From an uncultured Gammaproteobacteria bacterium (GTDB taxonomy: Bacteria; Patescibacteriota; Patescibacteriia; Patescibacteriales; UBA12465), in contig CAZIJG010000005.1 of the NCBI GenBank assembly GCA_964539545.1, positions 8,062 through 64,699 of the forward strand: 56,638 nucleotides of DNA, in the 5' to 3' direction. Below the pieces are notes generated by a model. The model made no database searches, was not told where the DNA came from, and saw only the letters and a list, made by a program, of their open reading frames with translations. Of the stretch, positions 1-56,638 are shown in pieces (the first letter of the stretch is position 1; each line of letters starts with the position of its first letter). The translations under genes were made by a program, and so were the position numbers.

Positions 1-153
1 GGAGAGACTACTGTATTATATCTATCTAAACTATTAAAACCAGAAAATATCAAAATAACTCGACTAGCCAGAGGTCTACCTCTAGGTTCATCTCTGGAAT
101 ATACTGATGAAATTACTTTAATCGAATCATTGAAAAATAGAAGTCAAATATAA
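1..153 (+). CDS. recR: Recombination protein RecR, C-terminal fragment (5' end outside window)
   Basis: Frame +1 from nt 1 reads GETTVLYLSKLLKPENIKITRLARGLPLGSSLEYTDEITLIESLKNRSQI*. The RLA-G-P-G--LEY-D--TL pattern is the conserved RecR Toprim/C-terminal signature. Confidence 0.75.
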   Translation, partial: GETTVLYLSKLLKPENIKITRLARGLPLGSSLEYTDEITLIESLKNRSQI

Positions 154-181
154 ACGTTCTTTAATATAGGAGATCTTAAAA

Positions 182-448
182 ATGTTATTTATTATAGAAA
201 TACTGTTTTGTATAATTGTCGGACCCCCTATTATAGCTATGCTCACTCGCAAAAAAAAACCAAAAGAAGCCTGGCAAGAGATCCGTAAAAATCTCCAGAA
301 GCTTAAAAATAAAAGCAAACAGGAATTATTAGAAGATGTACGGAAAATCTGGCGTAGAATTTGGGCAAAAAGAATAGAGCTAAAAATAAAACTAACAAAA
401 CTATTAGCAGCTCTATTGGCTATAATTACAGGAAGTAATTGTAAATAA
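182..448 (+). CDS. Small hypothetical protein: N-terminal TM helix plus Lys/Arg-rich amphipathic tail
   Basis: 88-aa ORF with an ATG start, followed directly by a strong hairpin terminator. The overlapping antisense 111-aa ORF looks like low-complexity mirror sequence. Confidence 0.4.
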   Translation: MLFIIEILFCIIVGPPIIAMLTRKKKPKEAWQEIRKNLQKLKNKSKQELLEDVRKIWRRIWAKRIELKIKLTKLLAALLAIITGSNCK

Positions 449-480
449 AAATCCGTCCCCATATAGAGACGGATTTTATC
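447..480. terminator. Bidirectional intrinsic terminator between convergent genes
   Basis: aaaatccgtc(448-457)/gacggatttt(68-77 of that line) form a ~10-bp stem with a 10-nt loop, an A-run on the left and a T-run on the right. Confidence 0.6.
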
Positions 481-495
481 TTATTCTAAAAACTT

Positions 496-816
496 TTAAG
501 CAATTTTTTCAATCTTCACTAAACTAAAAGGTTGACGATGACCAATAACTCTCTTATAACGAGTTTTGTTCTTATATTTAACAACTTTAACCTTTTTGTC
601 TTTATCTTCGATTTTAACAATACCTTCTACTTTATCACCCAAACTAGGTTTACCTAAATTAAGCTCCTTACCATCAGTAGACGCAATCAAAAGAGTATCA
701 AATTTGACTTTTTCTTCTGCAGCTTTACCTAATTTTTCTACTTTGATCGTATCCCCTTCTTGTACTTTGTATTGTTTACCACCAGTTTTTATTACGGCAA
801 TTTTACCCATAAACAT
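496..816 (-). CDS. rplU: 50S ribosomal protein L21
   Basis: IAVIKTGGKQYKVQEGDTIKVEKL...RYKRVIGHRQPFSLVKI is a typical L21 sequence of typical length. Confidence 0.93.
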   Translation of the reverse strand: MFMGKIAVIKTGGKQYKVQEGDTIKVEKLGKAAEEKVKFDTLLIASTDGKELNLGKPSLGDKVEGIVKIEDKDKKVKVVKYKNKTRYKRVIGHRQPFSLVKIEKIA

Positions 817-876
817 AAATTAAATAATTATGAAAAGACGTGTTACTGCACGTCTATGTCATATCTTAACAAAAAT

Positions 877-905
877 TTGAAAAATGTCAATAAATAAGAT
901 ATGAT
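877..905 (+). promoter_or_regulatory. Putative sigma70-type promoter for murA
   Basis: TTGAAA (877-882), 17-nt spacer, TATGAT (900-905), about 27 nt upstream of the murA ATG. Confidence 0.4.
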
Positions 906-932
906 AAATATAGTTAAATATAACTTAATTAT

Positions 933-2189
933 ATGTCTAAATTTGTTATCAAGGGAGGAAAGCCTTTAAAAGGTGAGATTTCGGTTAAAGGAGCTAAAAA
1001 TTCTGCTCTAAAGATTATTCCAGCCTCTATCTTATCGGCTGAGACTATCAATATCAAGAACCTGCCGCGAATAGAAGATATTACTAAATCGCTAGAATTA
1101 TTAGCTGACCTAGGTGCTTCCATCAAATATGAGGGCGATCAAGTTAAAATTAATACTGCCGATATCAAGGGACCAGATTTAAATCCAAAGTTAGCGGATA
1201 AGTTCCGTACCTCTATAATGTTTGTTGGTCCACTACTAGCTCGTTTTGGCAAAGTAAAATTTCCTCATCCCGGAGGTTGTGTTATTGGCGCCGGAGGCAG
1301 ACCAATTGATTTATTCCTAGAAGGATTCCGAGCTTTGGGTGCAGAAATTATTGTAAAAGATAAATTCTATGAAATTAGCGCTCAAAAACTAAAAGGTTGT
1401 GAATATTTCTTCTCTATGATGAGTGTAACTGGAACCGAAAGCTTAATGATGACTGCTACCTTAGCTGAAGGAACCACGGTATTAAAGAATTGTGCCATGG
1501 AGCCAGAAATTGAAGCTTTAGCAAATTATTTAAATGAACAGGGAGCAAAAATTGTTGGAGCTGGTAGCCCAACCATGACTATTGAAGGTGTAGACAAATT
1601 ACAAGCCGGAACCTTCACTGTAGTTCCAGATCGTATTGAGACTGGATCCTTTGCTATTTTAGCCGCCGTAGCTAAAGCCCCGCTAAAAATCACCAATTGC
1701 AATCCTGAGCACATAGCTAGTTTATTAACTATTTTTAAAAAAATTAATATCAATTTCAGCGTTGGTAAAGATTGGATAGAAATGAAGCCAACCGATAAAA
1801 TTCTTCCCTATAGCATTAGGACTCATGAATACCCTGGCTTCCCTACTGACCTACAATCTCCCTATACCGTATTAATGACCCAAGCTCATGGCTCTAGCTT
1901 AATTCATGAAACTATTTATGACAGACGCTTACTATATGTAGACATGCTATCTCAAATGGGTGCTAATATTACCATGTGTGACCCACATCGTGTAGTTGTT
2001 AACGGTCCAACTTCTCTACATGGAAAACGTTTAATTAGTCCAGATATCAGAGCTGGTATCGCTTTAGTAATCGCGGCTTTAATCGCGGAAGGCACCACTG
2101 AGATAGATAATATTTATCAAATCGACCGTGGTTATGAAAACATTGATCAAAGATTAAGAAATCTAGGCGCTGATATCGTAAGAGTATAA
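933..2189 (+). CDS. murA: UDP-N-acetylglucosamine 1-carboxyvinyltransferase
   Basis: 418 aa. FVIKGGKPLKGEISVKGAKNSALKIIPASIL, ...GGCVIGAGGRPIDL..., and the C-terminal IDRGYENIDQRLRNLGADI are MurA/EPSP-fold hallmarks. Confidence 0.95.
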   Translation: MSKFVIKGGKPLKGEISVKGAKNSALKIIPASILSAETINIKNLPRIEDITKSLELLADLGASIKYEGDQVKINTADIKGPDLNPKLADKFRTSIMFVGPLLARFGKVKFPHPGGCVIGAGGRPIDLFLEGFRALGAEIIVKDKFYEISAQKLKGCEYFFSMMSVTGTESLMMTATLAEGTTVLKNCAMEPEIEALANYLNEQGAKIVGAGSPTMTIEGVDKLQAGTFTVVPDRIETGSFAILAAVAKAPLKITNCNPEHIASLLTIFKKININFSVGKDWIEMKPTDKILPYSIRTHEYPGFPTDLQSPYTVLMTQAHGSSLIHETIYDRRLLYVDMLSQMGANITMCDPHRVVVNGPTSLHGKRLISPDIRAGIALVIAALIAEGTTEIDNIYQIDRGYENIDQRLRNLGADIVRV

Positions 2190-2193
2190 ATTT

Positions 2194-3522
2194 ATGACAG
2201 TAAAAGTCCGAGCCCGATTATTTCAAGCTTTCATTATATTATTTGTTATATTGACGATTACTACTTCATTATATGCCGCCGGCTATAGGTTAACCCTCAG
2301 TCGGCCGTTTAGTTGGTCTGAAATATTACAGAAAACCGGATTGCTCCAAGTAGATACTAAACCTAATGGCGCTAAAATTTATTTAGAAAAACATCAAAAA
2401 TCTTTATTTTCTAATCCTGATAAATATCGAGGAGAAACAATCACCCCAGCTAAAATTACCCACCTAATACCAGGGAAATATGATCTGACTGTTGAATTAG
2501 ATGGTTATTGGTCCTGGGAAAAAGAAATCGAAATACAACCTGGTCAAGCTATATATTTTGAGGACATAGTTTTGTTTAAAAAAACTCTACCTCTACTTAT
2601 TAATCCATCCTCCCTACAAGAAACTACGTTTTCTCCTAACAATCATTATGCTTTTTTAAATGAAGATAAAGTTATTTTAGATTTAGATACTGAAGAAACT
2701 TTCGCTTTACCAGAAGAAGAATTATCCAATTGGCAATGGAGCTCTAACGATAATCAATTTGTCACAGATAAATATACTTTTAAACCAACCACCCAAGAAA
2801 TAAATTGGCTAAACACCAAAGATCAGATTAATAATTTAAAATGTTTTAAGAATAACAAACAGATCTTCTATCAGAATCCAGACTCTATTAGTCAATTTAA
2901 TTTATCCTCCCAAGATATTAGTATTATTGCCTCCGATACCTCCTGCCAAGATTATTTCATCTACAATAATAGATTAATAACTATTAATACTGTTGATAAT
3001 CGAACTCATTTAAAAGTGGCTAACTTCAAAAACGAAAAGCTACGAATTATAGAATTGCCATACTCTAATAAATATAAATTTATAGATTTAAACAACGGCT
3101 ATATCAATGTCTGGCAAGAAGATTATGAGAGTCTATATGTTATAAATATTAAAGATGACTTCCAGCCTATTAAAGCTAGGATAGATAATCTAAAATATGT
3201 TATCTGGCTAGGTGACGATCAACTCTTATACGCCAACGATTCTGAAATACTATTCTATGATTTAAACTTATCTCAAAGCACTCTCATCACCAGAGTTTCT
3301 ACTCAAATTACTAAATTACTTTGGCACCCCGCTAAAAACTACATTATTTTCTCTAGCCCTGACAGCCTATACGTAATTGATTGGCAAAAGAGAGATTATA
3401 CTATTACTAAAATCATAACTTTAACAGCGATTGAGTCTGCCTCCCTAGACTACAAGCAGAATCAATTATATTTCAGTGGTGAAATTGGTCAACAATCTGG
3501 TATATATAAACTTTCTCTCTAA
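2194..3522 (+). CDS. Membrane-anchored PEGA-domain protein with a beta-rich (propeller-like) C-terminal region
   Basis: N-terminal TM helix, then VDTKPNGAKIYLE...PGKYDLTVELDGYWSWEKEIEIQPGQ (PEGA pattern). The start lies 4 nt after the murA stop. Confidence 0.6.
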   Translation: MTVKVRARLFQAFIILFVILTITTSLYAAGYRLTLSRPFSWSEILQKTGLLQVDTKPNGAKIYLEKHQKSLFSNPDKYRGETITPAKITHLIPGKYDLTVELDGYWSWEKEIEIQPGQAIYFEDIVLFKKTLPLLINPSSLQETTFSPNNHYAFLNEDKVILDLDTEETFALPEEELSNWQWSSNDNQFVTDKYTFKPTTQEINWLNTKDQINNLKCFKNNKQIFYQNPDSISQFNLSSQDISIIASDTSCQDYFIYNNRLITINTVDNRTHLKVANFKNEKLRIIELPYSNKYKFIDLNNGYINVWQEDYESLYVINIKDDFQPIKARIDNLKYVIWLGDDQLLYANDSEILFYDLNLSQSTLITRVSTQITKLLWHPAKNYIIFSSPDSLYVIDWQKRDYTITKIITLTAIESASLDYKQNQLYFSGEIGQQSGIYKLSL

Positions 3523-3531
3523 TATATTAGA

Positions 3532-3566
3532 AAATAAAAAACAGCCATAAACGACTGTTTTTTATT
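3532..3566. terminator. Bidirectional terminator between PEGA gene (+) and galU (-)
   Basis: aaaaaacagcc-ataaac-gactgtttttt hairpin flanked by A and T runs. Confidence 0.5.
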
Positions 3567-3577
3567 TTATATAATTT

Positions 3578-4459
3578 CTATTTTATAGTCTTTCCTAAAT
3601 CTTTTATAAAACTCTTTAAATCAGTTCCAATTTCTTCATCCTTTATTCCTAATTTTAAAGTAGTCTTAATAAAATTTAACTTATTACCAGTGTCTAGCCA
3701 TTCACCTTCAATCTTTTTACCATATAACGGACGACCACTTTCTAATATAGCATCAAAGGCATCAGCCAATCTAATTTCTCCTGATTTACCTTTATTCATC
3801 TCACCCAAGATTTTGAATACCTCTGGAGTAATGACTGCAATACCTACAAAACATAAATTAGATGGAGCTTCAGACTGTTTAGGTTTTTCAACAAATTGCT
3901 TAATCTCATAATTTCCGTCACCTAGATCAACTCCATCAATCACGCCAAACTTACTAACTTCTTTTGGCTCTACTTCAGATAATCCAACTACTGGATCTCC
4001 ATATTTTTTGTAGGCTTCAATTACTTGCTTAGCCGGCGAAACATCTGCATCATAAAGAGTATCACCGAACATAACTAAAACTGCCTCATCACCAACTAAA
4101 TGACTGGCACAATTAATTGCATGACCATCACCTAAAGGCATTGATTGACGTACGTAAGAAAATTTAGCTAGATTCTCTATCTTCCTTACCTTCTCAATCA
4201 AATCAATTTTATTCCCTTCTACTAAACGAGACTCTAATTCAAATGATTTATCAAAATGATCCTCAATAGCGTGTTTACCACGACCAGTTACAAATACTAC
4301 TTCCTCAATACCCGCTTTAACCGCATCCTCAACTAAATATTGAATAGCTGGCTTATCTACTACCGGTAACATTTCTTTAGGCTGAGCTTTAGTAGCTGGT
4401 AGAAATCGGGTACCAAATCCCGCGACTGGAAAAATAGCTTTTTTAATTTTGTTTGCCAT
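3578..4459 (-). CDS. galU: UTP--glucose-1-phosphate uridylyltransferase
   Basis: KAIFPVAGFGTRFLPATKAQPKEMLPVVDKPAIQYLVEDA...VGDEAVLVMFGD is the canonical GalU N-terminus. 293 aa. Confidence 0.9.
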   Translation of the reverse strand: MANKIKKAIFPVAGFGTRFLPATKAQPKEMLPVVDKPAIQYLVEDAVKAGIEEVVFVTGRGKHAIEDHFDKSFELESRLVEGNKIDLIEKVRKIENLAKFSYVRQSMPLGDGHAINCASHLVGDEAVLVMFGDTLYDADVSPAKQVIEAYKKYGDPVVGLSEVEPKEVSKFGVIDGVDLGDGNYEIKQFVEKPKQSEAPSNLCFVGIAVITPEVFKILGEMNKGKSGEIRLADAFDAILESGRPLYGKKIEGEWLDTGNKLNFIKTTLKLGIKDEEIGTDLKSFIKDLGKTIK

Positions 4460-4463
4460 AAAT

Positions 4464-5261
4464 TTATTTTATTTTCTTATTATTTAAATATTTCCATTTC
4501 CAAAAATATTTCAGCCAAGACTTAATATGCTCTCTGGCTACTCTCTTAAAAAATGGAGCTACAAACCAAACTTGTTTAGCGCTATCACGTTGGTGATCAT
4601 GAATAATAGTTGCTTCCGGATTATACACTACACTGTAATCATTGTGCCAAGATCGACGACAAAGATCAATATCTTCAAAATACATAAAAAATCTTTTATC
4701 AAATAACGCCCAATCACTTTTTCTAATCATTAAACAGGAGCCCATTAACCAATCAACCTCTTTAATAGTGTCATGTTCTACTCTCTTCATTAAAAACCAA
4801 TCGATATGATCTTTAGCAAACCAACCCAAAAAAGTTCTTCTTAGAATTGGTGTAAAAAATGTTGGAAAATGAGCACAAGAGTATTGTAAGCTTTTATCAG
4901 GATTTAATAATTTAGGACCCACGATACCCACTGTTTCGTTCTTTATAATATATTTATACAGGACTTGAATGGTCTCTCTATCTACTAACGTATCTGGATT
5001 AAGTACTAGCGAGAAATTACTAGCAGAAGCTTTAATACCTAGATTATTCCCGCCACCCATTCCTAAGTTGGTTGAGCTAGAAATAAAAATCACCTGAGGA
5101 AATTTATCTTTTATTGTTTTCTCTAATCCATCACGAGAATTATTATCTACAACTATCACTTCATAGGAGATATTCTCTAGGTTAGCCGCCAAAACAGACT
5201 GCACACAACTAAGTGTCTTTACAACACTCTTATAATTAACAACGATGATACTCAAATCCAT
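4464..5261 (-). CDS. Glycosyltransferase family 2
   Basis: LSIIVVNYKS...VIVVDNNSRDG...NLGMGGGNN...LVLNPD...FMYFEDIDLCRR are GT2 (GT-A, DxD/ED) motifs. Confidence 0.85.
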   Translation of the reverse strand: MDLSIIVVNYKSVVKTLSCVQSVLAANLENISYEVIVVDNNSRDGLEKTIKDKFPQVIFISSSTNLGMGGGNNLGIKASASNFSLVLNPDTLVDRETIQVLYKYIIKNETVGIVGPKLLNPDKSLQYSCAHFPTFFTPILRRTFLGWFAKDHIDWFLMKRVEHDTIKEVDWLMGSCLMIRKSDWALFDKRFFMYFEDIDLCRRSWHNDYSVVYNPEATIIHDHQRDSAKQVWFVAPFFKRVAREHIKSWLKYFWKWKYLNNKKIK

Positions 5262-5264
5262 ATA

Positions 5265-6326
5265 TTAGATAATAATTTTTACTAATCGCCAATACAAATG
5301 TAAAAGAGGATTAACAATTTGTAAAACTAAACTTGGTTTCTGGCCAAAACTTAATTTGCTTTGGAATCCAGAAATTATAATTTTTTCTTTTTGGTGACGC
5401 AGGCTTTGAACCTGTTTTCGTAACTGACAAATTCTCTTTATATTTTTCGGATTTAAGAAATATAGATAAGCTCTAATTTTTACTAAACCCCAACCGCTAA
5501 AAAATGCCATAGCGACTAATCCTAGCTCTGTTAAAATCAAGATTGGTAATATCAAGAGCAAAGTATTCCAACGATACAACAAAAATAAAGTTAACATCCT
5601 ATTCCTCTCCATATAATACAACATTTTTATACTTCGAGAAAATTCATATTTGTGATATACCACCGACTTTGGTGCTAAAACTATTTTATAACCAACTAAT
5701 CTGGTTTTCCAACCTAACTCCAAATCATCATGATACATATAGAAGTCTTCTATATAACCACCGATCTTTTTAAAAACCTCTTTCTTAATTAACAGTGAAC
5801 AACCACTGGCATATCCCTGAATTTCAGGAGAACCCTGAACATACATATCTGGTTTATTATAATAACTAACTAACCCAAAAGCTAAAAAATGGATATCATT
5901 ACCTAGGGTATTAATTCTAGCTCGCTTCTTTTTATCTTTATTCCATAATAATATCTTAGATTGCACCATGCCAATATTTTCTTTCTTTAAAGCTATCTTC
6001 ACTAATTCTTTCAACCAGTTTCTATCAAATTTAGTATCCATATTAGCAATCACTAAATATTCACAACCATCGTTAATAGCCTCTCTAGCTCCTAAATTAT
6101 TAGCAGCTGAGTAATTACCGTCTTCACGGGTTAAAACCTTAGCCTGGGGATATACTTGTTGCAGAAAATTAACTGATTTTGGAGAAGAAGCATTATCTAC
6201 TATATATACTTTAAACCTATCTTTAGGATAAGTCTGTTCCAATAAAGACTGACGACAATCTGCTAAAAAACGTTCTGCATAGTCCTCGTAATTCACTAGA
6301 ATAATTCCTGTTTTAGGATAATCCAT
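5265..6326 (-). CDS. Glycosyltransferase family 2 with C-terminal TM helices
   Basis: GIILVNYEDY...YIVDNASS...YSAANNLG...IANMD...FYMYHDDLELGWK is a GT2 core, followed by hydrophobic helices (LTLFLLYRWNTLLLILPILILTELGLVAMAFF). Confidence 0.85.
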   Translation of the reverse strand: MDYPKTGIILVNYEDYAERFLADCRQSLLEQTYPKDRFKVYIVDNASSPKSVNFLQQVYPQAKVLTREDGNYSAANNLGAREAINDGCEYLVIANMDTKFDRNWLKELVKIALKKENIGMVQSKILLWNKDKKKRARINTLGNDIHFLAFGLVSYYNKPDMYVQGSPEIQGYASGCSLLIKKEVFKKIGGYIEDFYMYHDDLELGWKTRLVGYKIVLAPKSVVYHKYEFSRSIKMLYYMERNRMLTLFLLYRWNTLLLILPILILTELGLVAMAFFSGWGLVKIRAYLYFLNPKNIKRICQLRKQVQSLRHQKEKIIISGFQSKLSFGQKPSLVLQIVNPLLHLYWRLVKIII

Positions 6327-6327
6327 A

Positions 6328-7188
6328 TTAGGTCCTTGATTTAGTTTTAAAATTTATTCTATCTTTAAGCCAGGCTAAAATAAACATTGGTTGCCAAGCT
6401 ACTAATAAAATATTATATTGCCATCGAGGATGCCATTTTTTAAAATACTTCAACATCGAATTAGAAAAATACTTCTGGGTTTTTAAACTTTTTATTTGTG
6501 AAAAGCTTTGGCCGATATAATCTACGCAAGTTGCTTTTGGAGTATACCAAACTTCTTGATTATTCTTTTTAGCCTGGCGACAAAAATCTATCTCCTCAAA
6601 CCAAAGAAAGTACCGCTCATCTAACTGAATTAGAGAATCAAATTTATCCCTACTCATACCAAAGAAAGCTCCTCGAACTGAATCTACTTTAGCTGACTTT
6701 GAATAATCAAAACTTTTAATTAAATATTTATTTAAAACTCCCGGTAAAAAATGTGGTAGCTTCAAAACTATAGATAATTGATCGCTAAAATGCGGAAAGC
6801 GTCTAACATGTTTAACTAGTTTTCCCCTTTGATCAACTAACTTACAACTGGCAATACTAGCTTGAGGATTATTCCTAAACCAAGTTAAAAAATTATTTAA
6901 GGTACCTAATTCTAATCTCATATCCGGATTTAATAATAACAGATATTTACCTTGAGCTTCTTTCAACCCCTGATTACAAGCTTTGGCAAATCCTAAATTT
7001 TTCTTATTAGCAATAACTCTAACTTTAGAGAAAGTCTTTTTAACCATATTCACCGTATCGTCTTGAGAGTTATTATCTACCACAAACACTTCCAGGTTGA
7101 AATCACCCTGACTTTGATAAATTGATTTTAAGTTATCTCGTAATTTATCCTTTACATTCCAAGAAACAATAATAATTGATAAATCCAT
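6328..7188 (-). CDS. Glycosyltransferase family 2
   Basis: LSIIIVSWNVKDKL...VFVVDNNSQDDT...NLGFAKACNQG...LLLNPD...FLWFEEIDFCRQ. Confidence 0.85.
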   Translation of the reverse strand: MDLSIIIVSWNVKDKLRDNLKSIYQSQGDFNLEVFVVDNNSQDDTVNMVKKTFSKVRVIANKKNLGFAKACNQGLKEAQGKYLLLLNPDMRLELGTLNNFLTWFRNNPQASIASCKLVDQRGKLVKHVRRFPHFSDQLSIVLKLPHFLPGVLNKYLIKSFDYSKSAKVDSVRGAFFGMSRDKFDSLIQLDERYFLWFEEIDFCRQAKKNNQEVWYTPKATCVDYIGQSFSQIKSLKTQKYFSNSMLKYFKKWHPRWQYNILLVAWQPMFILAWLKDRINFKTKSRT

Positions 7189-7189
7189 A

Positions 7190-7453
7190 TTATTTAATAA
7201 TCTCTACTAATTTTAATTTAGATTTCCCTCCTGTAATAATTCTAACATTATTTATATCCACCTCCAATTCTTTAGATAGTAATTGTCTCAATTCTAAATT
7301 AGCCCGTCCATTTTCTGGCGCGCTGGCTACTCGAATCTTAAGGCTGTCATCAGACATAAATCCTTTTATTTCAGTATTTTTAGCCCCGGGAGATAAACGA
7401 CAAGTAATTACTACTTTACCTGAATGTACTAAATTTTCTTTAATAATTTTCAA
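7190..7453 (-). CDS. DUF167 (YggU/UPF0235) family protein
   Basis: ...LKIRVASAPENGRANLELRQLLSKELEVDINNVRIITGGKSKLKLVEI matches the DUF167 pattern (G.AN..l...la..l.v....v.i..G..sr.K.v.i). TTG start. It is the first gene of the GT2/galU operon. Confidence 0.8.
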   Translation of the reverse strand: MKIIKENLVHSGKVVITCRLSPGAKNTEIKGFMSDDSLKIRVASAPENGRANLELRQLLSKELEVDINNVRIITGGKSKLKLVEIIK

Positions 7454-7572
7454 AATATGATTATGAAAAATTCGATTTGAAAGTGCCGAATTTTATATTA
7501 TATCTACTATATATAATAGAATAATTGTTTATTTTTAGCAAAAATTTTACAAGCTATCACCTACAAGAAAAA

Positions 7573-7623
7573 TTATTTAATATAACCCTTCAATTATCTA
7601 TTGAATAGAGTTATATTAAATAA
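7573..7623. promoter_or_regulatory. Nested perfect palindrome in the divergent DUF167 / dcd control region (possible operator or structured RNA)
   Basis: ttatttaatataac (7573-7586) is the exact reverse complement of gttatattaaataa (7610-7623). The 23-nt spacer holds a second inverted repeat, ttcaat (7589-7594) / attgaa (7600-7605). Confidence 0.35.
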
Positions 7624-7664
7624 TGCCTCAAAACTGCCTAACTAGATGGCTTTTTTTTATTTGG

Positions 7665-7693
7665 TTGAAAAACTTCCTCCTATTTGTTAAGAT
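7665..7693 (+). promoter_or_regulatory. Putative promoter for the dcd operon
   Basis: TTGAAA (7665-7670), 17-nt spacer, TAAGAT (7688-7693), about 44 nt upstream of the dcd ATG. Confidence 0.35.
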
Positions 7694-7736
7694 AAAACAA
7701 ACTAACTAAACGCCTCTGGGGCGCTTTTTAAACTCT

Positions 7737-8300
7737 ATGGTATTATCAGATAAAGATATAAAAAAAGAGATAAAACAAGGCAATATCACTATATCCCCTT
7801 TTAAAGAAGAATTTGTACAGCCGGCCAGTGTTGATCTCCATTTAGACAAAGAATTTTTATTATTCAATACAGTAGATAATTTTGTAATTGACGTCAAAGA
7901 AAAAACTGACAAGTTAATGACAGAAAAAACTATTACGGAAGATCAGCCTTTCATTTTACAACCGCAACAATTCGCTCTGGGATTAATCCTAGAAGAAACC
8001 GGTGTATCTGAAAAATTAGTCGGTCGTTTAGAAGGAAAAAGTTCATTAGGTAGATTGGGATTAATTATCCACACCACAGCTGGCTATTTAGATCCGGGCA
8101 ATTCCCTAAAGATGACCTTGGAATTATTTAACGCCGGCCCATTACCTATTAAGCTATACTCTGGTATGAAAATTGGTCAAATGGCCTTTGAATATCTATC
8201 TTCTCCCTGCGAAAAACCCTATGGCTCCGATGGCTTAAATAGTAAATACTATAAAGATCAAAAGCCACAAGCTTCACAAATGTATAAAAACTTTAAATAG
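7737..8300 (+). CDS. dcd: dCTP deaminase (possibly a bifunctional dCTP deaminase/dUTPase type)
   Basis: LSDKDIKKEI..GNITISPF....VQPASVDLHL......GRLEGKSSLGRLGLIIHTTAGYLDPG..., 187 aa. This is the Dcd/Dut trimeric-fold signature. Confidence 0.9.
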   Translation: MVLSDKDIKKEIKQGNITISPFKEEFVQPASVDLHLDKEFLLFNTVDNFVIDVKEKTDKLMTEKTITEDQPFILQPQQFALGLILEETGVSEKLVGRLEGKSSLGRLGLIIHTTAGYLDPGNSLKMTLELFNAGPLPIKLYSGMKIGQMAFEYLSSPCEKPYGSDGLNSKYYKDQKPQASQMYKNFK

Positions 8301-8338
8301 CACCCTTAAACTTGTTTAGGAGTGCTTTCTTTAAACCT

Positions 8339-9640
8339 ATGAGTAAAATTTTCATCTACGACGAATTTAATCCCGAAGATAACGCCATGCTACAAGCCCT
8401 ATATTCTAGAAGTGCTTCTAGTGTAGAGGAACACGTAGATAGAGTTAGGTCTAGCGGTTCAGGCAAGTTCATGGAACGATTTTATGTTGGCTATGGTCAT
8501 TCTAGTATTGCCGATTGTGGTAGCACTACTATCTTCATCGAAGGCATCAGTATATTAGCAGACAAAGCTATCCAAGACTGGCCTCTTTACAGCGGACAAG
8601 AAACTAGCACTAGATATATCGACATGTCTAAGCAAGATATTATTGACCCAATTGATAATGACGTTTCCAAACAGATCTTAAATGATTGGATGGAATTCTA
8701 TACCAATAACGGTGAAGAAGTAAAAGAATATATTAAAAGTTCTTATCCTAGAGGACCTGAAGAAAATAAGAACCTATATGAGAAAGCAATAGCTGCCAGA
8801 AGCTTCGATATTCTAAGAGGGTTTTTACCAGCTGGCATCACTACTCAATTAAGTTGGCACACTAATCTGAGACAAGCTTGGGATAAACTAGCCCTATTGA
8901 GATATCATCCATTAGTTGAGACACGTGAAATTGCTAAAAATATTCTCAACGAGCTAAGAGCAAAATATCCTCATAGTTTTTGCCATAAAGAGTATGAGAA
9001 ACAAGAAGCCTATTGGAAACAATCCACCGTTGGTTACACCTATCATAATTCAGTTGCTCCGAAAGATGGTTACCAATTTAGTACTGATATAAAAACAGAA
9101 GATTTAGAGTCATACAGAGAATTGCTGGAAACTAGACCAGAAAAAACTAATCTGCCTTTATTCTTAGCTGATTTAGGATTAAATAAATTTAATTTCTTAT
9201 TGGACTTTGGCTCTTTCCGCGATCTACAACGACATAGAAATGGCTCTTGCCGCATGCCTCTATTAACTACTGAATACGGATTTAATAAATGGTATTTGAA
9301 TCAATTGCCAAGCAACTTGCAGGAACAGGCCAAAGCCCTAATAGCTAAACAAGTAGATAAAATAAAAAACTTAGATGTATCTCCAGAAAAAAAACAATAT
9401 TATGTTCCTCTAGGTTTTAATGTTAATGTTAAGATTAGTTATGGCCTACCAGCTTCTATATATGTAACTGAATTGAGGACTGGCAAACTAGTACACCCTA
9501 GTCTAAGAAAAGTAGCTCATCTAATGCATAATAGCTTAGCGACTAACTTCCCTATTCTCAAACTTCATTCCGATCTAGAACAAGATGATTGGGATATACG
9601 CAGAGGTGGACAAGATATTATAGAAAAAACTAACGAATAA
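8339..9640 (+). CDS. Tandem-domain ThyX-like (flavin-dependent thymidylate synthase family) protein
   Basis: N-half has SGQETSTRY (the S-x2-E-x-S-x-RY part of the ThyX signature) and TNLRQAWDKLALLR...TREIAKNI. C-half has LQRHRNGS (RHRxxS) and TELRTGKLVHPSLRKVAHLM. The ORF track starts at TTG 8312, but ATG 8339 (MSKIFIYDEF) is more likely. Confidence 0.65.
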   Translation: MSKIFIYDEFNPEDNAMLQALYSRSASSVEEHVDRVRSSGSGKFMERFYVGYGHSSIADCGSTTIFIEGISILADKAIQDWPLYSGQETSTRYIDMSKQDIIDPIDNDVSKQILNDWMEFYTNNGEEVKEYIKSSYPRGPEENKNLYEKAIAARSFDILRGFLPAGITTQLSWHTNLRQAWDKLALLRYHPLVETREIAKNILNELRAKYPHSFCHKEYEKQEAYWKQSTVGYTYHNSVAPKDGYQFSTDIKTEDLESYRELLETRPEKTNLPLFLADLGLNKFNFLLDFGSFRDLQRHRNGSCRMPLLTTEYGFNKWYLNQLPSNLQEQAKALIAKQVDKIKNLDVSPEKKQYYVPLGFNVNVKISYGLPASIYVTELRTGKLVHPSLRKVAHLMHNSLATNFPILKLHSDLEQDDWDIRRGGQDIIEKTNE

Positions 9641-9645
9641 CTTTT

Positions 9646-10206
9646 ATGGAAACCAAATTCTTAGCAATCGTCGGTTTGCCTGGCTCAGGTAAGACAGAAG
9701 CTGTAAATTATTTAAAGGGTAAATATAACTGGCCAAATATATATCTAGGAGAAGCTACTTTCGATAGATTGAAAGAGGCAGGATTAGAGACAAATCCTAA
9801 AAATGAAAAAATGATGCGAGAAAAGATTCGAGAAGAGAAAGGCATGGCTGTTTACGCTGAATTAGCTTTACCAAAAATAGAAGCGTTAATCGGTCAAACT
9901 AATGTTATAATCATAGAGAGTCTATATAGCTGGGAAGAATATCTAATTTTCAAAGAAAAATATCCTAAACAATTTAAAGTGTTGGCAATATATGCCTCAC
10001 CGAAGACTAGGATATCTCGTTTAGCCAATAGACTTGTTAGGCCCTTCTCTCCAGAAGAATGTAAAACCAGAGATTATAAACAAATAGAGAACCTACATCA
10101 AGCTGGACCAATCGCCAGAGCTGAGGCTACCATTATAAATGAATTTGATAAAGAAAATTTATATAATCACATAGAAAAAATTCTTGAAAAATTAGCTTTA
10201 AGATAA
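9646..10206 (+). CDS. P-loop nucleotide kinase, UPF0200 / dephospho-CoA-kinase-like family
   Basis: LAIVGLPGSGKTEAVNYL (Walker A); ...IIIESLYSWEEYLIFK...ASPKTRISRLANR...RDYKQIENL...ARAEATIINE resembles the archaeal UPF0200-type small kinases. It sits between the ThyX-like gene and adk. Confidence 0.6.
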   Translation: METKFLAIVGLPGSGKTEAVNYLKGKYNWPNIYLGEATFDRLKEAGLETNPKNEKMMREKIREEKGMAVYAELALPKIEALIGQTNVIIIESLYSWEEYLIFKEKYPKQFKVLAIYASPKTRISRLANRLVRPFSPEECKTRDYKQIENLHQAGPIARAEATIINEFDKENLYNHIEKILEKLALR

Positions 10207-10210
10207 AATT

Positions 10211-10792
10211 ATGATGAACTTAGTAATCTTCGGACCTCCGGGCTCAGGAAAAGGCACTCAAGCAGAAAAAATTGCTAAATGCTACAACCTTGTTTCCTTG
10301 TCTACTGGAGCAATCCTCAGACAAGAAATAAACAGTAAACCACCAACACCTCTAGGCTTACAAGCAAAGCCTTATTTAGATAACGGTGGATTAGTTCCTG
10401 ATGAATTAGTAGTAGACATTCTAAAAAAAGAAATGTCAAAATTTCCTGAGAGTACTGGATTCATCTTTGATGGCTATCCTAGGACACCTCGCCAAGCAGA
10501 AGCTTTAAACACTGCTTTAGCAGAGGTTAATCAGGAAATTGCAGCCACTTTAGTTTTAGAAGTTGATCAAAAGGAATTAATCACTCGTCTATTAAAAAGA
10601 GGCAAAAATTCCGGTCGTAGTGATGACCAAAGTGTTACCGTCATAGAAAATCGTTTAAATGTCTATGAAAAAAACACTAGCCCCTTAATTGACTACTACA
10701 GAAACCTAGGAAAATTGAAGATAGTTAATGGCCTAGGCCCAATTGAGGAAATCTATAATCGCCTAAAGGATGAGATTGACAAGCTCTCCTAG
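10211..10792 (+). CDS. adk: Adenylate kinase (short-LID type)
   Basis: LVIFGPPGSGKGTQAEKIA...LSTGAILRQEI...GGLVPDELV...GFIFDGYPRTPRQAEAL...RSDDQ...IENRLNVY. Confidence 0.92.
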   Translation: MMNLVIFGPPGSGKGTQAEKIAKCYNLVSLSTGAILRQEINSKPPTPLGLQAKPYLDNGGLVPDELVVDILKKEMSKFPESTGFIFDGYPRTPRQAEALNTALAEVNQEIAATLVLEVDQKELITRLLKRGKNSGRSDDQSVTVIENRLNVYEKNTSPLIDYYRNLGKLKIVNGLGPIEEIYNRLKDEIDKLS

Positions 10793-10847
10793 GTGACTTA
10801 TAATAAAACTATAAAGGGGGCTTAAAGTCTCCTTTTTATTTAATTTT

Positions 10848-11462
10848 ATGATCAAGCAGAAAGGTAAACTTATCGTTTTATACGGCATTAATAACCTGGG
10901 CAAAAGTACCCAGGCTAGAATGTTGGTAGAAAGATTAAAATTTGCTGGATACAAAGCTAAATATATAAAATACCCTATTTACGATCTGAAACCTTCAGGC
11001 GTAATTTTGAATAATTATTTACGAGAAAACAATTATTTTCAATTAAATGCCAAAGAGGCTCAAATAATGTATAGTTTAAATCGCTTTCAATACCAACCTC
11101 AACTACTTAAAGACTTAAATGATGGCATCACAGTAATTGCAGAAGATTATGTTGGCACTGGTATTGCCTGGGGCCTAGGAGCAGGTGTTAAAGAACTATT
11201 TCTTAAAAAGATGAATGCTGGTCTATTAAAAGAAGACTTGGCTCTCCTATTCGATGGTGAAAGATTTACTGAAGCAAGAGAAAATAATCACAAACATGAA
11301 ACTAATGATGATTTAACTAACAAGGTAAGATGGGCTCATCTAAAATTAAAAGAAGAATACGGTTGGCATAAACTAGACGCCAACGATACTATTCCCTCTA
11401 TCCATGATAGAATATGGCTAAAAGTTTTAGAACTACTAGAAGGAAAAGATAATGCAATATAA
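10848..11462 (+). CDS. tmk: Thymidylate-kinase-like P-loop kinase (divergent)
   Basis: KGKLIVLYGINNLGKSTQARMLVERLK...MYSLNRFQ...VIAEDYVGTGIAWG follows the Tmk layout, but the DR(Y/H) motif reads EDY. Confidence 0.65.
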   Translation: MIKQKGKLIVLYGINNLGKSTQARMLVERLKFAGYKAKYIKYPIYDLKPSGVILNNYLRENNYFQLNAKEAQIMYSLNRFQYQPQLLKDLNDGITVIAEDYVGTGIAWGLGAGVKELFLKKMNAGLLKEDLALLFDGERFTEARENNHKHETNDDLTNKVRWAHLKLKEEYGWHKLDANDTIPSIHDRIWLKVLELLEGKDNAI

Positions 11463-11536
11463 AAACAGCTAGAAATAAGCTGTTTTTTGCTATGCTTAAG
11501 TTGCCATTTCTCAGCATTATAGTAAAATATAAATAT

Positions 11537-13045
11537 ATGGAATATGATACAATTATCGGCTTAGAAATACATGCTGAGCTAGATACAAAAAGTAAGATGT
11601 TTTGCGGTTGCAATAATGACAGCCAAGACCAGGAAGCAAACACCAATGTTTGCCCTATTTGTCTAGGACATCCCGGAACATTACCAGTCCCAAACAAACA
11701 AGCCATTGAATGGACTATTCTAGCTGGCCTAGCTTTAAATTGTCAGATCAATAAAATTTCTAAATTCGATCGTAAAAATTATTTTTATCCTGATTTACCA
11801 AAGGGCTATCAAATCTCTCAATATGATTTACCTCTATGTCATCATGGTAATCTAATTATCAACGATCACAATATTGAAATTACTAGAATTCATTTAGAAG
11901 AAGACACTGGAAAACTGACCCATCCTAAAGGATCAAAAGATACTTATATAGATTTTAATAGAGTTGGTACCCCTTTAATGGAGATGGTTACCGAACCAAC
12001 CATTCCTGATGCTCAAACAGCTAAAAAATTCTGTCAGAGGTTTCAACAAATTTTAAGATATCTAAATATTAGTCAGGCCGACATGGAAAAAGGGCAAATG
12101 CGTTGTGAGGCCAACATTAGTATTCAAGAGCCTGGCAAATGGGAATATTTAGGTGGAGGAAAAATTATCGCTAAAAAAAACCATACATTAAATCCAAAAA
12201 CTGAACTTAAAAACTTAAACTCTTTTAAATCAGTTGAAAAAGCTATTGAATATGAAGCAAAAAGACAAGCTGATGATTTAGCCGCTGGCCGAGAATTAAT
12301 TCAAGAAACTAGAGGTTGGAACGAAAATAAAAATGAAAGTTTCAAACAAAGAGTAAAAGAAACATCAGCAGATTATCGTTACTTCCCGGAACCAGATATT
12401 CCACCTTTGGAGATTACCAACAAAGACATTGAAAGAATTAGGGTAGACTTAGTAGAACTGCCTAATGCCAAGATTAAACGTTTCAAAAAACAATATGGTC
12501 TAGAAGAAGATATGTCCGAAGTAATTATAGCGGATAAAAAAATTGCTAATTGGTTAGAAAATGTTATATCTGAATTAAGAGCTTGGATTGAAGCTACTGA
12601 TGATAGCTGGGAAAGACAAAACAAAAAACTAAGTAAAACTGCCTATAACTGGCTAAGTAGTGAGCTGTTTAAACATCTAAAAGAAGATAATAAGAGTATT
12701 TCCGATATCAAAATCACTCCTGAGAATTTTGCTGAATTAATTACTTTGGTCTATCAAGAAAAAATTAATTCTTCAGCTGGCCAAACTATATTAAATAAGA
12801 TGTATAAAGATGGAGGAGACCCTACTGATATAATGAAAGAGTTAGGCCTGGAACAAATGGATAATAGCGAAGAATTAAGAGATGCAATCAAACAAATAAT
12901 TAAAAACAATCCCCAACAGACTAAACAATATAAAGAAGGCAAAGAGGCCCTAATAAAATACTTCATTGGTCAAACCATGGCTAAAACTAAAGGCAAGGCT
13001 AATCCAAAAATAGTAGAAGAAGTATTGAAAGAAGAATTAAAATAA
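11537..13045 (+). CDS. gatB: Asp-tRNA(Asn)/Glu-tRNA(Gln) amidotransferase subunit B
   Basis: MEYDTIIGLEIHAELDTKSKMFCGC...CPICLGHPGTLPV.N...DRKNYFYPDLPKGYQISQ...RIHLEEDTGK...MRCEANIS. ATG 11537 is preferred over the upstream in-frame extension from 11492. Confidence 0.93.
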   Translation: MEYDTIIGLEIHAELDTKSKMFCGCNNDSQDQEANTNVCPICLGHPGTLPVPNKQAIEWTILAGLALNCQINKISKFDRKNYFYPDLPKGYQISQYDLPLCHHGNLIINDHNIEITRIHLEEDTGKLTHPKGSKDTYIDFNRVGTPLMEMVTEPTIPDAQTAKKFCQRFQQILRYLNISQADMEKGQMRCEANISIQEPGKWEYLGGGKIIAKKNHTLNPKTELKNLNSFKSVEKAIEYEAKRQADDLAAGRELIQETRGWNENKNESFKQRVKETSADYRYFPEPDIPPLEITNKDIERIRVDLVELPNAKIKRFKKQYGLEEDMSEVIIADKKIANWLENVISELRAWIEATDDSWERQNKKLSKTAYNWLSSELFKHLKEDNKSISDIKITPENFAELITLVYQEKINSSAGQTILNKMYKDGGDPTDIMKELGLEQMDNSEELRDAIKQIIKNNPQQTKQYKEGKEALIKYFIGQTMAKTKGKANPKIVEEVLKEELK

Positions 13046-13055
13046 TCTCGCAAAT

Positions 13056-13087
13056 AAAAAATCGCTTATCAATCTAAGCGATTTTTG
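13056..13087. terminator. Bidirectional terminator between gatB (+) and miaA (-)
   Basis: aaaaaATCGCTTAtcaatcTAAGCGATtttt: 8-bp perfect stem flanked by A and T runs. Confidence 0.65.
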
Positions 13088-13098
13088 TTTTATTTAAT

Positions 13099-14031
13099 TT
13101 ATTTCAAAAATTTCTTAATCTCTTTAGCAGCTTCTTCTTGATTATCAACCCAATAAATTTTCTTTCCTTGTTTCTCCCAACGTCTAAACCAACTTCCCTG
13201 TTTTTTCGCAAAACGTCCAATAGCTGTATTTAATTTTTCAAACATCTCTTCATAACTGAGTTTTTCTTGCAAATAATACGAAATATATTTATATTCTAAA
13301 CCAAAACTTTCCAATCTTTTCCAAGTTAAGCCTTGCTTTTTAAGCCCAGCCACTTCCTCAATCATATTCTCGTTCTCTAATCTTTGTTTTAGTCTAGCCT
13401 CAATTCCATCTCTAAGTTCTGAACGAGGTTTGTCTAAACCTAAAATCAAAAATTCAAATTTTGGATGCTTCTGCTGCTGATTAATTTTTCCTTTATCTTT
13501 TAATATTTCAAAATATCTAATCAATCTTCTTTTATTATTTCTCTCACTATTATTCAATTTGTCAGCAAAGACAAAATATTTCTTCTTTAATTTCTTAAAT
13601 ATTTCTTCACTAGTCAATCCCTCTAATTCCTTTCTCAATTTGTCATTTGGTTTTGATATAGATAATTGAAAATTATCTACTAAAGCCTGCAAATACAATC
13701 CAGTGCCTCCAACTATTAAAGGTAACTTATCTCTGCCTGAAATATTTAATAATGCTTGATTTGCCTGGACTAAATAGTTAGATAAAGAAAAAATCTTTTT
13801 AGGATCTATCACATCTATTAAATGATAATTTATTTTTACTGCTTTCCCCTTAGCATCTTTAAACTTATATTCGGTTAAATCTTTCCCAGTGCCAATGTCC
13901 ATACCAATATATACCTGGCGAGAATCTGCACTAATAATCTCTCCGGCAAATTGATAAGCTAATTTTACAGCTAACGCAGTTTTACCACTAGAAGTGGGAC
14001 CCAGAACTACAACAGCTTTTTTCTTAATCAT
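13099..14031 (-). CDS. miaA: tRNA dimethylallyltransferase
   Basis: VVVLGPTSSGKTALAVKLA...EIISADSRQVYIGMDIGTGK...PLIVGGTGLYLQAL. Confidence 0.92.
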   Translation of the reverse strand: MIKKKAVVVLGPTSSGKTALAVKLAYQFAGEIISADSRQVYIGMDIGTGKDLTEYKFKDAKGKAVKINYHLIDVIDPKKIFSLSNYLVQANQALLNISGRDKLPLIVGGTGLYLQALVDNFQLSISKPNDKLRKELEGLTSEEIFKKLKKKYFVFADKLNNSERNNKRRLIRYFEILKDKGKINQQQKHPKFEFLILGLDKPRSELRDGIEARLKQRLENENMIEEVAGLKKQGLTWKRLESFGLEYKYISYYLQEKLSYEEMFEKLNTAIGRFAKKQGSWFRRWEKQGKKIYWVDNQEEAAKEIKKFLK

Positions 14032-14033
14032 AA

Positions 14034-15326
14034 TTAATCTATTAATTCTCCAATTAAACTAAAATTTTCATATCTAATTATTTTTACTTCCACAAATTTA
14101 CCGGCTAAGTCATTTCGATCATTATTGAACTTTACCGTTTTATAACCGTTGGTTTTACCAAAATATCTACCTCGACGGTTTTTTCCTTCAACCAATACTT
14201 TTAACTTTTGCCCTAAATATTTTCTATTATTTTTTTGACTAGTCTTCTGTAATATCTTTAATAATTTTTCTTCTCTTATCTTCTTGTCTTCCGGACTAAC
14301 ATCATCTTTCATATTAAATGAGGCCGTACCTGGACGAGGACTATACTGAGAAACATAGGCTAAATCAAACTTCACTTTCTTTAATAATTTTTTTGTATTT
14401 TTAAATTGTTTTTTAGTTTCAGAAGGAAAACCAACTATTATATCCGTAGTAATAGAAATATTTTTTTTAGTTTTTCTAAGTTTTCCAATTAATTTTATAT
14501 AATCATCCGCTTTATACTTCCGATTCATTTTTCTTAAAATCTCATCATCACCAGATTGTACAGCCAAATGCAGATATTTTACTAATTTATCCGCTTTGCC
14601 CATGGCAGCAATTAACTTATCGCTCATATCTTTGGGATGGCTGCTAAAAAAACATATCCAAAAATCTCCGTCTAAAGCATTCACTTCTAATAATAAATCA
14701 GCAAAATCTTTATTCTCATAACGATAGCTATTAACATTCTGAGCAATCAAAATTATTTCTTTGAAGCCTTTCTCTACCAAACCTTTAACTTCATCAATAA
14801 TCTGAGAATAGGGTCTATAGACCTCTCTGCCTCGGGCATAGGGCACTACACAATATGAACAAAAATTATTACACCCATTACCAATGGGCACATAGGCACT
14901 AAAATTATTGCTATAAATAGGAATAATTTTTAAATATTCTTCTCCTTTTATTTCTCTAATCTTATCTTTAACATCTCCAGTTTTGCCAGCTAACAAGCTA
15001 AACATATTTGGCAACTCGTTAATAGGCAAAAATAAATCAACCTTATACTTCAATCGTTTAATAACATCCTTTCTTTTACTTAAACAACCTGTGATAACTA
15101 TTTTGGCTCGTTCATTATCTTGCTGCACTCGCTTTACCAAGCCATAGGCCCTATCTTCCGCTGACTGCCGCACGCCACAGGTATTAATGATAACTATATC
15201 TGCTTTATCAACTTTAGCGGCCTCCAGGCCGTGAGAGCTTAAAAAACCAGACACTCTTTCACTGTCTGACTTATTCATCTGACAGCCAATGGTAATAATA
15301 TGATAACACTTATAATTCATAATCAT
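14034..15326 (-). CDS. miaB: tRNA-i6A37 methylthiotransferase (radical SAM, MiaB type)
   Basis: YHIITIGCQMNKSDSERVSGFL (UPF0004 domain), GCNNFCSYCVVPYARG (CxxxCxxC radical-SAM cluster), and a C-terminal TRAM-like domain. It lies directly upstream of miaA. Confidence 0.88.
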   Translation of the reverse strand: MIMNYKCYHIITIGCQMNKSDSERVSGFLSSHGLEAAKVDKADIVIINTCGVRQSAEDRAYGLVKRVQQDNERAKIVITGCLSKRKDVIKRLKYKVDLFLPINELPNMFSLLAGKTGDVKDKIREIKGEEYLKIIPIYSNNFSAYVPIGNGCNNFCSYCVVPYARGREVYRPYSQIIDEVKGLVEKGFKEIILIAQNVNSYRYENKDFADLLLEVNALDGDFWICFFSSHPKDMSDKLIAAMGKADKLVKYLHLAVQSGDDEILRKMNRKYKADDYIKLIGKLRKTKKNISITTDIIVGFPSETKKQFKNTKKLLKKVKFDLAYVSQYSPRPGTASFNMKDDVSPEDKKIREEKLLKILQKTSQKNNRKYLGQKLKVLVEGKNRRGRYFGKTNGYKTVKFNNDRNDLAGKFVEVKIIRYENFSLIGELID

Positions 15327-15332
15327 TTAAAA

Positions 15333-17102
15333 TTATTCTAAAACTTCTTCTACCTCCAATGATAAGCTATATAATTGATACAAAGACAACTCATCACTAA
15401 TCTCAGAAATAAATTTAATCTTTAGGCCAACCTCGGGCAACTTTCTATCATTTAAATATTCTAAATCTTTTTCTGGAAAAGTAAAATTAAAATAATATAA
15501 CGGAAAGTATGGAGTAACCCGTTCATAATAATAATTCATGTTTTTATCAGTCAACAATCCATTAATAACCTTTCTTTCTGGAAATAATAACTTATCGTGA
15601 TACTGAGTAACAATCACTGAATTATATTCGGTTAACTCTAAAACTTGTTCTATATTCTCACGATCTTTTTGAAACTTCCCATAGGTGTAATATAAACCTT
15701 CTTCTGAGCCAAAAACTAAGAAATAAAAAGATAGCAGATAAACAATCATTAAAACCATAGCAATAATAGAATTTTTTCCCAAACGTGCCCAATAATCTTT
15801 TAACGGTATTGCAGCTTTAGCCAAACGATCCAGAAAAATAGCCATCAATGGTATAGCCCCCAAGTACATGGGCAACCAATACCTAGTATATGAATTACCA
15901 ATCGTAAAGCTATTAGGATTAGGATTATCGGTAAACTTCCAACTACCATAATACAACACTAGTGCTGTCGATAAAGCTAACCAAGATATAATATATAAAA
16001 AATAACGCTTAGGCCAACGCCTAATATTAAATAAAAGTATAAAAAATCCTAACACCGCTGGCCAAAATAACCAATAAAACATATCAGCAAAATAATAGTA
16101 CAACATTTTAAAAGATTGCCAGGGCTTAAAACCAAAATAGAAAACTGTGTCTGAAATAGTGTTCCAAGCTTGATTCAAACTTTCTTTTTGATTAGACAGA
16201 GCTGAATTAATAAAATCTCCTCCAGCCTGACTAATTTGTACCAAAGAACGATTCATTTCACTATAACCTCCCTGGAGAGGAGACCCATAGATTACCTGAT
16301 TAGCAAACAACATTGGGAAAATCGCTATATAGAGACCAGCCAAAAATAATAATATTTTAGTGATACTGATACGATGTACATAAAATATCCACATCAGGAA
16401 TAATAATGGCAATAGCCATAACAATTCGGAAGTTCTAGTTATAACAGCTAAACCAAGAGAAATTCCGGCTAAAAAAGCAGCTAAGACAGAAAACCAATAC
16501 CTTCTGCCTTGTTTCCATTCAAAAAAGCCCCTAGTTCGCACGCCTTTCTTTCTAGCAATAAAAGTGGAAAAATATAAAAAGATAATTAGGAATACCAAAA
16601 ACAAAACGTTATGGAACATGCTTCTAGCTGAATAATAAATGTATACAGGAAAAGAAAATAATATTAGAGTGGACAGAAAAGCAATCCTTTTATTAAATAT
16701 TCTCTTAATAAATGAAAAAAAGAATATTAGCCCTAATGAAGCAAAAATTGGCGTTAAATAAGGTAAAATACCCGTTCCAAATACCTTAGCTAAAGAGCCA
16801 TACATCATAATCATGCCTAAAAAGCTAAGTGGTTTTAACCAGGGACCATCACTTAAAAAACTTCTTGGCTTCATTAAACCGGCTGTATATAGGTTATATT
16901 CCTCTTCTATCTGTAAACTATCAGTTTGAGCTAATGTTTTACTAAAGACATAATTAGCATTTTCGTCTGGTGATCCCCACTTTATATAATCGGGACTCTG
17001 AGCTATAAAATTGTAACTAGCTGAGACAAAGAAAAAAACAACGGCTAGAAAAATAACCGCTATTAATTGCCAATTATTGCTAAGAAATCTCTTTATTTTC
17101 AT
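15333..17102 (-). CDS. Polytopic membrane protein, GT-C fold glycosyltransferase-like (ArnT/PMT, GT39-like)
   Basis: 589 aa with more than 10 predicted TM helices and a soluble C-terminal ~120 aa. The early extracytoplasmic loop (SPDENANYVF) and overall layout resemble GT39/ArnT-type enzymes common in CPR. Family assignment was not verified by search. Confidence 0.55.
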   Translation of the reverse strand: MKIKRFLSNNWQLIAVIFLAVVFFFVSASYNFIAQSPDYIKWGSPDENANYVFSKTLAQTDSLQIEEEYNLYTAGLMKPRSFLSDGPWLKPLSFLGMIMMYGSLAKVFGTGILPYLTPIFASLGLIFFFSFIKRIFNKRIAFLSTLILFSFPVYIYYSARSMFHNVLFLVFLIIFLYFSTFIARKKGVRTRGFFEWKQGRRYWFSVLAAFLAGISLGLAVITRTSELLWLLPLLFLMWIFYVHRISITKILLFLAGLYIAIFPMLFANQVIYGSPLQGGYSEMNRSLVQISQAGGDFINSALSNQKESLNQAWNTISDTVFYFGFKPWQSFKMLYYYFADMFYWLFWPAVLGFFILLFNIRRWPKRYFLYIISWLALSTALVLYYGSWKFTDNPNPNSFTIGNSYTRYWLPMYLGAIPLMAIFLDRLAKAAIPLKDYWARLGKNSIIAMVLMIVYLLSFYFLVFGSEEGLYYTYGKFQKDRENIEQVLELTEYNSVIVTQYHDKLLFPERKVINGLLTDKNMNYYYERVTPYFPLYYFNFTFPEKDLEYLNDRKLPEVGLKIKFISEISDELSLYQLYSLSLEVEEVLE

Positions 17103-17179
17103 GCAACCTAGATTATTATTGATTTATATTACCTTAACAAAAAATACCCATTTTAGCAAGAATTTGCTATGATAATAAT

Positions 17180-19051
17180 ATGAATAAACTAGCCGAAAGA
17201 ATCTTCTATTTATCCCTAAGTACCCTAACTTTCTTAATAATTTGGGGAGCTTTAATTTATTGGACATTCTCTTTTAACCTGGCCGGAAAAATAGCCATTG
17301 TTTTATTAACCATTATTTCTACAGTCATACTATTCAAGAAAATAAACAAAAACTTTGGCTCAACTGAAAAACAGTCTCAATCTAATAACTACTTAGTATC
17401 TGCTATTTGGTTATTATTTTTTATAGGAGCTGTATTCTTTCTCTTCCGAGCTCAAAGCAGTCAAGCTTTAATTTCCCCTTGGGAACAAGTTAATTCTTGG
17501 TTCTTCTTAATATACGGGGGCTTAACTCTATTAACAGTTCATCTGACTTATAACAGAACTAAATTATCACAATTAATCACCTCCTTATTCTATTTATTAT
17601 CATTTTCTGTAGCTTTAATTGTTTATAAAATCGGTTATGGTTTTGACCCTTTTATACATCAGGCCACTGCTCAAATTATTGATCAACTAGGCCAAATTCA
17701 ACCTAAACCTTTTTATTATATCGGCCAATACAGTCTAATAATTATATTCAATAATATTCTAGGTATTTCCATAGAAATGCTTGATAAATTGCTCGTACCT
17801 GTTCTAGCCGCAATATTCTTACCGATAAGTTTTAGGTTATTCTGGCAGCGATACTTTCCTCAAGATCGCGCTCTAACTATAACCACATTATTATTATTAC
17901 TACCCTTCTCTATATTCATAATCACTACTCCTCAGAACCTCGCTTTTCTACTATTAATCATCTCTTTATTTTTAAACCTAACTCTCCGGTCCAAATATCT
18001 TCTACTAAGCTCTCTGATTTCATTAGCAACACTTTTTGTGCATCCTATAGCCGGAATACCAGCTATTCTAATAACTATGGCTGGTTGGCTATACAGTCGA
18101 CGAAATAAACTAAATCCCAAATTAACTAAACTATCTTTTACGGGTATATTTCTTGCAGCTGTAATAGCTCTACCAGCAGCCTTTCTAATGTTAAACAAAG
18201 ATGGCCTTAATTGGGGTAATTTTAATCTTAATATATTTTCTTCTCTTAGCTGGGCCTATCAAGAAAGTCTATGGTTAAATTTCAACTACTTCTACAATTT
18301 CAATATTAGTTTGATTATTCTTGGCTTAATAATAACTGGTATTTTTCTTTGGCGTTATCACTACAAAACTCCAAAAATATTTATTCTACCATTACTATTC
18401 TCTCTAGCCTTTTTCATATCCTACCTGCTAAGCCAATTACTAAGTTTTGCTTTCTTAATTGATTATGAAAGAGACTATTATCGTCAGAGAATTTTAGTCT
18501 TATCTATAATCATGTCACTTCCTTTTATTGCTCTCACTTTTAAATATCTACTATCTAAAATACAAAAACAAAAAATCATTTGGCTAATTCTAATCTCATT
18601 AATTATTACTGCCTCTCTATATAATAGTTATCCTCGCTATGACCATTACTTTAACTCTCATGGCTATTCTTTATCTCAACAAGATGCTGATACTGTAGAA
18701 TTTATACAGTCAATTGCTGAAGATAATAATTACCTGGTGCTATCTAACCAGCAGGTTAGCGTAGCCGCTCTTAGAGAATTTGGGTTTAGTCGTTATTTAG
18801 CGAATGATCTATACTTTTATCCCATTCCTACTAGCGGACCACTTTATAAATACTACTTGCAGATGGTCTACGAATATCCTAATCAAAAAACTATGCAGAA
18901 GGCTATGACTCTAGCACAGGTTGATACTGGCTATTTAGTAATTAACAAATACTGGTGGGCAGCAAAAAAGATTATTGATGAAGCTAAATTAGAAGCTAAT
19001 GATTATTATAAATTATTTAATGGAGAGGTATTCGTTTTTATATATAAATAG
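17180..19051 (+). CDS. Large polytopic membrane protein of unknown function (GT-C-like architecture)
   Basis: 623 aa with about 13 hydrophobic helices followed by a ~150-aa soluble C-terminal domain. It is divergent from the GT39-like gene. Confidence 0.5.
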   Translation: MNKLAERIFYLSLSTLTFLIIWGALIYWTFSFNLAGKIAIVLLTIISTVILFKKINKNFGSTEKQSQSNNYLVSAIWLLFFIGAVFFLFRAQSSQALISPWEQVNSWFFLIYGGLTLLTVHLTYNRTKLSQLITSLFYLLSFSVALIVYKIGYGFDPFIHQATAQIIDQLGQIQPKPFYYIGQYSLIIIFNNILGISIEMLDKLLVPVLAAIFLPISFRLFWQRYFPQDRALTITTLLLLLPFSIFIITTPQNLAFLLLIISLFLNLTLRSKYLLLSSLISLATLFVHPIAGIPAILITMAGWLYSRRNKLNPKLTKLSFTGIFLAAVIALPAAFLMLNKDGLNWGNFNLNIFSSLSWAYQESLWLNFNYFYNFNISLIILGLIITGIFLWRYHYKTPKIFILPLLFSLAFFISYLLSQLLSFAFLIDYERDYYRQRILVLSIIMSLPFIALTFKYLLSKIQKQKIIWLILISLIITASLYNSYPRYDHYFNSHGYSLSQQDADTVEFIQSIAEDNNYLVLSNQQVSVAALREFGFSRYLANDLYFYPIPTSGPLYKYYLQMVYEYPNQKTMQKAMTLAQVDTGYLVINKYWWAAKKIIDEAKLEANDYYKLFNGEVFVFIYK

Positions 19052-19061
19052 TTTTAAATAA

Positions 19062-19091
19062 TAAAAACAGACCGTTAGGCCTGTTTTTTTA
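19062..19091. terminator. Bidirectional terminator between convergent genes
   Basis: aaaaacagaccgttaggcctgttttttt: imperfect 7-bp stem flanked by A and T runs. Confidence 0.55.
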
Positions 19092-19101
19092 TTTTTAAAC
19101 T

Positions 19102-21498
19102 TTATCTATATTCTTCATAATCAAAGACGGGACCAATTACTAGCACGGGACGATCTTGGAAATTTCTAATCAAAGCCAATAACTTAACTCCATTAATCTT
19201 CTCTTCTAATTTTTTCTTTCCTGCCCCTTCAAAGGCTATCATCCCTTTATCTCCCTCTTCTATAACAATATACTTATGGCTAAAGTCATAAATAAGTTGA
19301 TGTTCTAATTCATCAATTTGTTCACCGCTAATTTGTTTCATGGATATATTCTTTAAACCCTCTAAGTCATGTTTCATTCCCTGTAGAATAAGGCCTACTG
19401 AACTCACTCCATCACTAACCTTCAGCGCTGCTAAAGTATCCTCAAGCATGGCTGTAGTGTTAATTAATTCATCAAAGAAATATATATTTGGTTCTATATA
19501 GTTATAATAGTTGATAGAACCAAAACTTTCTAAACCACCGACTTTCTCTTGTCCATATATACCAGATAATCCCAATTTGTCAGCCGGCAACTGGACATTA
19601 ATCCAAGAGGCTACGGCAGTATTCAAATGCTTATTCTCCCAGCTAGCTTGCTTAGCAAAGGCGGGTAGCGTGGCTGGAGGCTGAATGAATAAACTATTTA
19701 ATATATTTAAATTAGACCAATAATTATTTTCTTGCCAAGCTGGCGGATCTAATTGTTTCTTTAGTTTCAAGACCTGAGAATCGTAATTCTCATAGGCTGT
19801 ATTCTCAGCCCAATCGCCATAATCATTACCAGGAGCATGAAATAGATTAATAACATCCATACTATACCCCAAACAACGTTGATGTAGTTGATCCAAACGA
19901 CAACCTGTAAGTGGTTCATTGGTATCAGTCAAACGTAACCCTGTATTTGGAGATATTAAGTTAGAAAAAATATAATCATTTGGCCAATAAAAATCAGCTA
20001 AAATCTTTAAGCCTTGATAAGCATTGGAATCAGGATCAGATAAATCATATCCACCTCTAATTGAAGGATAATCGTATTCTAAAATTTTACCTTGTAACGC
20101 AGCAAAATTATTATCAGCCTCTAAATTATCTGAAGCAAACAACTCAGCAATAGAATAATCATCACCAAAAGCTGCTGCAGCAGCATCACGGTAATTAACG
20201 TAACTTAGGTCTTTACGTAACCCCTTAAAAAAGGCCATCACCTTATAAATCCTAGCCCATCTGTTCTTAATTCTTTCACTACTAGCGAAGTCTTGAACTA
20301 ACAATTGCGCGGCTATCATATTAACACGCCAATCATCTTTGTCTAATAAACAATCTGGACAACTTTCTCCTAAATAAAATAATGGGAAAACTACATTTAA
20401 CCACTTACCAGTTAGGTAAAAGTTGTTCAAACGAGAATTCTCTCTATATTCCTGGGGGACAATAAAATCTTTATAATTTCTCTGATAAAGCATTACTGGC
20501 GATTTAGTTAATAATTCGTGTTCACGAATTAATTTAACCTCCTGAACAACATCATCTCTTAAATAGTACGGTAAAACGAAATTAAAGATAGAAGTTTCTT
20601 GCTCGGTAAACTTGCTTTGGTCATTAATATCCAAATTTCTATTAATTTGATCCGGAGCTGGTTTTAATAATTCTAGAGAAACACCTAGATAAGCCAAGGC
20701 CAATCTTTCACCTTCTAAAATTGGGTCATTAACATTACCGATCTCTCTTAGATGATTCTCGTATCTAGCTCGAGACACTTCATATAGCTCTTTGTGTATT
20801 TCCCAAAGATTATTATAAAATATATTTTCTTCAATTTCTTTAAAAACCTTTTTCAAGTTTTGTTGGTAATAATACATTAAAAAGTCTGTAGTAATAACAA
20901 CTGGCACATCTTTTTGTTCTAGCCAATTATATACAGAATAGAAATCATTTGCATCTTCTACTATTGGATTATCCAATAAAGCAAACCCTTGGCTATTTAA
21001 ATCTTCAATTATCGAATCTAAATTAATTTTTCTGGCTACATCATAATAATTAATAGTGTCTACTTTAGTATTCAAAGGCAATTCATAACTACGTGCTTCT
21101 AAATCATAATTTTCCTCTGGCACAGCATAAAAATCAAAAAATGATAAATACTCAATATCTACACCAAATAAATCATCGCTGCCCTCTTCTTCTCCAAGCA
21201 AATCTAAATTACTTGGCAATCCGATGGCACCAGGATTTTCATCTACATCTAAATTGATATCAGGGGCCGTATATTCTGGCTTCGGGGAAGATCTAGAAAA
21301 ACTGATACCTGATTCGGCAATCAACCAATATAAACCAGTTAAAACTACTAGAACAATTATTGCTATAAATATTTTTTTAATTGTGTTATTAAAAGGCAAA
21401 AATCCAAACAATAATTTATTGCTTGGATAATTAATTTGATTTTGAGCTGGAACATTCTCAACCTGAGGCTGTTCCTGCTTTTGTTCTTGCTCAAACAT
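19102..21498 (-). CDS. Large membrane-anchored extracytoplasmic protein of unknown function (possibly DUF3160-like)
   Basis: 798 aa. Gln/Glu-rich N-terminus, a single TM helix (IFIAIIVLVVLTGLYWLIA), then a ~730-aa Cys-containing ectodomain. The DUF3160 assignment is from memory only. Confidence 0.5.
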   Translation of the reverse strand: MFEQEQKQEQPQVENVPAQNQINYPSNKLLFGFLPFNNTIKKIFIAIIVLVVLTGLYWLIAESGISFSRSSPKPEYTAPDINLDVDENPGAIGLPSNLDLLGEEEGSDDLFGVDIEYLSFFDFYAVPEENYDLEARSYELPLNTKVDTINYYDVARKINLDSIIEDLNSQGFALLDNPIVEDANDFYSVYNWLEQKDVPVVITTDFLMYYYQQNLKKVFKEIEENIFYNNLWEIHKELYEVSRARYENHLREIGNVNDPILEGERLALAYLGVSLELLKPAPDQINRNLDINDQSKFTEQETSIFNFVLPYYLRDDVVQEVKLIREHELLTKSPVMLYQRNYKDFIVPQEYRENSRLNNFYLTGKWLNVVFPLFYLGESCPDCLLDKDDWRVNMIAAQLLVQDFASSERIKNRWARIYKVMAFFKGLRKDLSYVNYRDAAAAAFGDDYSIAELFASDNLEADNNFAALQGKILEYDYPSIRGGYDLSDPDSNAYQGLKILADFYWPNDYIFSNLISPNTGLRLTDTNEPLTGCRLDQLHQRCLGYSMDVINLFHAPGNDYGDWAENTAYENYDSQVLKLKKQLDPPAWQENNYWSNLNILNSLFIQPPATLPAFAKQASWENKHLNTAVASWINVQLPADKLGLSGIYGQEKVGGLESFGSINYYNYIEPNIYFFDELINTTAMLEDTLAALKVSDGVSSVGLILQGMKHDLEGLKNISMKQISGEQIDELEHQLIYDFSHKYIVIEEGDKGMIAFEGAGKKKLEEKINGVKLLALIRNFQDRPVLVIGPVFDYEEYR

Positions 21499-21509
21499 AG
21501 AGCTTATAT

Positions 21510-22577
21510 TTAAGGTAAATATTTAACTTTATTACGTAAGTGTTCTTCATAGGTCACAGAGAAAACAGTTTCATCACTACCAACCGGACTTAAAAAATAA
21601 TTATAATTAGTATAAGTTGGATAAACCGCTGCTTCAATTGCTAGAAAACCGGGGTTAGATACTGGTGTTGGCGGTAAATCACGATTCCTATAGGTATTGT
21701 ATGGAGATTCTATGGCAGTGTCGTCTAAACTATACTGGGTTTTATATTCCCCTAGGATGTAAGCGAGCGAAGCACAAGATTCTAGAGCCTGTCCATTTTT
21801 TATTCTATCCCAAAATAAACCAGAAATAATTTTTGCATCAGTATTATTACCATTCTTGATAGTAGCTTCTTTTTCTATTAAAGAAGCCATGGTAATTACC
21901 TCGTGAATACTTCTCCCCTGTCTCTTAATTTCTTCTCTCATCTCTGTAGTTAACTTACGATCAAAGTTCTCTAACATCTTTATTACTAAATCTTCAATTT
22001 CAGCATCTTGATATAATAAATAAGTATCTGGAAATAAATAGCCCTCTAAACCATAGTAGTCCGGCTTATCTTTCAGAAAATCAAATCTATCTGAATAATC
22101 CTTAGGTTTTTCTATGTCTTTTTCAAAACGATAGTCTATTTGTGGAAATCCAATTAACTCTAATAATTCCTCACTTTGCCACATCCCCTGATTTTCTAAG
22201 TAAGAACTCATTTCTTTGGTAGTCCAGCCTTCAATAAACTGCACTTTTACCTCTTGACTGTTAGCCTTACCTTTACTAATAGCCCTAGCAATACTTCTGA
22301 CGCTCATAGCTGAACTCAATTGATACTCTCCTGCTTGCAATTTAGCTTGCAAGCCACTATTTCTAGCATATAGTACAAAAAGGTTCTTAGATTGAATTAG
22401 ATCATCATCTTTGAGTTGTTGAGCAATCTCAGCTAAACCAGTACCAGCAACAATCGTAATTATCTTTTCCTCACCCTTTTTATCAAAAGCTGAATTAATA
22501 TTAACCAAATAAAATAGAGAGAAAGTAATTAGGCCTAGAATAATAAAGATGCCTAAATAGGATAAAAGTTTTTTCAT
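21510..22577 (-). CDS. mltG: Endolytic murein transglycosylase (YceG family)
   Basis: N-terminal TM anchor plus ...ITMASLIEKEA...IESPYNTYRNRDLPPTPVSNPGFLAIEAAVYP (YceG signature). Confidence 0.9.
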   Translation of the reverse strand: MKKLLSYLGIFIILGLITFSLFYLVNINSAFDKKGEEKIITIVAGTGLAEIAQQLKDDDLIQSKNLFVLYARNSGLQAKLQAGEYQLSSAMSVRSIARAISKGKANSQEVKVQFIEGWTTKEMSSYLENQGMWQSEELLELIGFPQIDYRFEKDIEKPKDYSDRFDFLKDKPDYYGLEGYLFPDTYLLYQDAEIEDLVIKMLENFDRKLTTEMREEIKRQGRSIHEVITMASLIEKEATIKNGNNTDAKIISGLFWDRIKNGQALESCASLAYILGEYKTQYSLDDTAIESPYNTYRNRDLPPTPVSNPGFLAIEAAVYPTYTNYNYFLSPVGSDETVFSVTYEEHLRNKVKYLP

Positions 22578-23008
22578 ATTTTTTTCTTGTTCTGTGCCTG
22601 AGCGATTAATTTCGAACTAGCTCTGATCTTTTTACCCAAACCATCCACCATTTTTATTTTTAATTGTTCACAAACATCTACTTCTGGCACGTCATTAACA
22701 CTCTTACGGTCTCCGCCATTAGCAAAAATATCTGGCTTTAATTTAGCTAACGATTCGCAAACCGTTAGGTCCTGGTCTACAGATAAAAATACCTCGTCTA
22801 CATCTCGGAGGGCTTGTATTATTTTAACCCTATCTTGTTCGCTCATGAAAGGCACTCTACCTTTAATCATTACCTGTCTATCATTATTTACTATAGCTAC
22901 CAAATAATCACCTATTTTCTTAGCCTGTTTAATCATATCTAGATGGCCAACATGTAGGGGATTAAAATAACCACTAACTGCCACTACAGTCTTTTTCTTT
23001 TTTGTCAT
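22574..23008 (-). CDS. Cytidylyl/adenylyltransferase family protein (TagD / RfaE-domain-II-like)
   Basis: VAVSGYFNPLHVGHLDMIKQAKKIGDYLVAIVNND carries the (H/T)xGH nucleotidyltransferase motif. 144 aa. The stop overlaps the mltG start by 4 nt (ATGA). Confidence 0.8.
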   Translation of the reverse strand: MTKKKKTVVAVSGYFNPLHVGHLDMIKQAKKIGDYLVAIVNNDRQVMIKGRVPFMSEQDRVKIIQALRDVDEVFLSVDQDLTVCESLAKLKPDIFANGGDRKSVNDVPEVDVCEQLKIKMVDGLGKKIRASSKLIAQAQNKKKI

Positions 23009-23071
23009 AATAAATTGGATTATATCTATATTTTAGCAGAAAAATGGACAAGAGAAAAGTAACCAATATCT

Positions 23072-23100
23072 TTGACAGGAGCACTAAAAAATGATAGCAT
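23072..23100 (+). promoter_or_regulatory. Putative promoter for the 23131 ORF
   Basis: TTGACA (23072-23077), 17-nt spacer, TAGCAT (23095-23100). Confidence 0.35.
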
Positions 23101-23130
23101 ACTCTAATTGCTCATTTTAAAATATAAACC

Positions 23131-23706
23131 ATGGAAAAGAAAAAAAGAACAGGAATGTTTAGAACAGCTCTGGCAATTACTTGCGCAGTTATAGCAGTTA
23201 TTTTACTATTATTAGTTAAATATCCTAAAAAACCCACTGAAGAGAAACAAATACTTATTGAGAACACTCTCCTATTACAAGTATTTGAACAGGCAAAAAT
23301 TCTTACTGAGACTGAATTAGAGCTCGAAACCTTATCTTTCAAAACTATATCGTCAAAAAATAGTTTAATTACTTTCCTACAAACATTTAAGGCTAATGGC
23401 TTCAATGATTGGAAAATTAATTTTTTGAAAGACGGATTAGAATTATTATCTTCTGATCAGGAAATTAAATTGATATGTTTCTACGAAGATTTATTTCCGA
23501 AAGTAGATAGTGATTTTTTTGATGGAAATTGTTTTATTTCCTACAATCTAACTCGCTCCTATTTCCAAGATGGTTATATTATTCTGAGCTATGAAAGAGC
23601 TTTTTTTAGATTAATATTCACTTCATTGGTTCTAGGAGGATTTATAGCTATTGGAATAAAATATTTCTCCGTTAAACAATATCGTCTATATAAAGGTCGT
23701 ACTTAA
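23131..23706 (+). CDS. Hypothetical membrane protein (TM helices at the N and C termini)
   Basis: 191-aa ORF with an ATG start, a putative promoter upstream and a hairpin + T7 just after the stop. No recognisable family. Confidence 0.45.
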   Translation: MEKKKRTGMFRTALAITCAVIAVILLLLVKYPKKPTEEKQILIENTLLLQVFEQAKILTETELELETLSFKTISSKNSLITFLQTFKANGFNDWKINFLKDGLELLSSDQEIKLICFYEDLFPKVDSDFFDGNCFISYNLTRSYFQDGYIILSYERAFFRLIFTSLVLGGFIAIGIKYFSVKQYRLYKGRT

Positions 23707-23873
23707 CGGCCTTTTTTTAATATAAAAAAGAGAGCTAGATAACTTGGCCCCTAATGCAAACATTTAATCTAATTAAACTTAAAAAACAATTAGTAAGTTT
23801 AAACTCAACCATTGTATTTACTAATAAGAAAATTTACATTTAAATTATATCTCATTTATCTTAAGTTATAAAC

Positions 23874-23901
23874 AAAAAAGCGCTTAAATAAGCGCTTTTT
23901 T
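23874..23901. terminator. Terminator of the ATP synthase operon (bidirectional shape)
   Basis: aaaaaAGCGCTTaaatAAGCGCTttttt: 7-bp stem, 18 nt downstream of the atpC stop. Confidence 0.7.
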
Positions 23902-23919
23902 CATATATCTAAATAATTA

Positions 23920-24357
23920 TTACATTCCCTTAATGTTTTTCCATCGCTTAGCCGAGCGAGTCCTAGCCAGAGCCCTTTCTAACTGAGCGGAAATCTCAGC
24001 AAATCTCTCCCTATCTTCAGATCTTAGATTCTTTAGAGATTCCTCTGCCCTACTCTTAGCTTCCTCTGCCCTAGATATATCTATCTCTTCAGCTCTTTCT
24101 GCGGCATCTGCTAAAATTACAACCTTATCCAACAATACTTCCACAAACCCACCAGCCACAGACATAACACTTGCTTCTCCATCTGATTTAACTATTTCTA
24201 ACACCCCCGGCTTTAAATTAGATATTAAAGGAGTGTGTTCTGGCAGCACAGTAATATCTCCCTCTTCAGTTGGCACAGTAACTTGAAAAATCTCTTCTTG
24301 AAAGACTATACGCTCCGGAGTAACTATCTCAAATTTAATGATTTTTTTATTAGCCAT
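23920..24357 (-). CDS. atpC: F1 ATP synthase subunit epsilon
   Basis: FEIVTPERIVFQEEIFQVTVPTEEGDITVLPEHTPLISNLKPGVLEI... It is the last gene of the atp operon. Confidence 0.9.
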   Translation of the reverse strand: MANKKIIKFEIVTPERIVFQEEIFQVTVPTEEGDITVLPEHTPLISNLKPGVLEIVKSDGEASVMSVAGGFVEVLLDKVVILADAAERAEEIDISRAEEAKSRAEESLKNLRSEDRERFAEISAQLERALARTRSAKRWKNIKGM

Positions 24358-24365
24358 AATATTTA

Positions 24366-26697
<2,332 letters not shown>

Positions 26698-26711
26698 GGT
26701 GATTATATAAA

Positions 26712-28256
26712 TTACTCAACACTCTTCTCTGCTTGTAAATAATCTAAAGTGTCTTTGTAATCGTTAATAGCTTTTTCTAATTCTTTTTCAATCTCTTCAC
26801 CTAATTGACCAGTTTTTCTGATCTTATCTAAAACCTTATCGGCGGTGTCTACTAAATACTCTCTCAACCCAGCTTCAAATTCTGAAATCTTATCTACTGG
26901 AACATTATCCATATAACCTTTAATTAAAGAAAAATATACTGATACTTGCTCAGCTACATCCATTGGATTATATTGATCCTGTTTCAAAATTTCCATTAAT
27001 CTCTTACCTCTTTCTAATTTACCTCTAGTATCTTCATCTAAATCTGAGCCAAATTGAGCAAAGGCAGCTAACTCACGATATTGAGCAGCTTCCAGTCTCA
27101 TTTTACCAGCTACTTTCTTCATAGCTTTAATCTGGGCTGAAGAACCTACGCGAGACACAGATAAACCGGCATTAACAGCTGGTCTCTGACCTTGATAAAA
27201 TAGATCTGGTTCTAAATAAATTTGACCATCAGTAATAGAAATAACATTAGTAGGAATATAAGCAGCTACATCACCAGCCTGAGTTTCAATAATTGGTAAA
27301 GAGGTAATAGAGCCTCCACCAAAATCTGGATTTAATTTACACGATCTCTCTAATAAACGAGAATGCAAATAAAACACATCACCTGGATAAGCTTCTCTCC
27401 CTGGTGGACGACGTAATAGTAATGATACTTCACGATAAGCCACTGCGTGTTTAGATAAATCATCATAAACTACTAAAACATCCTCTCCCTTATCTAAAAA
27501 GTATTCAGCCATTGCAGTTCCAGCATAGGGAGCAAAATATAATAATGGAGCTGGGTCACTAGCACCGGCTACTATTACAGTAGTGTATTCCATAGCACCA
27601 GATTCTTCTAGTTTAGCTACTAAACCAGCCACTTTTGATTCTTTTTGACCGATTGCAACATAAATACATTTCATGTTTTGGCCCTTCTGATTAATGATAG
27701 TATCAATAGCGATGGCAGTCTTACCAGTTTGACGATCGCCAATAATAAGCTCTCGTTGACCACGCCCCACTGGGATCATAGCATCAATAGCCTTAATACC
27801 AGTTTGAACTGGCTGACTTACTGATTCTCTAGTAATAACACCTGGAGCAATTTTCTCTACTGGATAAAAAGTTTTAGTTTTAACTTCTTCTTTGCCATCA
27901 AGTGGTTGTCCAAGAGGATTTAATACACGCCCTGTTACATTTTCTCCTACTGGCACTTCTAAAATTCTCTTTAGGGCTACTACTTCATCTCCTTCTTTTA
28001 AATCTCCTATCTCGCCTAGGAGCACTGCTCCAACTGAATCTTCATCTAAATTTAGAGCTACGCCAAAAATCGAACCTGAAGTTGTTTTAAATTCAAGCAT
28101 TTCTGACATCATAGCGCTAGAAAGACCAGAAACCCTGGCAATACCGTCACCTACCTGGATTACCTGACCAAAAGTTTTTTCTTCGCTTTCTGATTTGAAA
28201 TTGTCTATTTGTTTTTTAAGTTGTTCTACGACAAAATCTTTAGTGTTATTCGCCAT
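26712..28256 (-). CDS. atpA: F1 ATP synthase subunit alpha
   Basis: ...[27 protein letters not shown]...[41 protein letters not shown]... Confidence 0.97.
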
Positions 28257-28265
28257 ATTTTTAAA

Positions 28266-28667
28266 TTATTTTAATAATGAAGTTTTTAATTGATTTAATC
28301 TAGTTTTTAAACTGTTATCTAAAATTCTATCACCATATTTTACCACTAAACCACCGAGAATTTTTTTATTTACATTAAATGATACTTCAACTTTTTCTCC
28401 TTTTTCAATACCATTCAAATAATTAGTTACTTCAGCCATCAACTCTTCATCAAGAGCTTTAGCAGTGATCACCTTTGATTGAACAATACCAGTTTGTTTA
28501 TCATGTAATCTAGTAAAATAATATAAAATCTTCTCTAGCTGAGCAGCCTGATTATTCTTCTTCAATAATTTAGCAAAATCTTTTACTACCTCGAGTACTT
28601 CCACTTCTCCCTTACCAGCAACAACGTCTAGCAGTGCCTGGGCATATTGTTTAGGAGTAACTTTCAT
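28266..28667 (-). CDS. atpH: F1 ATP synthase subunit delta (short, 133 aa)
   Basis: Position between atpF and atpA. YAQALLDV... and the C-terminal ILGGLVVKYGDRILDNSLKTRLNQLK are OSCP/delta motifs. Confidence 0.75.
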   Translation of the reverse strand: MKVTPKQYAQALLDVVAGKGEVEVLEVVKDFAKLLKKNNQAAQLEKILYYFTRLHDKQTGIVQSKVITAKALDEELMAEVTNYLNGIEKGEKVEVSFNVNKKILGGLVVKYGDRILDNSLKTRLNQLKTSLLK

Positions 28668-28668
28668 A

Positions 28669-29163
28669 TTATTTTAATCCTTTAATAGCCTGAGCTACTA
28701 AATCTTTATCTTTTTTAGTATCTATTTTTTCCTGTAACACTTTTTCTACTGCTAAAATTACTAATTGAGAAACATCAGCTTTAATACTTTTCAAAGTCTC
28801 AGCTTTCTCCTGTTGAATCTTTTGTTTTTCATGATTAATAACTTCACCAATTTCCTCTTTGGCTTTATCTAGAATAACTCGTTTCTTGTCCTCAGCTTTA
28901 TATTTAGCTTCTTCCAAAATAACTAAAGCTTCTTTCTTAGCCTGAGAAATAACTTCTTTTTCTTTTCCTCTAGCTGCATTTAGTTTTTCTTCAGCGGCCT
29001 GAGCATCTTTCACTCCCTGACTCACTTTTTTACGACGCTTAGCTAATATATTCAAAATTGGTCTATAACCAAATTTCCATAGAATAAATAACAAAATCGC
29101 GAAATTAATTAATTGCGCTAACAAAACTTTTAAATTTAGCCCTAAAGCATCCAAGAGTTCCAT
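28669..29163 (-). CDS. atpF: Fo ATP synthase subunit b
   Basis: Single N-terminal TM helix (LLAQLINFAILLFILWKFGYRPI) followed by a long charged coiled helix. Operon position fits. Confidence 0.85.
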   Translation of the reverse strand: MELLDALGLNLKVLLAQLINFAILLFILWKFGYRPILNILAKRRKKVSQGVKDAQAAEEKLNAARGKEKEVISQAKKEALVILEEAKYKAEDKKRVILDKAKEEIGEVINHEKQKIQQEKAETLKSIKADVSQLVILAVEKVLQEKIDTKKDKDLVAQAIKGLK

Positions 29164-29188
29164 ATTGGTTTCAAGTTAAATAAAAAAT

Positions 29189-29230
29189 AAAGTCTCCCAA
29201 CCCTAGTATTTCCAGAGTTGGCAGGGCTTT
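29189..29230 (-). terminator. Intra-operon stem-loop / partial terminator after atpE
   Basis: On the minus strand: aaagccctgCCAACtctggaaatactagGGTTGGgagacttt followed by attttttatt. It lies in the 72-nt atpE-atpF spacer. Confidence 0.35.
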
Positions 29231-29235
29231 ATTCT

Positions 29236-29490
<255 letters not shown>

Positions 29491-29533
29491 TTAAATTCAA
29501 ACCTACCGTAATTATTATTATTTTAATTTATTA

Positions 29534-30277
29534 TTATTCATTGGTGACTTCTTCTAATTCAGAAGCCATGGAAATAAATACCAAAGTCAAAACTGCAAAC
29601 ACGAAAGCTTGTACTACTGCGGTCAATAGTCCCAAAAACATGAATGGTAGTGGGATAAAAAATGGAGCTAAAAACAACATTACAGCTCCTAACACTTCGC
29701 CAGCAAAAATATTACCAAATAAACGGAAAGACAAAGACACAATCTTAGCTACTTCACTAATTAATTCCATCAATCCTAAAAAGAATTTTAATGGATTTTT
29801 AAAAGTAATAAATTTACCTAAATACTTCCAAGGTCCAACCGTAGCGATTGCCACCACCTGGGCAGTAATCACAGAAATTAAAGTCATAACAAGTACCATA
29901 CCATAATCAGACATTACTGCCCTAAATATTGATACAGTCTCGCCTCCTCTATATAAAGTAACAGCTGATTGGCCAGGAATATATACTGCTAAATTTGCCA
30001 CTAGGGCAAAAAAGAACATGGTAAATACTAATGGGTAGACTCTCTGAGTTTTCTTACCAGGACCCATAATTGATTCTACAAACTCATAACTACCTTCTAT
30101 CAATGCCTCTAGAAAATTCTGAAACTTACCAGGAATTAATTTTAGAGATCTGGTAGCTGAACCAAATACTATAATCAAAAATAGACTGATAACCAACGAC
30201 CATATAAAGGTATTAGTAACCGGAAATCCTCCTAAAAAAAATAGAACATCAGGAGCCAGTGAAATATTTAAATCCAT
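29534..30277 (-). CDS. atpB: Fo ATP synthase subunit a
   Basis: ...KIVSLSFRLFGNIFAGEVL... contains the essential Arg motif. 247 aa, polytopic. Confidence 0.92.
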   Translation of the reverse strand: MDLNISLAPDVLFFLGGFPVTNTFIWSLVISLFLIIVFGSATRSLKLIPGKFQNFLEALIEGSYEFVESIMGPGKKTQRVYPLVFTMFFFALVANLAVYIPGQSAVTLYRGGETVSIFRAVMSDYGMVLVMTLISVITAQVVAIATVGPWKYLGKFITFKNPLKFFLGLMELISEVAKIVSLSFRLFGNIFAGEVLGAVMLFLAPFFIPLPFMFLGLLTAVVQAFVFAVLTLVFISMASELEEVTNE

Positions 30278-30282
30278 AGTAA

Positions 30283-30570
30283 TTATTTATTATCCTCACG
30301 CTCTTTGCGCTCAGCTTCAGGTTTCTTTTCTGCTTGGTTTTTATACTTATCAATAATTTTATTAACCATCTTGATTTTTTTGAATAACAAAACATTGGTA
30401 AAAATAAAAGCTACAAATACAGAAACAATTAAAATTAACGGCCTAGTTCCTAACCATCTATCTAGCAAAAGACCAATACCTCCAAAGACGATTAGAGGAC
30501 CAAAAATAGATGCGCTACTATAAGCAACCAAAGACAGCGCTAATTGCTTAGCGTTAGGATATTTATTCAT
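30283..30570 (-). CDS. atpZ: AtpZ/AtpI-family small membrane protein
   Basis: Two TM helices followed by a basic tail, directly upstream of atpB as in many atp operons. Confidence 0.65.
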   Translation of the reverse strand: MNKYPNAKQLALSLVAYSSASIFGPLIVFGGIGLLLDRWLGTRPLILIVSVFVAFIFTNVLLFKKIKMVNKIIDKYKNQAEKKPEAERKEREDNK

Positions 30571-30622
30571 AATATATACTATCTATGCTTTTATTGTAGC
30601 CTAGAAAACGAAATTGTCAAGC

Positions 30623-31480
30623 CTAGGGTAAACGGAAGAATTTTTTGGCATTTTCAGTAGTAATTTTAGCCACTTTTTCCATCTCCTGTTCCCTAATCTT
30701 GGCAATGTGTTTAGCTACATAATAAACTAAAATTGGCTCATTACGATGTCCTCTATAGGGCTCTGGCGTCATGTAAGGAGCGTCTGTTTCTATCATGATT
30801 TTATTTAAAGGAACTTTTCTAATAAGATCATCCCATTGGCAACTAAAAGTAATCAGACCGGTAAATGATATCATTAATCCAAGATTAAAATACTGCCAAG
30901 CTAAATCTTCATCACCAGAGAAACAATGCATTACAGCCCAAGCTCTATCAGCAGGAATTAAATCTTTATGTTCTTGTTTAAATTCTGTTAAAATGGCCAA
31001 AATATCATCGTGAGCCTGACGACAATGAATAATAGCCGGCAAATTCAATTTCCTAGCTAATAATAATTGCTGCTTAAAAACTTCTTTTTGTTTCTTCTTT
31101 ACCTCAGCTACATTTCCTTTTAAATTAATATGATAATAATCCAAACCAATTTCACCAATAGCTACGGCTTTCTCAAATTTAGCTAGCTTCTCATAATTAT
31201 CATAATTAAACTCTTCCACCCTAGATCTAAACTTATAATCTCCTTCGTCTCCTTTTCCTTCGGCCTCTAGTTCCTCCAAGTGTATTGGGTGTAAACCAAC
31301 TGCTGCATAAACTCCCTTTTCATACTTATTAGCAAATTCTAAGGCTCTTTTTGAAGTTTTAGCATTTGTCCCAACTAAAACCATCCCAACTCCATCAGCT
31401 AGGGAACGGCGAATAATGTTATCAGCATCCTCTTTGAAGGCTGAAAAATTAACATGAGTATGTGTATCTATGAGTTTCAT
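30623..31480 (-). CDS. tatD: TatD-family metal-dependent hydrolase/DNase
   Basis: LIDTHTHVNF...GEIGLDYY...QKEVFKQQLLLARKLNLPAIIHCR.A..D......MHCFSG......ISFTG......IMIETDAPYM. Confidence 0.9.
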   Translation of the reverse strand: MKLIDTHTHVNFSAFKEDADNIIRRSLADGVGMVLVGTNAKTSKRALEFANKYEKGVYAAVGLHPIHLEELEAEGKGDEGDYKFRSRVEEFNYDNYEKLAKFEKAVAIGEIGLDYYHINLKGNVAEVKKKQKEVFKQQLLLARKLNLPAIIHCRQAHDDILAILTEFKQEHKDLIPADRAWAVMHCFSGDEDLAWQYFNLGLMISFTGLITFSCQWDDLIRKVPLNKIMIETDAPYMTPEPYRGHRNEPILVYYVAKHIAKIREQEMEKVAKITTENAKKFFRLP

Positions 31481-31536
31481 ATTTAAAACAAAATAAATAG
31501 CCGCATTTACAGCTATTTATTTCAACTTGATTATAA

Positions 31537-31797
31537 TTATTTCCAGTCTTTATTGCCCATTTCATCAACTTCATCATTTTCATCAACTTGAGGTTCTGTT
31601 ACGACCTCATCTTCTGGCAACACATCAGAAGAAACCTTTTCTTCAAATTCAGAAACTGGCTCAGGCTCTACATTGTTGTCCATAGTTGGAGCAACTGGAG
31701 TCTCAGTTTTCATTTCTGAGTTTAAAGTTTTGTTATTATCTGGTTTAGAGTAACGAGTCTTATTACCACCAAATAATTTTGAGAACCAATTTCCCAT
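31537..31797 (-). CDS. Small highly acidic hypothetical protein
   Basis: 86-aa ORF with a basic N-terminus (MGNWFSKLFGGNKTRYSK) and a Glu/Asp/Val-rich tail. A promoter-like element lies upstream. Confidence 0.4.
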   Translation of the reverse strand: MGNWFSKLFGGNKTRYSKPDNNKTLNSEMKTETPVAPTMDNNVEPEPVSEFEEKVSSDVLPEDEVVTEPQVDENDEVDEMGNKDWK

Positions 31798-31827
31798 AAA
31801 TTTAAAGTTAAAAATTAATCTACTAAT

Positions 31828-31855
31828 ATTTTACCACTCAGGTCACTTTTGTCAA
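31828..31855 (-). promoter_or_regulatory. Putative promoter for the acidic-ORF / tatD / atp transcription unit
   Basis: Minus strand: TTGACA (31855-31850), 16-nt spacer ending in TGG, TAAAAT (31833-31828). Confidence 0.35.
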
Positions 31856-31930
31856 TAATAATGGGGATGAAAAAAGATTTTCCTAGAAAAAAAGCCTTAT
31901 CTTTGTAATGCCATAATATAAATCAAGGGT

Positions 31931-31956
31931 AAAATAAAACCCCTTAGAAAGAGGGC
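31931..31956 (-). terminator. Terminator downstream of dnaJ
   Basis: Minus strand: gCCCTctttctaAGGGgttttatttt. Short 4-5 bp GC stem plus a T-rich tail. Confidence 0.4.
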
Positions 31957-31982
31957 TTTATTTCCACAAATATTATCAACGG

Positions 31983-33056
31983 TTAAATATTTAAATCCGT
32001 TAAAATGTCTCTTTGTTTTTTAGTTAGGCTTTTTGGAGTTTTTATTACTACCTTTACTAAATGATCTCCTCTACCCCGAGATTGTAAACGATGAACTCCT
32101 TTACCTTTTAGCCTAAAAATTGTTCCAGATTGAGTCCCTTCAGGCACTTTCAATTTAACTTTACCGTCCAATATTTCTACATCTATTTTATCTCCTAGAG
32201 CAGCCTGATTAAATTTAATCTCTGCTGTACTCTTTATATCGCTACCTTCTCTATCGAAATTGGGATTAGGCTTAACTCTAACTTTAATAAACAAATCTCC
32301 GGCTCTAGAACCTTTAAGTCCAGCCTCCCCCTGCCCGGTTAATCTAATATTTTGACCTTCATCAATACCAGCGGGAATTTTAATTTTCATTTTTACCTTA
32401 TCCTTAACCACTCCCTGTCCATGACATTTTGTACATTTCTGACTATAGGTCTTACCTTCTCCCTGGCAGTCTGGACAAACTACTCTAGATTGAAAACTAC
32501 CTAGAATAGTTCGTTGGGCTTGGATAACCTCTCCTTTGCCATGACAAGTAGCACAAGTTTTAATATTACTGCCTGGCTCAGCTCCATTTCCTTTACAGTG
32601 CTCACAGACAACACCTTTATGGATATCTATATCTCTTTCGACTCCAAAGGCAGCTTCTTCTAGAGTGATAGTTAGAATCATCTGTAAATCATTACCCTTA
32701 GCTTGAGCTCTAGATTGTCCTCTAGAACCACCAAAACCAAACACATCGCCCATCATGTCTCCTAGATCTTCAAAATTAATATTAGACCCTCCAAAACCTT
32801 GAGAAAAATCTTGCCATCCAGAAAAACCTCCCCCTGGTTGTCCTTGAGAAAAATCTGATCCAAATTGATCATATTGAGATCGTTTCTGAGGATTGCTCAA
32901 TACCTGAAAAGCTTCATTTATCTCTTTAAACTTAGCTTCATCTCCAGTTGCTTTATCTGGGTGATACTGATGGGCTTTGACACGAAAAGCTTTCTTAATA
33001 TCATCCTGGCTGGCGCTTTTCTCAGCCCCCAAGATCTTATAATAATCTTTACTCAT
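31983..33056 (-). CDS. dnaJ: Molecular chaperone DnaJ (type I, with zinc-finger CxxCxGxG repeats)
   Basis: DYYKILGAEKSASQDDIKKAFRVKAHQYHPDK (J domain with HPD), a G/F-rich region, and CEHCKGNG / CATCHGKG / CPDCQGEG / CTKCHGQG. Confidence 0.95.
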   Translation of the reverse strand: MSKDYYKILGAEKSASQDDIKKAFRVKAHQYHPDKATGDEAKFKEINEAFQVLSNPQKRSQYDQFGSDFSQGQPGGGFSGWQDFSQGFGGSNINFEDLGDMMGDVFGFGGSRGQSRAQAKGNDLQMILTITLEEAAFGVERDIDIHKGVVCEHCKGNGAEPGSNIKTCATCHGKGEVIQAQRTILGSFQSRVVCPDCQGEGKTYSQKCTKCHGQGVVKDKVKMKIKIPAGIDEGQNIRLTGQGEAGLKGSRAGDLFIKVRVKPNPNFDREGSDIKSTAEIKFNQAALGDKIDVEILDGKVKLKVPEGTQSGTIFRLKGKGVHRLQSRGRGDHLVKVVIKTPKSLTKKQRDILTDLNI

Positions 33057-33062
33057 AATTTC

Positions 33063-33359
33063 TTATCCTTTGAAGCCAATTTCGCTATCTAGTGGAGCAG
33101 ATTGCTCTACTGGGCCAAATTTTTCTTCATATTGTTTCATGCTTCCAGTAAGAGCAGTGATAATTCTTTTTAAATGTCCTGGGCTAGTAACAATTTTAGC
33201 TGATACTCTGCCGCTATTAGCAAATAAATTCATAAACATCAATTGCATCTCTTCTTTGTTAAATTGGATTTGCATGGCATTAGCATATTCAGCTCCAGGA
33301 ATATTGTCGGCTAATTTAATCTCCCTTCGTCCCTGAGGATTTGAATTATTTTTTTCCAT
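33063..33359 (-). CDS. DUF3467 family protein
   Basis: IKLADNIPGAEYANAMQIQFNKEEMQLMFMNLFANSGRVSAKIVTSPGHLKRIITALTGSMKQYEEKFG follows the DUF3467 pattern (e..GvYsN...i.hs..EF.lDF........a.v.sRiilsP.haKrl...L...i..yE..fG). ATG 33359 avoids the 41-nt overlap with dnaK that the 33404 start would create. Confidence 0.75.
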   Translation of the reverse strand: MEKNNSNPQGRREIKLADNIPGAEYANAMQIQFNKEEMQLMFMNLFANSGRVSAKIVTSPGHLKRIITALTGSMKQYEEKFGPVEQSAPLDSEIGFKG

Positions 33360-33363
33360 ATAT

Positions 33364-35298
33364 TTATTTTTTATTATTGTCTTCTTCCGCCTCTCCTTCT
33401 TCAACCTCGCCTTCTACTACTTCATCCTCCTTAGATTTCTTATCTTTCTTAGATTCGGCGTTAGCTGAATTAGCTCCTTCAGCGCCTGGCTGTTGAGTTT
33501 GGGCTTGGTGCATAGCGGTACCAATCTTTTGAGCTACTTGAGCAATCTCTTCCATTTTCTTCTTTATCTCATCATACTGATCTGAGTCTTTCACTTTCTT
33601 CAATTCTTCCAACTTCTCTTCTAACTCTTTCTTATCTTCTTCTTTCATTTTATCACCAGACTCTTTTAGAAGTTTTTCTGTTTGTGTTACTACAGCCTCG
33701 GCTTGATTTTTAGTTTCAATTTCTTCTTTTTTCTTTTTATCATCATCCGCATGCTTTTCTGCATCCTGTTTCATGTTTTCAATTTCTTCCTTACTTAAAC
33801 CAGAAGAAGCAGTAATAGTAATCTTTTGTTCTTTATTGGTAGCTTTGTCCTTAGCACTAACATTCAAAATACCATTGGCATCAATATCGAAAGATACTTC
33901 AACTTGAGGCATACCGCGAGGAGCTGGAGGAATACCATCCAAAATAAATCTACCTAAAGTCTTATTATCTGAAGCCATGGCTCTCTCACCCTGAACTACA
34001 TGAATTTCTACACTAGTCTGGCTATCAGCAGCCGTTGAAAAAGTTTGTGATTTAGAAGCAGGAATAGTAGTATTTCTTTCAATTAATGGAGTAGACACGC
34101 CACCTAGAGTTTCAATGCCTAAAGTTAAAGGAGTTACATCTAGTAACAACACATCTTTAACATCTCCCTGAAGCACACCAGCTTGAACCGCAGCCCCTAG
34201 AGCAACTACTTCATCTGGATTGACACTTAGATTAGGTTCTTTACCAAAAAATTCTTTCACTTTTTGTTTTACTAAAGGCATTCTAGTCATGCCACCAACC
34301 ATCACAACCTCTTCAATATCACCAATTTCAAAGCCAGCATCTTTTAAGGCTGCTTTACAAGGCTCAATTGTTTGATCTACTAAATCACCAACTAATTCTT
34401 CTAATTTAGCTCTATTCATTTTCATTACCAAATGCTTGGGTCCATCCGGAGTATTAGTAATAAATGGTTGATTTATTTCAGTTTCAGTAGTAGCAGATAA
34501 TTCAATCTTAGCTTTTTCAGCTGCTTCTTTAATCCTTTGTAAAGACAGAGGATCATTAGATAAATCGATTCCCTGATCTTTTTTAAATTCGTCAATAATC
34601 CAATCAATAATTCTTTGATCGAAATCCTCACCACCTAAGTGAGTATTACCGTTAGTAGCTTTCACCTGCACAGTATCTTCAGACACTTCCAAAATAGAAA
34701 TATCAAAAGTACCACCACCTAAATCATATACAGCGATTTGTTGGCCTTTCTTTTTATCAAATCCGTAAGCCAAGGCAGCTGCAGTAGGTTCATTAATAAT
34801 ACGCTTTATTTCTAGACCAGCAATTTTACCAGCATCTTTAGTGGCTTGTCTCTGAGCATCATTAAAATAAGCTGGTACAGTCACGATGGCTTCAGTAATC
34901 TTTTCTCCAGTCTTAGCTTCAGCGTCAACCTTCATTTTAGATAAAATCATAGCTGAAACCTCCTGCGGAGAATATTCCTTATCTTCTAGTTTTACCTTCA
35001 CGCCTTCACCAGCTTGCACCATTTTATATGGATAATTTTTCATATCTCGCTGTACTTCTTCATCGCTAAATTTACGTCCAATTAAACGTTTCATAGCAAA
35101 CACTGTATTTTCAGGATTAGTTACGGCTTGACGCTTAGCAGTCTGACCAACCAATCTTTCTTTGCTTTTAGAAATAGCTACAACAGACGGAGTAGTTCTG
35201 TTTCCTTCAGCATTCTCTAAAATTTTGGGCTGACCTCCTTCAATAATAGCCATAGCGCTATTAGTAGTCCCCAAATCAATTCCTAAAATTTTTGACAT
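33364..35298 (-). CDS. dnaK: Molecular chaperone DnaK (Hsp70)
   Basis: [15 protein letters not shown]...[12 protein letters not shown]...[11 protein letters not shown]... 644 aa. Confidence 0.98.
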
Positions 35299-35353
35299 AT
35301 TTTTTAATTCTCATAATAACCAGTTAAAGCTGCTTATCATGACTATAATTTAT

Positions 35354-35779
35354 TTATTTGTTTGTTTTTATTTTAATTGTTTTTGGTTTCATCTCTGAAG
35401 CCTTGGGAATACTGATCTTCAATACACCACTCTCATTTACTGCCGTAGCTTGTTCGCCAATCACATGAGCTGGCAGCGGAATGCTACGAAAGAAACTACC
35501 TCGTCTTATTTCTTTACGATAATAATTTTTATCATCTACTTCACTTTTTTTCTCTCCCTCTCCTTTTATACATAAAACATTATTTTCAACAGAAATACCT
35601 ACTTTTTCTGGATCGATACCAGATAGTTGTGTTTCCACAACAATATTTTCCTTATCTTCATACATGTCTATAGCTGGCATAAATGAATTCTGCTTAGCTA
35701 CTGGCATAAAGTCTGAAAACATTCTATCCATGTCTTCCCAACCTTCAGGAAAAAATGGTGACCACTTAACTAAAGCCAT
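35354..35779 (-). CDS. Hsp20/alpha-crystallin small heat-shock protein
   Basis: PAIDMYEDKENIVVETQLSGIDPEKVGISVENNVLCIKGE...FFRSIPLP..V......A....GVLKISIPK. Confidence 0.9.
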   Translation of the reverse strand: MALVKWSPFFPEGWEDMDRMFSDFMPVAKQNSFMPAIDMYEDKENIVVETQLSGIDPEKVGISVENNVLCIKGEGEKKSEVDDKNYYRKEIRRGSFFRSIPLPAHVIGEQATAVNESGVLKISIPKASEMKPKTIKIKTNK

Positions 35780-35847
35780 ATTTTTCTTATTGCCTATTCA
35801 AGTCATTAGAATAATAATGAAAAATGAATGGGAAATTATTTAAAAAT

Positions 35848-36492
35848 TTATTTAACGATTACCTTGGCTGGAATAATAACTTTACCACTTAGTCTGTATC
35901 CGGGTTTAACCTCCTGCTTACAAATCATCGCTTTCTTACTATCCTTCTGTTTATCATCAGATATTGCCTCCATGCATTCCGGATTAAATTTTTCGCCTAC
36001 AGTTTTAATTTCTTCAATTCCTTGAGCTGCTAAAGCGGTTTGAAATTGTTTTATCACATATTTTACGCCTTCTACCCAGGGACTACTCTTTTCTTCATTT
36101 TTTAATCCTTTTACCGCTACCTTTAGATTGTCATAGACCGGTAATATCTCATATAAAAATCCTTCAATAGCATATTTATAGAAAGATTGTTTATCCTGAG
36201 CAGTCTGCTTTAATAAATTCTGATAATCAGCTAGAGCTCTCTTACATCTTTCTTCCCAACTATCTGGTTGATTAGGCTCAACAAAGGTAAAACGGGATTT
36301 CTTTTTTTTATCTACTTCTACTTCAGAGAGAAACTCCTTTACACTACGGGTGTAATACTTATCTTCCTTGGTAGATTTATAAACTACGGTAGGTTGTTTA
36401 CTAACTCTATCATCAGCTACAAATAATACTTGATATTTATTTCCTTCGTAACATTGATAGATGCCAACTTTAATTTCTTTTTTAGCGCCCAT
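35848..36492 (-). CDS. grpE: Nucleotide exchange factor GrpE with an N-terminal DUF1653-like domain
   Basis: C-terminal ~140 aa are GrpE: ADYQNLLKQTAQDK...FLYEILPVYDNLKVAV...GIEEIKTVGEKFNPECMEAIS...VKPGYRLSGKVIIPAKVIV. N-terminal ~70 aa are GIYQCYEGNKYQVLFVADDRVSKQPTVVYKS...YYTRSVKEFLSEVEVDKKKKSRFTFV, matching the DUF1653 pattern G.YrHYKG..Y.Vl.vA....t.e..VvY......w.Rp...F...V. Confidence 0.8.
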   Translation of the reverse strand: MGAKKEIKVGIYQCYEGNKYQVLFVADDRVSKQPTVVYKSTKEDKYYTRSVKEFLSEVEVDKKKKSRFTFVEPNQPDSWEERCKRALADYQNLLKQTAQDKQSFYKYAIEGFLYEILPVYDNLKVAVKGLKNEEKSSPWVEGVKYVIKQFQTALAAQGIEEIKTVGEKFNPECMEAISDDKQKDSKKAMICKQEVKPGYRLSGKVIIPAKVIVK

Positions 36493-36495
36493 ATT

Positions 36496-37176
36496 TTAAG
36501 AATTTAATTTTTTATCTAAATAATTTAACAGTGAAATATTCTTCTCATAGTCCATACGTAATGGTCCAAGAATCCCTAGTAGACCTGTTTTCTTATCACC
36601 ATACTTCAAGATTAAAGTGGAAAAGATATCACCAAAAGGATTAGCTTGACCTAACATAGCTTTAGAGCCTACTGGAAGAGTATCAAAAATTTCACCAATA
36701 GTATCTTCCATGCGATCAATTACCAAAGAAACATCTTGCACTAAACTATATTCCTGAAATTCCGGCTGTTGAAACAAATTAGATACACCGGTGTAATATA
36801 GATTATTTTTATGAAAGGCCCAAAAAACTGCCTGCCCAGATAACTCCGCTACCAATTTAGCTGCTTGCTTTAAGTTTTCTTCTTCTTGTGTATCTAAAAA
36901 TCTATCTAACTCTTTAACTTCATCAGCTTTAATCTCTTTAATCTTAAGATTATTTATATATAATAAATAGCCCTGTTCAGTAGGAATTCTGCCAGCTGAA
37001 GTATGAGGATGAGTAATATATCCAAGCTCTTCTAACTCAACCATTTCGTTCCTAATAGTGGCCGAGGACACAGACAATTTATTTGCCACCGCAGAAGAAC
37101 TGATTGGCTCAGCACTTTTAATATACTCTTTTATAATAATAGAAAGAATTTTATTTTTACGATCTGTAATATTCAT
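36496..37176 (-). CDS. hrcA: Heat-inducible transcription repressor HrcA (short form, 226 aa)
   Basis: DRKNKILSIIIKEYIKSAEPISSSAVANKLSVSSATIRNEMVELEELGYITHPHTSAGRIPT is the HrcA winged-helix N-terminus. A perfect CIRCE operator lies immediately upstream. Confidence 0.85.
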   Translation of the reverse strand: MNITDRKNKILSIIIKEYIKSAEPISSSAVANKLSVSSATIRNEMVELEELGYITHPHTSAGRIPTEQGYLLYINNLKIKEIKADEVKELDRFLDTQEEENLKQAAKLVAELSGQAVFWAFHKNNLYYTGVSNLFQQPEFQEYSLVQDVSLVIDRMEDTIGEIFDTLPVGSKAMLGQANPFGDIFSTLILKYGDKKTGLLGILGPLRMDYEKNISLLNYLDKKLNS

Positions 37177-37182
37177 AGTTTG

Positions 37183-37210
37183 ATTATATCAGAATTAGCA
37201 CTCATGTCAA
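37183..37210 (-). promoter_or_regulatory. Consensus sigma70 promoter of the hrcA operon, embedded in CIRCE
   Basis: Minus strand: TTGACA (37210-37205), 16-nt spacer, TATAAT (37188-37183). Only 6 nt (caaact) separate the -10 from the hrcA ATG at 37176. Confidence 0.55.
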
Positions 37211-37221
37211 GAGAGTGCTAA
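37195..37221. promoter_or_regulatory. CIRCE operator (HrcA binding site)
   Basis: TTAGCACTC-atgtcaaga-GAGTGCTAA is an exact match to the CIRCE consensus TTAGCACTC-N9-GAGTGCTAA. Confidence 0.92.
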
Positions 37222-37300
37222 TTCTACTTTAAAATCTGTCTATAATTTGGTATAATATAGGCATAGTTAGCGATCTTTATAAATTTAACATACGGGCAAG

Positions 37301-37519
37301 ATGGATGATAAAAAAAATGAAGGTGTAATGGGATTAAATTTATATTATAATAATAAAAAATGTTTCTATCCTATATGTTTAAGAGATAATTTATTCCCTC
37401 CAATGAGAAATGCAGACCCTAACAGAGTAGTATTAGTTACTATTAACGGCCAAAGCGAACAAGTCTCTCTAAAGGAGTTAGAGACCGATGCAGAATACAG
37501 TAGTGATTCTAGATTTTAA
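37301..37519 (+). CDS. Hypothetical 72-aa protein
   Basis: ATG-initiated ORF in an otherwise empty interval, followed by a strong terminator. No family recognised. Confidence 0.3.
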   Translation: MDDKKNEGVMGLNLYYNNKKCFYPICLRDNLFPPMRNADPNRVVLVTINGQSEQVSLKELETDAEYSSDSRF

Positions 37520-37551
37520 ACCAACTTTATGCCTAGGGACATAATAATATA

Positions 37552-37582
37552 CAAAAAAGCTGAAATAATTTCAGCTTTTATT
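37552..37582. terminator. Bidirectional terminator (72-aa ORF (+) / PBP2 (-))
   Basis: aaaaaAGCTGAAAtaatTTTCAGCTtttatttttt: 8-bp stem flanked by A and T runs. Confidence 0.65.
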
Positions 37583-37595
37583 TTTTTAAAAAATT

Positions 37596-39629
37596 TTATC
37601 TAGTAAAATACCAATTTAATATTTCTCCAGCAATTGGCACGGCCACAGCGCTACCTTCTCCTCCCTCTTCTACTAACACGGTAATTACGACTTCTGGTTC
37701 GTCATAGGGAGCAAAGCCGGTAAACCAAGCGTGATTATTGTTTTTACTTGACCACTGAGCAGTTCCTGTCTTTCCTGCAACTTTTACGGGTAACCACCCT
37801 AGAGCTCGAGCACTGCCATGAGTAACCGCTTGTCTCATTCCTTGTTTGATAACTAACAAGGCATAATCATTGATAAAACCTTCTCTAACTATATCTGGCT
37901 GTATCTCCTGTATTAATTCATCATTATTTTCTTGAAATATTTGAGTAACTAAATGTGGACGCATTAATTTTCCACCATTAGCAAACACTGTTGTAAAATT
38001 AGCTACCTGTAGAGGAGTCGCCAAGAGATCTCCTTGTCCAATCGCAAAATGATAAGTGTCTCCAATATACCAAGGCTCATCTTTTACTTCTTGTTTCCAT
38101 TCACGAGTAGGAACAAGCCCCTTAGCCTCCACATTAAGATCTAGTCCTGTTTGAGAACCTAAACCAAATAACTTTGCATAATCAACCAATTTATCTAAAC
38201 CTAAACCTTCAAAATCTCCATAACCCCCTCCAATATAATAGAAAAAGGTATTTACTGACTCAGAAAGAGCCTTTCTAACATTAGTTAAGCCGTGCCCGCC
38301 AGCTTTCCAATCTGGGAAAAACCACTGACTAACTCTAACTCCTCCATTACTAATAAAAGTAGTATTCTCACTTATTATTCCCTCTTCTAGAGCGGCAGCT
38401 GCAAACACAGGCTTAACAGTAGACCCCGAAGGAAATTCTCCACTAACGGCTCGATTAAATAACGGATTATTCTCATCTTCTAAAAGTGCTTGATATTCAT
38501 TTACTTTTATACCTCTAGCAAAAATATTATTGTCATAGGCCGGCCAACTCACTAGGGTTAACACTTCACCAGTATTAGGGTCTAAGATTATAACTGAACC
38601 TTTATTAAGCTTCAATCCGTCTAAATGCCTTCTTAACACCTCTTCAGTCTTTTGTTGTAATTCAAGATCTAAAGATAAAACTAAACTATATCCATCTTGA
38701 CTAGGGTATTTACTAATAACTTTTTTCTCTTTACCCAAAGCATCAACTTCAACATGTTTTTTCCCCTTAATTCCTTTTAAAGCGCTCTCCCAAAAATCTT
38801 CAATGCCCGTTTTGCCAATATAATCAATGGAGCTATATTCATTGCCATACTCTTTTAACTCCTCTAGACTAATTTTACCCGTGTAGCCTAAAAGATGAGA
38901 CAGAGAAATTCCTAGGTGTGGTTCGGATATATTAACTTCGTCAGGCCAAAAATATTCTCTTCTGGTTTTAGTGGCTAAAACCATACCTGGTGTTTGTTCA
39001 GATTTTAAATACAGCTTCATAGCTATCTCATAATCTAAATTATCCGCCACAAACATTGGTTGATACATCTCTAGAGATTTAATACTAATTTTATCTAAAG
39101 ATTCTTTAATTAACATAAACCAAGGACTATCTGAATCTTTTTCTTGTCCTTCTAGAATTTTACTTACATCTCTAATTATTTGATCTCTATCTAATTCATT
39201 GGTAGGCAAATCTACTGGCATGAGATAAAGTAAAAAGTTAGCAGAATTTCTAACCAAAGGATTGAGATTACGATCATAAATAATCCCTCTATTGGGTTCT
39301 AAATTACTAATACGTATACGATTTCCTTCAGCTAAATCATAATAATAATCTCCTCTAACAATTTGTAACCAAGCAACTCTAATAAGTAAAAACAATAGCA
39401 ACACTAAAACAACTAAAAAAACTACACGTAAACCATTAAGTTCAAATGTTTTTCCCACTACCTCTTTAGAGCCCGTCTCACTTAAAAAAGAATCTGCTGT
39501 CCAGTCACTACGATAAGCAGGATCTTTTAACTGTCTATGTTTCACGGTGCCGTGCTTAACCACAAAAGGGTCATCACTAGAACTTAATTTAGAACCAGAA
39601 AACAATTTTTTAAATATATATCTCATCAT
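37596..39629 (-). CDS. mrdA: Penicillin-binding protein 2 / class B transpeptidase
   Basis: N-terminal cytoplasmic tail and TM helix, a PBP dimerisation domain (RGIIYDRN...), and transpeptidase motifs PSGSTVKP (SxxK), SESVN (SxN) and KTGTA (KTG). Confidence 0.88.
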   Translation of the reverse strand: MMRYIFKKLFSGSKLSSSDDPFVVKHGTVKHRQLKDPAYRSDWTADSFLSETGSKEVVGKTFELNGLRVVFLVVLVLLLFLLIRVAWLQIVRGDYYYDLAEGNRIRISNLEPNRGIIYDRNLNPLVRNSANFLLYLMPVDLPTNELDRDQIIRDVSKILEGQEKDSDSPWFMLIKESLDKISIKSLEMYQPMFVADNLDYEIAMKLYLKSEQTPGMVLATKTRREYFWPDEVNISEPHLGISLSHLLGYTGKISLEELKEYGNEYSSIDYIGKTGIEDFWESALKGIKGKKHVEVDALGKEKKVISKYPSQDGYSLVLSLDLELQQKTEEVLRRHLDGLKLNKGSVIILDPNTGEVLTLVSWPAYDNNIFARGIKVNEYQALLEDENNPLFNRAVSGEFPSGSTVKPVFAAAALEEGIISENTTFISNGGVRVSQWFFPDWKAGGHGLTNVRKALSESVNTFFYYIGGGYGDFEGLGLDKLVDYAKLFGLGSQTGLDLNVEAKGLVPTREWKQEVKDEPWYIGDTYHFAIGQGDLLATPLQVANFTTVFANGGKLMRPHLVTQIFQENNDELIQEIQPDIVREGFINDYALLVIKQGMRQAVTHGSARALGWLPVKVAGKTGTAQWSSKNNNHAWFTGFAPYDEPEVVITVLVEEGGEGSAVAVPIAGEILNWYFTR

Positions 39630-39709
39630 ATTATATTATATCAACATTTAACCACAAAAAACAGGAAAAACAAGTTGAAAATATTGTTATTTTTAGCTAA
39701 AATTAGATT

Positions 39710-40390
39710 ATGAAGATATTAATAATAGATGATGATAAACAATTAGGCTCTGCCTTAAAGTTATTCTTAAAAAATCAAGGATTTACTGTAGACTATACTT
39801 TTAATGCCGAACAAGGTTTATTTTTTGCTAAAACAAATTATTATGACTGTATATTGCTAGATTATATAATGCCTAATTTAAACGGCGAAGAAGTCTGCAA
39901 GGAAATACGATTACAACAAATAGACACACCTATTATCATTCTAAGCGTTAAAAAAACAGCACCAGACAAAATCACCTTATTAAATTCTGGAGCAGATCAT
40001 TATTTAACAAAACCCTTCAACCTAGAAGAACTTCTAGCGACAATTAAGGCTATCACCAGAAGACCTGCTAACTATGAAGAACAGTCTAATATTGAAATAG
40101 GGGGTTTGCTCATTAATCCAACTAATTTCGTAGTTAAAAAAAATGATAAAGAAATAAATTTAAGCCCAAAAGAATTTGATCTTTTATACCTTCTTACAAA
40201 AAACCCAAATAAAGTTTTGAGCCGTCAAATAATTCTAGAAAAAGTTTGGGATAGAAATGCAGACATGTTTTCTAATACTGTAGATGTTCATATTCAAAAA
40301 CTAAGAAAAAAACTAAAGAATTTTCAACAAAAAGATTTAATCAAAACAATTCCTGGACGAGGTTATAAAATTACCGATCAGACTTCATGA
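39710..40390 (+). CDS. OmpR-family response regulator
   Basis: MKILIIDDD...DCILLDYIMPNLNG (receiver Asp)...GADHYLTKPF, plus a winged-helix output domain (LSPKEFDLLYLL......SRQIILEKVW......NTVDVHIQKLRKKL......IKTIPGRGYKI). Confidence 0.9.
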   Translation: MKILIIDDDKQLGSALKLFLKNQGFTVDYTFNAEQGLFFAKTNYYDCILLDYIMPNLNGEEVCKEIRLQQIDTPIIILSVKKTAPDKITLLNSGADHYLTKPFNLEELLATIKAITRRPANYEEQSNIEIGGLLINPTNFVVKKNDKEINLSPKEFDLLYLLTKNPNKVLSRQIILEKVWDRNADMFSNTVDVHIQKLRKKLKNFQQKDLIKTIPGRGYKITDQTS

Positions 40391-40464
40391 AAATATTACA
40401 AACCATAATCAAATTAAAGACAACAATTGAAGACAAAAAATGAATAGAACTTATTTTAAACATT

Positions 40465-41784
40465 TTGATATTAAGTTCTATTTTCTTAACATCCTTGGCT
40501 ATAATTGTGAGTAGTATAGGCTACTTCTCACTAGAAAAGTATAATGCGCTCTCCCCATTAATTTATATTATCATATTAATATTTTTTATATTTTTATTAT
40601 GGTTATCTAGACAACAAAAATTAAAACTTGCGTCCCTATTATTAATAGTAGCTTATTTCTTGCCCAACACTTTGTTCGTATACAGATGGGGCGTAAATCT
40701 GCCTCAAAACCTTTTATTGTATATATTAATTATTATAATGAGTGGTATTCTTCTGGGAACAAGAGCCGCCTTCATGTCCACAACACTAATAGGGATTATA
40801 CTATTATTTTTATCTTACTTACAATCTAATGACCTTATAAACACAGATCTTTATTGGACAAAAGAATATTCGCCAAGAATAGATGACACGCTAATGATTG
40901 TTATAACATTTTTCATAATAGCGATAGTCTCATGGTTATCAAATAAAGAAATTTCTAAATCTCTAAAACGTGCTCGCCACTCAGAAACAAAATTACAACA
41001 GGAAAGAGATAATCTTGAAACTACGGTAAAAGAAAGGACTCAAGAAATAAAAAAAATGCAAATAGAAAAAATCGGCACTTTGTATAAATTAGCTGAATTT
41101 GGCAGATTATCTTCAGGAATATTTCATGACTTGATTAATCCCCTGACAGCTGTGTCACTAAATTTACAACAAATCAAAGATGATACTAAACAGGGGGCAA
41201 CAACGAAGGAATATCTTAGACAAGCTTTAAATGCCACTAATAAAATGCAGGCTTTTATAACTAGCATCAAGTCTCAAATCAAAGATGAACAAAATGAATC
41301 ATATTTTTCAGTCAACCAAGAAATTAATAATTGTTTGCAAATCCTTGATTATAAAGCCACTAAATTTAAAGTTAAACTAATATTTAAGAAACAAGGAAAT
41401 TTAAATATTCACGGTATTGCTTCAAAATTAAGTCAAATAATTCTTAATCTAGTCTCTAATGCTATTGAATCATATGAATCCTGCAAAAAGAATTGTCAGC
41501 TAGTAATAATAAAAACTAAAAAAGATGATAAATATATAAAAATTAGAATACAAGATTTTGGCTCTGGCATAACCAAATCTAATAAAGCAAAAATCTTTCA
41601 GCCTTTCTTCTCTACAAAAAATCTAAAAACTGCTGGATTAGGAATTGGATTGTATTCTACCAAGAACATAATAGAAAAAAGCTTTGGAGGATCATTACAA
41701 GTTGTAAGTAACCCCATGCGTGGCACAAGCATGATTGTAAAAATACCTATAAACAAAAAAAGCGACCTAAAAAAGTCGCTTTGA
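40465..41784 (+). CDS. Sensor histidine kinase (about 5 TM helices + HisKA + HATPase_c)
   Basis: H-box SSGIFHDLINPLTAV, N-box LNLVSNAIES, G-boxes QDFGSGI and GLGIGL. TTG start. Confidence 0.85.
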   Translation: MILSSIFLTSLAIIVSSIGYFSLEKYNALSPLIYIIILIFFIFLLWLSRQQKLKLASLLLIVAYFLPNTLFVYRWGVNLPQNLLLYILIIIMSGILLGTRAAFMSTTLIGIILLFLSYLQSNDLINTDLYWTKEYSPRIDDTLMIVITFFIIAIVSWLSNKEISKSLKRARHSETKLQQERDNLETTVKERTQEIKKMQIEKIGTLYKLAEFGRLSSGIFHDLINPLTAVSLNLQQIKDDTKQGATTKEYLRQALNATNKMQAFITSIKSQIKDEQNESYFSVNQEINNCLQILDYKATKFKVKLIFKKQGNLNIHGIASKLSQIILNLVSNAIESYESCKKNCQLVIIKTKKDDKYIKIRIQDFGSGITKSNKAKIFQPFFSTKNLKTAGLGIGLYSTKNIIEKSFGGSLQVVSNPMRGTSMIVKIPINKKSDLKKSL

Positions 41785-41786
41785 TA

Positions 41787-42641
41787 CTAATAAATTCCAA
41801 TATTATCATTGAAAAGAACAAGTTCTGGTTCAGGGAGAAAAAATCCTAATTTTGCATCAAGAAAATAAACTGAATCCCCTGTTTTCTGGTCCCATTTTAG
41901 ATAGGACCAACTAATTCCGTCAACAGTATGACCATCATAGGCAATGTGTTTTTGCTTTTCAATGACATAAAATATTCTTAACTTCTTTCCATCTTTATAC
42001 ATCTTGTTAGCAAAATCTAAAGCTTCTTCTTTATCATGAAACCTAATATATTTCACTGGACCATCACCACTAAAATATCCTGATCCCTCTATGTGATTTT
42101 TTCCATCATCTACTATCCTGGCAACTTCTTTATCAAAACTGTTTTGCCACGAGCCCATATGGAAAGATAAAAACAAGATACCAATCAATACAGATGGCAA
42201 GACATAAAAAATCAAACCGGCTACTTTGACCACTCTAGCTGAATCGTTGAATCTATCCATGAGAAGCAATTTTTCAAACCAATTCCCCATCAATGTGATT
42301 ACTGTCAAAAAGATCGTAAACGGCAAAATAATTGATAAAAGTATTGGCTGTTTTAATGAGATAAAACTCGTCAGTATTACTGTAACTATTACAGACACAA
42401 AAAGTACAAATACCAAGAATCCAACATGCTTTTTTGAAACACCTGTCCAAAAATTAATGGCAAAGAATACCAATATACACCACCACAAGCCATATATAAC
42501 CGACAGATACAGACGAGCAAATTCCAAATTAAGCAACGCAATATCAGTAACTAAATACTGAATAAGGTTTTGCCAACAAACATAAAACATAACAACAACA
42601 GCAGTAAAAACTACTAACGCAACAATTTTAAAAGTTTTCAT
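41787..42641 (-). CDS. Hypothetical membrane protein (5-6 TM helices + ~120-aa soluble C-terminal domain)
   Basis: 284-aa ORF, convergent with the kinase (stop codons 2 nt apart). No family recognised. Confidence 0.5.
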   Translation of the reverse strand: MKTFKIVALVVFTAVVVMFYVCWQNLIQYLVTDIALLNLEFARLYLSVIYGLWWCILVFFAINFWTGVSKKHVGFLVFVLFVSVIVTVILTSFISLKQPILLSIILPFTIFLTVITLMGNWFEKLLLMDRFNDSARVVKVAGLIFYVLPSVLIGILFLSFHMGSWQNSFDKEVARIVDDGKNHIEGSGYFSGDGPVKYIRFHDKEEALDFANKMYKDGKKLRIFYVIEKQKHIAYDGHTVDGISWSYLKWDQKTGDSVYFLDAKLGFFLPEPELVLFNDNIGIY

Positions 42642-42731
42642 AATTTCTCCTTCTATTTTAAAGATCTGTGTAAATTCTATTTATAACTCAATCGTTATAT
42701 AATAAAACAAAAACTCTACTCTTGTCAAGAC

Positions 42732-42762
42732 AAAAACAACCGCCAACTAGAGCGGTTGTTTT
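42732..42762 (-). terminator. Terminator downstream of the DUF378 gene
   Basis: aaaaACAACCGCcaactagaGCGGTTGTttt: 8-bp perfect stem flanked by A and T runs. Confidence 0.65.
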
Positions 42763-42777
42763 ATATACAAGCTGATA

Positions 42778-42987
42778 TTACACTTTTTTCATAAACTTGC
42801 CAGCCGCAAATAACAAGTACAGAGAAGCTAAACCAGCTAATGTATAGACTAGTCTGGTTAACACCGTCATGTAGCCAAAGATAGCTGCTATTAGATCAAA
42901 ACTAAATAATCCTACTAACAACCAATTTAAACCGCCAATAATAACTAAAATCAAGGCAAGCCAATCTAGAGAACTTAGTTTATTCAT
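42778..42987 (-). CDS. DUF378 family small membrane protein
   Basis: LDWLALILVIIGGLNWLLVGLFSFDLIAAIFG is the DUF378 signature (iGalNWglvg.f.fdlv). Confidence 0.8.
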   Translation of the reverse strand: MNKLSSLDWLALILVIIGGLNWLLVGLFSFDLIAAIFGYMTVLTRLVYTLAGLASLYLLFAAGKFMKKV

Positions 42988-43042
42988 ATTTTTAAATTTA
43001 AGCGCTTAAATTTAAACAGACTCCGACCTTTTTAAAAGCCCG

Positions 43043-43516
43043 TTAGTTCATTTGCCAAATAAAATAATTCAGAATAGCTGCAAAAGCCACCCATAAAGCA
43101 TAGGGAATTAATAAATATCCTGCTAATCTGTTAATTTTATAAAAATAAATCTTAGTAAAAATAATTGCAACGAATAAAACGATAATTCCAACAAATCCCC
43201 ACATAGGGCTCTCTAAAAAGAAAAAGAAAAATGGCCATAAAATATTTAATAGCCATTGTGCAAAAAATAGTACTAGAGGTGTCTCTTTCTTCTGTAATTT
43301 TAAGTCTGAACTCAATATTAAAAATAAAGCTAACCCAATCAAAACATATAAAACTGTCCAAACAGGTGAAAACACCCAGTTAGGAGGATTGAAACCGGGT
43401 TTAATTAACCCAACATACCAGCTAGACATGCTAACTTGAGTAAAAATAGCTCCTATAGCCCCAGCCGAAAGACTAATAACTAAGGAAAAAACTAATAAAA
43501 CAAGCTTATTTTTCAT
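43043..43516 (-). CDS. tspO: TspO/MBR tryptophan-rich sensory protein
   Basis: WY..L.KP.FNPPNWVFSPVWTVLYVLIGLA......LFFAQWLLNILWPFFFF......ALWVAFAAILNY. 5 TM helices, 157 aa. Confidence 0.85.
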   Translation of the reverse strand: MKNKLVLLVFSLVISLSAGAIGAIFTQVSMSSWYVGLIKPGFNPPNWVFSPVWTVLYVLIGLALFLILSSDLKLQKKETPLVLFFAQWLLNILWPFFFFFLESPMWGFVGIIVLFVAIIFTKIYFYKINRLAGYLLIPYALWVAFAAILNYFIWQMN

Positions 43517-43554
43517 AACTTTAGTATATCAAATAAATACTTTTTCTGCTAGTT

Positions 43555-44571
43555 TTAGCGACTAATGACAATCATGGCTTTGCTAACTCCAATGATCGGC
43601 AAATGATCACCAGTAGGATAATCTCTGATTGCGTTATAAAGATTTACAAAACTGTATTTAAATCCTTCTCCCCTCTTTGTGCCTGGGTCATTAGTAATAA
43701 ATTCTTCACTATTTCTATCATAGCCTTTAATAACTAGCATGTGTCTATCTGGTCCCGGCGACGTAAAATATGGATTATCTAATACTTGTCCGTTAGTAGG
43801 AACGACAACTAATTTATTTTGGTTTAATTTAGATACAATATCTTCAATAGAGATTTCGTATTTTGCTTCTACCTGATTATAATCAAAATATCCCTTAACA
43901 ATTCTTTCTACTGAGTCGTAAGCCGATGTATCTCTAAAACTGCCATAATTATCAGTCTCAAAATTAGATATATCTAATATGGCTGTTTGGGCCTCAGACA
44001 AGCTCAAACTTTCTTGATTCGCCCACTTCATAGCCATTAGCATCGAGGCTTCTTCACAGCCGTCTTGTTGCCTCTGGTCTGACCAATCACCAAACGGAGC
44101 CTGTGACGTAAACGGCACAGACAATAGTTTGCTTTCTTTATCTAAACCTCCGATACTAATCTGACTCAAATCCATATTACTAATTCCCAACCCTTGTTCT
44201 TTCATAATATCAAAAGCTTCCTGAGGACGGCCTAAATAATGTTTTAATCCAGTCACTGGTGAAATATAATAAGCTTTGCCTGCATCATTTACCACCAATA
44301 AGATTTTTCCCTGCACTCTATCCGGAAACACCTCATAGGAATCAGTAAACTCTTTTGTCACTCCCAAACTTAATTCTCTCATAATATCAAAAGCTTCCTG
44401 AGGACGGCCTAAATAATATCTACGATTATCGTCTGGATAAATATACCAAGCCTCACCATTTTCTTCTACTTGTAATAATATACGTCCAGACAAATTATAA
44501 AAATCACCTGCCAAAACTTGAGCTGGCAGGCTTAAAATAATAACTATTAAGATAATGAATGTCTTTAACAT
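43555..44571 (-). CDS. Secreted C39-like (Peptidase_C39_2) cysteine peptidase-fold protein with two N-terminal ~59-aa repeats
   Basis: Signal peptide, then repeats GRILLQVEENGEAWYIYPDDNRRYYLGRPQEAFDIMRELSLGV / GKILLVVNDAGKAYYISPVTGLKHYLGRPQEAFDIMKEQGLGI, then SVPFTSQAPFGDWSDQRQQDGCEEASMLMA (C39_2-type Cys motif). Confidence 0.7.
   Translation of the reverse strand: MLKTFIILIVIILSLPAQVLAGDFYNLSGRILLQVEENGEAWYIYPDDNRRYYLGRPQEAFDIMRELSLGVTKEFTDSYEVFPDRVQGKILLVVNDAGKAYYISPVTGLKHYLGRPQEAFDIMKEQGLGISNMDLSQISIGGLDKESKLLSVPFTSQAPFGDWSDQRQQDGCEEASMLMAMKWANQESLSLSEAQTAILDISNFETDNYGSFRDTSAYDSVERIVKGYFDYNQVEAKYEISIEDIVSKLNQNKLVVVPTNGQVLDNPYFTSPGPDRHMLVIKGYDRNSEEFITNDPGTKRGEGFKYSFVNLYNAIRDYPTGDHLPIIGVSKAMIVISR
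44202..44417. repeat. 39-nt perfect direct repeat (44202-44240 and 44379-44417) inside the C39-like gene
   Basis: tcataatatcaaaagcttcctgaggacggcctaaataat occurs twice, 177 nt (59 codons) apart. On the minus strand it encodes YLGRPQEAFDIM in both protein repeats. Confidence 0.9.
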
Positions 44572-44573
44572 AA

Positions 44574-45314
44574 CTAGTAAATAATTACTGGTGTACCAAT
44601 CTCTGCCCAGCTATACATCATCTCAGCCGCCTCCAAACCTAATCTAATACAACCATGAGAAACTGCTGTGCCTAAATGATCCTCACCTTCACGATACCCA
44701 TTAGGCCAAATAGGTAATTCATGAATACCAAACTTACCAGTCCCCAGCCCCATCCAATAGGGCATCCAGAGACCGTAGGGTGACCAAGCTTTATCAACTT
44801 TATTTATAATATGATAACTTCCTAAAGGTGTAGAATTATTTATTCCCGAAGACATCAAAAACTTTCCTACTCTAACTCCACCTAAAAAATAACTAAACTC
44901 TTGGTTACCTGTATCTACTCCGAATTTCTTTCCTAATTGTTCTGGCTCTGGATTTACAGGATTATATCCATTAATAACTTCGTCACCATCTGTATAGCCG
45001 TCACCATCAGAATCAGCCAATAACAAATTAGTGTGAAAATCTAATTCTAGGCGATCAGACAATCCATCATTATCCTGATCATTATCCTCCAAACTAACTT
45101 GCTGAGGATTATGAGGAGAATAACCAGTGTTCAACTCCAACCAATCACTATAACCGTCACCGTCAGAATCAGCTAAAAAAGGATTAGTATAATATATTTT
45201 TTGCTCATCTTGGTCACTCACTCTATCACCATCTGAATCTACCATAGCTAAAATTTGCCTAGGCAAGACTAAGCTAACCGCTAATATTAAAATAAAAACA
45301 AATTTTATTCTCAT
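44574..45314 (-). CDS. L,D-transpeptidase (YkuD) with N-terminal thrombospondin-type-3-like Ca-binding repeats
   Basis: DSDGDRVSD / DSDGDGYSD / DQDNDGLSD / DSDGDGYTD repeats, plus catalytic FGIHE...SHGCIRL. Confidence 0.85.
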   Translation of the reverse strand: MRIKFVFILILAVSLVLPRQILAMVDSDGDRVSDQDEQKIYYTNPFLADSDGDGYSDWLELNTGYSPHNPQQVSLEDNDQDNDGLSDRLELDFHTNLLLADSDGDGYTDGDEVINGYNPVNPEPEQLGKKFGVDTGNQEFSYFLGGVRVGKFLMSSGINNSTPLGSYHIINKVDKAWSPYGLWMPYWMGLGTGKFGIHELPIWPNGYREGEDHLGTAVSHGCIRLGLEAAEMMYSWAEIGTPVIIY

Positions 45315-45335
45315 ATACCAAATATATCTATTTTT

Positions 45336-46058
45336 TTACCTAACTACTGCCATTAATAGTATGCCGGCAATAAATACTAGAAAAGATAGCATAGACTTCT
45401 TCAAACTCTTCTCTTTCCTTAACTCTGGCATTAAATCTGAAGCAGCAATATATATGAATCCACCAGCTGCAAACGGCAAAAGATATGGAATAATATTTTC
45501 CATTTCATTGGCTAAGAAATAACCGACAATACCACCTGCAACTACAGCCAATGCTACAATATAATTAACTAATAATGCTTTTTTCTTATTAAACCCTGCG
45601 TGGATCAACACACCAAAATCTCCAATCTCTTGAGGGACCTCATGCAAAGCAATCGCTATAGTTGTGGCGATCCCTAAAGGAATGTTTATCAAAAAAGCGC
45701 TGGCAATAACTAAACCATCAATAAAATTATGAATAGAATCTCCCACTAAATTAATATAACCAAAAGAATGAATTTCACAATTAGCTTTATGGCAATGACG
45801 CCAATGCAATAATTTCTCTAATAAAAAGAAAAATACAAAAGAAGCTAAAACCGTACCAAATAAATAATTAGATTTAATCTGTTCAGCGGCTTCTGGTAAT
45901 AAATGCAAAAAAGCTCCACCCATGAAAGCCCCGGCAGATAATGACACTAAAAATATAGTTATTTTAGATAACTGTTTACTGTTTAAATAGAAAAATAATA
46001 ATGCCACAAACACAGATAAACTAATCAATCCAGTGGCTATAATAATATTTAATAACAT
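45336..46058 (-). CDS. ZIP-family divalent metal transporter
   Basis: ...LHLLPEA...HNFIDGLVIASAF......AIALHEVPQEIGDFGVLI......IYIAASDLMPEL. Confidence 0.88.
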   Translation of the reverse strand: MLLNIIIATGLISLSVFVALLFFYLNSKQLSKITIFLVSLSAGAFMGGAFLHLLPEAAEQIKSNYLFGTVLASFVFFFLLEKLLHWRHCHKANCEIHSFGYINLVGDSIHNFIDGLVIASAFLINIPLGIATTIAIALHEVPQEIGDFGVLIHAGFNKKKALLVNYIVALAVVAGGIVGYFLANEMENIIPYLLPFAAGGFIYIAASDLMPELRKEKSLKKSMLSFLVFIAGILLMAVVR

Positions 46059-46116
46059 GAATTATATTTTATTTACTTATCTATACATTATACCTAATAA
46101 AACTAAAAGATAAAAT

Positions 46117-46141
46117 AAAACCGTCAATAAATGACGGTTTT
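46117..46141. terminator. Bidirectional terminator downstream of hutU; copy 1 of a 25-nt repeat
   Basis: aaaACCGTCAataaaTGACGGTtttt. It is 24/25 identical to 48921-48945. Confidence 0.65.
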
Positions 46142-46163
46142 TTATAATTACCTTTTCTTATAA

Positions 46164-48218
46164 TTACTGAACGTACTTTTTAAGTAACGCTTCATCAACC
46201 AAGTAAGGTAAAGTGATTTGTTGCACAGGATGCTTAACATTCCACTTTTCAGCGGTTTCAATAGCATTTAGGTTTCTAGCCCAGGCCCGACGAGCAACAC
46301 CGCCCATCACGTCCCAACTTAAACCCATTGTTACTACTTCATCAGCATGATGCGAACCATTCAGCAAGATTCCATAACCTCCGTTAGATGCCCTGCTAAC
46401 GCCCACACCGCCACCATTGGACAGCACAACCATGGTCATTCCACGAGCTGCATTACCAAGAGCGCACTGTATCGACATGTCAGCAGTCGTTCGGCTACCA
46501 TCTTTAATATCGGAAGTTTCGCGATAAGGGGAATCTGTCCCTGATGCATCATGGTGATCTCTACCCATCATAATCGGACCAATCTCTCCCTGTCGTACAG
46601 CCTCATTAAATCGCAAAGCAATGGCTATTCGACCTTCTTCATCAGAATACAAAATTCTAGCCTGAGTGCCCATGACCAAATCATTAGAACCAGCCTCTTT
46701 AATCCAACGATAATTATCACGATACATATCCCCCAAAGAAGGATCTATACATTCCATGGCAATTTTATCAGTTATCTTCAAATCTTCCTTCTTACCACTC
46801 AAGCATACCCAGCGAAATGGACCAAAACCTTTATCAAAACATAATGGACCCATAATGTCCTGAACATAGGATGGCCAAATAAAGCCTTCTGAAATGTCTT
46901 TACCATTTTTAGCAATCTCAGTTACATCAGCCTCGAACACTGATGCCATAAAAGTATTTCCGTAGTCCCAGAAAAAAGAGCCCTTATCAGTTAACCTCTT
47001 GATGACTTTAAAGTGTTTTTCCAGGGATTCATCTACCAATTTAGCAAATTCTTTACCCTTGCCACTATTAAGCATTTCTCTACCCTTTTCATAGGTAAGA
47101 CTAACGGGGGTGTAACCTCCTTCATGCACTACGTGGCAACTGGTCTGATCACTAATTAATTCCACTGGAACATCTTTTTCATCAATATGCCATAATAGGT
47201 CTACTATATTACCATGATAGGCAATGGAAATTGGCTCTTTTTTCTTTTTATAATAGCCTATCCACGCTTCTATTTGAGACAAGCTATCGGAAACTTTATC
47301 TACCCAGCCTTTTTTCTCAATCTCATCAATCCTGCCTTTATCCACCTCAGCAATAACAGCAACTCCACCAGCCATTTTCACAGCTTTAGGTTGAGCTCCT
47401 GACATACCGCCAAGACCTGAGGAAACGAAGCAAACACCACGAAGATCTTTGTCATCAGGAATACCTAAATACTTTTTCCCAGCGTTCAGAACAGTAATAA
47501 AAGTACCATGCACAATACCCTGGGAACCGATATACATCCAACCGCCAGCGGTCATCTGGCCATAATTAGTAACTCCGAGCGCGGCTAACCTGTTAAAGTC
47601 GTCTTTATTATCCCATTGACCAACCATTAGGCCGTTAGTAGCAATTACCCGTGGCGCAAAGGCGTGTGATGGGAAAAGACCTACAGGGTGACCAGAGCTC
47701 ACTACCAGAGTTTGATCATCTCCTAGATTTTCCAAGTACTTCATAATCAAACGATACTGTAACCAGTTTTGGCATACCTGACCAGATTCGCCATAGGTAA
47801 CAAGTTCATAAGGATACAGCGCTGTTTCAAAGTCTAGATTATTATTAATCATCACTTGAATCGCCTTACCAGTCATGGTACCGCGATAATCATTAATGGA
47901 ACCGCCCTTAATTCTTCCTACTGGACGAAAACGAAGAGCATAAATACGACCATAAGTTTTTAATTCCTCTAAAAATTCAGGAATTAATGTTTCATGATGT
48001 TTTGCAGGAATGTAACGAAAAATATTAGCTAAAGCTAATCTAATTTCTTTGTTACTTAGAGGAACTTTTAAATTCCTTTTAGGAGCGTGTCTTTTATCCA
48101 GATCAACGCCTGGATTAGAAGGTAAAACATCCATATCTAAATGGATAGTCATTTCGTCATTAGAATCAATCATGTCTACATTTATTTGGTTGTTATTATT
48201 ATTTAAAGAACTATACAA
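46164..48218 (-). CDS. hutU: Urocanate hydratase, long form (start uncertain: TTG 48218 or ATG 48173)
   Basis: ...VTYGESGQVCQNW......TNYGQMTAGGWMYIGSQGIVHGTF......GLGGMSGAQPKA......HVVHEGGYTP......RDHHDASGTDSPYRETS... are urocanase NAD-binding and active-site blocks. An Asn-rich N-terminal extension is present. Confidence 0.88.
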   Translation of the reverse strand: MYSSLNNNNNQINVDMIDSNDEMTIHLDMDVLPSNPGVDLDKRHAPKRNLKVPLSNKEIRLALANIFRYIPAKHHETLIPEFLEELKTYGRIYALRFRPVGRIKGGSINDYRGTMTGKAIQVMINNNLDFETALYPYELVTYGESGQVCQNWLQYRLIMKYLENLGDDQTLVVSSGHPVGLFPSHAFAPRVIATNGLMVGQWDNKDDFNRLAALGVTNYGQMTAGGWMYIGSQGIVHGTFITVLNAGKKYLGIPDDKDLRGVCFVSSGLGGMSGAQPKAVKMAGGVAVIAEVDKGRIDEIEKKGWVDKVSDSLSQIEAWIGYYKKKKEPISIAYHGNIVDLLWHIDEKDVPVELISDQTSCHVVHEGGYTPVSLTYEKGREMLNSGKGKEFAKLVDESLEKHFKVIKRLTDKGSFFWDYGNTFMASVFEADVTEIAKNGKDISEGFIWPSYVQDIMGPLCFDKGFGPFRWVCLSGKKEDLKITDKIAMECIDPSLGDMYRDNYRWIKEAGSNDLVMGTQARILYSDEEGRIAIALRFNEAVRQGEIGPIMMGRDHHDASGTDSPYRETSDIKDGSRTTADMSIQCALGNAARGMTMVVLSNGGGVGVSRASNGGYGILLNGSHHADEVVTMGLSWDVMGGVARRAWARNLNAIETAEKWNVKHPVQQITLPYLVDEALLKKYVQ

Positions 48219-48260
48219 TATTTAATAATTAATCGTATAACGTTTATTTATTGGTGTCAA

Positions 48261-48285
48261 CAAAAACACCCGCAATTGCGAGTGT
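48261..48285 (-). terminator. Terminator downstream of the 192-aa gene
   Basis: Minus strand: ACACTCGCAATTGCGGGTGT followed by ttttgtt. A TTGACA-17-TACGAT promoter-like element for hutU follows. Confidence 0.5.
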
Positions 48286-48296
48286 TCTATCTAATA

Positions 48297-48875
48297 TTAT
48301 TCAACTTTTTCATAGGAGAGCGTATTACCCCGGGGTAAATAACTCATTATCAAACGATGATTGGTTAGAGTTAAAATCTTATACAACATCTCTTCATCTT
48401 CTTCAAAAATGGTTAAATCTGGTCCATCTAGATAATATTCAACGCTACTCACTTCTTCGTCATTATAATAATCTATTTTAATTTTATTATTAAACTCTAT
48501 AACGGATTTTTCATCATTCACTGAAGCCCAGGTACCACGAACTGTATAAACATTGTATTCATTAATTAATAATTCAATCTCTAAATCACCTGGAGACTCT
48601 ACAGCTTTAGCTCGGCCACTATCATTAAAGGCCTGTTCTTCAACAGAAATCTGTTCTCCCACATCCTCTTTATCATCTCCGTTGTCCTGGGGGTCTGTTT
48701 CTAAAACAATTGTATCTTCTGCGATACCAATGTTGTTAAACTCAATCGAACCTAGCCCTTCGCCGTTAACCTGATGATCCGAATTAATTTCTGATATTCT
48801 ATCATTATCTATGATTCTGTAGGCAAAAAATACTAATAATAACGCTATAATGATAATAAATAATATTTTTTTCAT
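48297..48875 (-). CDS. Exported protein with an acidic linker and a lipocalin-like C-terminal domain
   Basis: N-terminal signal/anchor (KKILFIIIIALLLVFFAY). The C-terminal YTVRGTWASVND...IEFNN......YYLDGPDLTIFE......YKILTLTNHRLIMSY resembles the lipocalin-like (Lipocalin_4) pattern. From memory, not searched. Confidence 0.45.
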   Translation of the reverse strand: MKKILFIIIIALLLVFFAYRIIDNDRISEINSDHQVNGEGLGSIEFNNIGIAEDTIVLETDPQDNGDDKEDVGEQISVEEQAFNDSGRAKAVESPGDLEIELLINEYNVYTVRGTWASVNDEKSVIEFNNKIKIDYYNDEEVSSVEYYLDGPDLTIFEEDEEMLYKILTLTNHRLIMSYLPRGNTLSYEKVE

Positions 48876-48920
48876 AATATTTATAGTTAATTATTTATTT
48901 TAGTTTATCATTTTATCAAA

Positions 48921-48945
48921 AAAACCGCCAATAAATGACGGTTTT
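48921..48945. terminator. Bidirectional terminator; copy 2 of the 25-nt repeat
   Basis: aaaACCGCCAataaaTGACGGTtttt, one mismatch in the stem. It lies downstream of the 626-aa gene. Confidence 0.6.
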
Positions 48946-48963
48946 CTATTTGAATATATTCGA

Positions 48964-50844
48964 TTAAACTCTTTTTATCACTTTTACTAAACCTTTATCT
49001 GCATAGACTTCTACTTCGTCTCCATCTTTTAGAACTTTAGTAGCATTCCTGGTGGCAATCACACAGGGGGTGTTGGTTTCTCTGGCTACAATAGCAGCAT
49101 GGGAAGTTACTCCTCCCTGGTCAGTAACAAAGGCCGCAGCTTTTTTCATGGCTGGCAGAAGGTCTGGCTGGGTAGAGATAGAAACTAAAATATCTCCTTC
49201 TTTCATTTTTTGCATATCAGCCATAACATTTACTATCTTTACTATACCCTTGGCTCGCCCTCGACAACCACATTGGCCATTTAGTTCGGATACCTCCTCA
49301 TGATCATCTGTTTCAATATATTTTTCAACAATTTTTTGAGCCTGATCTCCACTATAATATACTTCAGTATCTTTAGCAGTATAATATAGACTATATTTTA
49401 CTCTCTTTTTTATTTCATCCTTGTCTAACGTTTTATTAAATAGAGCATTTTTGATTTCGCTAGAGGTCATAAATCTAACCTCTTTCAGCGATAGACCAAT
49501 GCGTTCAGATATTTCAGTTAATAAAAAGGTGGTTTTGTACAAAGCAAACAGTTGAGCAGAACGACGATAAATCTTAGTGACCATGAAATCTCCCCAAGCA
49601 TCAAAAAATCTAATTAAGTTCTTAGATAATTTCAATTCTTTTATTAATTGTTTCTTTCTAGTCTGAATATTCTCCAACTCTTGTTCTTGTCTTTTGAACG
49701 AAGCATCTAAATCACTATCACCAGACACTAGCCTAACTAAAGTCTTTAAATAGTGTTCAAAACTATATACCCCTTGCTCTTCGGTGTAGATAAATTTAGT
49801 AAAGAAATATTTAGTATAGTGATTTTGAAGATCATTTAATATATCAGCATCAATTTTGTCTGTTAAACTTCTAACTATTGCTTCAAATTTTTCCTCATAG
49901 ACTAGGCTATGGGTATACAGGCCTAAGTATTTGACATCTTCTTCTTTGAATTTTCTAAACAATTCCTTGAACAGTTCATACTGCTGTTTATTCTTTTGCA
50001 CTTTAATACCAATCTTCATTAAATTATCATCCTCTTGTTTAATCAATGATTCTTCAATCGGCTGAGTAACAATTGGTAAATATTCTTCTATCTTAGATTG
50101 AGGAACTTTTAAGTCTTTCAAAATCTCCTTACCTTTGTTGGTTAAATTATTATGGAACATGTCAGCCGCTGCCGGAATCCACCCCCATTGATAATATTCA
50201 AAGTGAACATCTTCATGGACCTGATAGAGGGCCCAAAGATCTTTCACAGATAGCCTATGTAAATTTGATTCAGGAATTTTATCTACAGTCTCTATTAACT
50301 TATCTCCCCAATATCTAATTTTATCATTCACTTCTTCCATAAACTCAGGCTTCTTGAAAAATTTATTAATTAAATTTTCAGCTACTTCGAATGAATCTTG
50401 TTTATCAAAATAAAATTTTAAATAGTACCCCTTATACATAGAAGCTAGATGTTTGTAAGTTCTGCCACTAGGATTTTGAAACTGGTTAGTAAAACAATAA
50501 AATGGCAGGGTCATAAACCAAGGATTGGCATTAACTATTTCTTCGCCTAATAACCACTCTCTATCAAATCTACCTTTAATCTCTGACTGTTGCTGTTTTT
50601 TAAAAATTGCCACTAAATCATCCATGTAATCGCAGCTCAGATTTAAATGAAAGTATTTCTTATTTTTCTTAATTTCCATAGTCACAATTCCTTCTTTCAC
50701 TAAACTATCTATTTCCCGAGAAACATTAGCTGTGTCTTTAGACAAAGACTTAGATATCTCAGTTAAATAAAAATCTTTCTGTTTATTATTAATAAACAGC
50801 TCAATAATGTCATAGGATGTTTGTGATTTAAACAGTTTTTTCAT
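48964..50844 (-). CDS. Winged-helix DNA-binding domain + uncharacterised helical region + PEP-utilizer mobile (phosphohistidine swivel) domain protein
   Basis: N-terminus YDIIELFINNKQKDFYLTEISKSLSKDTANVSREIDSLVKEGIV (wHTH, MarR/ArsR-like). C-terminus GDILVSISTQPDLLPAMKKAAAFVTDQGGVTSHAAIVARETNTPCVIA...DGDEVEVYADKGLV (PEP_mobile signature with catalytic His). Confidence 0.75.
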   Translation of the reverse strand: MKKLFKSQTSYDIIELFINNKQKDFYLTEISKSLSKDTANVSREIDSLVKEGIVTMEIKKNKKYFHLNLSCDYMDDLVAIFKKQQQSEIKGRFDREWLLGEEIVNANPWFMTLPFYCFTNQFQNPSGRTYKHLASMYKGYYLKFYFDKQDSFEVAENLINKFFKKPEFMEEVNDKIRYWGDKLIETVDKIPESNLHRLSVKDLWALYQVHEDVHFEYYQWGWIPAAADMFHNNLTNKGKEILKDLKVPQSKIEEYLPIVTQPIEESLIKQEDDNLMKIGIKVQKNKQQYELFKELFRKFKEEDVKYLGLYTHSLVYEEKFEAIVRSLTDKIDADILNDLQNHYTKYFFTKFIYTEEQGVYSFEHYLKTLVRLVSGDSDLDASFKRQEQELENIQTRKKQLIKELKLSKNLIRFFDAWGDFMVTKIYRRSAQLFALYKTTFLLTEISERIGLSLKEVRFMTSSEIKNALFNKTLDKDEIKKRVKYSLYYTAKDTEVYYSGDQAQKIVEKYIETDDHEEVSELNGQCGCRGRAKGIVKIVNVMADMQKMKEGDILVSISTQPDLLPAMKKAAAFVTDQGGVTSHAAIVARETNTPCVIATRNATKVLKDGDEVEVYADKGLVKVIKRV

Positions 50845-50882
50845 ATATTTGTTTTATAAGCTAATTACTTTGTTTACTAGAC

Positions 50883-50911
50883 ATCATATGTACTTTTCAT
50901 CTATTTGTCAA
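50883..50911 (-). promoter_or_regulatory. Putative promoter of the wHTH-swivel gene
   Basis: Minus strand: TTGACA (50911-50906), 17-nt spacer, TATGAT (50888-50883), about 38 nt upstream of the ATG. Confidence 0.45.
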
Positions 50912-50912
50912 T

Positions 50913-50943
50913 AAAAAAACCGTTGTCTACTCTCAACAACGGT
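50913..50943 (-). terminator. Terminator ending the 494aa / phosphatase / 354aa operon
   Basis: aaaaaaACCGTTGTctactctcaACAACGGT: 8-bp perfect stem. On the minus strand it is followed by a T7 run. Confidence 0.65.
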
Positions 50944-50954
50944 TGTAATAAAAA

Positions 50955-52019
50955 CTATTTTATTATCCTAATAATTCCATGATCTGCATCTACTTCCACC
51001 ATATCACCATTTTGCAACACTTTAGTAGCCACCTCTAGACCAACTATACAGGGTTTTTGCAATTCCCTGGCTGTAATAGCCGCATGACATAGCATGCCGC
51101 CAGCATCAGTGATAAAAGCTGCTGACTTTTCAACTAAAGACAGATATTCTGGTCGTGTCATTTCGGTTACCAAGATATCCCCTTTATTAAATTTATTCTT
51201 TTTTTGAGTATCAAGAATCACCCTAGCCGTTCCCCTAACAAACCCTGGATAAGCAGTGGTGCCATTAATAATCTTTTTATTTAATAAACTACTATTTAAA
51301 TCCGTTTCTATGTTTCCGACTTCCTTGCCTGTTACTATTCGACAATTTCCCCCTTTAGTAAATAAGACTGCTGAAGAATCAAAGCGATCTTGTAAAATTT
51401 TAATTGATGGGGCTTTTCCTGTCTTCAAAAATTCTGGAAATTCATCCTTGGTCATACATAAAATTAATTCTGCAGCGATACCCACTTGTTTACTTAATTG
51501 CTTAGAAAATTTTCTCATAAACTTCTCTGTTTCAGCATAAACCGGTTCGGCATAAAGTCTGGCCTCTGTTAATTTTGGTAATAATTCTTGCAGATCTTTT
51601 TCTGGTAAAAAATTGACACTCACTTTAATGGCGCGATGAGAAGATTCATATCCAAAGAACATCTCCAAAAAACTATTGTAATCATCAACTGTTATTTTTG
51701 ATTTATTATATTTATTAATTAAACTTAATATGTCATCTGTTTCCTTCTTCATGTCTTTACACCAATCTAAAGCCACTTTATGATCATTCATAACCTTAAT
51801 AGCTAATTGTTCACCGAACTTATGATAATCATCCTGTTCCAAAGAACAAACGCTTAATCCTTTACGAAAAATAAATATAGAAACATCCAGGGAGCTACCC
51901 AGTGTTTCTTCGAGTGTTTTAGTATATTGATAACCGATATAGGTACAGGTTAAAATGCTCCATTTTCCTGCCCAATGTTTTAACCAAGTATATTTTTCTG
52001 GATGTTGTATTTTATTCAT
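50955..52019 (-). CDS. PEP-utilizer mobile (swivel) domain protein with a short uncharacterised N-terminal region
   Basis: C-terminus GDILVTEMTRPEYLSLVEKSAAFITDAGGMLCHAAITARELQKPCIVG...NGDMVEVDADHGII. The N-terminal 250 aa show no ATP-grasp or TIM-barrel motifs. Confidence 0.75.
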   Translation of the reverse strand: MNKIQHPEKYTWLKHWAGKWSILTCTYIGYQYTKTLEETLGSSLDVSIFIFRKGLSVCSLEQDDYHKFGEQLAIKVMNDHKVALDWCKDMKKETDDILSLINKYNKSKITVDDYNSFLEMFFGYESSHRAIKVSVNFLPEKDLQELLPKLTEARLYAEPVYAETEKFMRKFSKQLSKQVGIAAELILCMTKDEFPEFLKTGKAPSIKILQDRFDSSAVLFTKGGNCRIVTGKEVGNIETDLNSSLLNKKIINGTTAYPGFVRGTARVILDTQKKNKFNKGDILVTEMTRPEYLSLVEKSAAFITDAGGMLCHAAITARELQKPCIVGLEVATKVLQNGDMVEVDADHGIIRIIK

Positions 52020-52027
52020 ATTATTAT

Positions 52028-52915
52028 TTATTTACATTTTTCATCTAATTTTTTTCTATCATTCATAATATTTTGTAAAATATTAATATCTACTTCTAAG
52101 GTCTTTTCTTCTTCGTCTAATTCATAATAAATTTTTATTTTCTGTTCAACTCCTTTATTTATTATTTCAACTCTTATTCCCTCCAACTCTTTAAAACAAT
52201 GACCAACTTTTTCTAAAAAATTATCTCTAGCTGCTTTTCCTAAAGTCTTTTCGATGAGCTTAGCTAAAAATGACTCAACCACTGTCCCATGACTGCCTAA
52301 ATATCTTTCAAGTTGATTGCCAGTTTTTTTATAGTCATCTTTTTTGCTAGCTAATCTATTAAAATTATTACCTATTTTCATGTATCTATCCACTATTTCT
52401 GCTAAGTTTCCTGCTTGCCTAGAATAAGTCGTACTAATCTGATCTTTACCGTCAATAGCCATCTGATCACTATCTTTTACATACTTCAACATAAATTGAG
52501 GATTATTAGCAAACTCTGCTTTTAAAGCATCTCCGACTGGTCCGCTATAGGTAAAATTCAATCTATCATCTTCAATAACTCTTTTCCCCACCTTCATATT
52601 ATTCTTCATTTTATCTTCCATTTCTTCTAAAGTATCTATTTCTCCAATTTCAGCTTCATTAGCTAACATTACGTGTGCCGAAGTTTCCTGGGTTCTTTTC
52701 TGTGGACCACCCCAAGCTAATGATACCTCTGGTTGAGAATTTATTTTTTTACCTTTTTCATGAGCTTCACGTTTTCCTACTTCTGATAACATTAATTCGC
52801 TACTGGACTTATTGGGATCAACTTCTTTTATACCGTGCCTAAAAAAATCTAAAAAAATCTTTGTCTCTAAATTTTTCTCTTTTTCTTGATTGCTATCTTG
52901 TTCAAATTTAAACAT
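52028..52915 (-). CDS. Histidine phosphatase superfamily (PGAM-like) protein
   Basis: FLDFFRHGIKE (RHG catalytic motif) and ...RYLGSHGTVVESFL (second His motif). 295 aa. It is 8 and 11 nt from the flanking swivel genes. Confidence 0.6.
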   Translation of the reverse strand: MFKFEQDSNQEKEKNLETKIFLDFFRHGIKEVDPNKSSSELMLSEVGKREAHEKGKKINSQPEVSLAWGGPQKRTQETSAHVMLANEAEIGEIDTLEEMEDKMKNNMKVGKRVIEDDRLNFTYSGPVGDALKAEFANNPQFMLKYVKDSDQMAIDGKDQISTTYSRQAGNLAEIVDRYMKIGNNFNRLASKKDDYKKTGNQLERYLGSHGTVVESFLAKLIEKTLGKAARDNFLEKVGHCFKELEGIRVEIINKGVEQKIKIYYELDEEEKTLEVDINILQNIMNDRKKLDEKCK

Positions 52916-52926
52916 ATATTTATATA

Positions 52927-54411
52927 TTATTTTATTATTTTAACTGTCCCTAGGCTCGCGTCTATTTCTACCATATCACCGTCCTTTAATGCTTTGGTAG
53001 CTATTTTAGTTCCTACCACACATGGAGTTTTTAATTCTCTAGCGGTAATTGCAGCATGACAGGTTAAGCCTCCTGAATTAGTAATAAAGGCACTAGCCTT
53101 CTTCATCGCTGATAACAATGAAGGATCCGTAATATTTGAAACTAATACTTCACCTTTTTCCAACTTACCCATTTCACTAGCCTGATTAATAACTTTTACT
53201 CTAGCTTTTACTTTACCTGGCCAGGCACATTCACCCTGAAAGAAGTCCTTAAACTTTTCTACAACTAAACACTGTTTAGCTACGGCCACTATATTTCTAG
53301 CCTGCTCACCTATTAACAACTTATTTACTTGTCCATCATAGTATTGAATTGAATACTTCAAACTACGATTTATTTTAGTAAGATTAAATTTATCTTCCCT
53401 AAGAGACTTAATTAACTCTGGCAGAGACAAAGCATATAGTTGCTTCATGGATAAATGATTGTCTTTAGCTACTTTCCTTAATATTGGCCAAACTGCGCTA
53501 TAGCTCATATACAAAGCATCCATGCGATGAGCTTTGATGAATAAAACTTCCTCTAATAGTCTAAATAATTTCTGGTACTCAGGTGCAATATCTAATTGTT
53601 TAATATATTTATTCTTGGTTTCAATCAATTTGTCCTGTTTGGCAAATGATTTCTCTAATTTTTTAATCGCCACTTCATTTCCCACTAAACCTTGAAAGTG
53701 ACCAGCAAAAAAATCGTAATCTAAATCCGGACCGATCCAACCGAAGGCTAGCCATTTATATTTTTCATAATGAGCCACTAATCCTTTCTTGTCATTATAC
53801 TTAGCCAAGGCTAACAGATCAATTTCCTCCTTCTGAGCCATAGATAATTCTCTTGGCAAAGTTAAAACTTGAAAAACTTCTAGTAGTCTTTTAGCATCCA
53901 GGCCTTTTTTCTTTAAATAACTCCTCAAATAGTCTGTAAGAAAAAAATTCTCCATTTCTAAAACATTCGTCACTTGCCCCAATGACCAAGTGCTGTGATG
54001 AAATTTATGATACTCCTGTAGCAAAGTAATAATTTTCTCTTTCTTCAGACTATCTACTCTAAGACTCCTAGCTTGATGGTTAAAGGTAATCAAGCCATCG
54101 GCAGCCTTTCTAATTCGATTTAATAATGTCTCTAATCTTTTGGGATCTTTTAAAATCGTTGTTAAATAACTCTGCCCTAGATTATCCCACTCTGACCTGG
54201 ACATATAGCAACGTAAAATATGTTCATCCTGTTCAAATATTAATTGACTCAAGCCTTTGCCCACTTCTTTCTTAATTGCCAAGGTCATTCCATGCACAAA
54301 ACTAGAGTGAATCCAGTATACGTGATACCACTCCCCAAATAAAAAATAATCTTTTATTTTTCTTGCTTGCTTAATCTGATCCATAAATTTATTATTCCCT
54401 ATAAACTGCAA
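52927..54411 (-). CDS. PEP-utilizer mobile (swivel) domain protein with an uncharacterised ~390-aa helical N-terminal region
   Basis: C-terminus GEVLVSNITDPSLLSAMKKASAFITNSGGLTCHAAITARELKTPCVVG...DGDMVEIDASLGTV. The ORF track starts at TTG 54411, but ATG 54384 (MDQIKQ) is an alternative. Confidence 0.75.
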   Translation of the reverse strand: MQFIGNNKFMDQIKQARKIKDYFLFGEWYHVYWIHSSFVHGMTLAIKKEVGKGLSQLIFEQDEHILRCYMSRSEWDNLGQSYLTTILKDPKRLETLLNRIRKAADGLITFNHQARSLRVDSLKKEKIITLLQEYHKFHHSTWSLGQVTNVLEMENFFLTDYLRSYLKKKGLDAKRLLEVFQVLTLPRELSMAQKEEIDLLALAKYNDKKGLVAHYEKYKWLAFGWIGPDLDYDFFAGHFQGLVGNEVAIKKLEKSFAKQDKLIETKNKYIKQLDIAPEYQKLFRLLEEVLFIKAHRMDALYMSYSAVWPILRKVAKDNHLSMKQLYALSLPELIKSLREDKFNLTKINRSLKYSIQYYDGQVNKLLIGEQARNIVAVAKQCLVVEKFKDFFQGECAWPGKVKARVKVINQASEMGKLEKGEVLVSNITDPSLLSAMKKASAFITNSGGLTCHAAITARELKTPCVVGTKIATKALKDGDMVEIDASLGTVKIIK

Positions 54412-54461
54412 CTAACCTTAGTCTAACATACTAAAATACCCCTGAAAAGATAATTACTAGC

Positions 54462-54484
54462 AAAAAAGCCCTCTTAATGAAGGC
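54462..54484 (-). terminator. Terminator downstream of the flavodoxin-like gene
   Basis: Minus strand: GCCTTCattaaGAGGGC followed by tttttt (one mismatch in the stem). Confidence 0.45.
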
Positions 54485-54513
54485 CTTTATCAATATATTT
54501 AAATTGCTATATT

Positions 54514-55101
54514 TTATTTGAAGATTTTCTTCCCCCTGGCAATTATCTTCTTTTTCAGGTTTACTCTATCATTTACCAAATTCTCTTTACCACTGCCGCA
54601 ATCAAAAGCTAAACCAACTATTTTTTTTCTAGCTCCGTAATAGGACAACGTCCAACGAATCTGCAGAAAGGCTATGAGATTAAAAAATATTCCAAATTTA
54701 GGAGCTCCGGATGAAAACAATAAATAAAATTTCTTATTTCCCCAAGCTGGCACTCTAGTCTTCTTTTCTTCAGACCAGGGTCTAGCGAAATAAGATAATC
54801 TATCTAAAATATTTTTTAACACCGCCGGGATGCCGAAGTTCCATACCGGAGACGTTATCACAATATATTTAGATTCTTGCATCTTAGCAAACAACATTTT
54901 TACATCTGCCTCTATCTGCTCGGAAGTAAGATCGGGTTTATAATTATCTTTACAGCAATAATTTATAGTTAGATCATAAAGGCATATCTCTTCCACCTCA
55001 TAATGCTCCTTATTTATACCACTAAGAAACCACTGTCCTAGAGTGGATGAATTGCCTCCTTTATTTGGTGAGGCGCAAAGTAACAATATCTTTTCTTTCA
55101 T
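54514..55101 (-). CDS. Flavodoxin-like fold NAD(P)H-dependent FMN reductase family protein
   Basis: KILLLCASPNKGGNSSTLGQWF...YIVITSPVWNFGIPAVLKNILDR is the FMN_red/flavodoxin_2 pattern. Confidence 0.75.
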   Translation of the reverse strand: MKEKILLLCASPNKGGNSSTLGQWFLSGINKEHYEVEEICLYDLTINYCCKDNYKPDLTSEQIEADVKMLFAKMQESKYIVITSPVWNFGIPAVLKNILDRLSYFARPWSEEKKTRVPAWGNKKFYLLFSSGAPKFGIFFNLIAFLQIRWTLSYYGARKKIVGLAFDCGSGKENLVNDRVNLKKKIIARGKKIFK

Positions 55102-55105
55102 ATAT

Positions 55106-55774
55106 TTATTGAATATCCGCTTCTATCATAATATCAAAAACCATCTCATCCTTAATAACCTGATCCTTTAGATCTTCAAAAAACTTTCCTGAGCCATATT
55201 CAACTCCCCATTCAGTTCTATCTAAAATTAGGTGTGTATAGGCAGTTAATTCACCTCGCAAGGCGTTAATAACAGATTCGAATGTAATCTCCTTAGTAAT
55301 ATCTCTAATAGTTAAATCGCCAACTGTCTCAAACACCGGCAACCCTTCATGATTAGTCTTTAGTAATCGTGCACTCTTTAATTCAAGAACTGCCTCTGGA
55401 TAAGTTACAGTTGAAAAGAAGTCATCTCCTTTCAAATGCTCTTCTAAAGAATCGCTACCATCATCATCTGCAATGCTAGTCATATCAATAACAAATTTAC
55501 CGCCAACAATATTATTGTCTATAATTTCTAATTCGCTTCTTTTTAAACTTACAGTTCCCGTTTGAGCACTGCCAGTATATTCATCTCCCATCCAATTTAC
55601 TGAACTTTTATCAATATCGGCCACATAAACTCCAGCATCAATAAGGACCTCCCCCACCACAACATTTGCCGCCGAAGTAATATCCGCATCATCGGTTCTA
55701 ACCGCTTTCTTACTACAACCAGCAAAAACTAATATTGCTACCGCCAGCAGAGAAAATAATAAAATCTTTTTCAT
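55106..55774 (-). CDS. YceI-like lipoprotein
   Basis: Lipobox LVFAGC. ...GKFVIDMTSI......HLKGDDFFSTVTYPEAVLELKS......GDLTIRDITKEITFE are YceI (polyisoprenoid-binding) motifs. Confidence 0.8.
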   Translation of the reverse strand: MKKILLFSLLAVAILVFAGCSKKAVRTDDADITSAANVVVGEVLIDAGVYVADIDKSSVNWMGDEYTGSAQTGTVSLKRSELEIIDNNIVGGKFVIDMTSIADDDGSDSLEEHLKGDDFFSTVTYPEAVLELKSARLLKTNHEGLPVFETVGDLTIRDITKEITFESVINALRGELTAYTHLILDRTEWGVEYGSGKFFEDLKDQVIKDEMVFDIMIEADIQ

Positions 55775-55917
55775 ATATCTAAGAGCTTGTCATTAATAAA
55801 TAACAGAGACCCCATTAATTATAAAGTAGGTACATTTTACATTATAATTAGCAAACAACCAAATAAAAAAGACCAAATCATGGCCTGTTGTAAATATTAT
55901 TCTAATTTATCAATACA

Positions 55918-56409
55918 CTACATACTCTCGTCTAATATCTTCCTAATATAGGGATTCTTTAGCTCACGATATCTAAGATTATCCATGCCAGACATTTTTA
56001 AAATCTGTTTTTTAAAGTCTTCGTAGGCCTTCATCTCTTCCACATTGTTTCGTAAATATTTTCTAAAAAACATAGCCTCTCTCAAATACAAACTATTCTC
56101 TTCAACTAAGTGCAAATGATATCTTCTGCTTTGTTCATCTAAAATAAAAAAGTGTCTATCTTCAGCGCTACCTGTTTCTGAGTACAAATAACCAGAACTA
56201 ATTAAATTTCCTTTCATTGCTTGCATATCATCAGCATTAACCACAACCATCATATCTATTACCCCCTTACCTCCTAAGTTTAATACTGACGTACTGCCAA
56301 TATGCTCAATAACAAATTCTAAAGCAATATTGTCTTGCAATCTAGTTTTTTCTTTTAAAAATACTTCTGCAAATATAGGATCGTATTCTTTGAATGTATA
56401 TATATTCAT
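55918..56409 (-). CDS. GrpB family protein (nucleotidyltransferase fold)
   Basis: IEHIGSTSVLNLGGKGVIDMMVVV......RYHLHLVEENS......FRKYLRNN......Y...K are GrpB/DUF86-type motifs. Confidence 0.85.
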   Translation of the reverse strand: MNIYTFKEYDPIFAEVFLKEKTRLQDNIALEFVIEHIGSTSVLNLGGKGVIDMMVVVNADDMQAMKGNLISSGYLYSETGSAEDRHFFILDEQSRRYHLHLVEENSLYLREAMFFRKYLRNNVEEMKAYEDFKKQILKMSGMDNLRYRELKNPYIRKILDESM

Positions 56410-56433
56410 AACTACTAGCTAGCCAATGGCTTA

Positions 56434-56637
56434 ATCACATAAATCTACAGAAAATTCTGCTTGTCCTCTACCAGCCTGACAAATAAATTGAGATGACTGT
56501 TCATTATTTAACATCCAAATACCAGCTTCTTGGCTAATGGTTGCTATTCTCTTTACGGTCTTCACGGAGTCATCTTTCAATCCTTCATAAATGGCCTCAA
56601 TCTGGTTATCAACAATATTAATGGTTAGCTCATCACA
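56434..56637 (-). CDS. 3' fragment of an unidentified CDS running off the window
   Basis: Manual minus-strand translation gives an open frame to the window edge: ...CDELTINIVDNQIEAIYEGLKDDSVKTVKRIATISQEAGIWMLNNEQSSQFICQAGRGQSRIFCRFM*. No family recognised. Confidence 0.3.
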
Positions 56638-56638
56638 T

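What the first reader, a model, noticed from the sequence alone, without database searches (positions are those of the whole stretch)
48964..54411. Cluster of three paralogous orphan phosphohistidine-swivel proteins plus a histidine-phosphatase-fold protein: candidate novel phosphotransfer module
Three ORFs (494, 354 and 626 aa) each end in a ~90-aa domain with the PEP-utilizer mobile-domain signature. The signatures read GG(L/M/V)T(C/S)HAAI(T/V)ARE(L/T)..PC(V/I)(V/I) ... DGD.VE(I/V).A..G, and the catalytic phospho-accepting His is conserved in all three. In known enzymes (PpsA, PPDK, PTS enzyme I, rifampin phosphotransferase) this domain shuttles phosphate between an ATP-grasp domain and a second catalytic domain. 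I can find neither an ATP-grasp (no GGK-type loop) nor a PEP/pyruvate TIM-barrel in any of the three. Their N-terminal regions are instead mutually similar helical segments that I do not recognise. Terminators and promoter-like elements suggest one operon (494aa, 11 nt, RHG phosphatase, 8 nt, 354aa; terminator at 50913-50943). The wHTH-fused paralog then follows as its own unit. The amplification of a bare swivel domain and its tight coupling to a phosphatase fold suggest a self-contained relay or modification system with unknown donor and acceptor.
Basis: partly seen in the sequence, partly recalled or inferred. Interest (0 to 1): 0.78.

Follow-up and report, generated by a model that had tools for sequence, protein, structure and literature searches.

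The report
Split rifampin-phosphotransferase-like kinase gene array
Three neighbouring genes of a candidate-phyla-radiation bacterium encode the substrate-binding and phosphate-carrying half of a split ATP-dependent kinase related to rifampin phosphotransferase; related genomes hold up to ten such genes with one shared ATP-binding gene and a phosphatase, and their substrates are unknown.

Summary
Three minus-strand genes (485/494, 354 and 626 aa) end in a PEP-utilizers swivel domain with the catalytic His. A 295-aa histidine-phosphatase-superfamily gene lies between the first two, and none has an ATP-grasp or a PEP/pyruvate barrel. They are not bare swivel domains, however. AlphaFold models of two of them match only rifampin phosphotransferase (RPH) over their whole length, so the N-terminal helical region is an RPH-type substrate-binding domain. 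This is the architecture of the HpeH/CreH/PpsA component of known two-component dikinases. Related Patescibacteria loci carry arrays of 3-10 such paralogs on one strand, and ten distinct loci also have a single stand-alone ATP-grasp (PPDK_N) gene. Seven distinct loci, the window included, carry an orthologue of the 295-aa phosphatase. Each window paralog, including the wHTH fusion, has its own orthologue class. The likely phosphate donor is therefore ATP, acting through a separately encoded ATP-grasp subunit, which is absent from this window. The unusual features are one ATP-grasp gene serving many substrate modules, the conserved phosphatase, and a family of about 1,900 sequence clusters with no characterised member. 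I found no prior description. Substrates remain unknown.

The parts
52927..54411 (-). Paralog 1 ('a' class), 485 aa from ATG 54384 (494 aa from TTG 54411). RPH-type substrate-binding domain, about residues 1-375 (53260-54384). Swivel phosphohistidine domain, about residues 385-485 (52930-53232). Catalytic His443 at 53056-53058.
   Evidence: ORF. PF00391 E 2e-23. AF2 pLDDT 93.5, pTM 0.91. Foldseek RPH-Lm 5fbu/5fbt/5hv1 E 9e-14 to 3e-12, TMq 0.51-0.58. 32 homologs at 38-64% identity in Patescibacteria.
52028..52915 (-). Divergent histidine-phosphatase-superfamily (branch 1) protein, 295 aa. R26-H27-G28 at 52832-52840, R74 at 52694-52696, H209 at 52289-52291. Separated from the genes on either side by gaps of 11 and 8 nt.
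   Evidence: Pfam His_Phos_1 E 5.6e-5. 18 of 20 family members match, best E 4.7e-11. Invariant R26/H27/R74/H209. PDB 3eoz putative phosphoglycerate mutase E 3e-6. Orthologues sit inside the swivel arrays of L008, L009, L010, L021, L022 and L023.
50955..52019 (-). Paralog 2 ('c' class, short), 354 aa. Same substrate-binding domain with an internal deletion of about 130 residues (about residues 1-243, 51291-52019). Swivel domain, about residues 250-354 (50958-51272). Catalytic His312 at 51084-51086.
   Evidence: PF00391 E 3.9e-24. hhalign vs the 485-aa family: probability 100%, E 2e-52. AF2 pLDDT 88.1. Foldseek RPH-Lm E 4e-14 over 269-353 columns. NCBIfam alignment of residues 134-354 to positions 598-820/827 of an RPH-like model.
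50918..50944 (-). Intrinsic-terminator-like hairpin (10-bp stem, T-run) ending the three-gene operon.
   Evidence: sequence read.
50883..50911 (-). Promoter-like site TTGACA-17-TATGAT (11 of 12 matches) ahead of the 626-aa gene.
   Evidence: the best-scoring site in the region. This is a consensus match only.
48964..50844 (-). Paralog 3 ('b' class fused to wHTH), 626 aa. wHTH, about residues 1-90 (50575-50844). Substrate-binding domain, about residues 95-515 (49300-50562). Swivel domain, about residues 520-626 (48967-49287). Catalytic His582 at 49099-49101.
   Evidence: PF00391 E 4e-24 and weak wHTH families. PADLOC wHTH E 3.5e-10. The 626-aa orthologues in L008 and L009 are 61% identical over the full length, wHTH included. 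The N-domain is 32-40% identical to unfused 'b' class paralogs.

Best explanation
The three genes encode the substrate-binding-plus-swivel components of a split (two-component) ATP-dependent small-molecule dikinase of the rifampin-phosphotransferase superfamily. They are equivalent to HpeH, CreH and phenylphosphate synthase PpsA. Proposed mechanism: a separately encoded ATP-grasp (PPDK_N) subunit binds ATP and phosphorylates the conserved swivel His (ATP -> AMP + Pi + His~P). The swivel domain then returns to its own N-terminal helical domain and passes the phosphate to a hydroxyl-bearing small molecule bound there. Each paralog class has a different pocket and therefore a different substrate, while all keep a similar swivel domain that can dock on one shared ATP-grasp protein. 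The co-operonic histidine-phosphatase-fold enzyme acts downstream, either hydrolysing (or rearranging) a phosphorylated product or resetting His~P. The wHTH-fused paralog, on its own promoter, probably also binds DNA and may regulate the locus. Shown here: domain identities, folds, catalytic residues, operon layout, conserved co-localisation with the phosphatase and, in related loci, with PPDK_N. Inferred: the phosphotransfer itself, sharing of one ATP-grasp subunit, the small-molecule nature of the substrates, and the roles of the phosphatase and the wHTH. The ATP-grasp gene of this organism is not in the window.
For: Fold. Two high-confidence models (pLDDT 93.5 and 88.1) match RPH-Lm alone over more than the swivel domain (E 9e-14 and 4e-14). 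PPDK, PpsA, EI and pyruvate kinase match only the swivel, with TMq about 0.19-0.28. Sequence. Profile alignments run colinearly from the C-terminal part of the RPH rifampin-binding domain into the swivel domain (profile positions 311-480 to RPH 701-865; NCBIfam RPH-like models). Precedent. HpeHI is a characterised two-component dikinase in which HpeH carries the RIF-binding-like and swivel domains and HpeI is the ATP-grasp; mutating the His abolishes activity (PMC12167813). Partner. Stand-alone PPDK_N genes of 312-404 aa lie in or at the end of the arrays in L001/L015, L005/L011, L008, L009, L020, L021 and L022. They are complete ATP-grasp modules (E about 1e-100 to PpsA 1-339 and about 1e-80 to RPH 1-313). 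Sharing. There are 3-10 paralogs per locus and never more than one PPDK_N. Swivel domains are 51-56% identical between paralogs against 23-24% for the N-domains. The catalytic His is kept in 83 of 83 complete paralogs. Maintenance. Each window paralog has its own orthologue class in other genomes at 30-61% identity. The N-domain family has 1,893 clusters at 50% identity with E <= 1e-3. Phosphatase. Catalytic residues are invariant and it is embedded in the arrays of six other loci.
Against: No PPDK_N gene or remnant is present in the 56.6-kb window or in the 2.4 kb beyond it. L010 and L023 also show none in the visible flanks. The partner is therefore assumed to lie elsewhere in this genome. 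The N-domains do not align by sequence with the HpeH/PpsA-type NCBIfam models (PRK08296) outside the swivel domain, so this is a separate clade. No substrate, expression or biochemical data exist. The 354-aa class lacks about 130 residues of the substrate-binding domain and may not bind a substrate in the same way.
Confidence: 0.68

Rival explanations
1. ATP-grasp-independent phosphotransferase or relay. In genomes like this one the paralogs work without any ATP-grasp. They take phosphate from a phosphorylated small molecule onto the swivel His and pass it to another acceptor (transphosphorylation), with the phosphatase setting the direction. This is the closest surviving version of the first reader's 'self-contained module'.
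For: No PPDK_N in the window, L007, L010 or the visible part of L023. HpeH alone catalyses phosphotransfer from 4-phosphoacetophenone to acetovanillone (PMC12167813). The phosphatase gene is separated from the two paralog genes by only 11 and 8 nt.
Against: Ten distinct related loci do carry a PPDK_N gene in the array. The window covers only about half of a 108-kb contig of an incomplete genome. The strong conservation of the swivel domain across paralogs fits a common docking partner.
Confidence: 0.12
2. Ligand-sensing or regulatory proteins, not metabolic kinases. The RPH-like domain senses a small molecule, and the His~P state (set by the ATP-grasp, erased by the phosphatase) controls DNA binding by the wHTH-fused members or other targets. 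The array would then be a signalling system.
For: Two conserved classes of wHTH-fused paralogs exist (626 aa and 604-617 aa). The 626-aa gene has its own promoter-like site. From general knowledge, not tested here: the histidine-phosphatase superfamily includes the phosphohistidine phosphatase SixA.
Against: Most paralogs (7-10 per locus) have no output domain. All characterised relatives (RPH, HpeHI, CreHI, PpsAB, PigC/HapC) phosphorylate small molecules. Nothing suggests partner response proteins.
Confidence: 0.1
3. Fragments or pseudogenes of a decayed ppsA/PPDK or rph gene, with no function of their own.
For: Sequence hits to PpsA are restricted to the swivel segment. Some related loci contain split or frameshifted copies (347 aa + 179 aa in L003/L014).
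Against: All three ORFs are intact, and each has its own complete swivel domain and catalytic His. Orthologues of each class are conserved at 30-61% identity across genera. The family has 1,893 clusters with consistent lengths of 480-520 and about 600 aa. No PPDK_N or TIM-barrel remnants are present in the window.
Confidence: 0.02

Closest known systems
Two-component small-molecule dikinases: HpeHI (Rhodococcus), CreHI (Corynebacterium), phenylphosphate synthase PpsAB (Thauera/Aromatoleum)
   Same: The enzyme is split in the same way. One polypeptide carries an RPH-type substrate-binding domain followed by the swivel phosphohistidine domain, and the ATP-grasp is a separate protein of about 310-400 aa encoded nearby (seen here in related loci). 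The conserved His lies in a GG..H motif.
   Different: The known systems are 1:1 pairs in aromatic-catabolism clusters of free-living Actinobacteria and Proteobacteria. Here 3-10 diverged substrate modules accompany at most one ATP-grasp gene in Patescibacteria, with a conserved histidine-phosphatase-fold gene and wHTH-fused members. The N-domains match the PpsA-like NCBIfam models (PRK08296) only in the swivel domain. The window itself has no ATP-grasp gene. No carboxylase or other aromatic-catabolism genes are nearby.
Rifampin phosphotransferase (RPH-Lm; PDB 5FBS/5FBT/5FBU, 5HV1) and other single-chain relatives (PigC/RedH/HapC prodiginine ligases, PRK06241-type 'PEP synthases')
   Same: This is the only solved structure that matches the whole protein. 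The order is the same, with the helical substrate-binding domain followed by the C-terminal swivel domain, and sequence homology extends beyond the swivel domain.
   Different: RPH has the ATP-grasp fused at its N-terminus (residues 1-314), and these proteins lack it. Identity is only 16-24%. The substrate-binding domain is smaller (about 375 or about 245 residues against about 440). Nothing indicates that rifamycins are the substrate.
PEP synthase (PpsA) / pyruvate phosphate dikinase / PTS enzyme I
   Same: The swivel phosphohistidine domain is homologous (up to about 50% identity to archaeal PpsA) and carries the same catalytic motif GGxT(C/S)HAA.
   Different: There is no PEP/pyruvate TIM-barrel domain, no fused ATP-grasp and no EI HPr-binding domain. 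[quoted passage not shown]
Histidine phosphatase superfamily branch 1 (dPGM, PhoE, phosphoserine phosphatase PspA, SixA)
   Same: The 295-aa protein has the RHG motif, a second Arg and a second His, all invariant in its family, and matches Pfam His_Phos_1.
   Different: It is about 100 residues longer than typical members. Only the N-terminal third aligns by sequence to solved structures. Its fixed position inside swivel-protein arrays is not a known context for this superfamily.

Membership tests
PEP-utilising enzyme mobile (swivel phosphohistidine) domain, PF00391 | Match to the Pfam model above the gathering score | tested here: met
   82-85 bits vs 23.1 in all three proteins, covering the full 72-position model.
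PEP-utilising enzyme mobile (swivel phosphohistidine) domain, PF00391 | Phospho-accepting His in the GGxx(C/S)HAA loop | tested here: met
   H443, H312 and H582. The His is kept in 83 of 83 complete paralogs of related loci.
RPH-family single-chain small-molecule dikinase | N-terminal ATP-grasp (PPDK_N) domain in the same polypeptide | tested here: not met
   No PPDK_N hit at E <= 0.1. The models are helical N-terminally. The PPDK_N HMM and tblastn find nothing in the window.
RPH-family single-chain small-molecule dikinase | Central rifampin-binding-domain fold preceding the swivel domain | tested here: met
   Foldseek E 9e-14 (TMq 0.55-0.58) and E 4e-14 to 5fbu/5fbt. Colinear profile alignment to RPH 701-865.
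RPH-family single-chain small-molecule dikinase | Second-site catalytic residues equivalent to Arg666/Glu667/Lys670 of RPH-Lm | tested here: inconclusive
   The 485-aa family has an invariant K284-x-H286-R287-M288-D289 motif about 20-30 residues N-terminal of where the sequence alignment to RPH begins. No residue-level superposition was possible, and the motif lies in the segment deleted in the 354-aa class.
Two-component dikinases (HpeHI/CreHI/PpsAB type) | Substrate-binding plus swivel component without an ATP-grasp | tested here: met
   Architecture shown. It matches the description of HpeH in PMC12167813.
Two-component dikinases (HpeHI/CreHI/PpsAB type) | Separately encoded ATP-grasp component in the same gene cluster | tested here: not met
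   Absent from the window and from L007. Present in ten distinct related loci. The rest of this genome could not be examined.
Two-component dikinases (HpeHI/CreHI/PpsAB type) | Sequence membership of the substrate-binding domain in the PpsA/HpeH clade (NCBIfam PRK08296 models) | tested here: not met
   PRK08296 alignments cover only the swivel domain (for example residues 391-494 to 504-607/608) and score far below the cut-offs.
Two-component dikinases (HpeHI/CreHI/PpsAB type) | ATP-dependent phosphorylation of a small molecule through His~P, yielding AMP + Pi | not testable with these tools
   Requires biochemistry.
PEP synthase / PPDK / PTS enzyme I | C-terminal PEP/pyruvate-binding TIM barrel (PEP-utilizers_C) | tested here: not met
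   No such Pfam hit. The proteins end with the swivel domain. NCBIfam PpsA/PPDK/EI alignments are limited to the swivel segment.
Histidine phosphatase superfamily, branch 1 (the 295-aa protein) | RHG motif, second Arg and second catalytic His, plus a Pfam match | tested here: met
   R26-H27-G28, R74 and H209 are invariant in 38 and in 20 homologs. PF00300 scores 23.3 bits vs 21.7 for the window protein, and 18 of 20 family members match. Fold not modelled.

The most novel reading that the evidence does not exclude
Patescibacteria with very small genomes run a 'one engine, many adaptors' phosphorylation system. A single ATP-grasp subunit charges the swivel His of up to ten diverged RPH-like substrate modules, some fused to DNA-binding domains and some fused in tandem. 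A dedicated histidine-phosphatase-fold enzyme completes the system. Together they would form a previously unrecognised multi-substrate phosphorylation/dephosphorylation pathway, for scavenging or detoxifying host-derived or environmental small molecules, and may replace conventional kinases these organisms lack. In reduced loci such as this window, the modules may even work without the ATP-grasp as phosphate-exchange enzymes.
Probability: 0.3. Interest if true: 0.8.

Novelty: new variant of a known kind. Interest (0 to 1): 0.55.

Why it matters
Split RPH-like dikinases were recognised as a subfamily only in 2025, and all known examples are 1:1 pairs acting on phenolic compounds. This locus and its relatives suggest a large uncharacterised branch: about 1,900 clusters at 50% identity, no Pfam model for the substrate-binding domain, and members annotated as hypothetical. 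In this branch one ATP-grasp gene accompanies many substrate modules. In bacteria with very small genomes such an array occupies up to about 15 kb, which implies an important function. Identifying the substrates could reveal how these episymbionts process scavenged metabolites or resist antibiotics and toxins. It could also supply a set of related kinases with different specificities for biocatalysis. For annotation, these genes should not be called 'phosphoenolpyruvate synthase'.

Tried and rejected
1. I searched the window for a fused or separate ATP-grasp with Pfam on 27 ORFs, tblastn with two array PPDK_N proteins and a PPDK_N HMM on all ORFs of at least 90 aa. Nothing was found. The same organism's Logan contig (L007), which reaches 2.4 kb past the window end, also has none.
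2. Decayed ppsA fragments: rejected, because the ORFs are intact, each has a complete swivel domain, and each has a conserved orthologue class.
3. Anti-phage defence system: PADLOC matched only the wHTH of the 626-aa protein, so nothing supports a defence role.
4. T4SS link: a TrwB/VirD4-like gene precedes the arrays in all Magasanikbacteria loci. It is absent from the window and from L008, L009, L010 and L019, so it is lineage synteny and not part of the module.
5. The 192-aa ORF downstream (48297-48875) has no homolog in any related locus and was dropped from the module.
6. Mapping RPH Arg666/Glu667/Lys670 onto the models was not possible without coordinates, and sequence alignment stops at RPH residue 701.
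7. Literature searches for prior descriptions in CPR/Patescibacteria found only a resistome survey that mentions generic rph-like hits.
8. Rfam and tRNA scans of the window found nothing.

Full report
OBSERVATION. For the first gene, the database gene call and the homolog alignments favour ATG at 54384, giving 485 aa. All three large proteins end in a full-length Pfam PEP-utilizers (PF00391) domain at E 2e-23 to 4e-24. The phospho-accepting His is present in GGLTCHAA, GGMLCHAA and GGVTSHAA. The 295-aa protein has RHG and scores just above the His_Phos_1 threshold. Its family makes the assignment firmer: 18 of 20 members match His_Phos_1, and R26, H27, R74 and H209 are invariant. The gaps of 11 and 8 nt are correct. 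A terminator-like hairpin lies at 50944-50918, and the best promoter-like site of the region (50911-50883) follows it. This supports a three-gene operon followed by a separately transcribed 626-aa gene. None of the three has a PPDK_N or PEP-utilizers_C domain.

THE N-TERMINAL REGIONS. They are not unrecognisable. NCBIfam alignments to RPH-like and PRK06241-type models already ran well upstream of the swivel domain. Residues 134-354 of the 354-aa protein align to positions 598-820/827, and residues 392-622 of the 626-aa protein to 640-867/868. An AlphaFold2 model of the 485-aa protein, built on 31 homologs, has pLDDT 93.5 and pTM 0.91. Against the PDB, its only whole-length matches are the Listeria rifampin phosphotransferase structures (5fbu, 5fbt, 5hv1; E 9e-14 to 3e-12; TMq 0.51-0.58). 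PPDK, pyruvate kinase and enzyme I match only the swivel domain, at TMq about 0.19. The 354-aa model (pLDDT 88.1) gives the same result, E 4e-14 over 269-353 columns. A profile of the 485-aa family aligns to RPH-Lm residues 701-865. The swivel domain begins at residue 767, so the match reaches into the rifampin-binding domain. The three window proteins share this domain. W494 against W626 gives BLAST E 1.7e-7. The 354-aa family aligns end to end with the 485-aa family at hhalign probability 100%, E 2e-52, with an internal deletion of about 130 residues. The 626-aa protein adds an N-terminal wHTH. Each protein is therefore an RPH-type substrate-binding domain followed by a swivel domain, that is, RPH without its ATP-grasp.

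THE MISSING ATP-GRASP. The window has no PPDK_N at all. This was tested with Pfam on 27 ORFs, with tblastn and with an HMM. The 2.4 kb beyond the window on a second contig of the same organism has none either. Related loci do have one. Homologs of the 485-aa protein (38-64% identity, all from Patescibacteria where named) and of the phosphatase (38-53% identity) lie in tandem same-strand arrays of swivel paralogs. There are 5 in L001/L015, 6 in L005/L011, 7 in L009, 8 in L014, 9 in L017 and L018, and 10 in L012. A single stand-alone PPDK_N gene of 312-404 aa lies in or at the end of the array in L001/L015, L005/L011, L008, L009, L020, L021 and L022. These proteins are complete ATP-grasp modules. 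They match PpsA residues 1-339 at E about 1e-100 and RPH 1-313 at about 1e-80, and they match the PDB entries 8a8e, 5hv6 and the stand-alone 9goj chain. Where no PPDK_N was seen, the array usually ran to the end of the fetched stretch. The exceptions are the window and L010, where both ends of the array are visible, and possibly L023.

CLOSEST PRECEDENT. The closest precedent is the two-component dikinase HpeHI, with its homologs CreHI and phenylphosphate synthase PpsAB. HpeI is an ATP-grasp protein. HpeH carries the RIF-binding-like and swivel domains. Substituting the swivel His abolishes kinase activity. HpeH alone can move phosphate between substrates (PMC12167813). RPH itself works by swinging the His domain between the ATP-grasp and the rifampin site, where Arg666, Glu667 and Lys670 act (PMC4844700).

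MOST LIKELY MECHANISM. An ATP-grasp subunit encoded elsewhere charges the swivel His of each paralog. The swivel domain then delivers the phosphate to a small molecule held by that paralog's own N-terminal domain. Three results support one shared partner with different substrates. First, there is never more than one PPDK_N per locus, against 3-10 paralogs. Second, swivel domains are 51-56% identical between paralogs of one locus, against 23-24% for the N-domains. Third, the catalytic His is kept in all 83 complete paralogs examined. The paralog classes are old and maintained. The window's 485-aa, 626-aa and 354-aa proteins each have their own orthologues elsewhere, at 41-45%, 57-61% and 30% identity respectively. 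The wHTH fusion itself is conserved in L008 and L009, and a second wHTH-fused class of 604-617 aa exists. The window's three-gene set is the smallest array seen.

THE PHOSPHATASE. It is a real part of the module. Its orthologues lie inside the arrays of L008, L009, L010, L021, L022 and L023. A shorter His_Phos_1 gene, a second divergent copy or a HAD hydrolase accompanies some arrays. Its role is inferred only. It may hydrolyse or rearrange a phosphorylated product, as dephosphorylation follows phosphorylation in the Hpe pathway. It may instead remove phosphate from the swivel His.

FAMILY SIZE AND PRIOR KNOWLEDGE. An exhaustive HMM search with the N-domain profile found 1,893 clusters at 50% identity with E <= 1e-3, 806 with E <= 1e-10 and 92 with E <= 1e-30. 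Nearly all are 480-520 aa, or about 600 aa for the wHTH type. A few are tandem fusions of 2-4 units. Pfam has no model for this domain, and source names are 'hypothetical protein' or 'phosphohistidine swiveling domain-containing protein'. Reference-genome hits are Ca. Magasanikbacteria, Kerfeldbacteria and Parcubacteria. Full-text searches found no description of these arrays. One CPR resistome survey mentions generic rph-like hits.

MEMBERSHIP. The proteins work like the HpeH-type component and share the RPH fold. They fail the RPH requirement of a fused ATP-grasp. They fail sequence membership in the PpsA/HpeH clade, because PRK08296 models match only the swivel domain. In this window they also lack the adjacent ATP-grasp gene. 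I therefore file them as a new variant of the two-component dikinase kind, not as members of any named family.

RIVALS. Three rivals were considered. The first is an ATP-grasp-independent phosphate-exchange module (probability about 0.12). It is kept open by the absence of PPDK_N here and in L010, and by HpeH's transphosphorylation activity. The second is a signalling or regulatory role centred on the wHTH fusions (about 0.10). The third is decayed ppsA fragments (about 0.02), which the evidence effectively excludes.

VERDICT. The proteins are not bare swivel domains, however. The donor is most probably ATP through a trans-acting ATP-grasp, and the module is a reduced copy of a lineage-wide array. 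Interest is moderate to high, because the one-to-many architecture and the size of this uncharacterised family in minimal genomes are unexpected, and the substrates are unknown.

Noticed in passing
L001 5777-7951; L003 4468-6420; L005 2301-3989; also L012, L013, L016, L017, L018, L020: A highly conserved TrwB/VirD4-type coupling-protein gene (62-90% identity between loci) lies just upstream of the swivel array in every Ca. Magasanikbacteria locus. L008 has PrgI- and TraC-like genes just downstream of its array. None of these is present in the window.
   Followed up: partly
Proteins P0083, P0084, P0088, P0089, P0094, P0097, P0120: Some family members are 950-2,309 aa long and consist of 2-4 complete tandem units of N-domain plus swivel, most with a catalytic-His motif per unit. 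They may be real fusions, or gene calls that read through stop codons in lineages with an alternative genetic code.
   Followed up: partly
L003/L014: 6469-7512 plus 7458-7997 (L003 coordinates): One array member is split into a 347-aa N-domain ORF and an overlapping 179-aa swivel ORF. This could be a frameshift, a pseudogene or a sequencing error.
   Followed up: no
window 46164-48218 (-): A full urocanase (HutU) gene with an N-terminal extension of about 110 residues lies two genes downstream of the array. Its stretch has 40% G+C against about 32-34% around it, which suggests horizontal acquisition. No other hut genes were noted.
   Followed up: no
window 15333-17102 (-) and 17180-19051 (+): Two large ORFs (589 and 623 aa) have no Pfam match at E <= 1e-3.
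   Followed up: no
window 48297-48875 (-): A 192-aa ORF with a hydrophobic N-terminal segment (probably secreted or membrane-anchored) lies directly downstream of the 626-aa gene. It has no homolog in any of the related loci and no family match.
   Followed up: partly
L008 3723-4625; L009 15716-16582; L008 3054-3680; L022 2935-3582; L001 15198-15827: Further phosphatase-type genes accompany some arrays: a second, very divergent His_Phos-like paralog (288-300 aa), HAD-family hydrolases, and a short 209-aa His_Phos_1 protein.
   Followed up: partly
L015 (CAYHBZ010000001.1) and L017 (CAYZYP010000002.1): Two MAGs titled 'uncultured Gammaproteobacteria bacterium' carry loci that are near-identical or syntenic to Ca. 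Magasanikbacteria loci. The taxonomic label is probably wrong.
   Followed up: no
window 54385-54411: The start codon of the first paralog is ambiguous. TTG at 54411 and ATG at 54384 both have purine-rich stretches upstream. Homolog alignment and the database gene call favour ATG (485 aa).
   Followed up: partly
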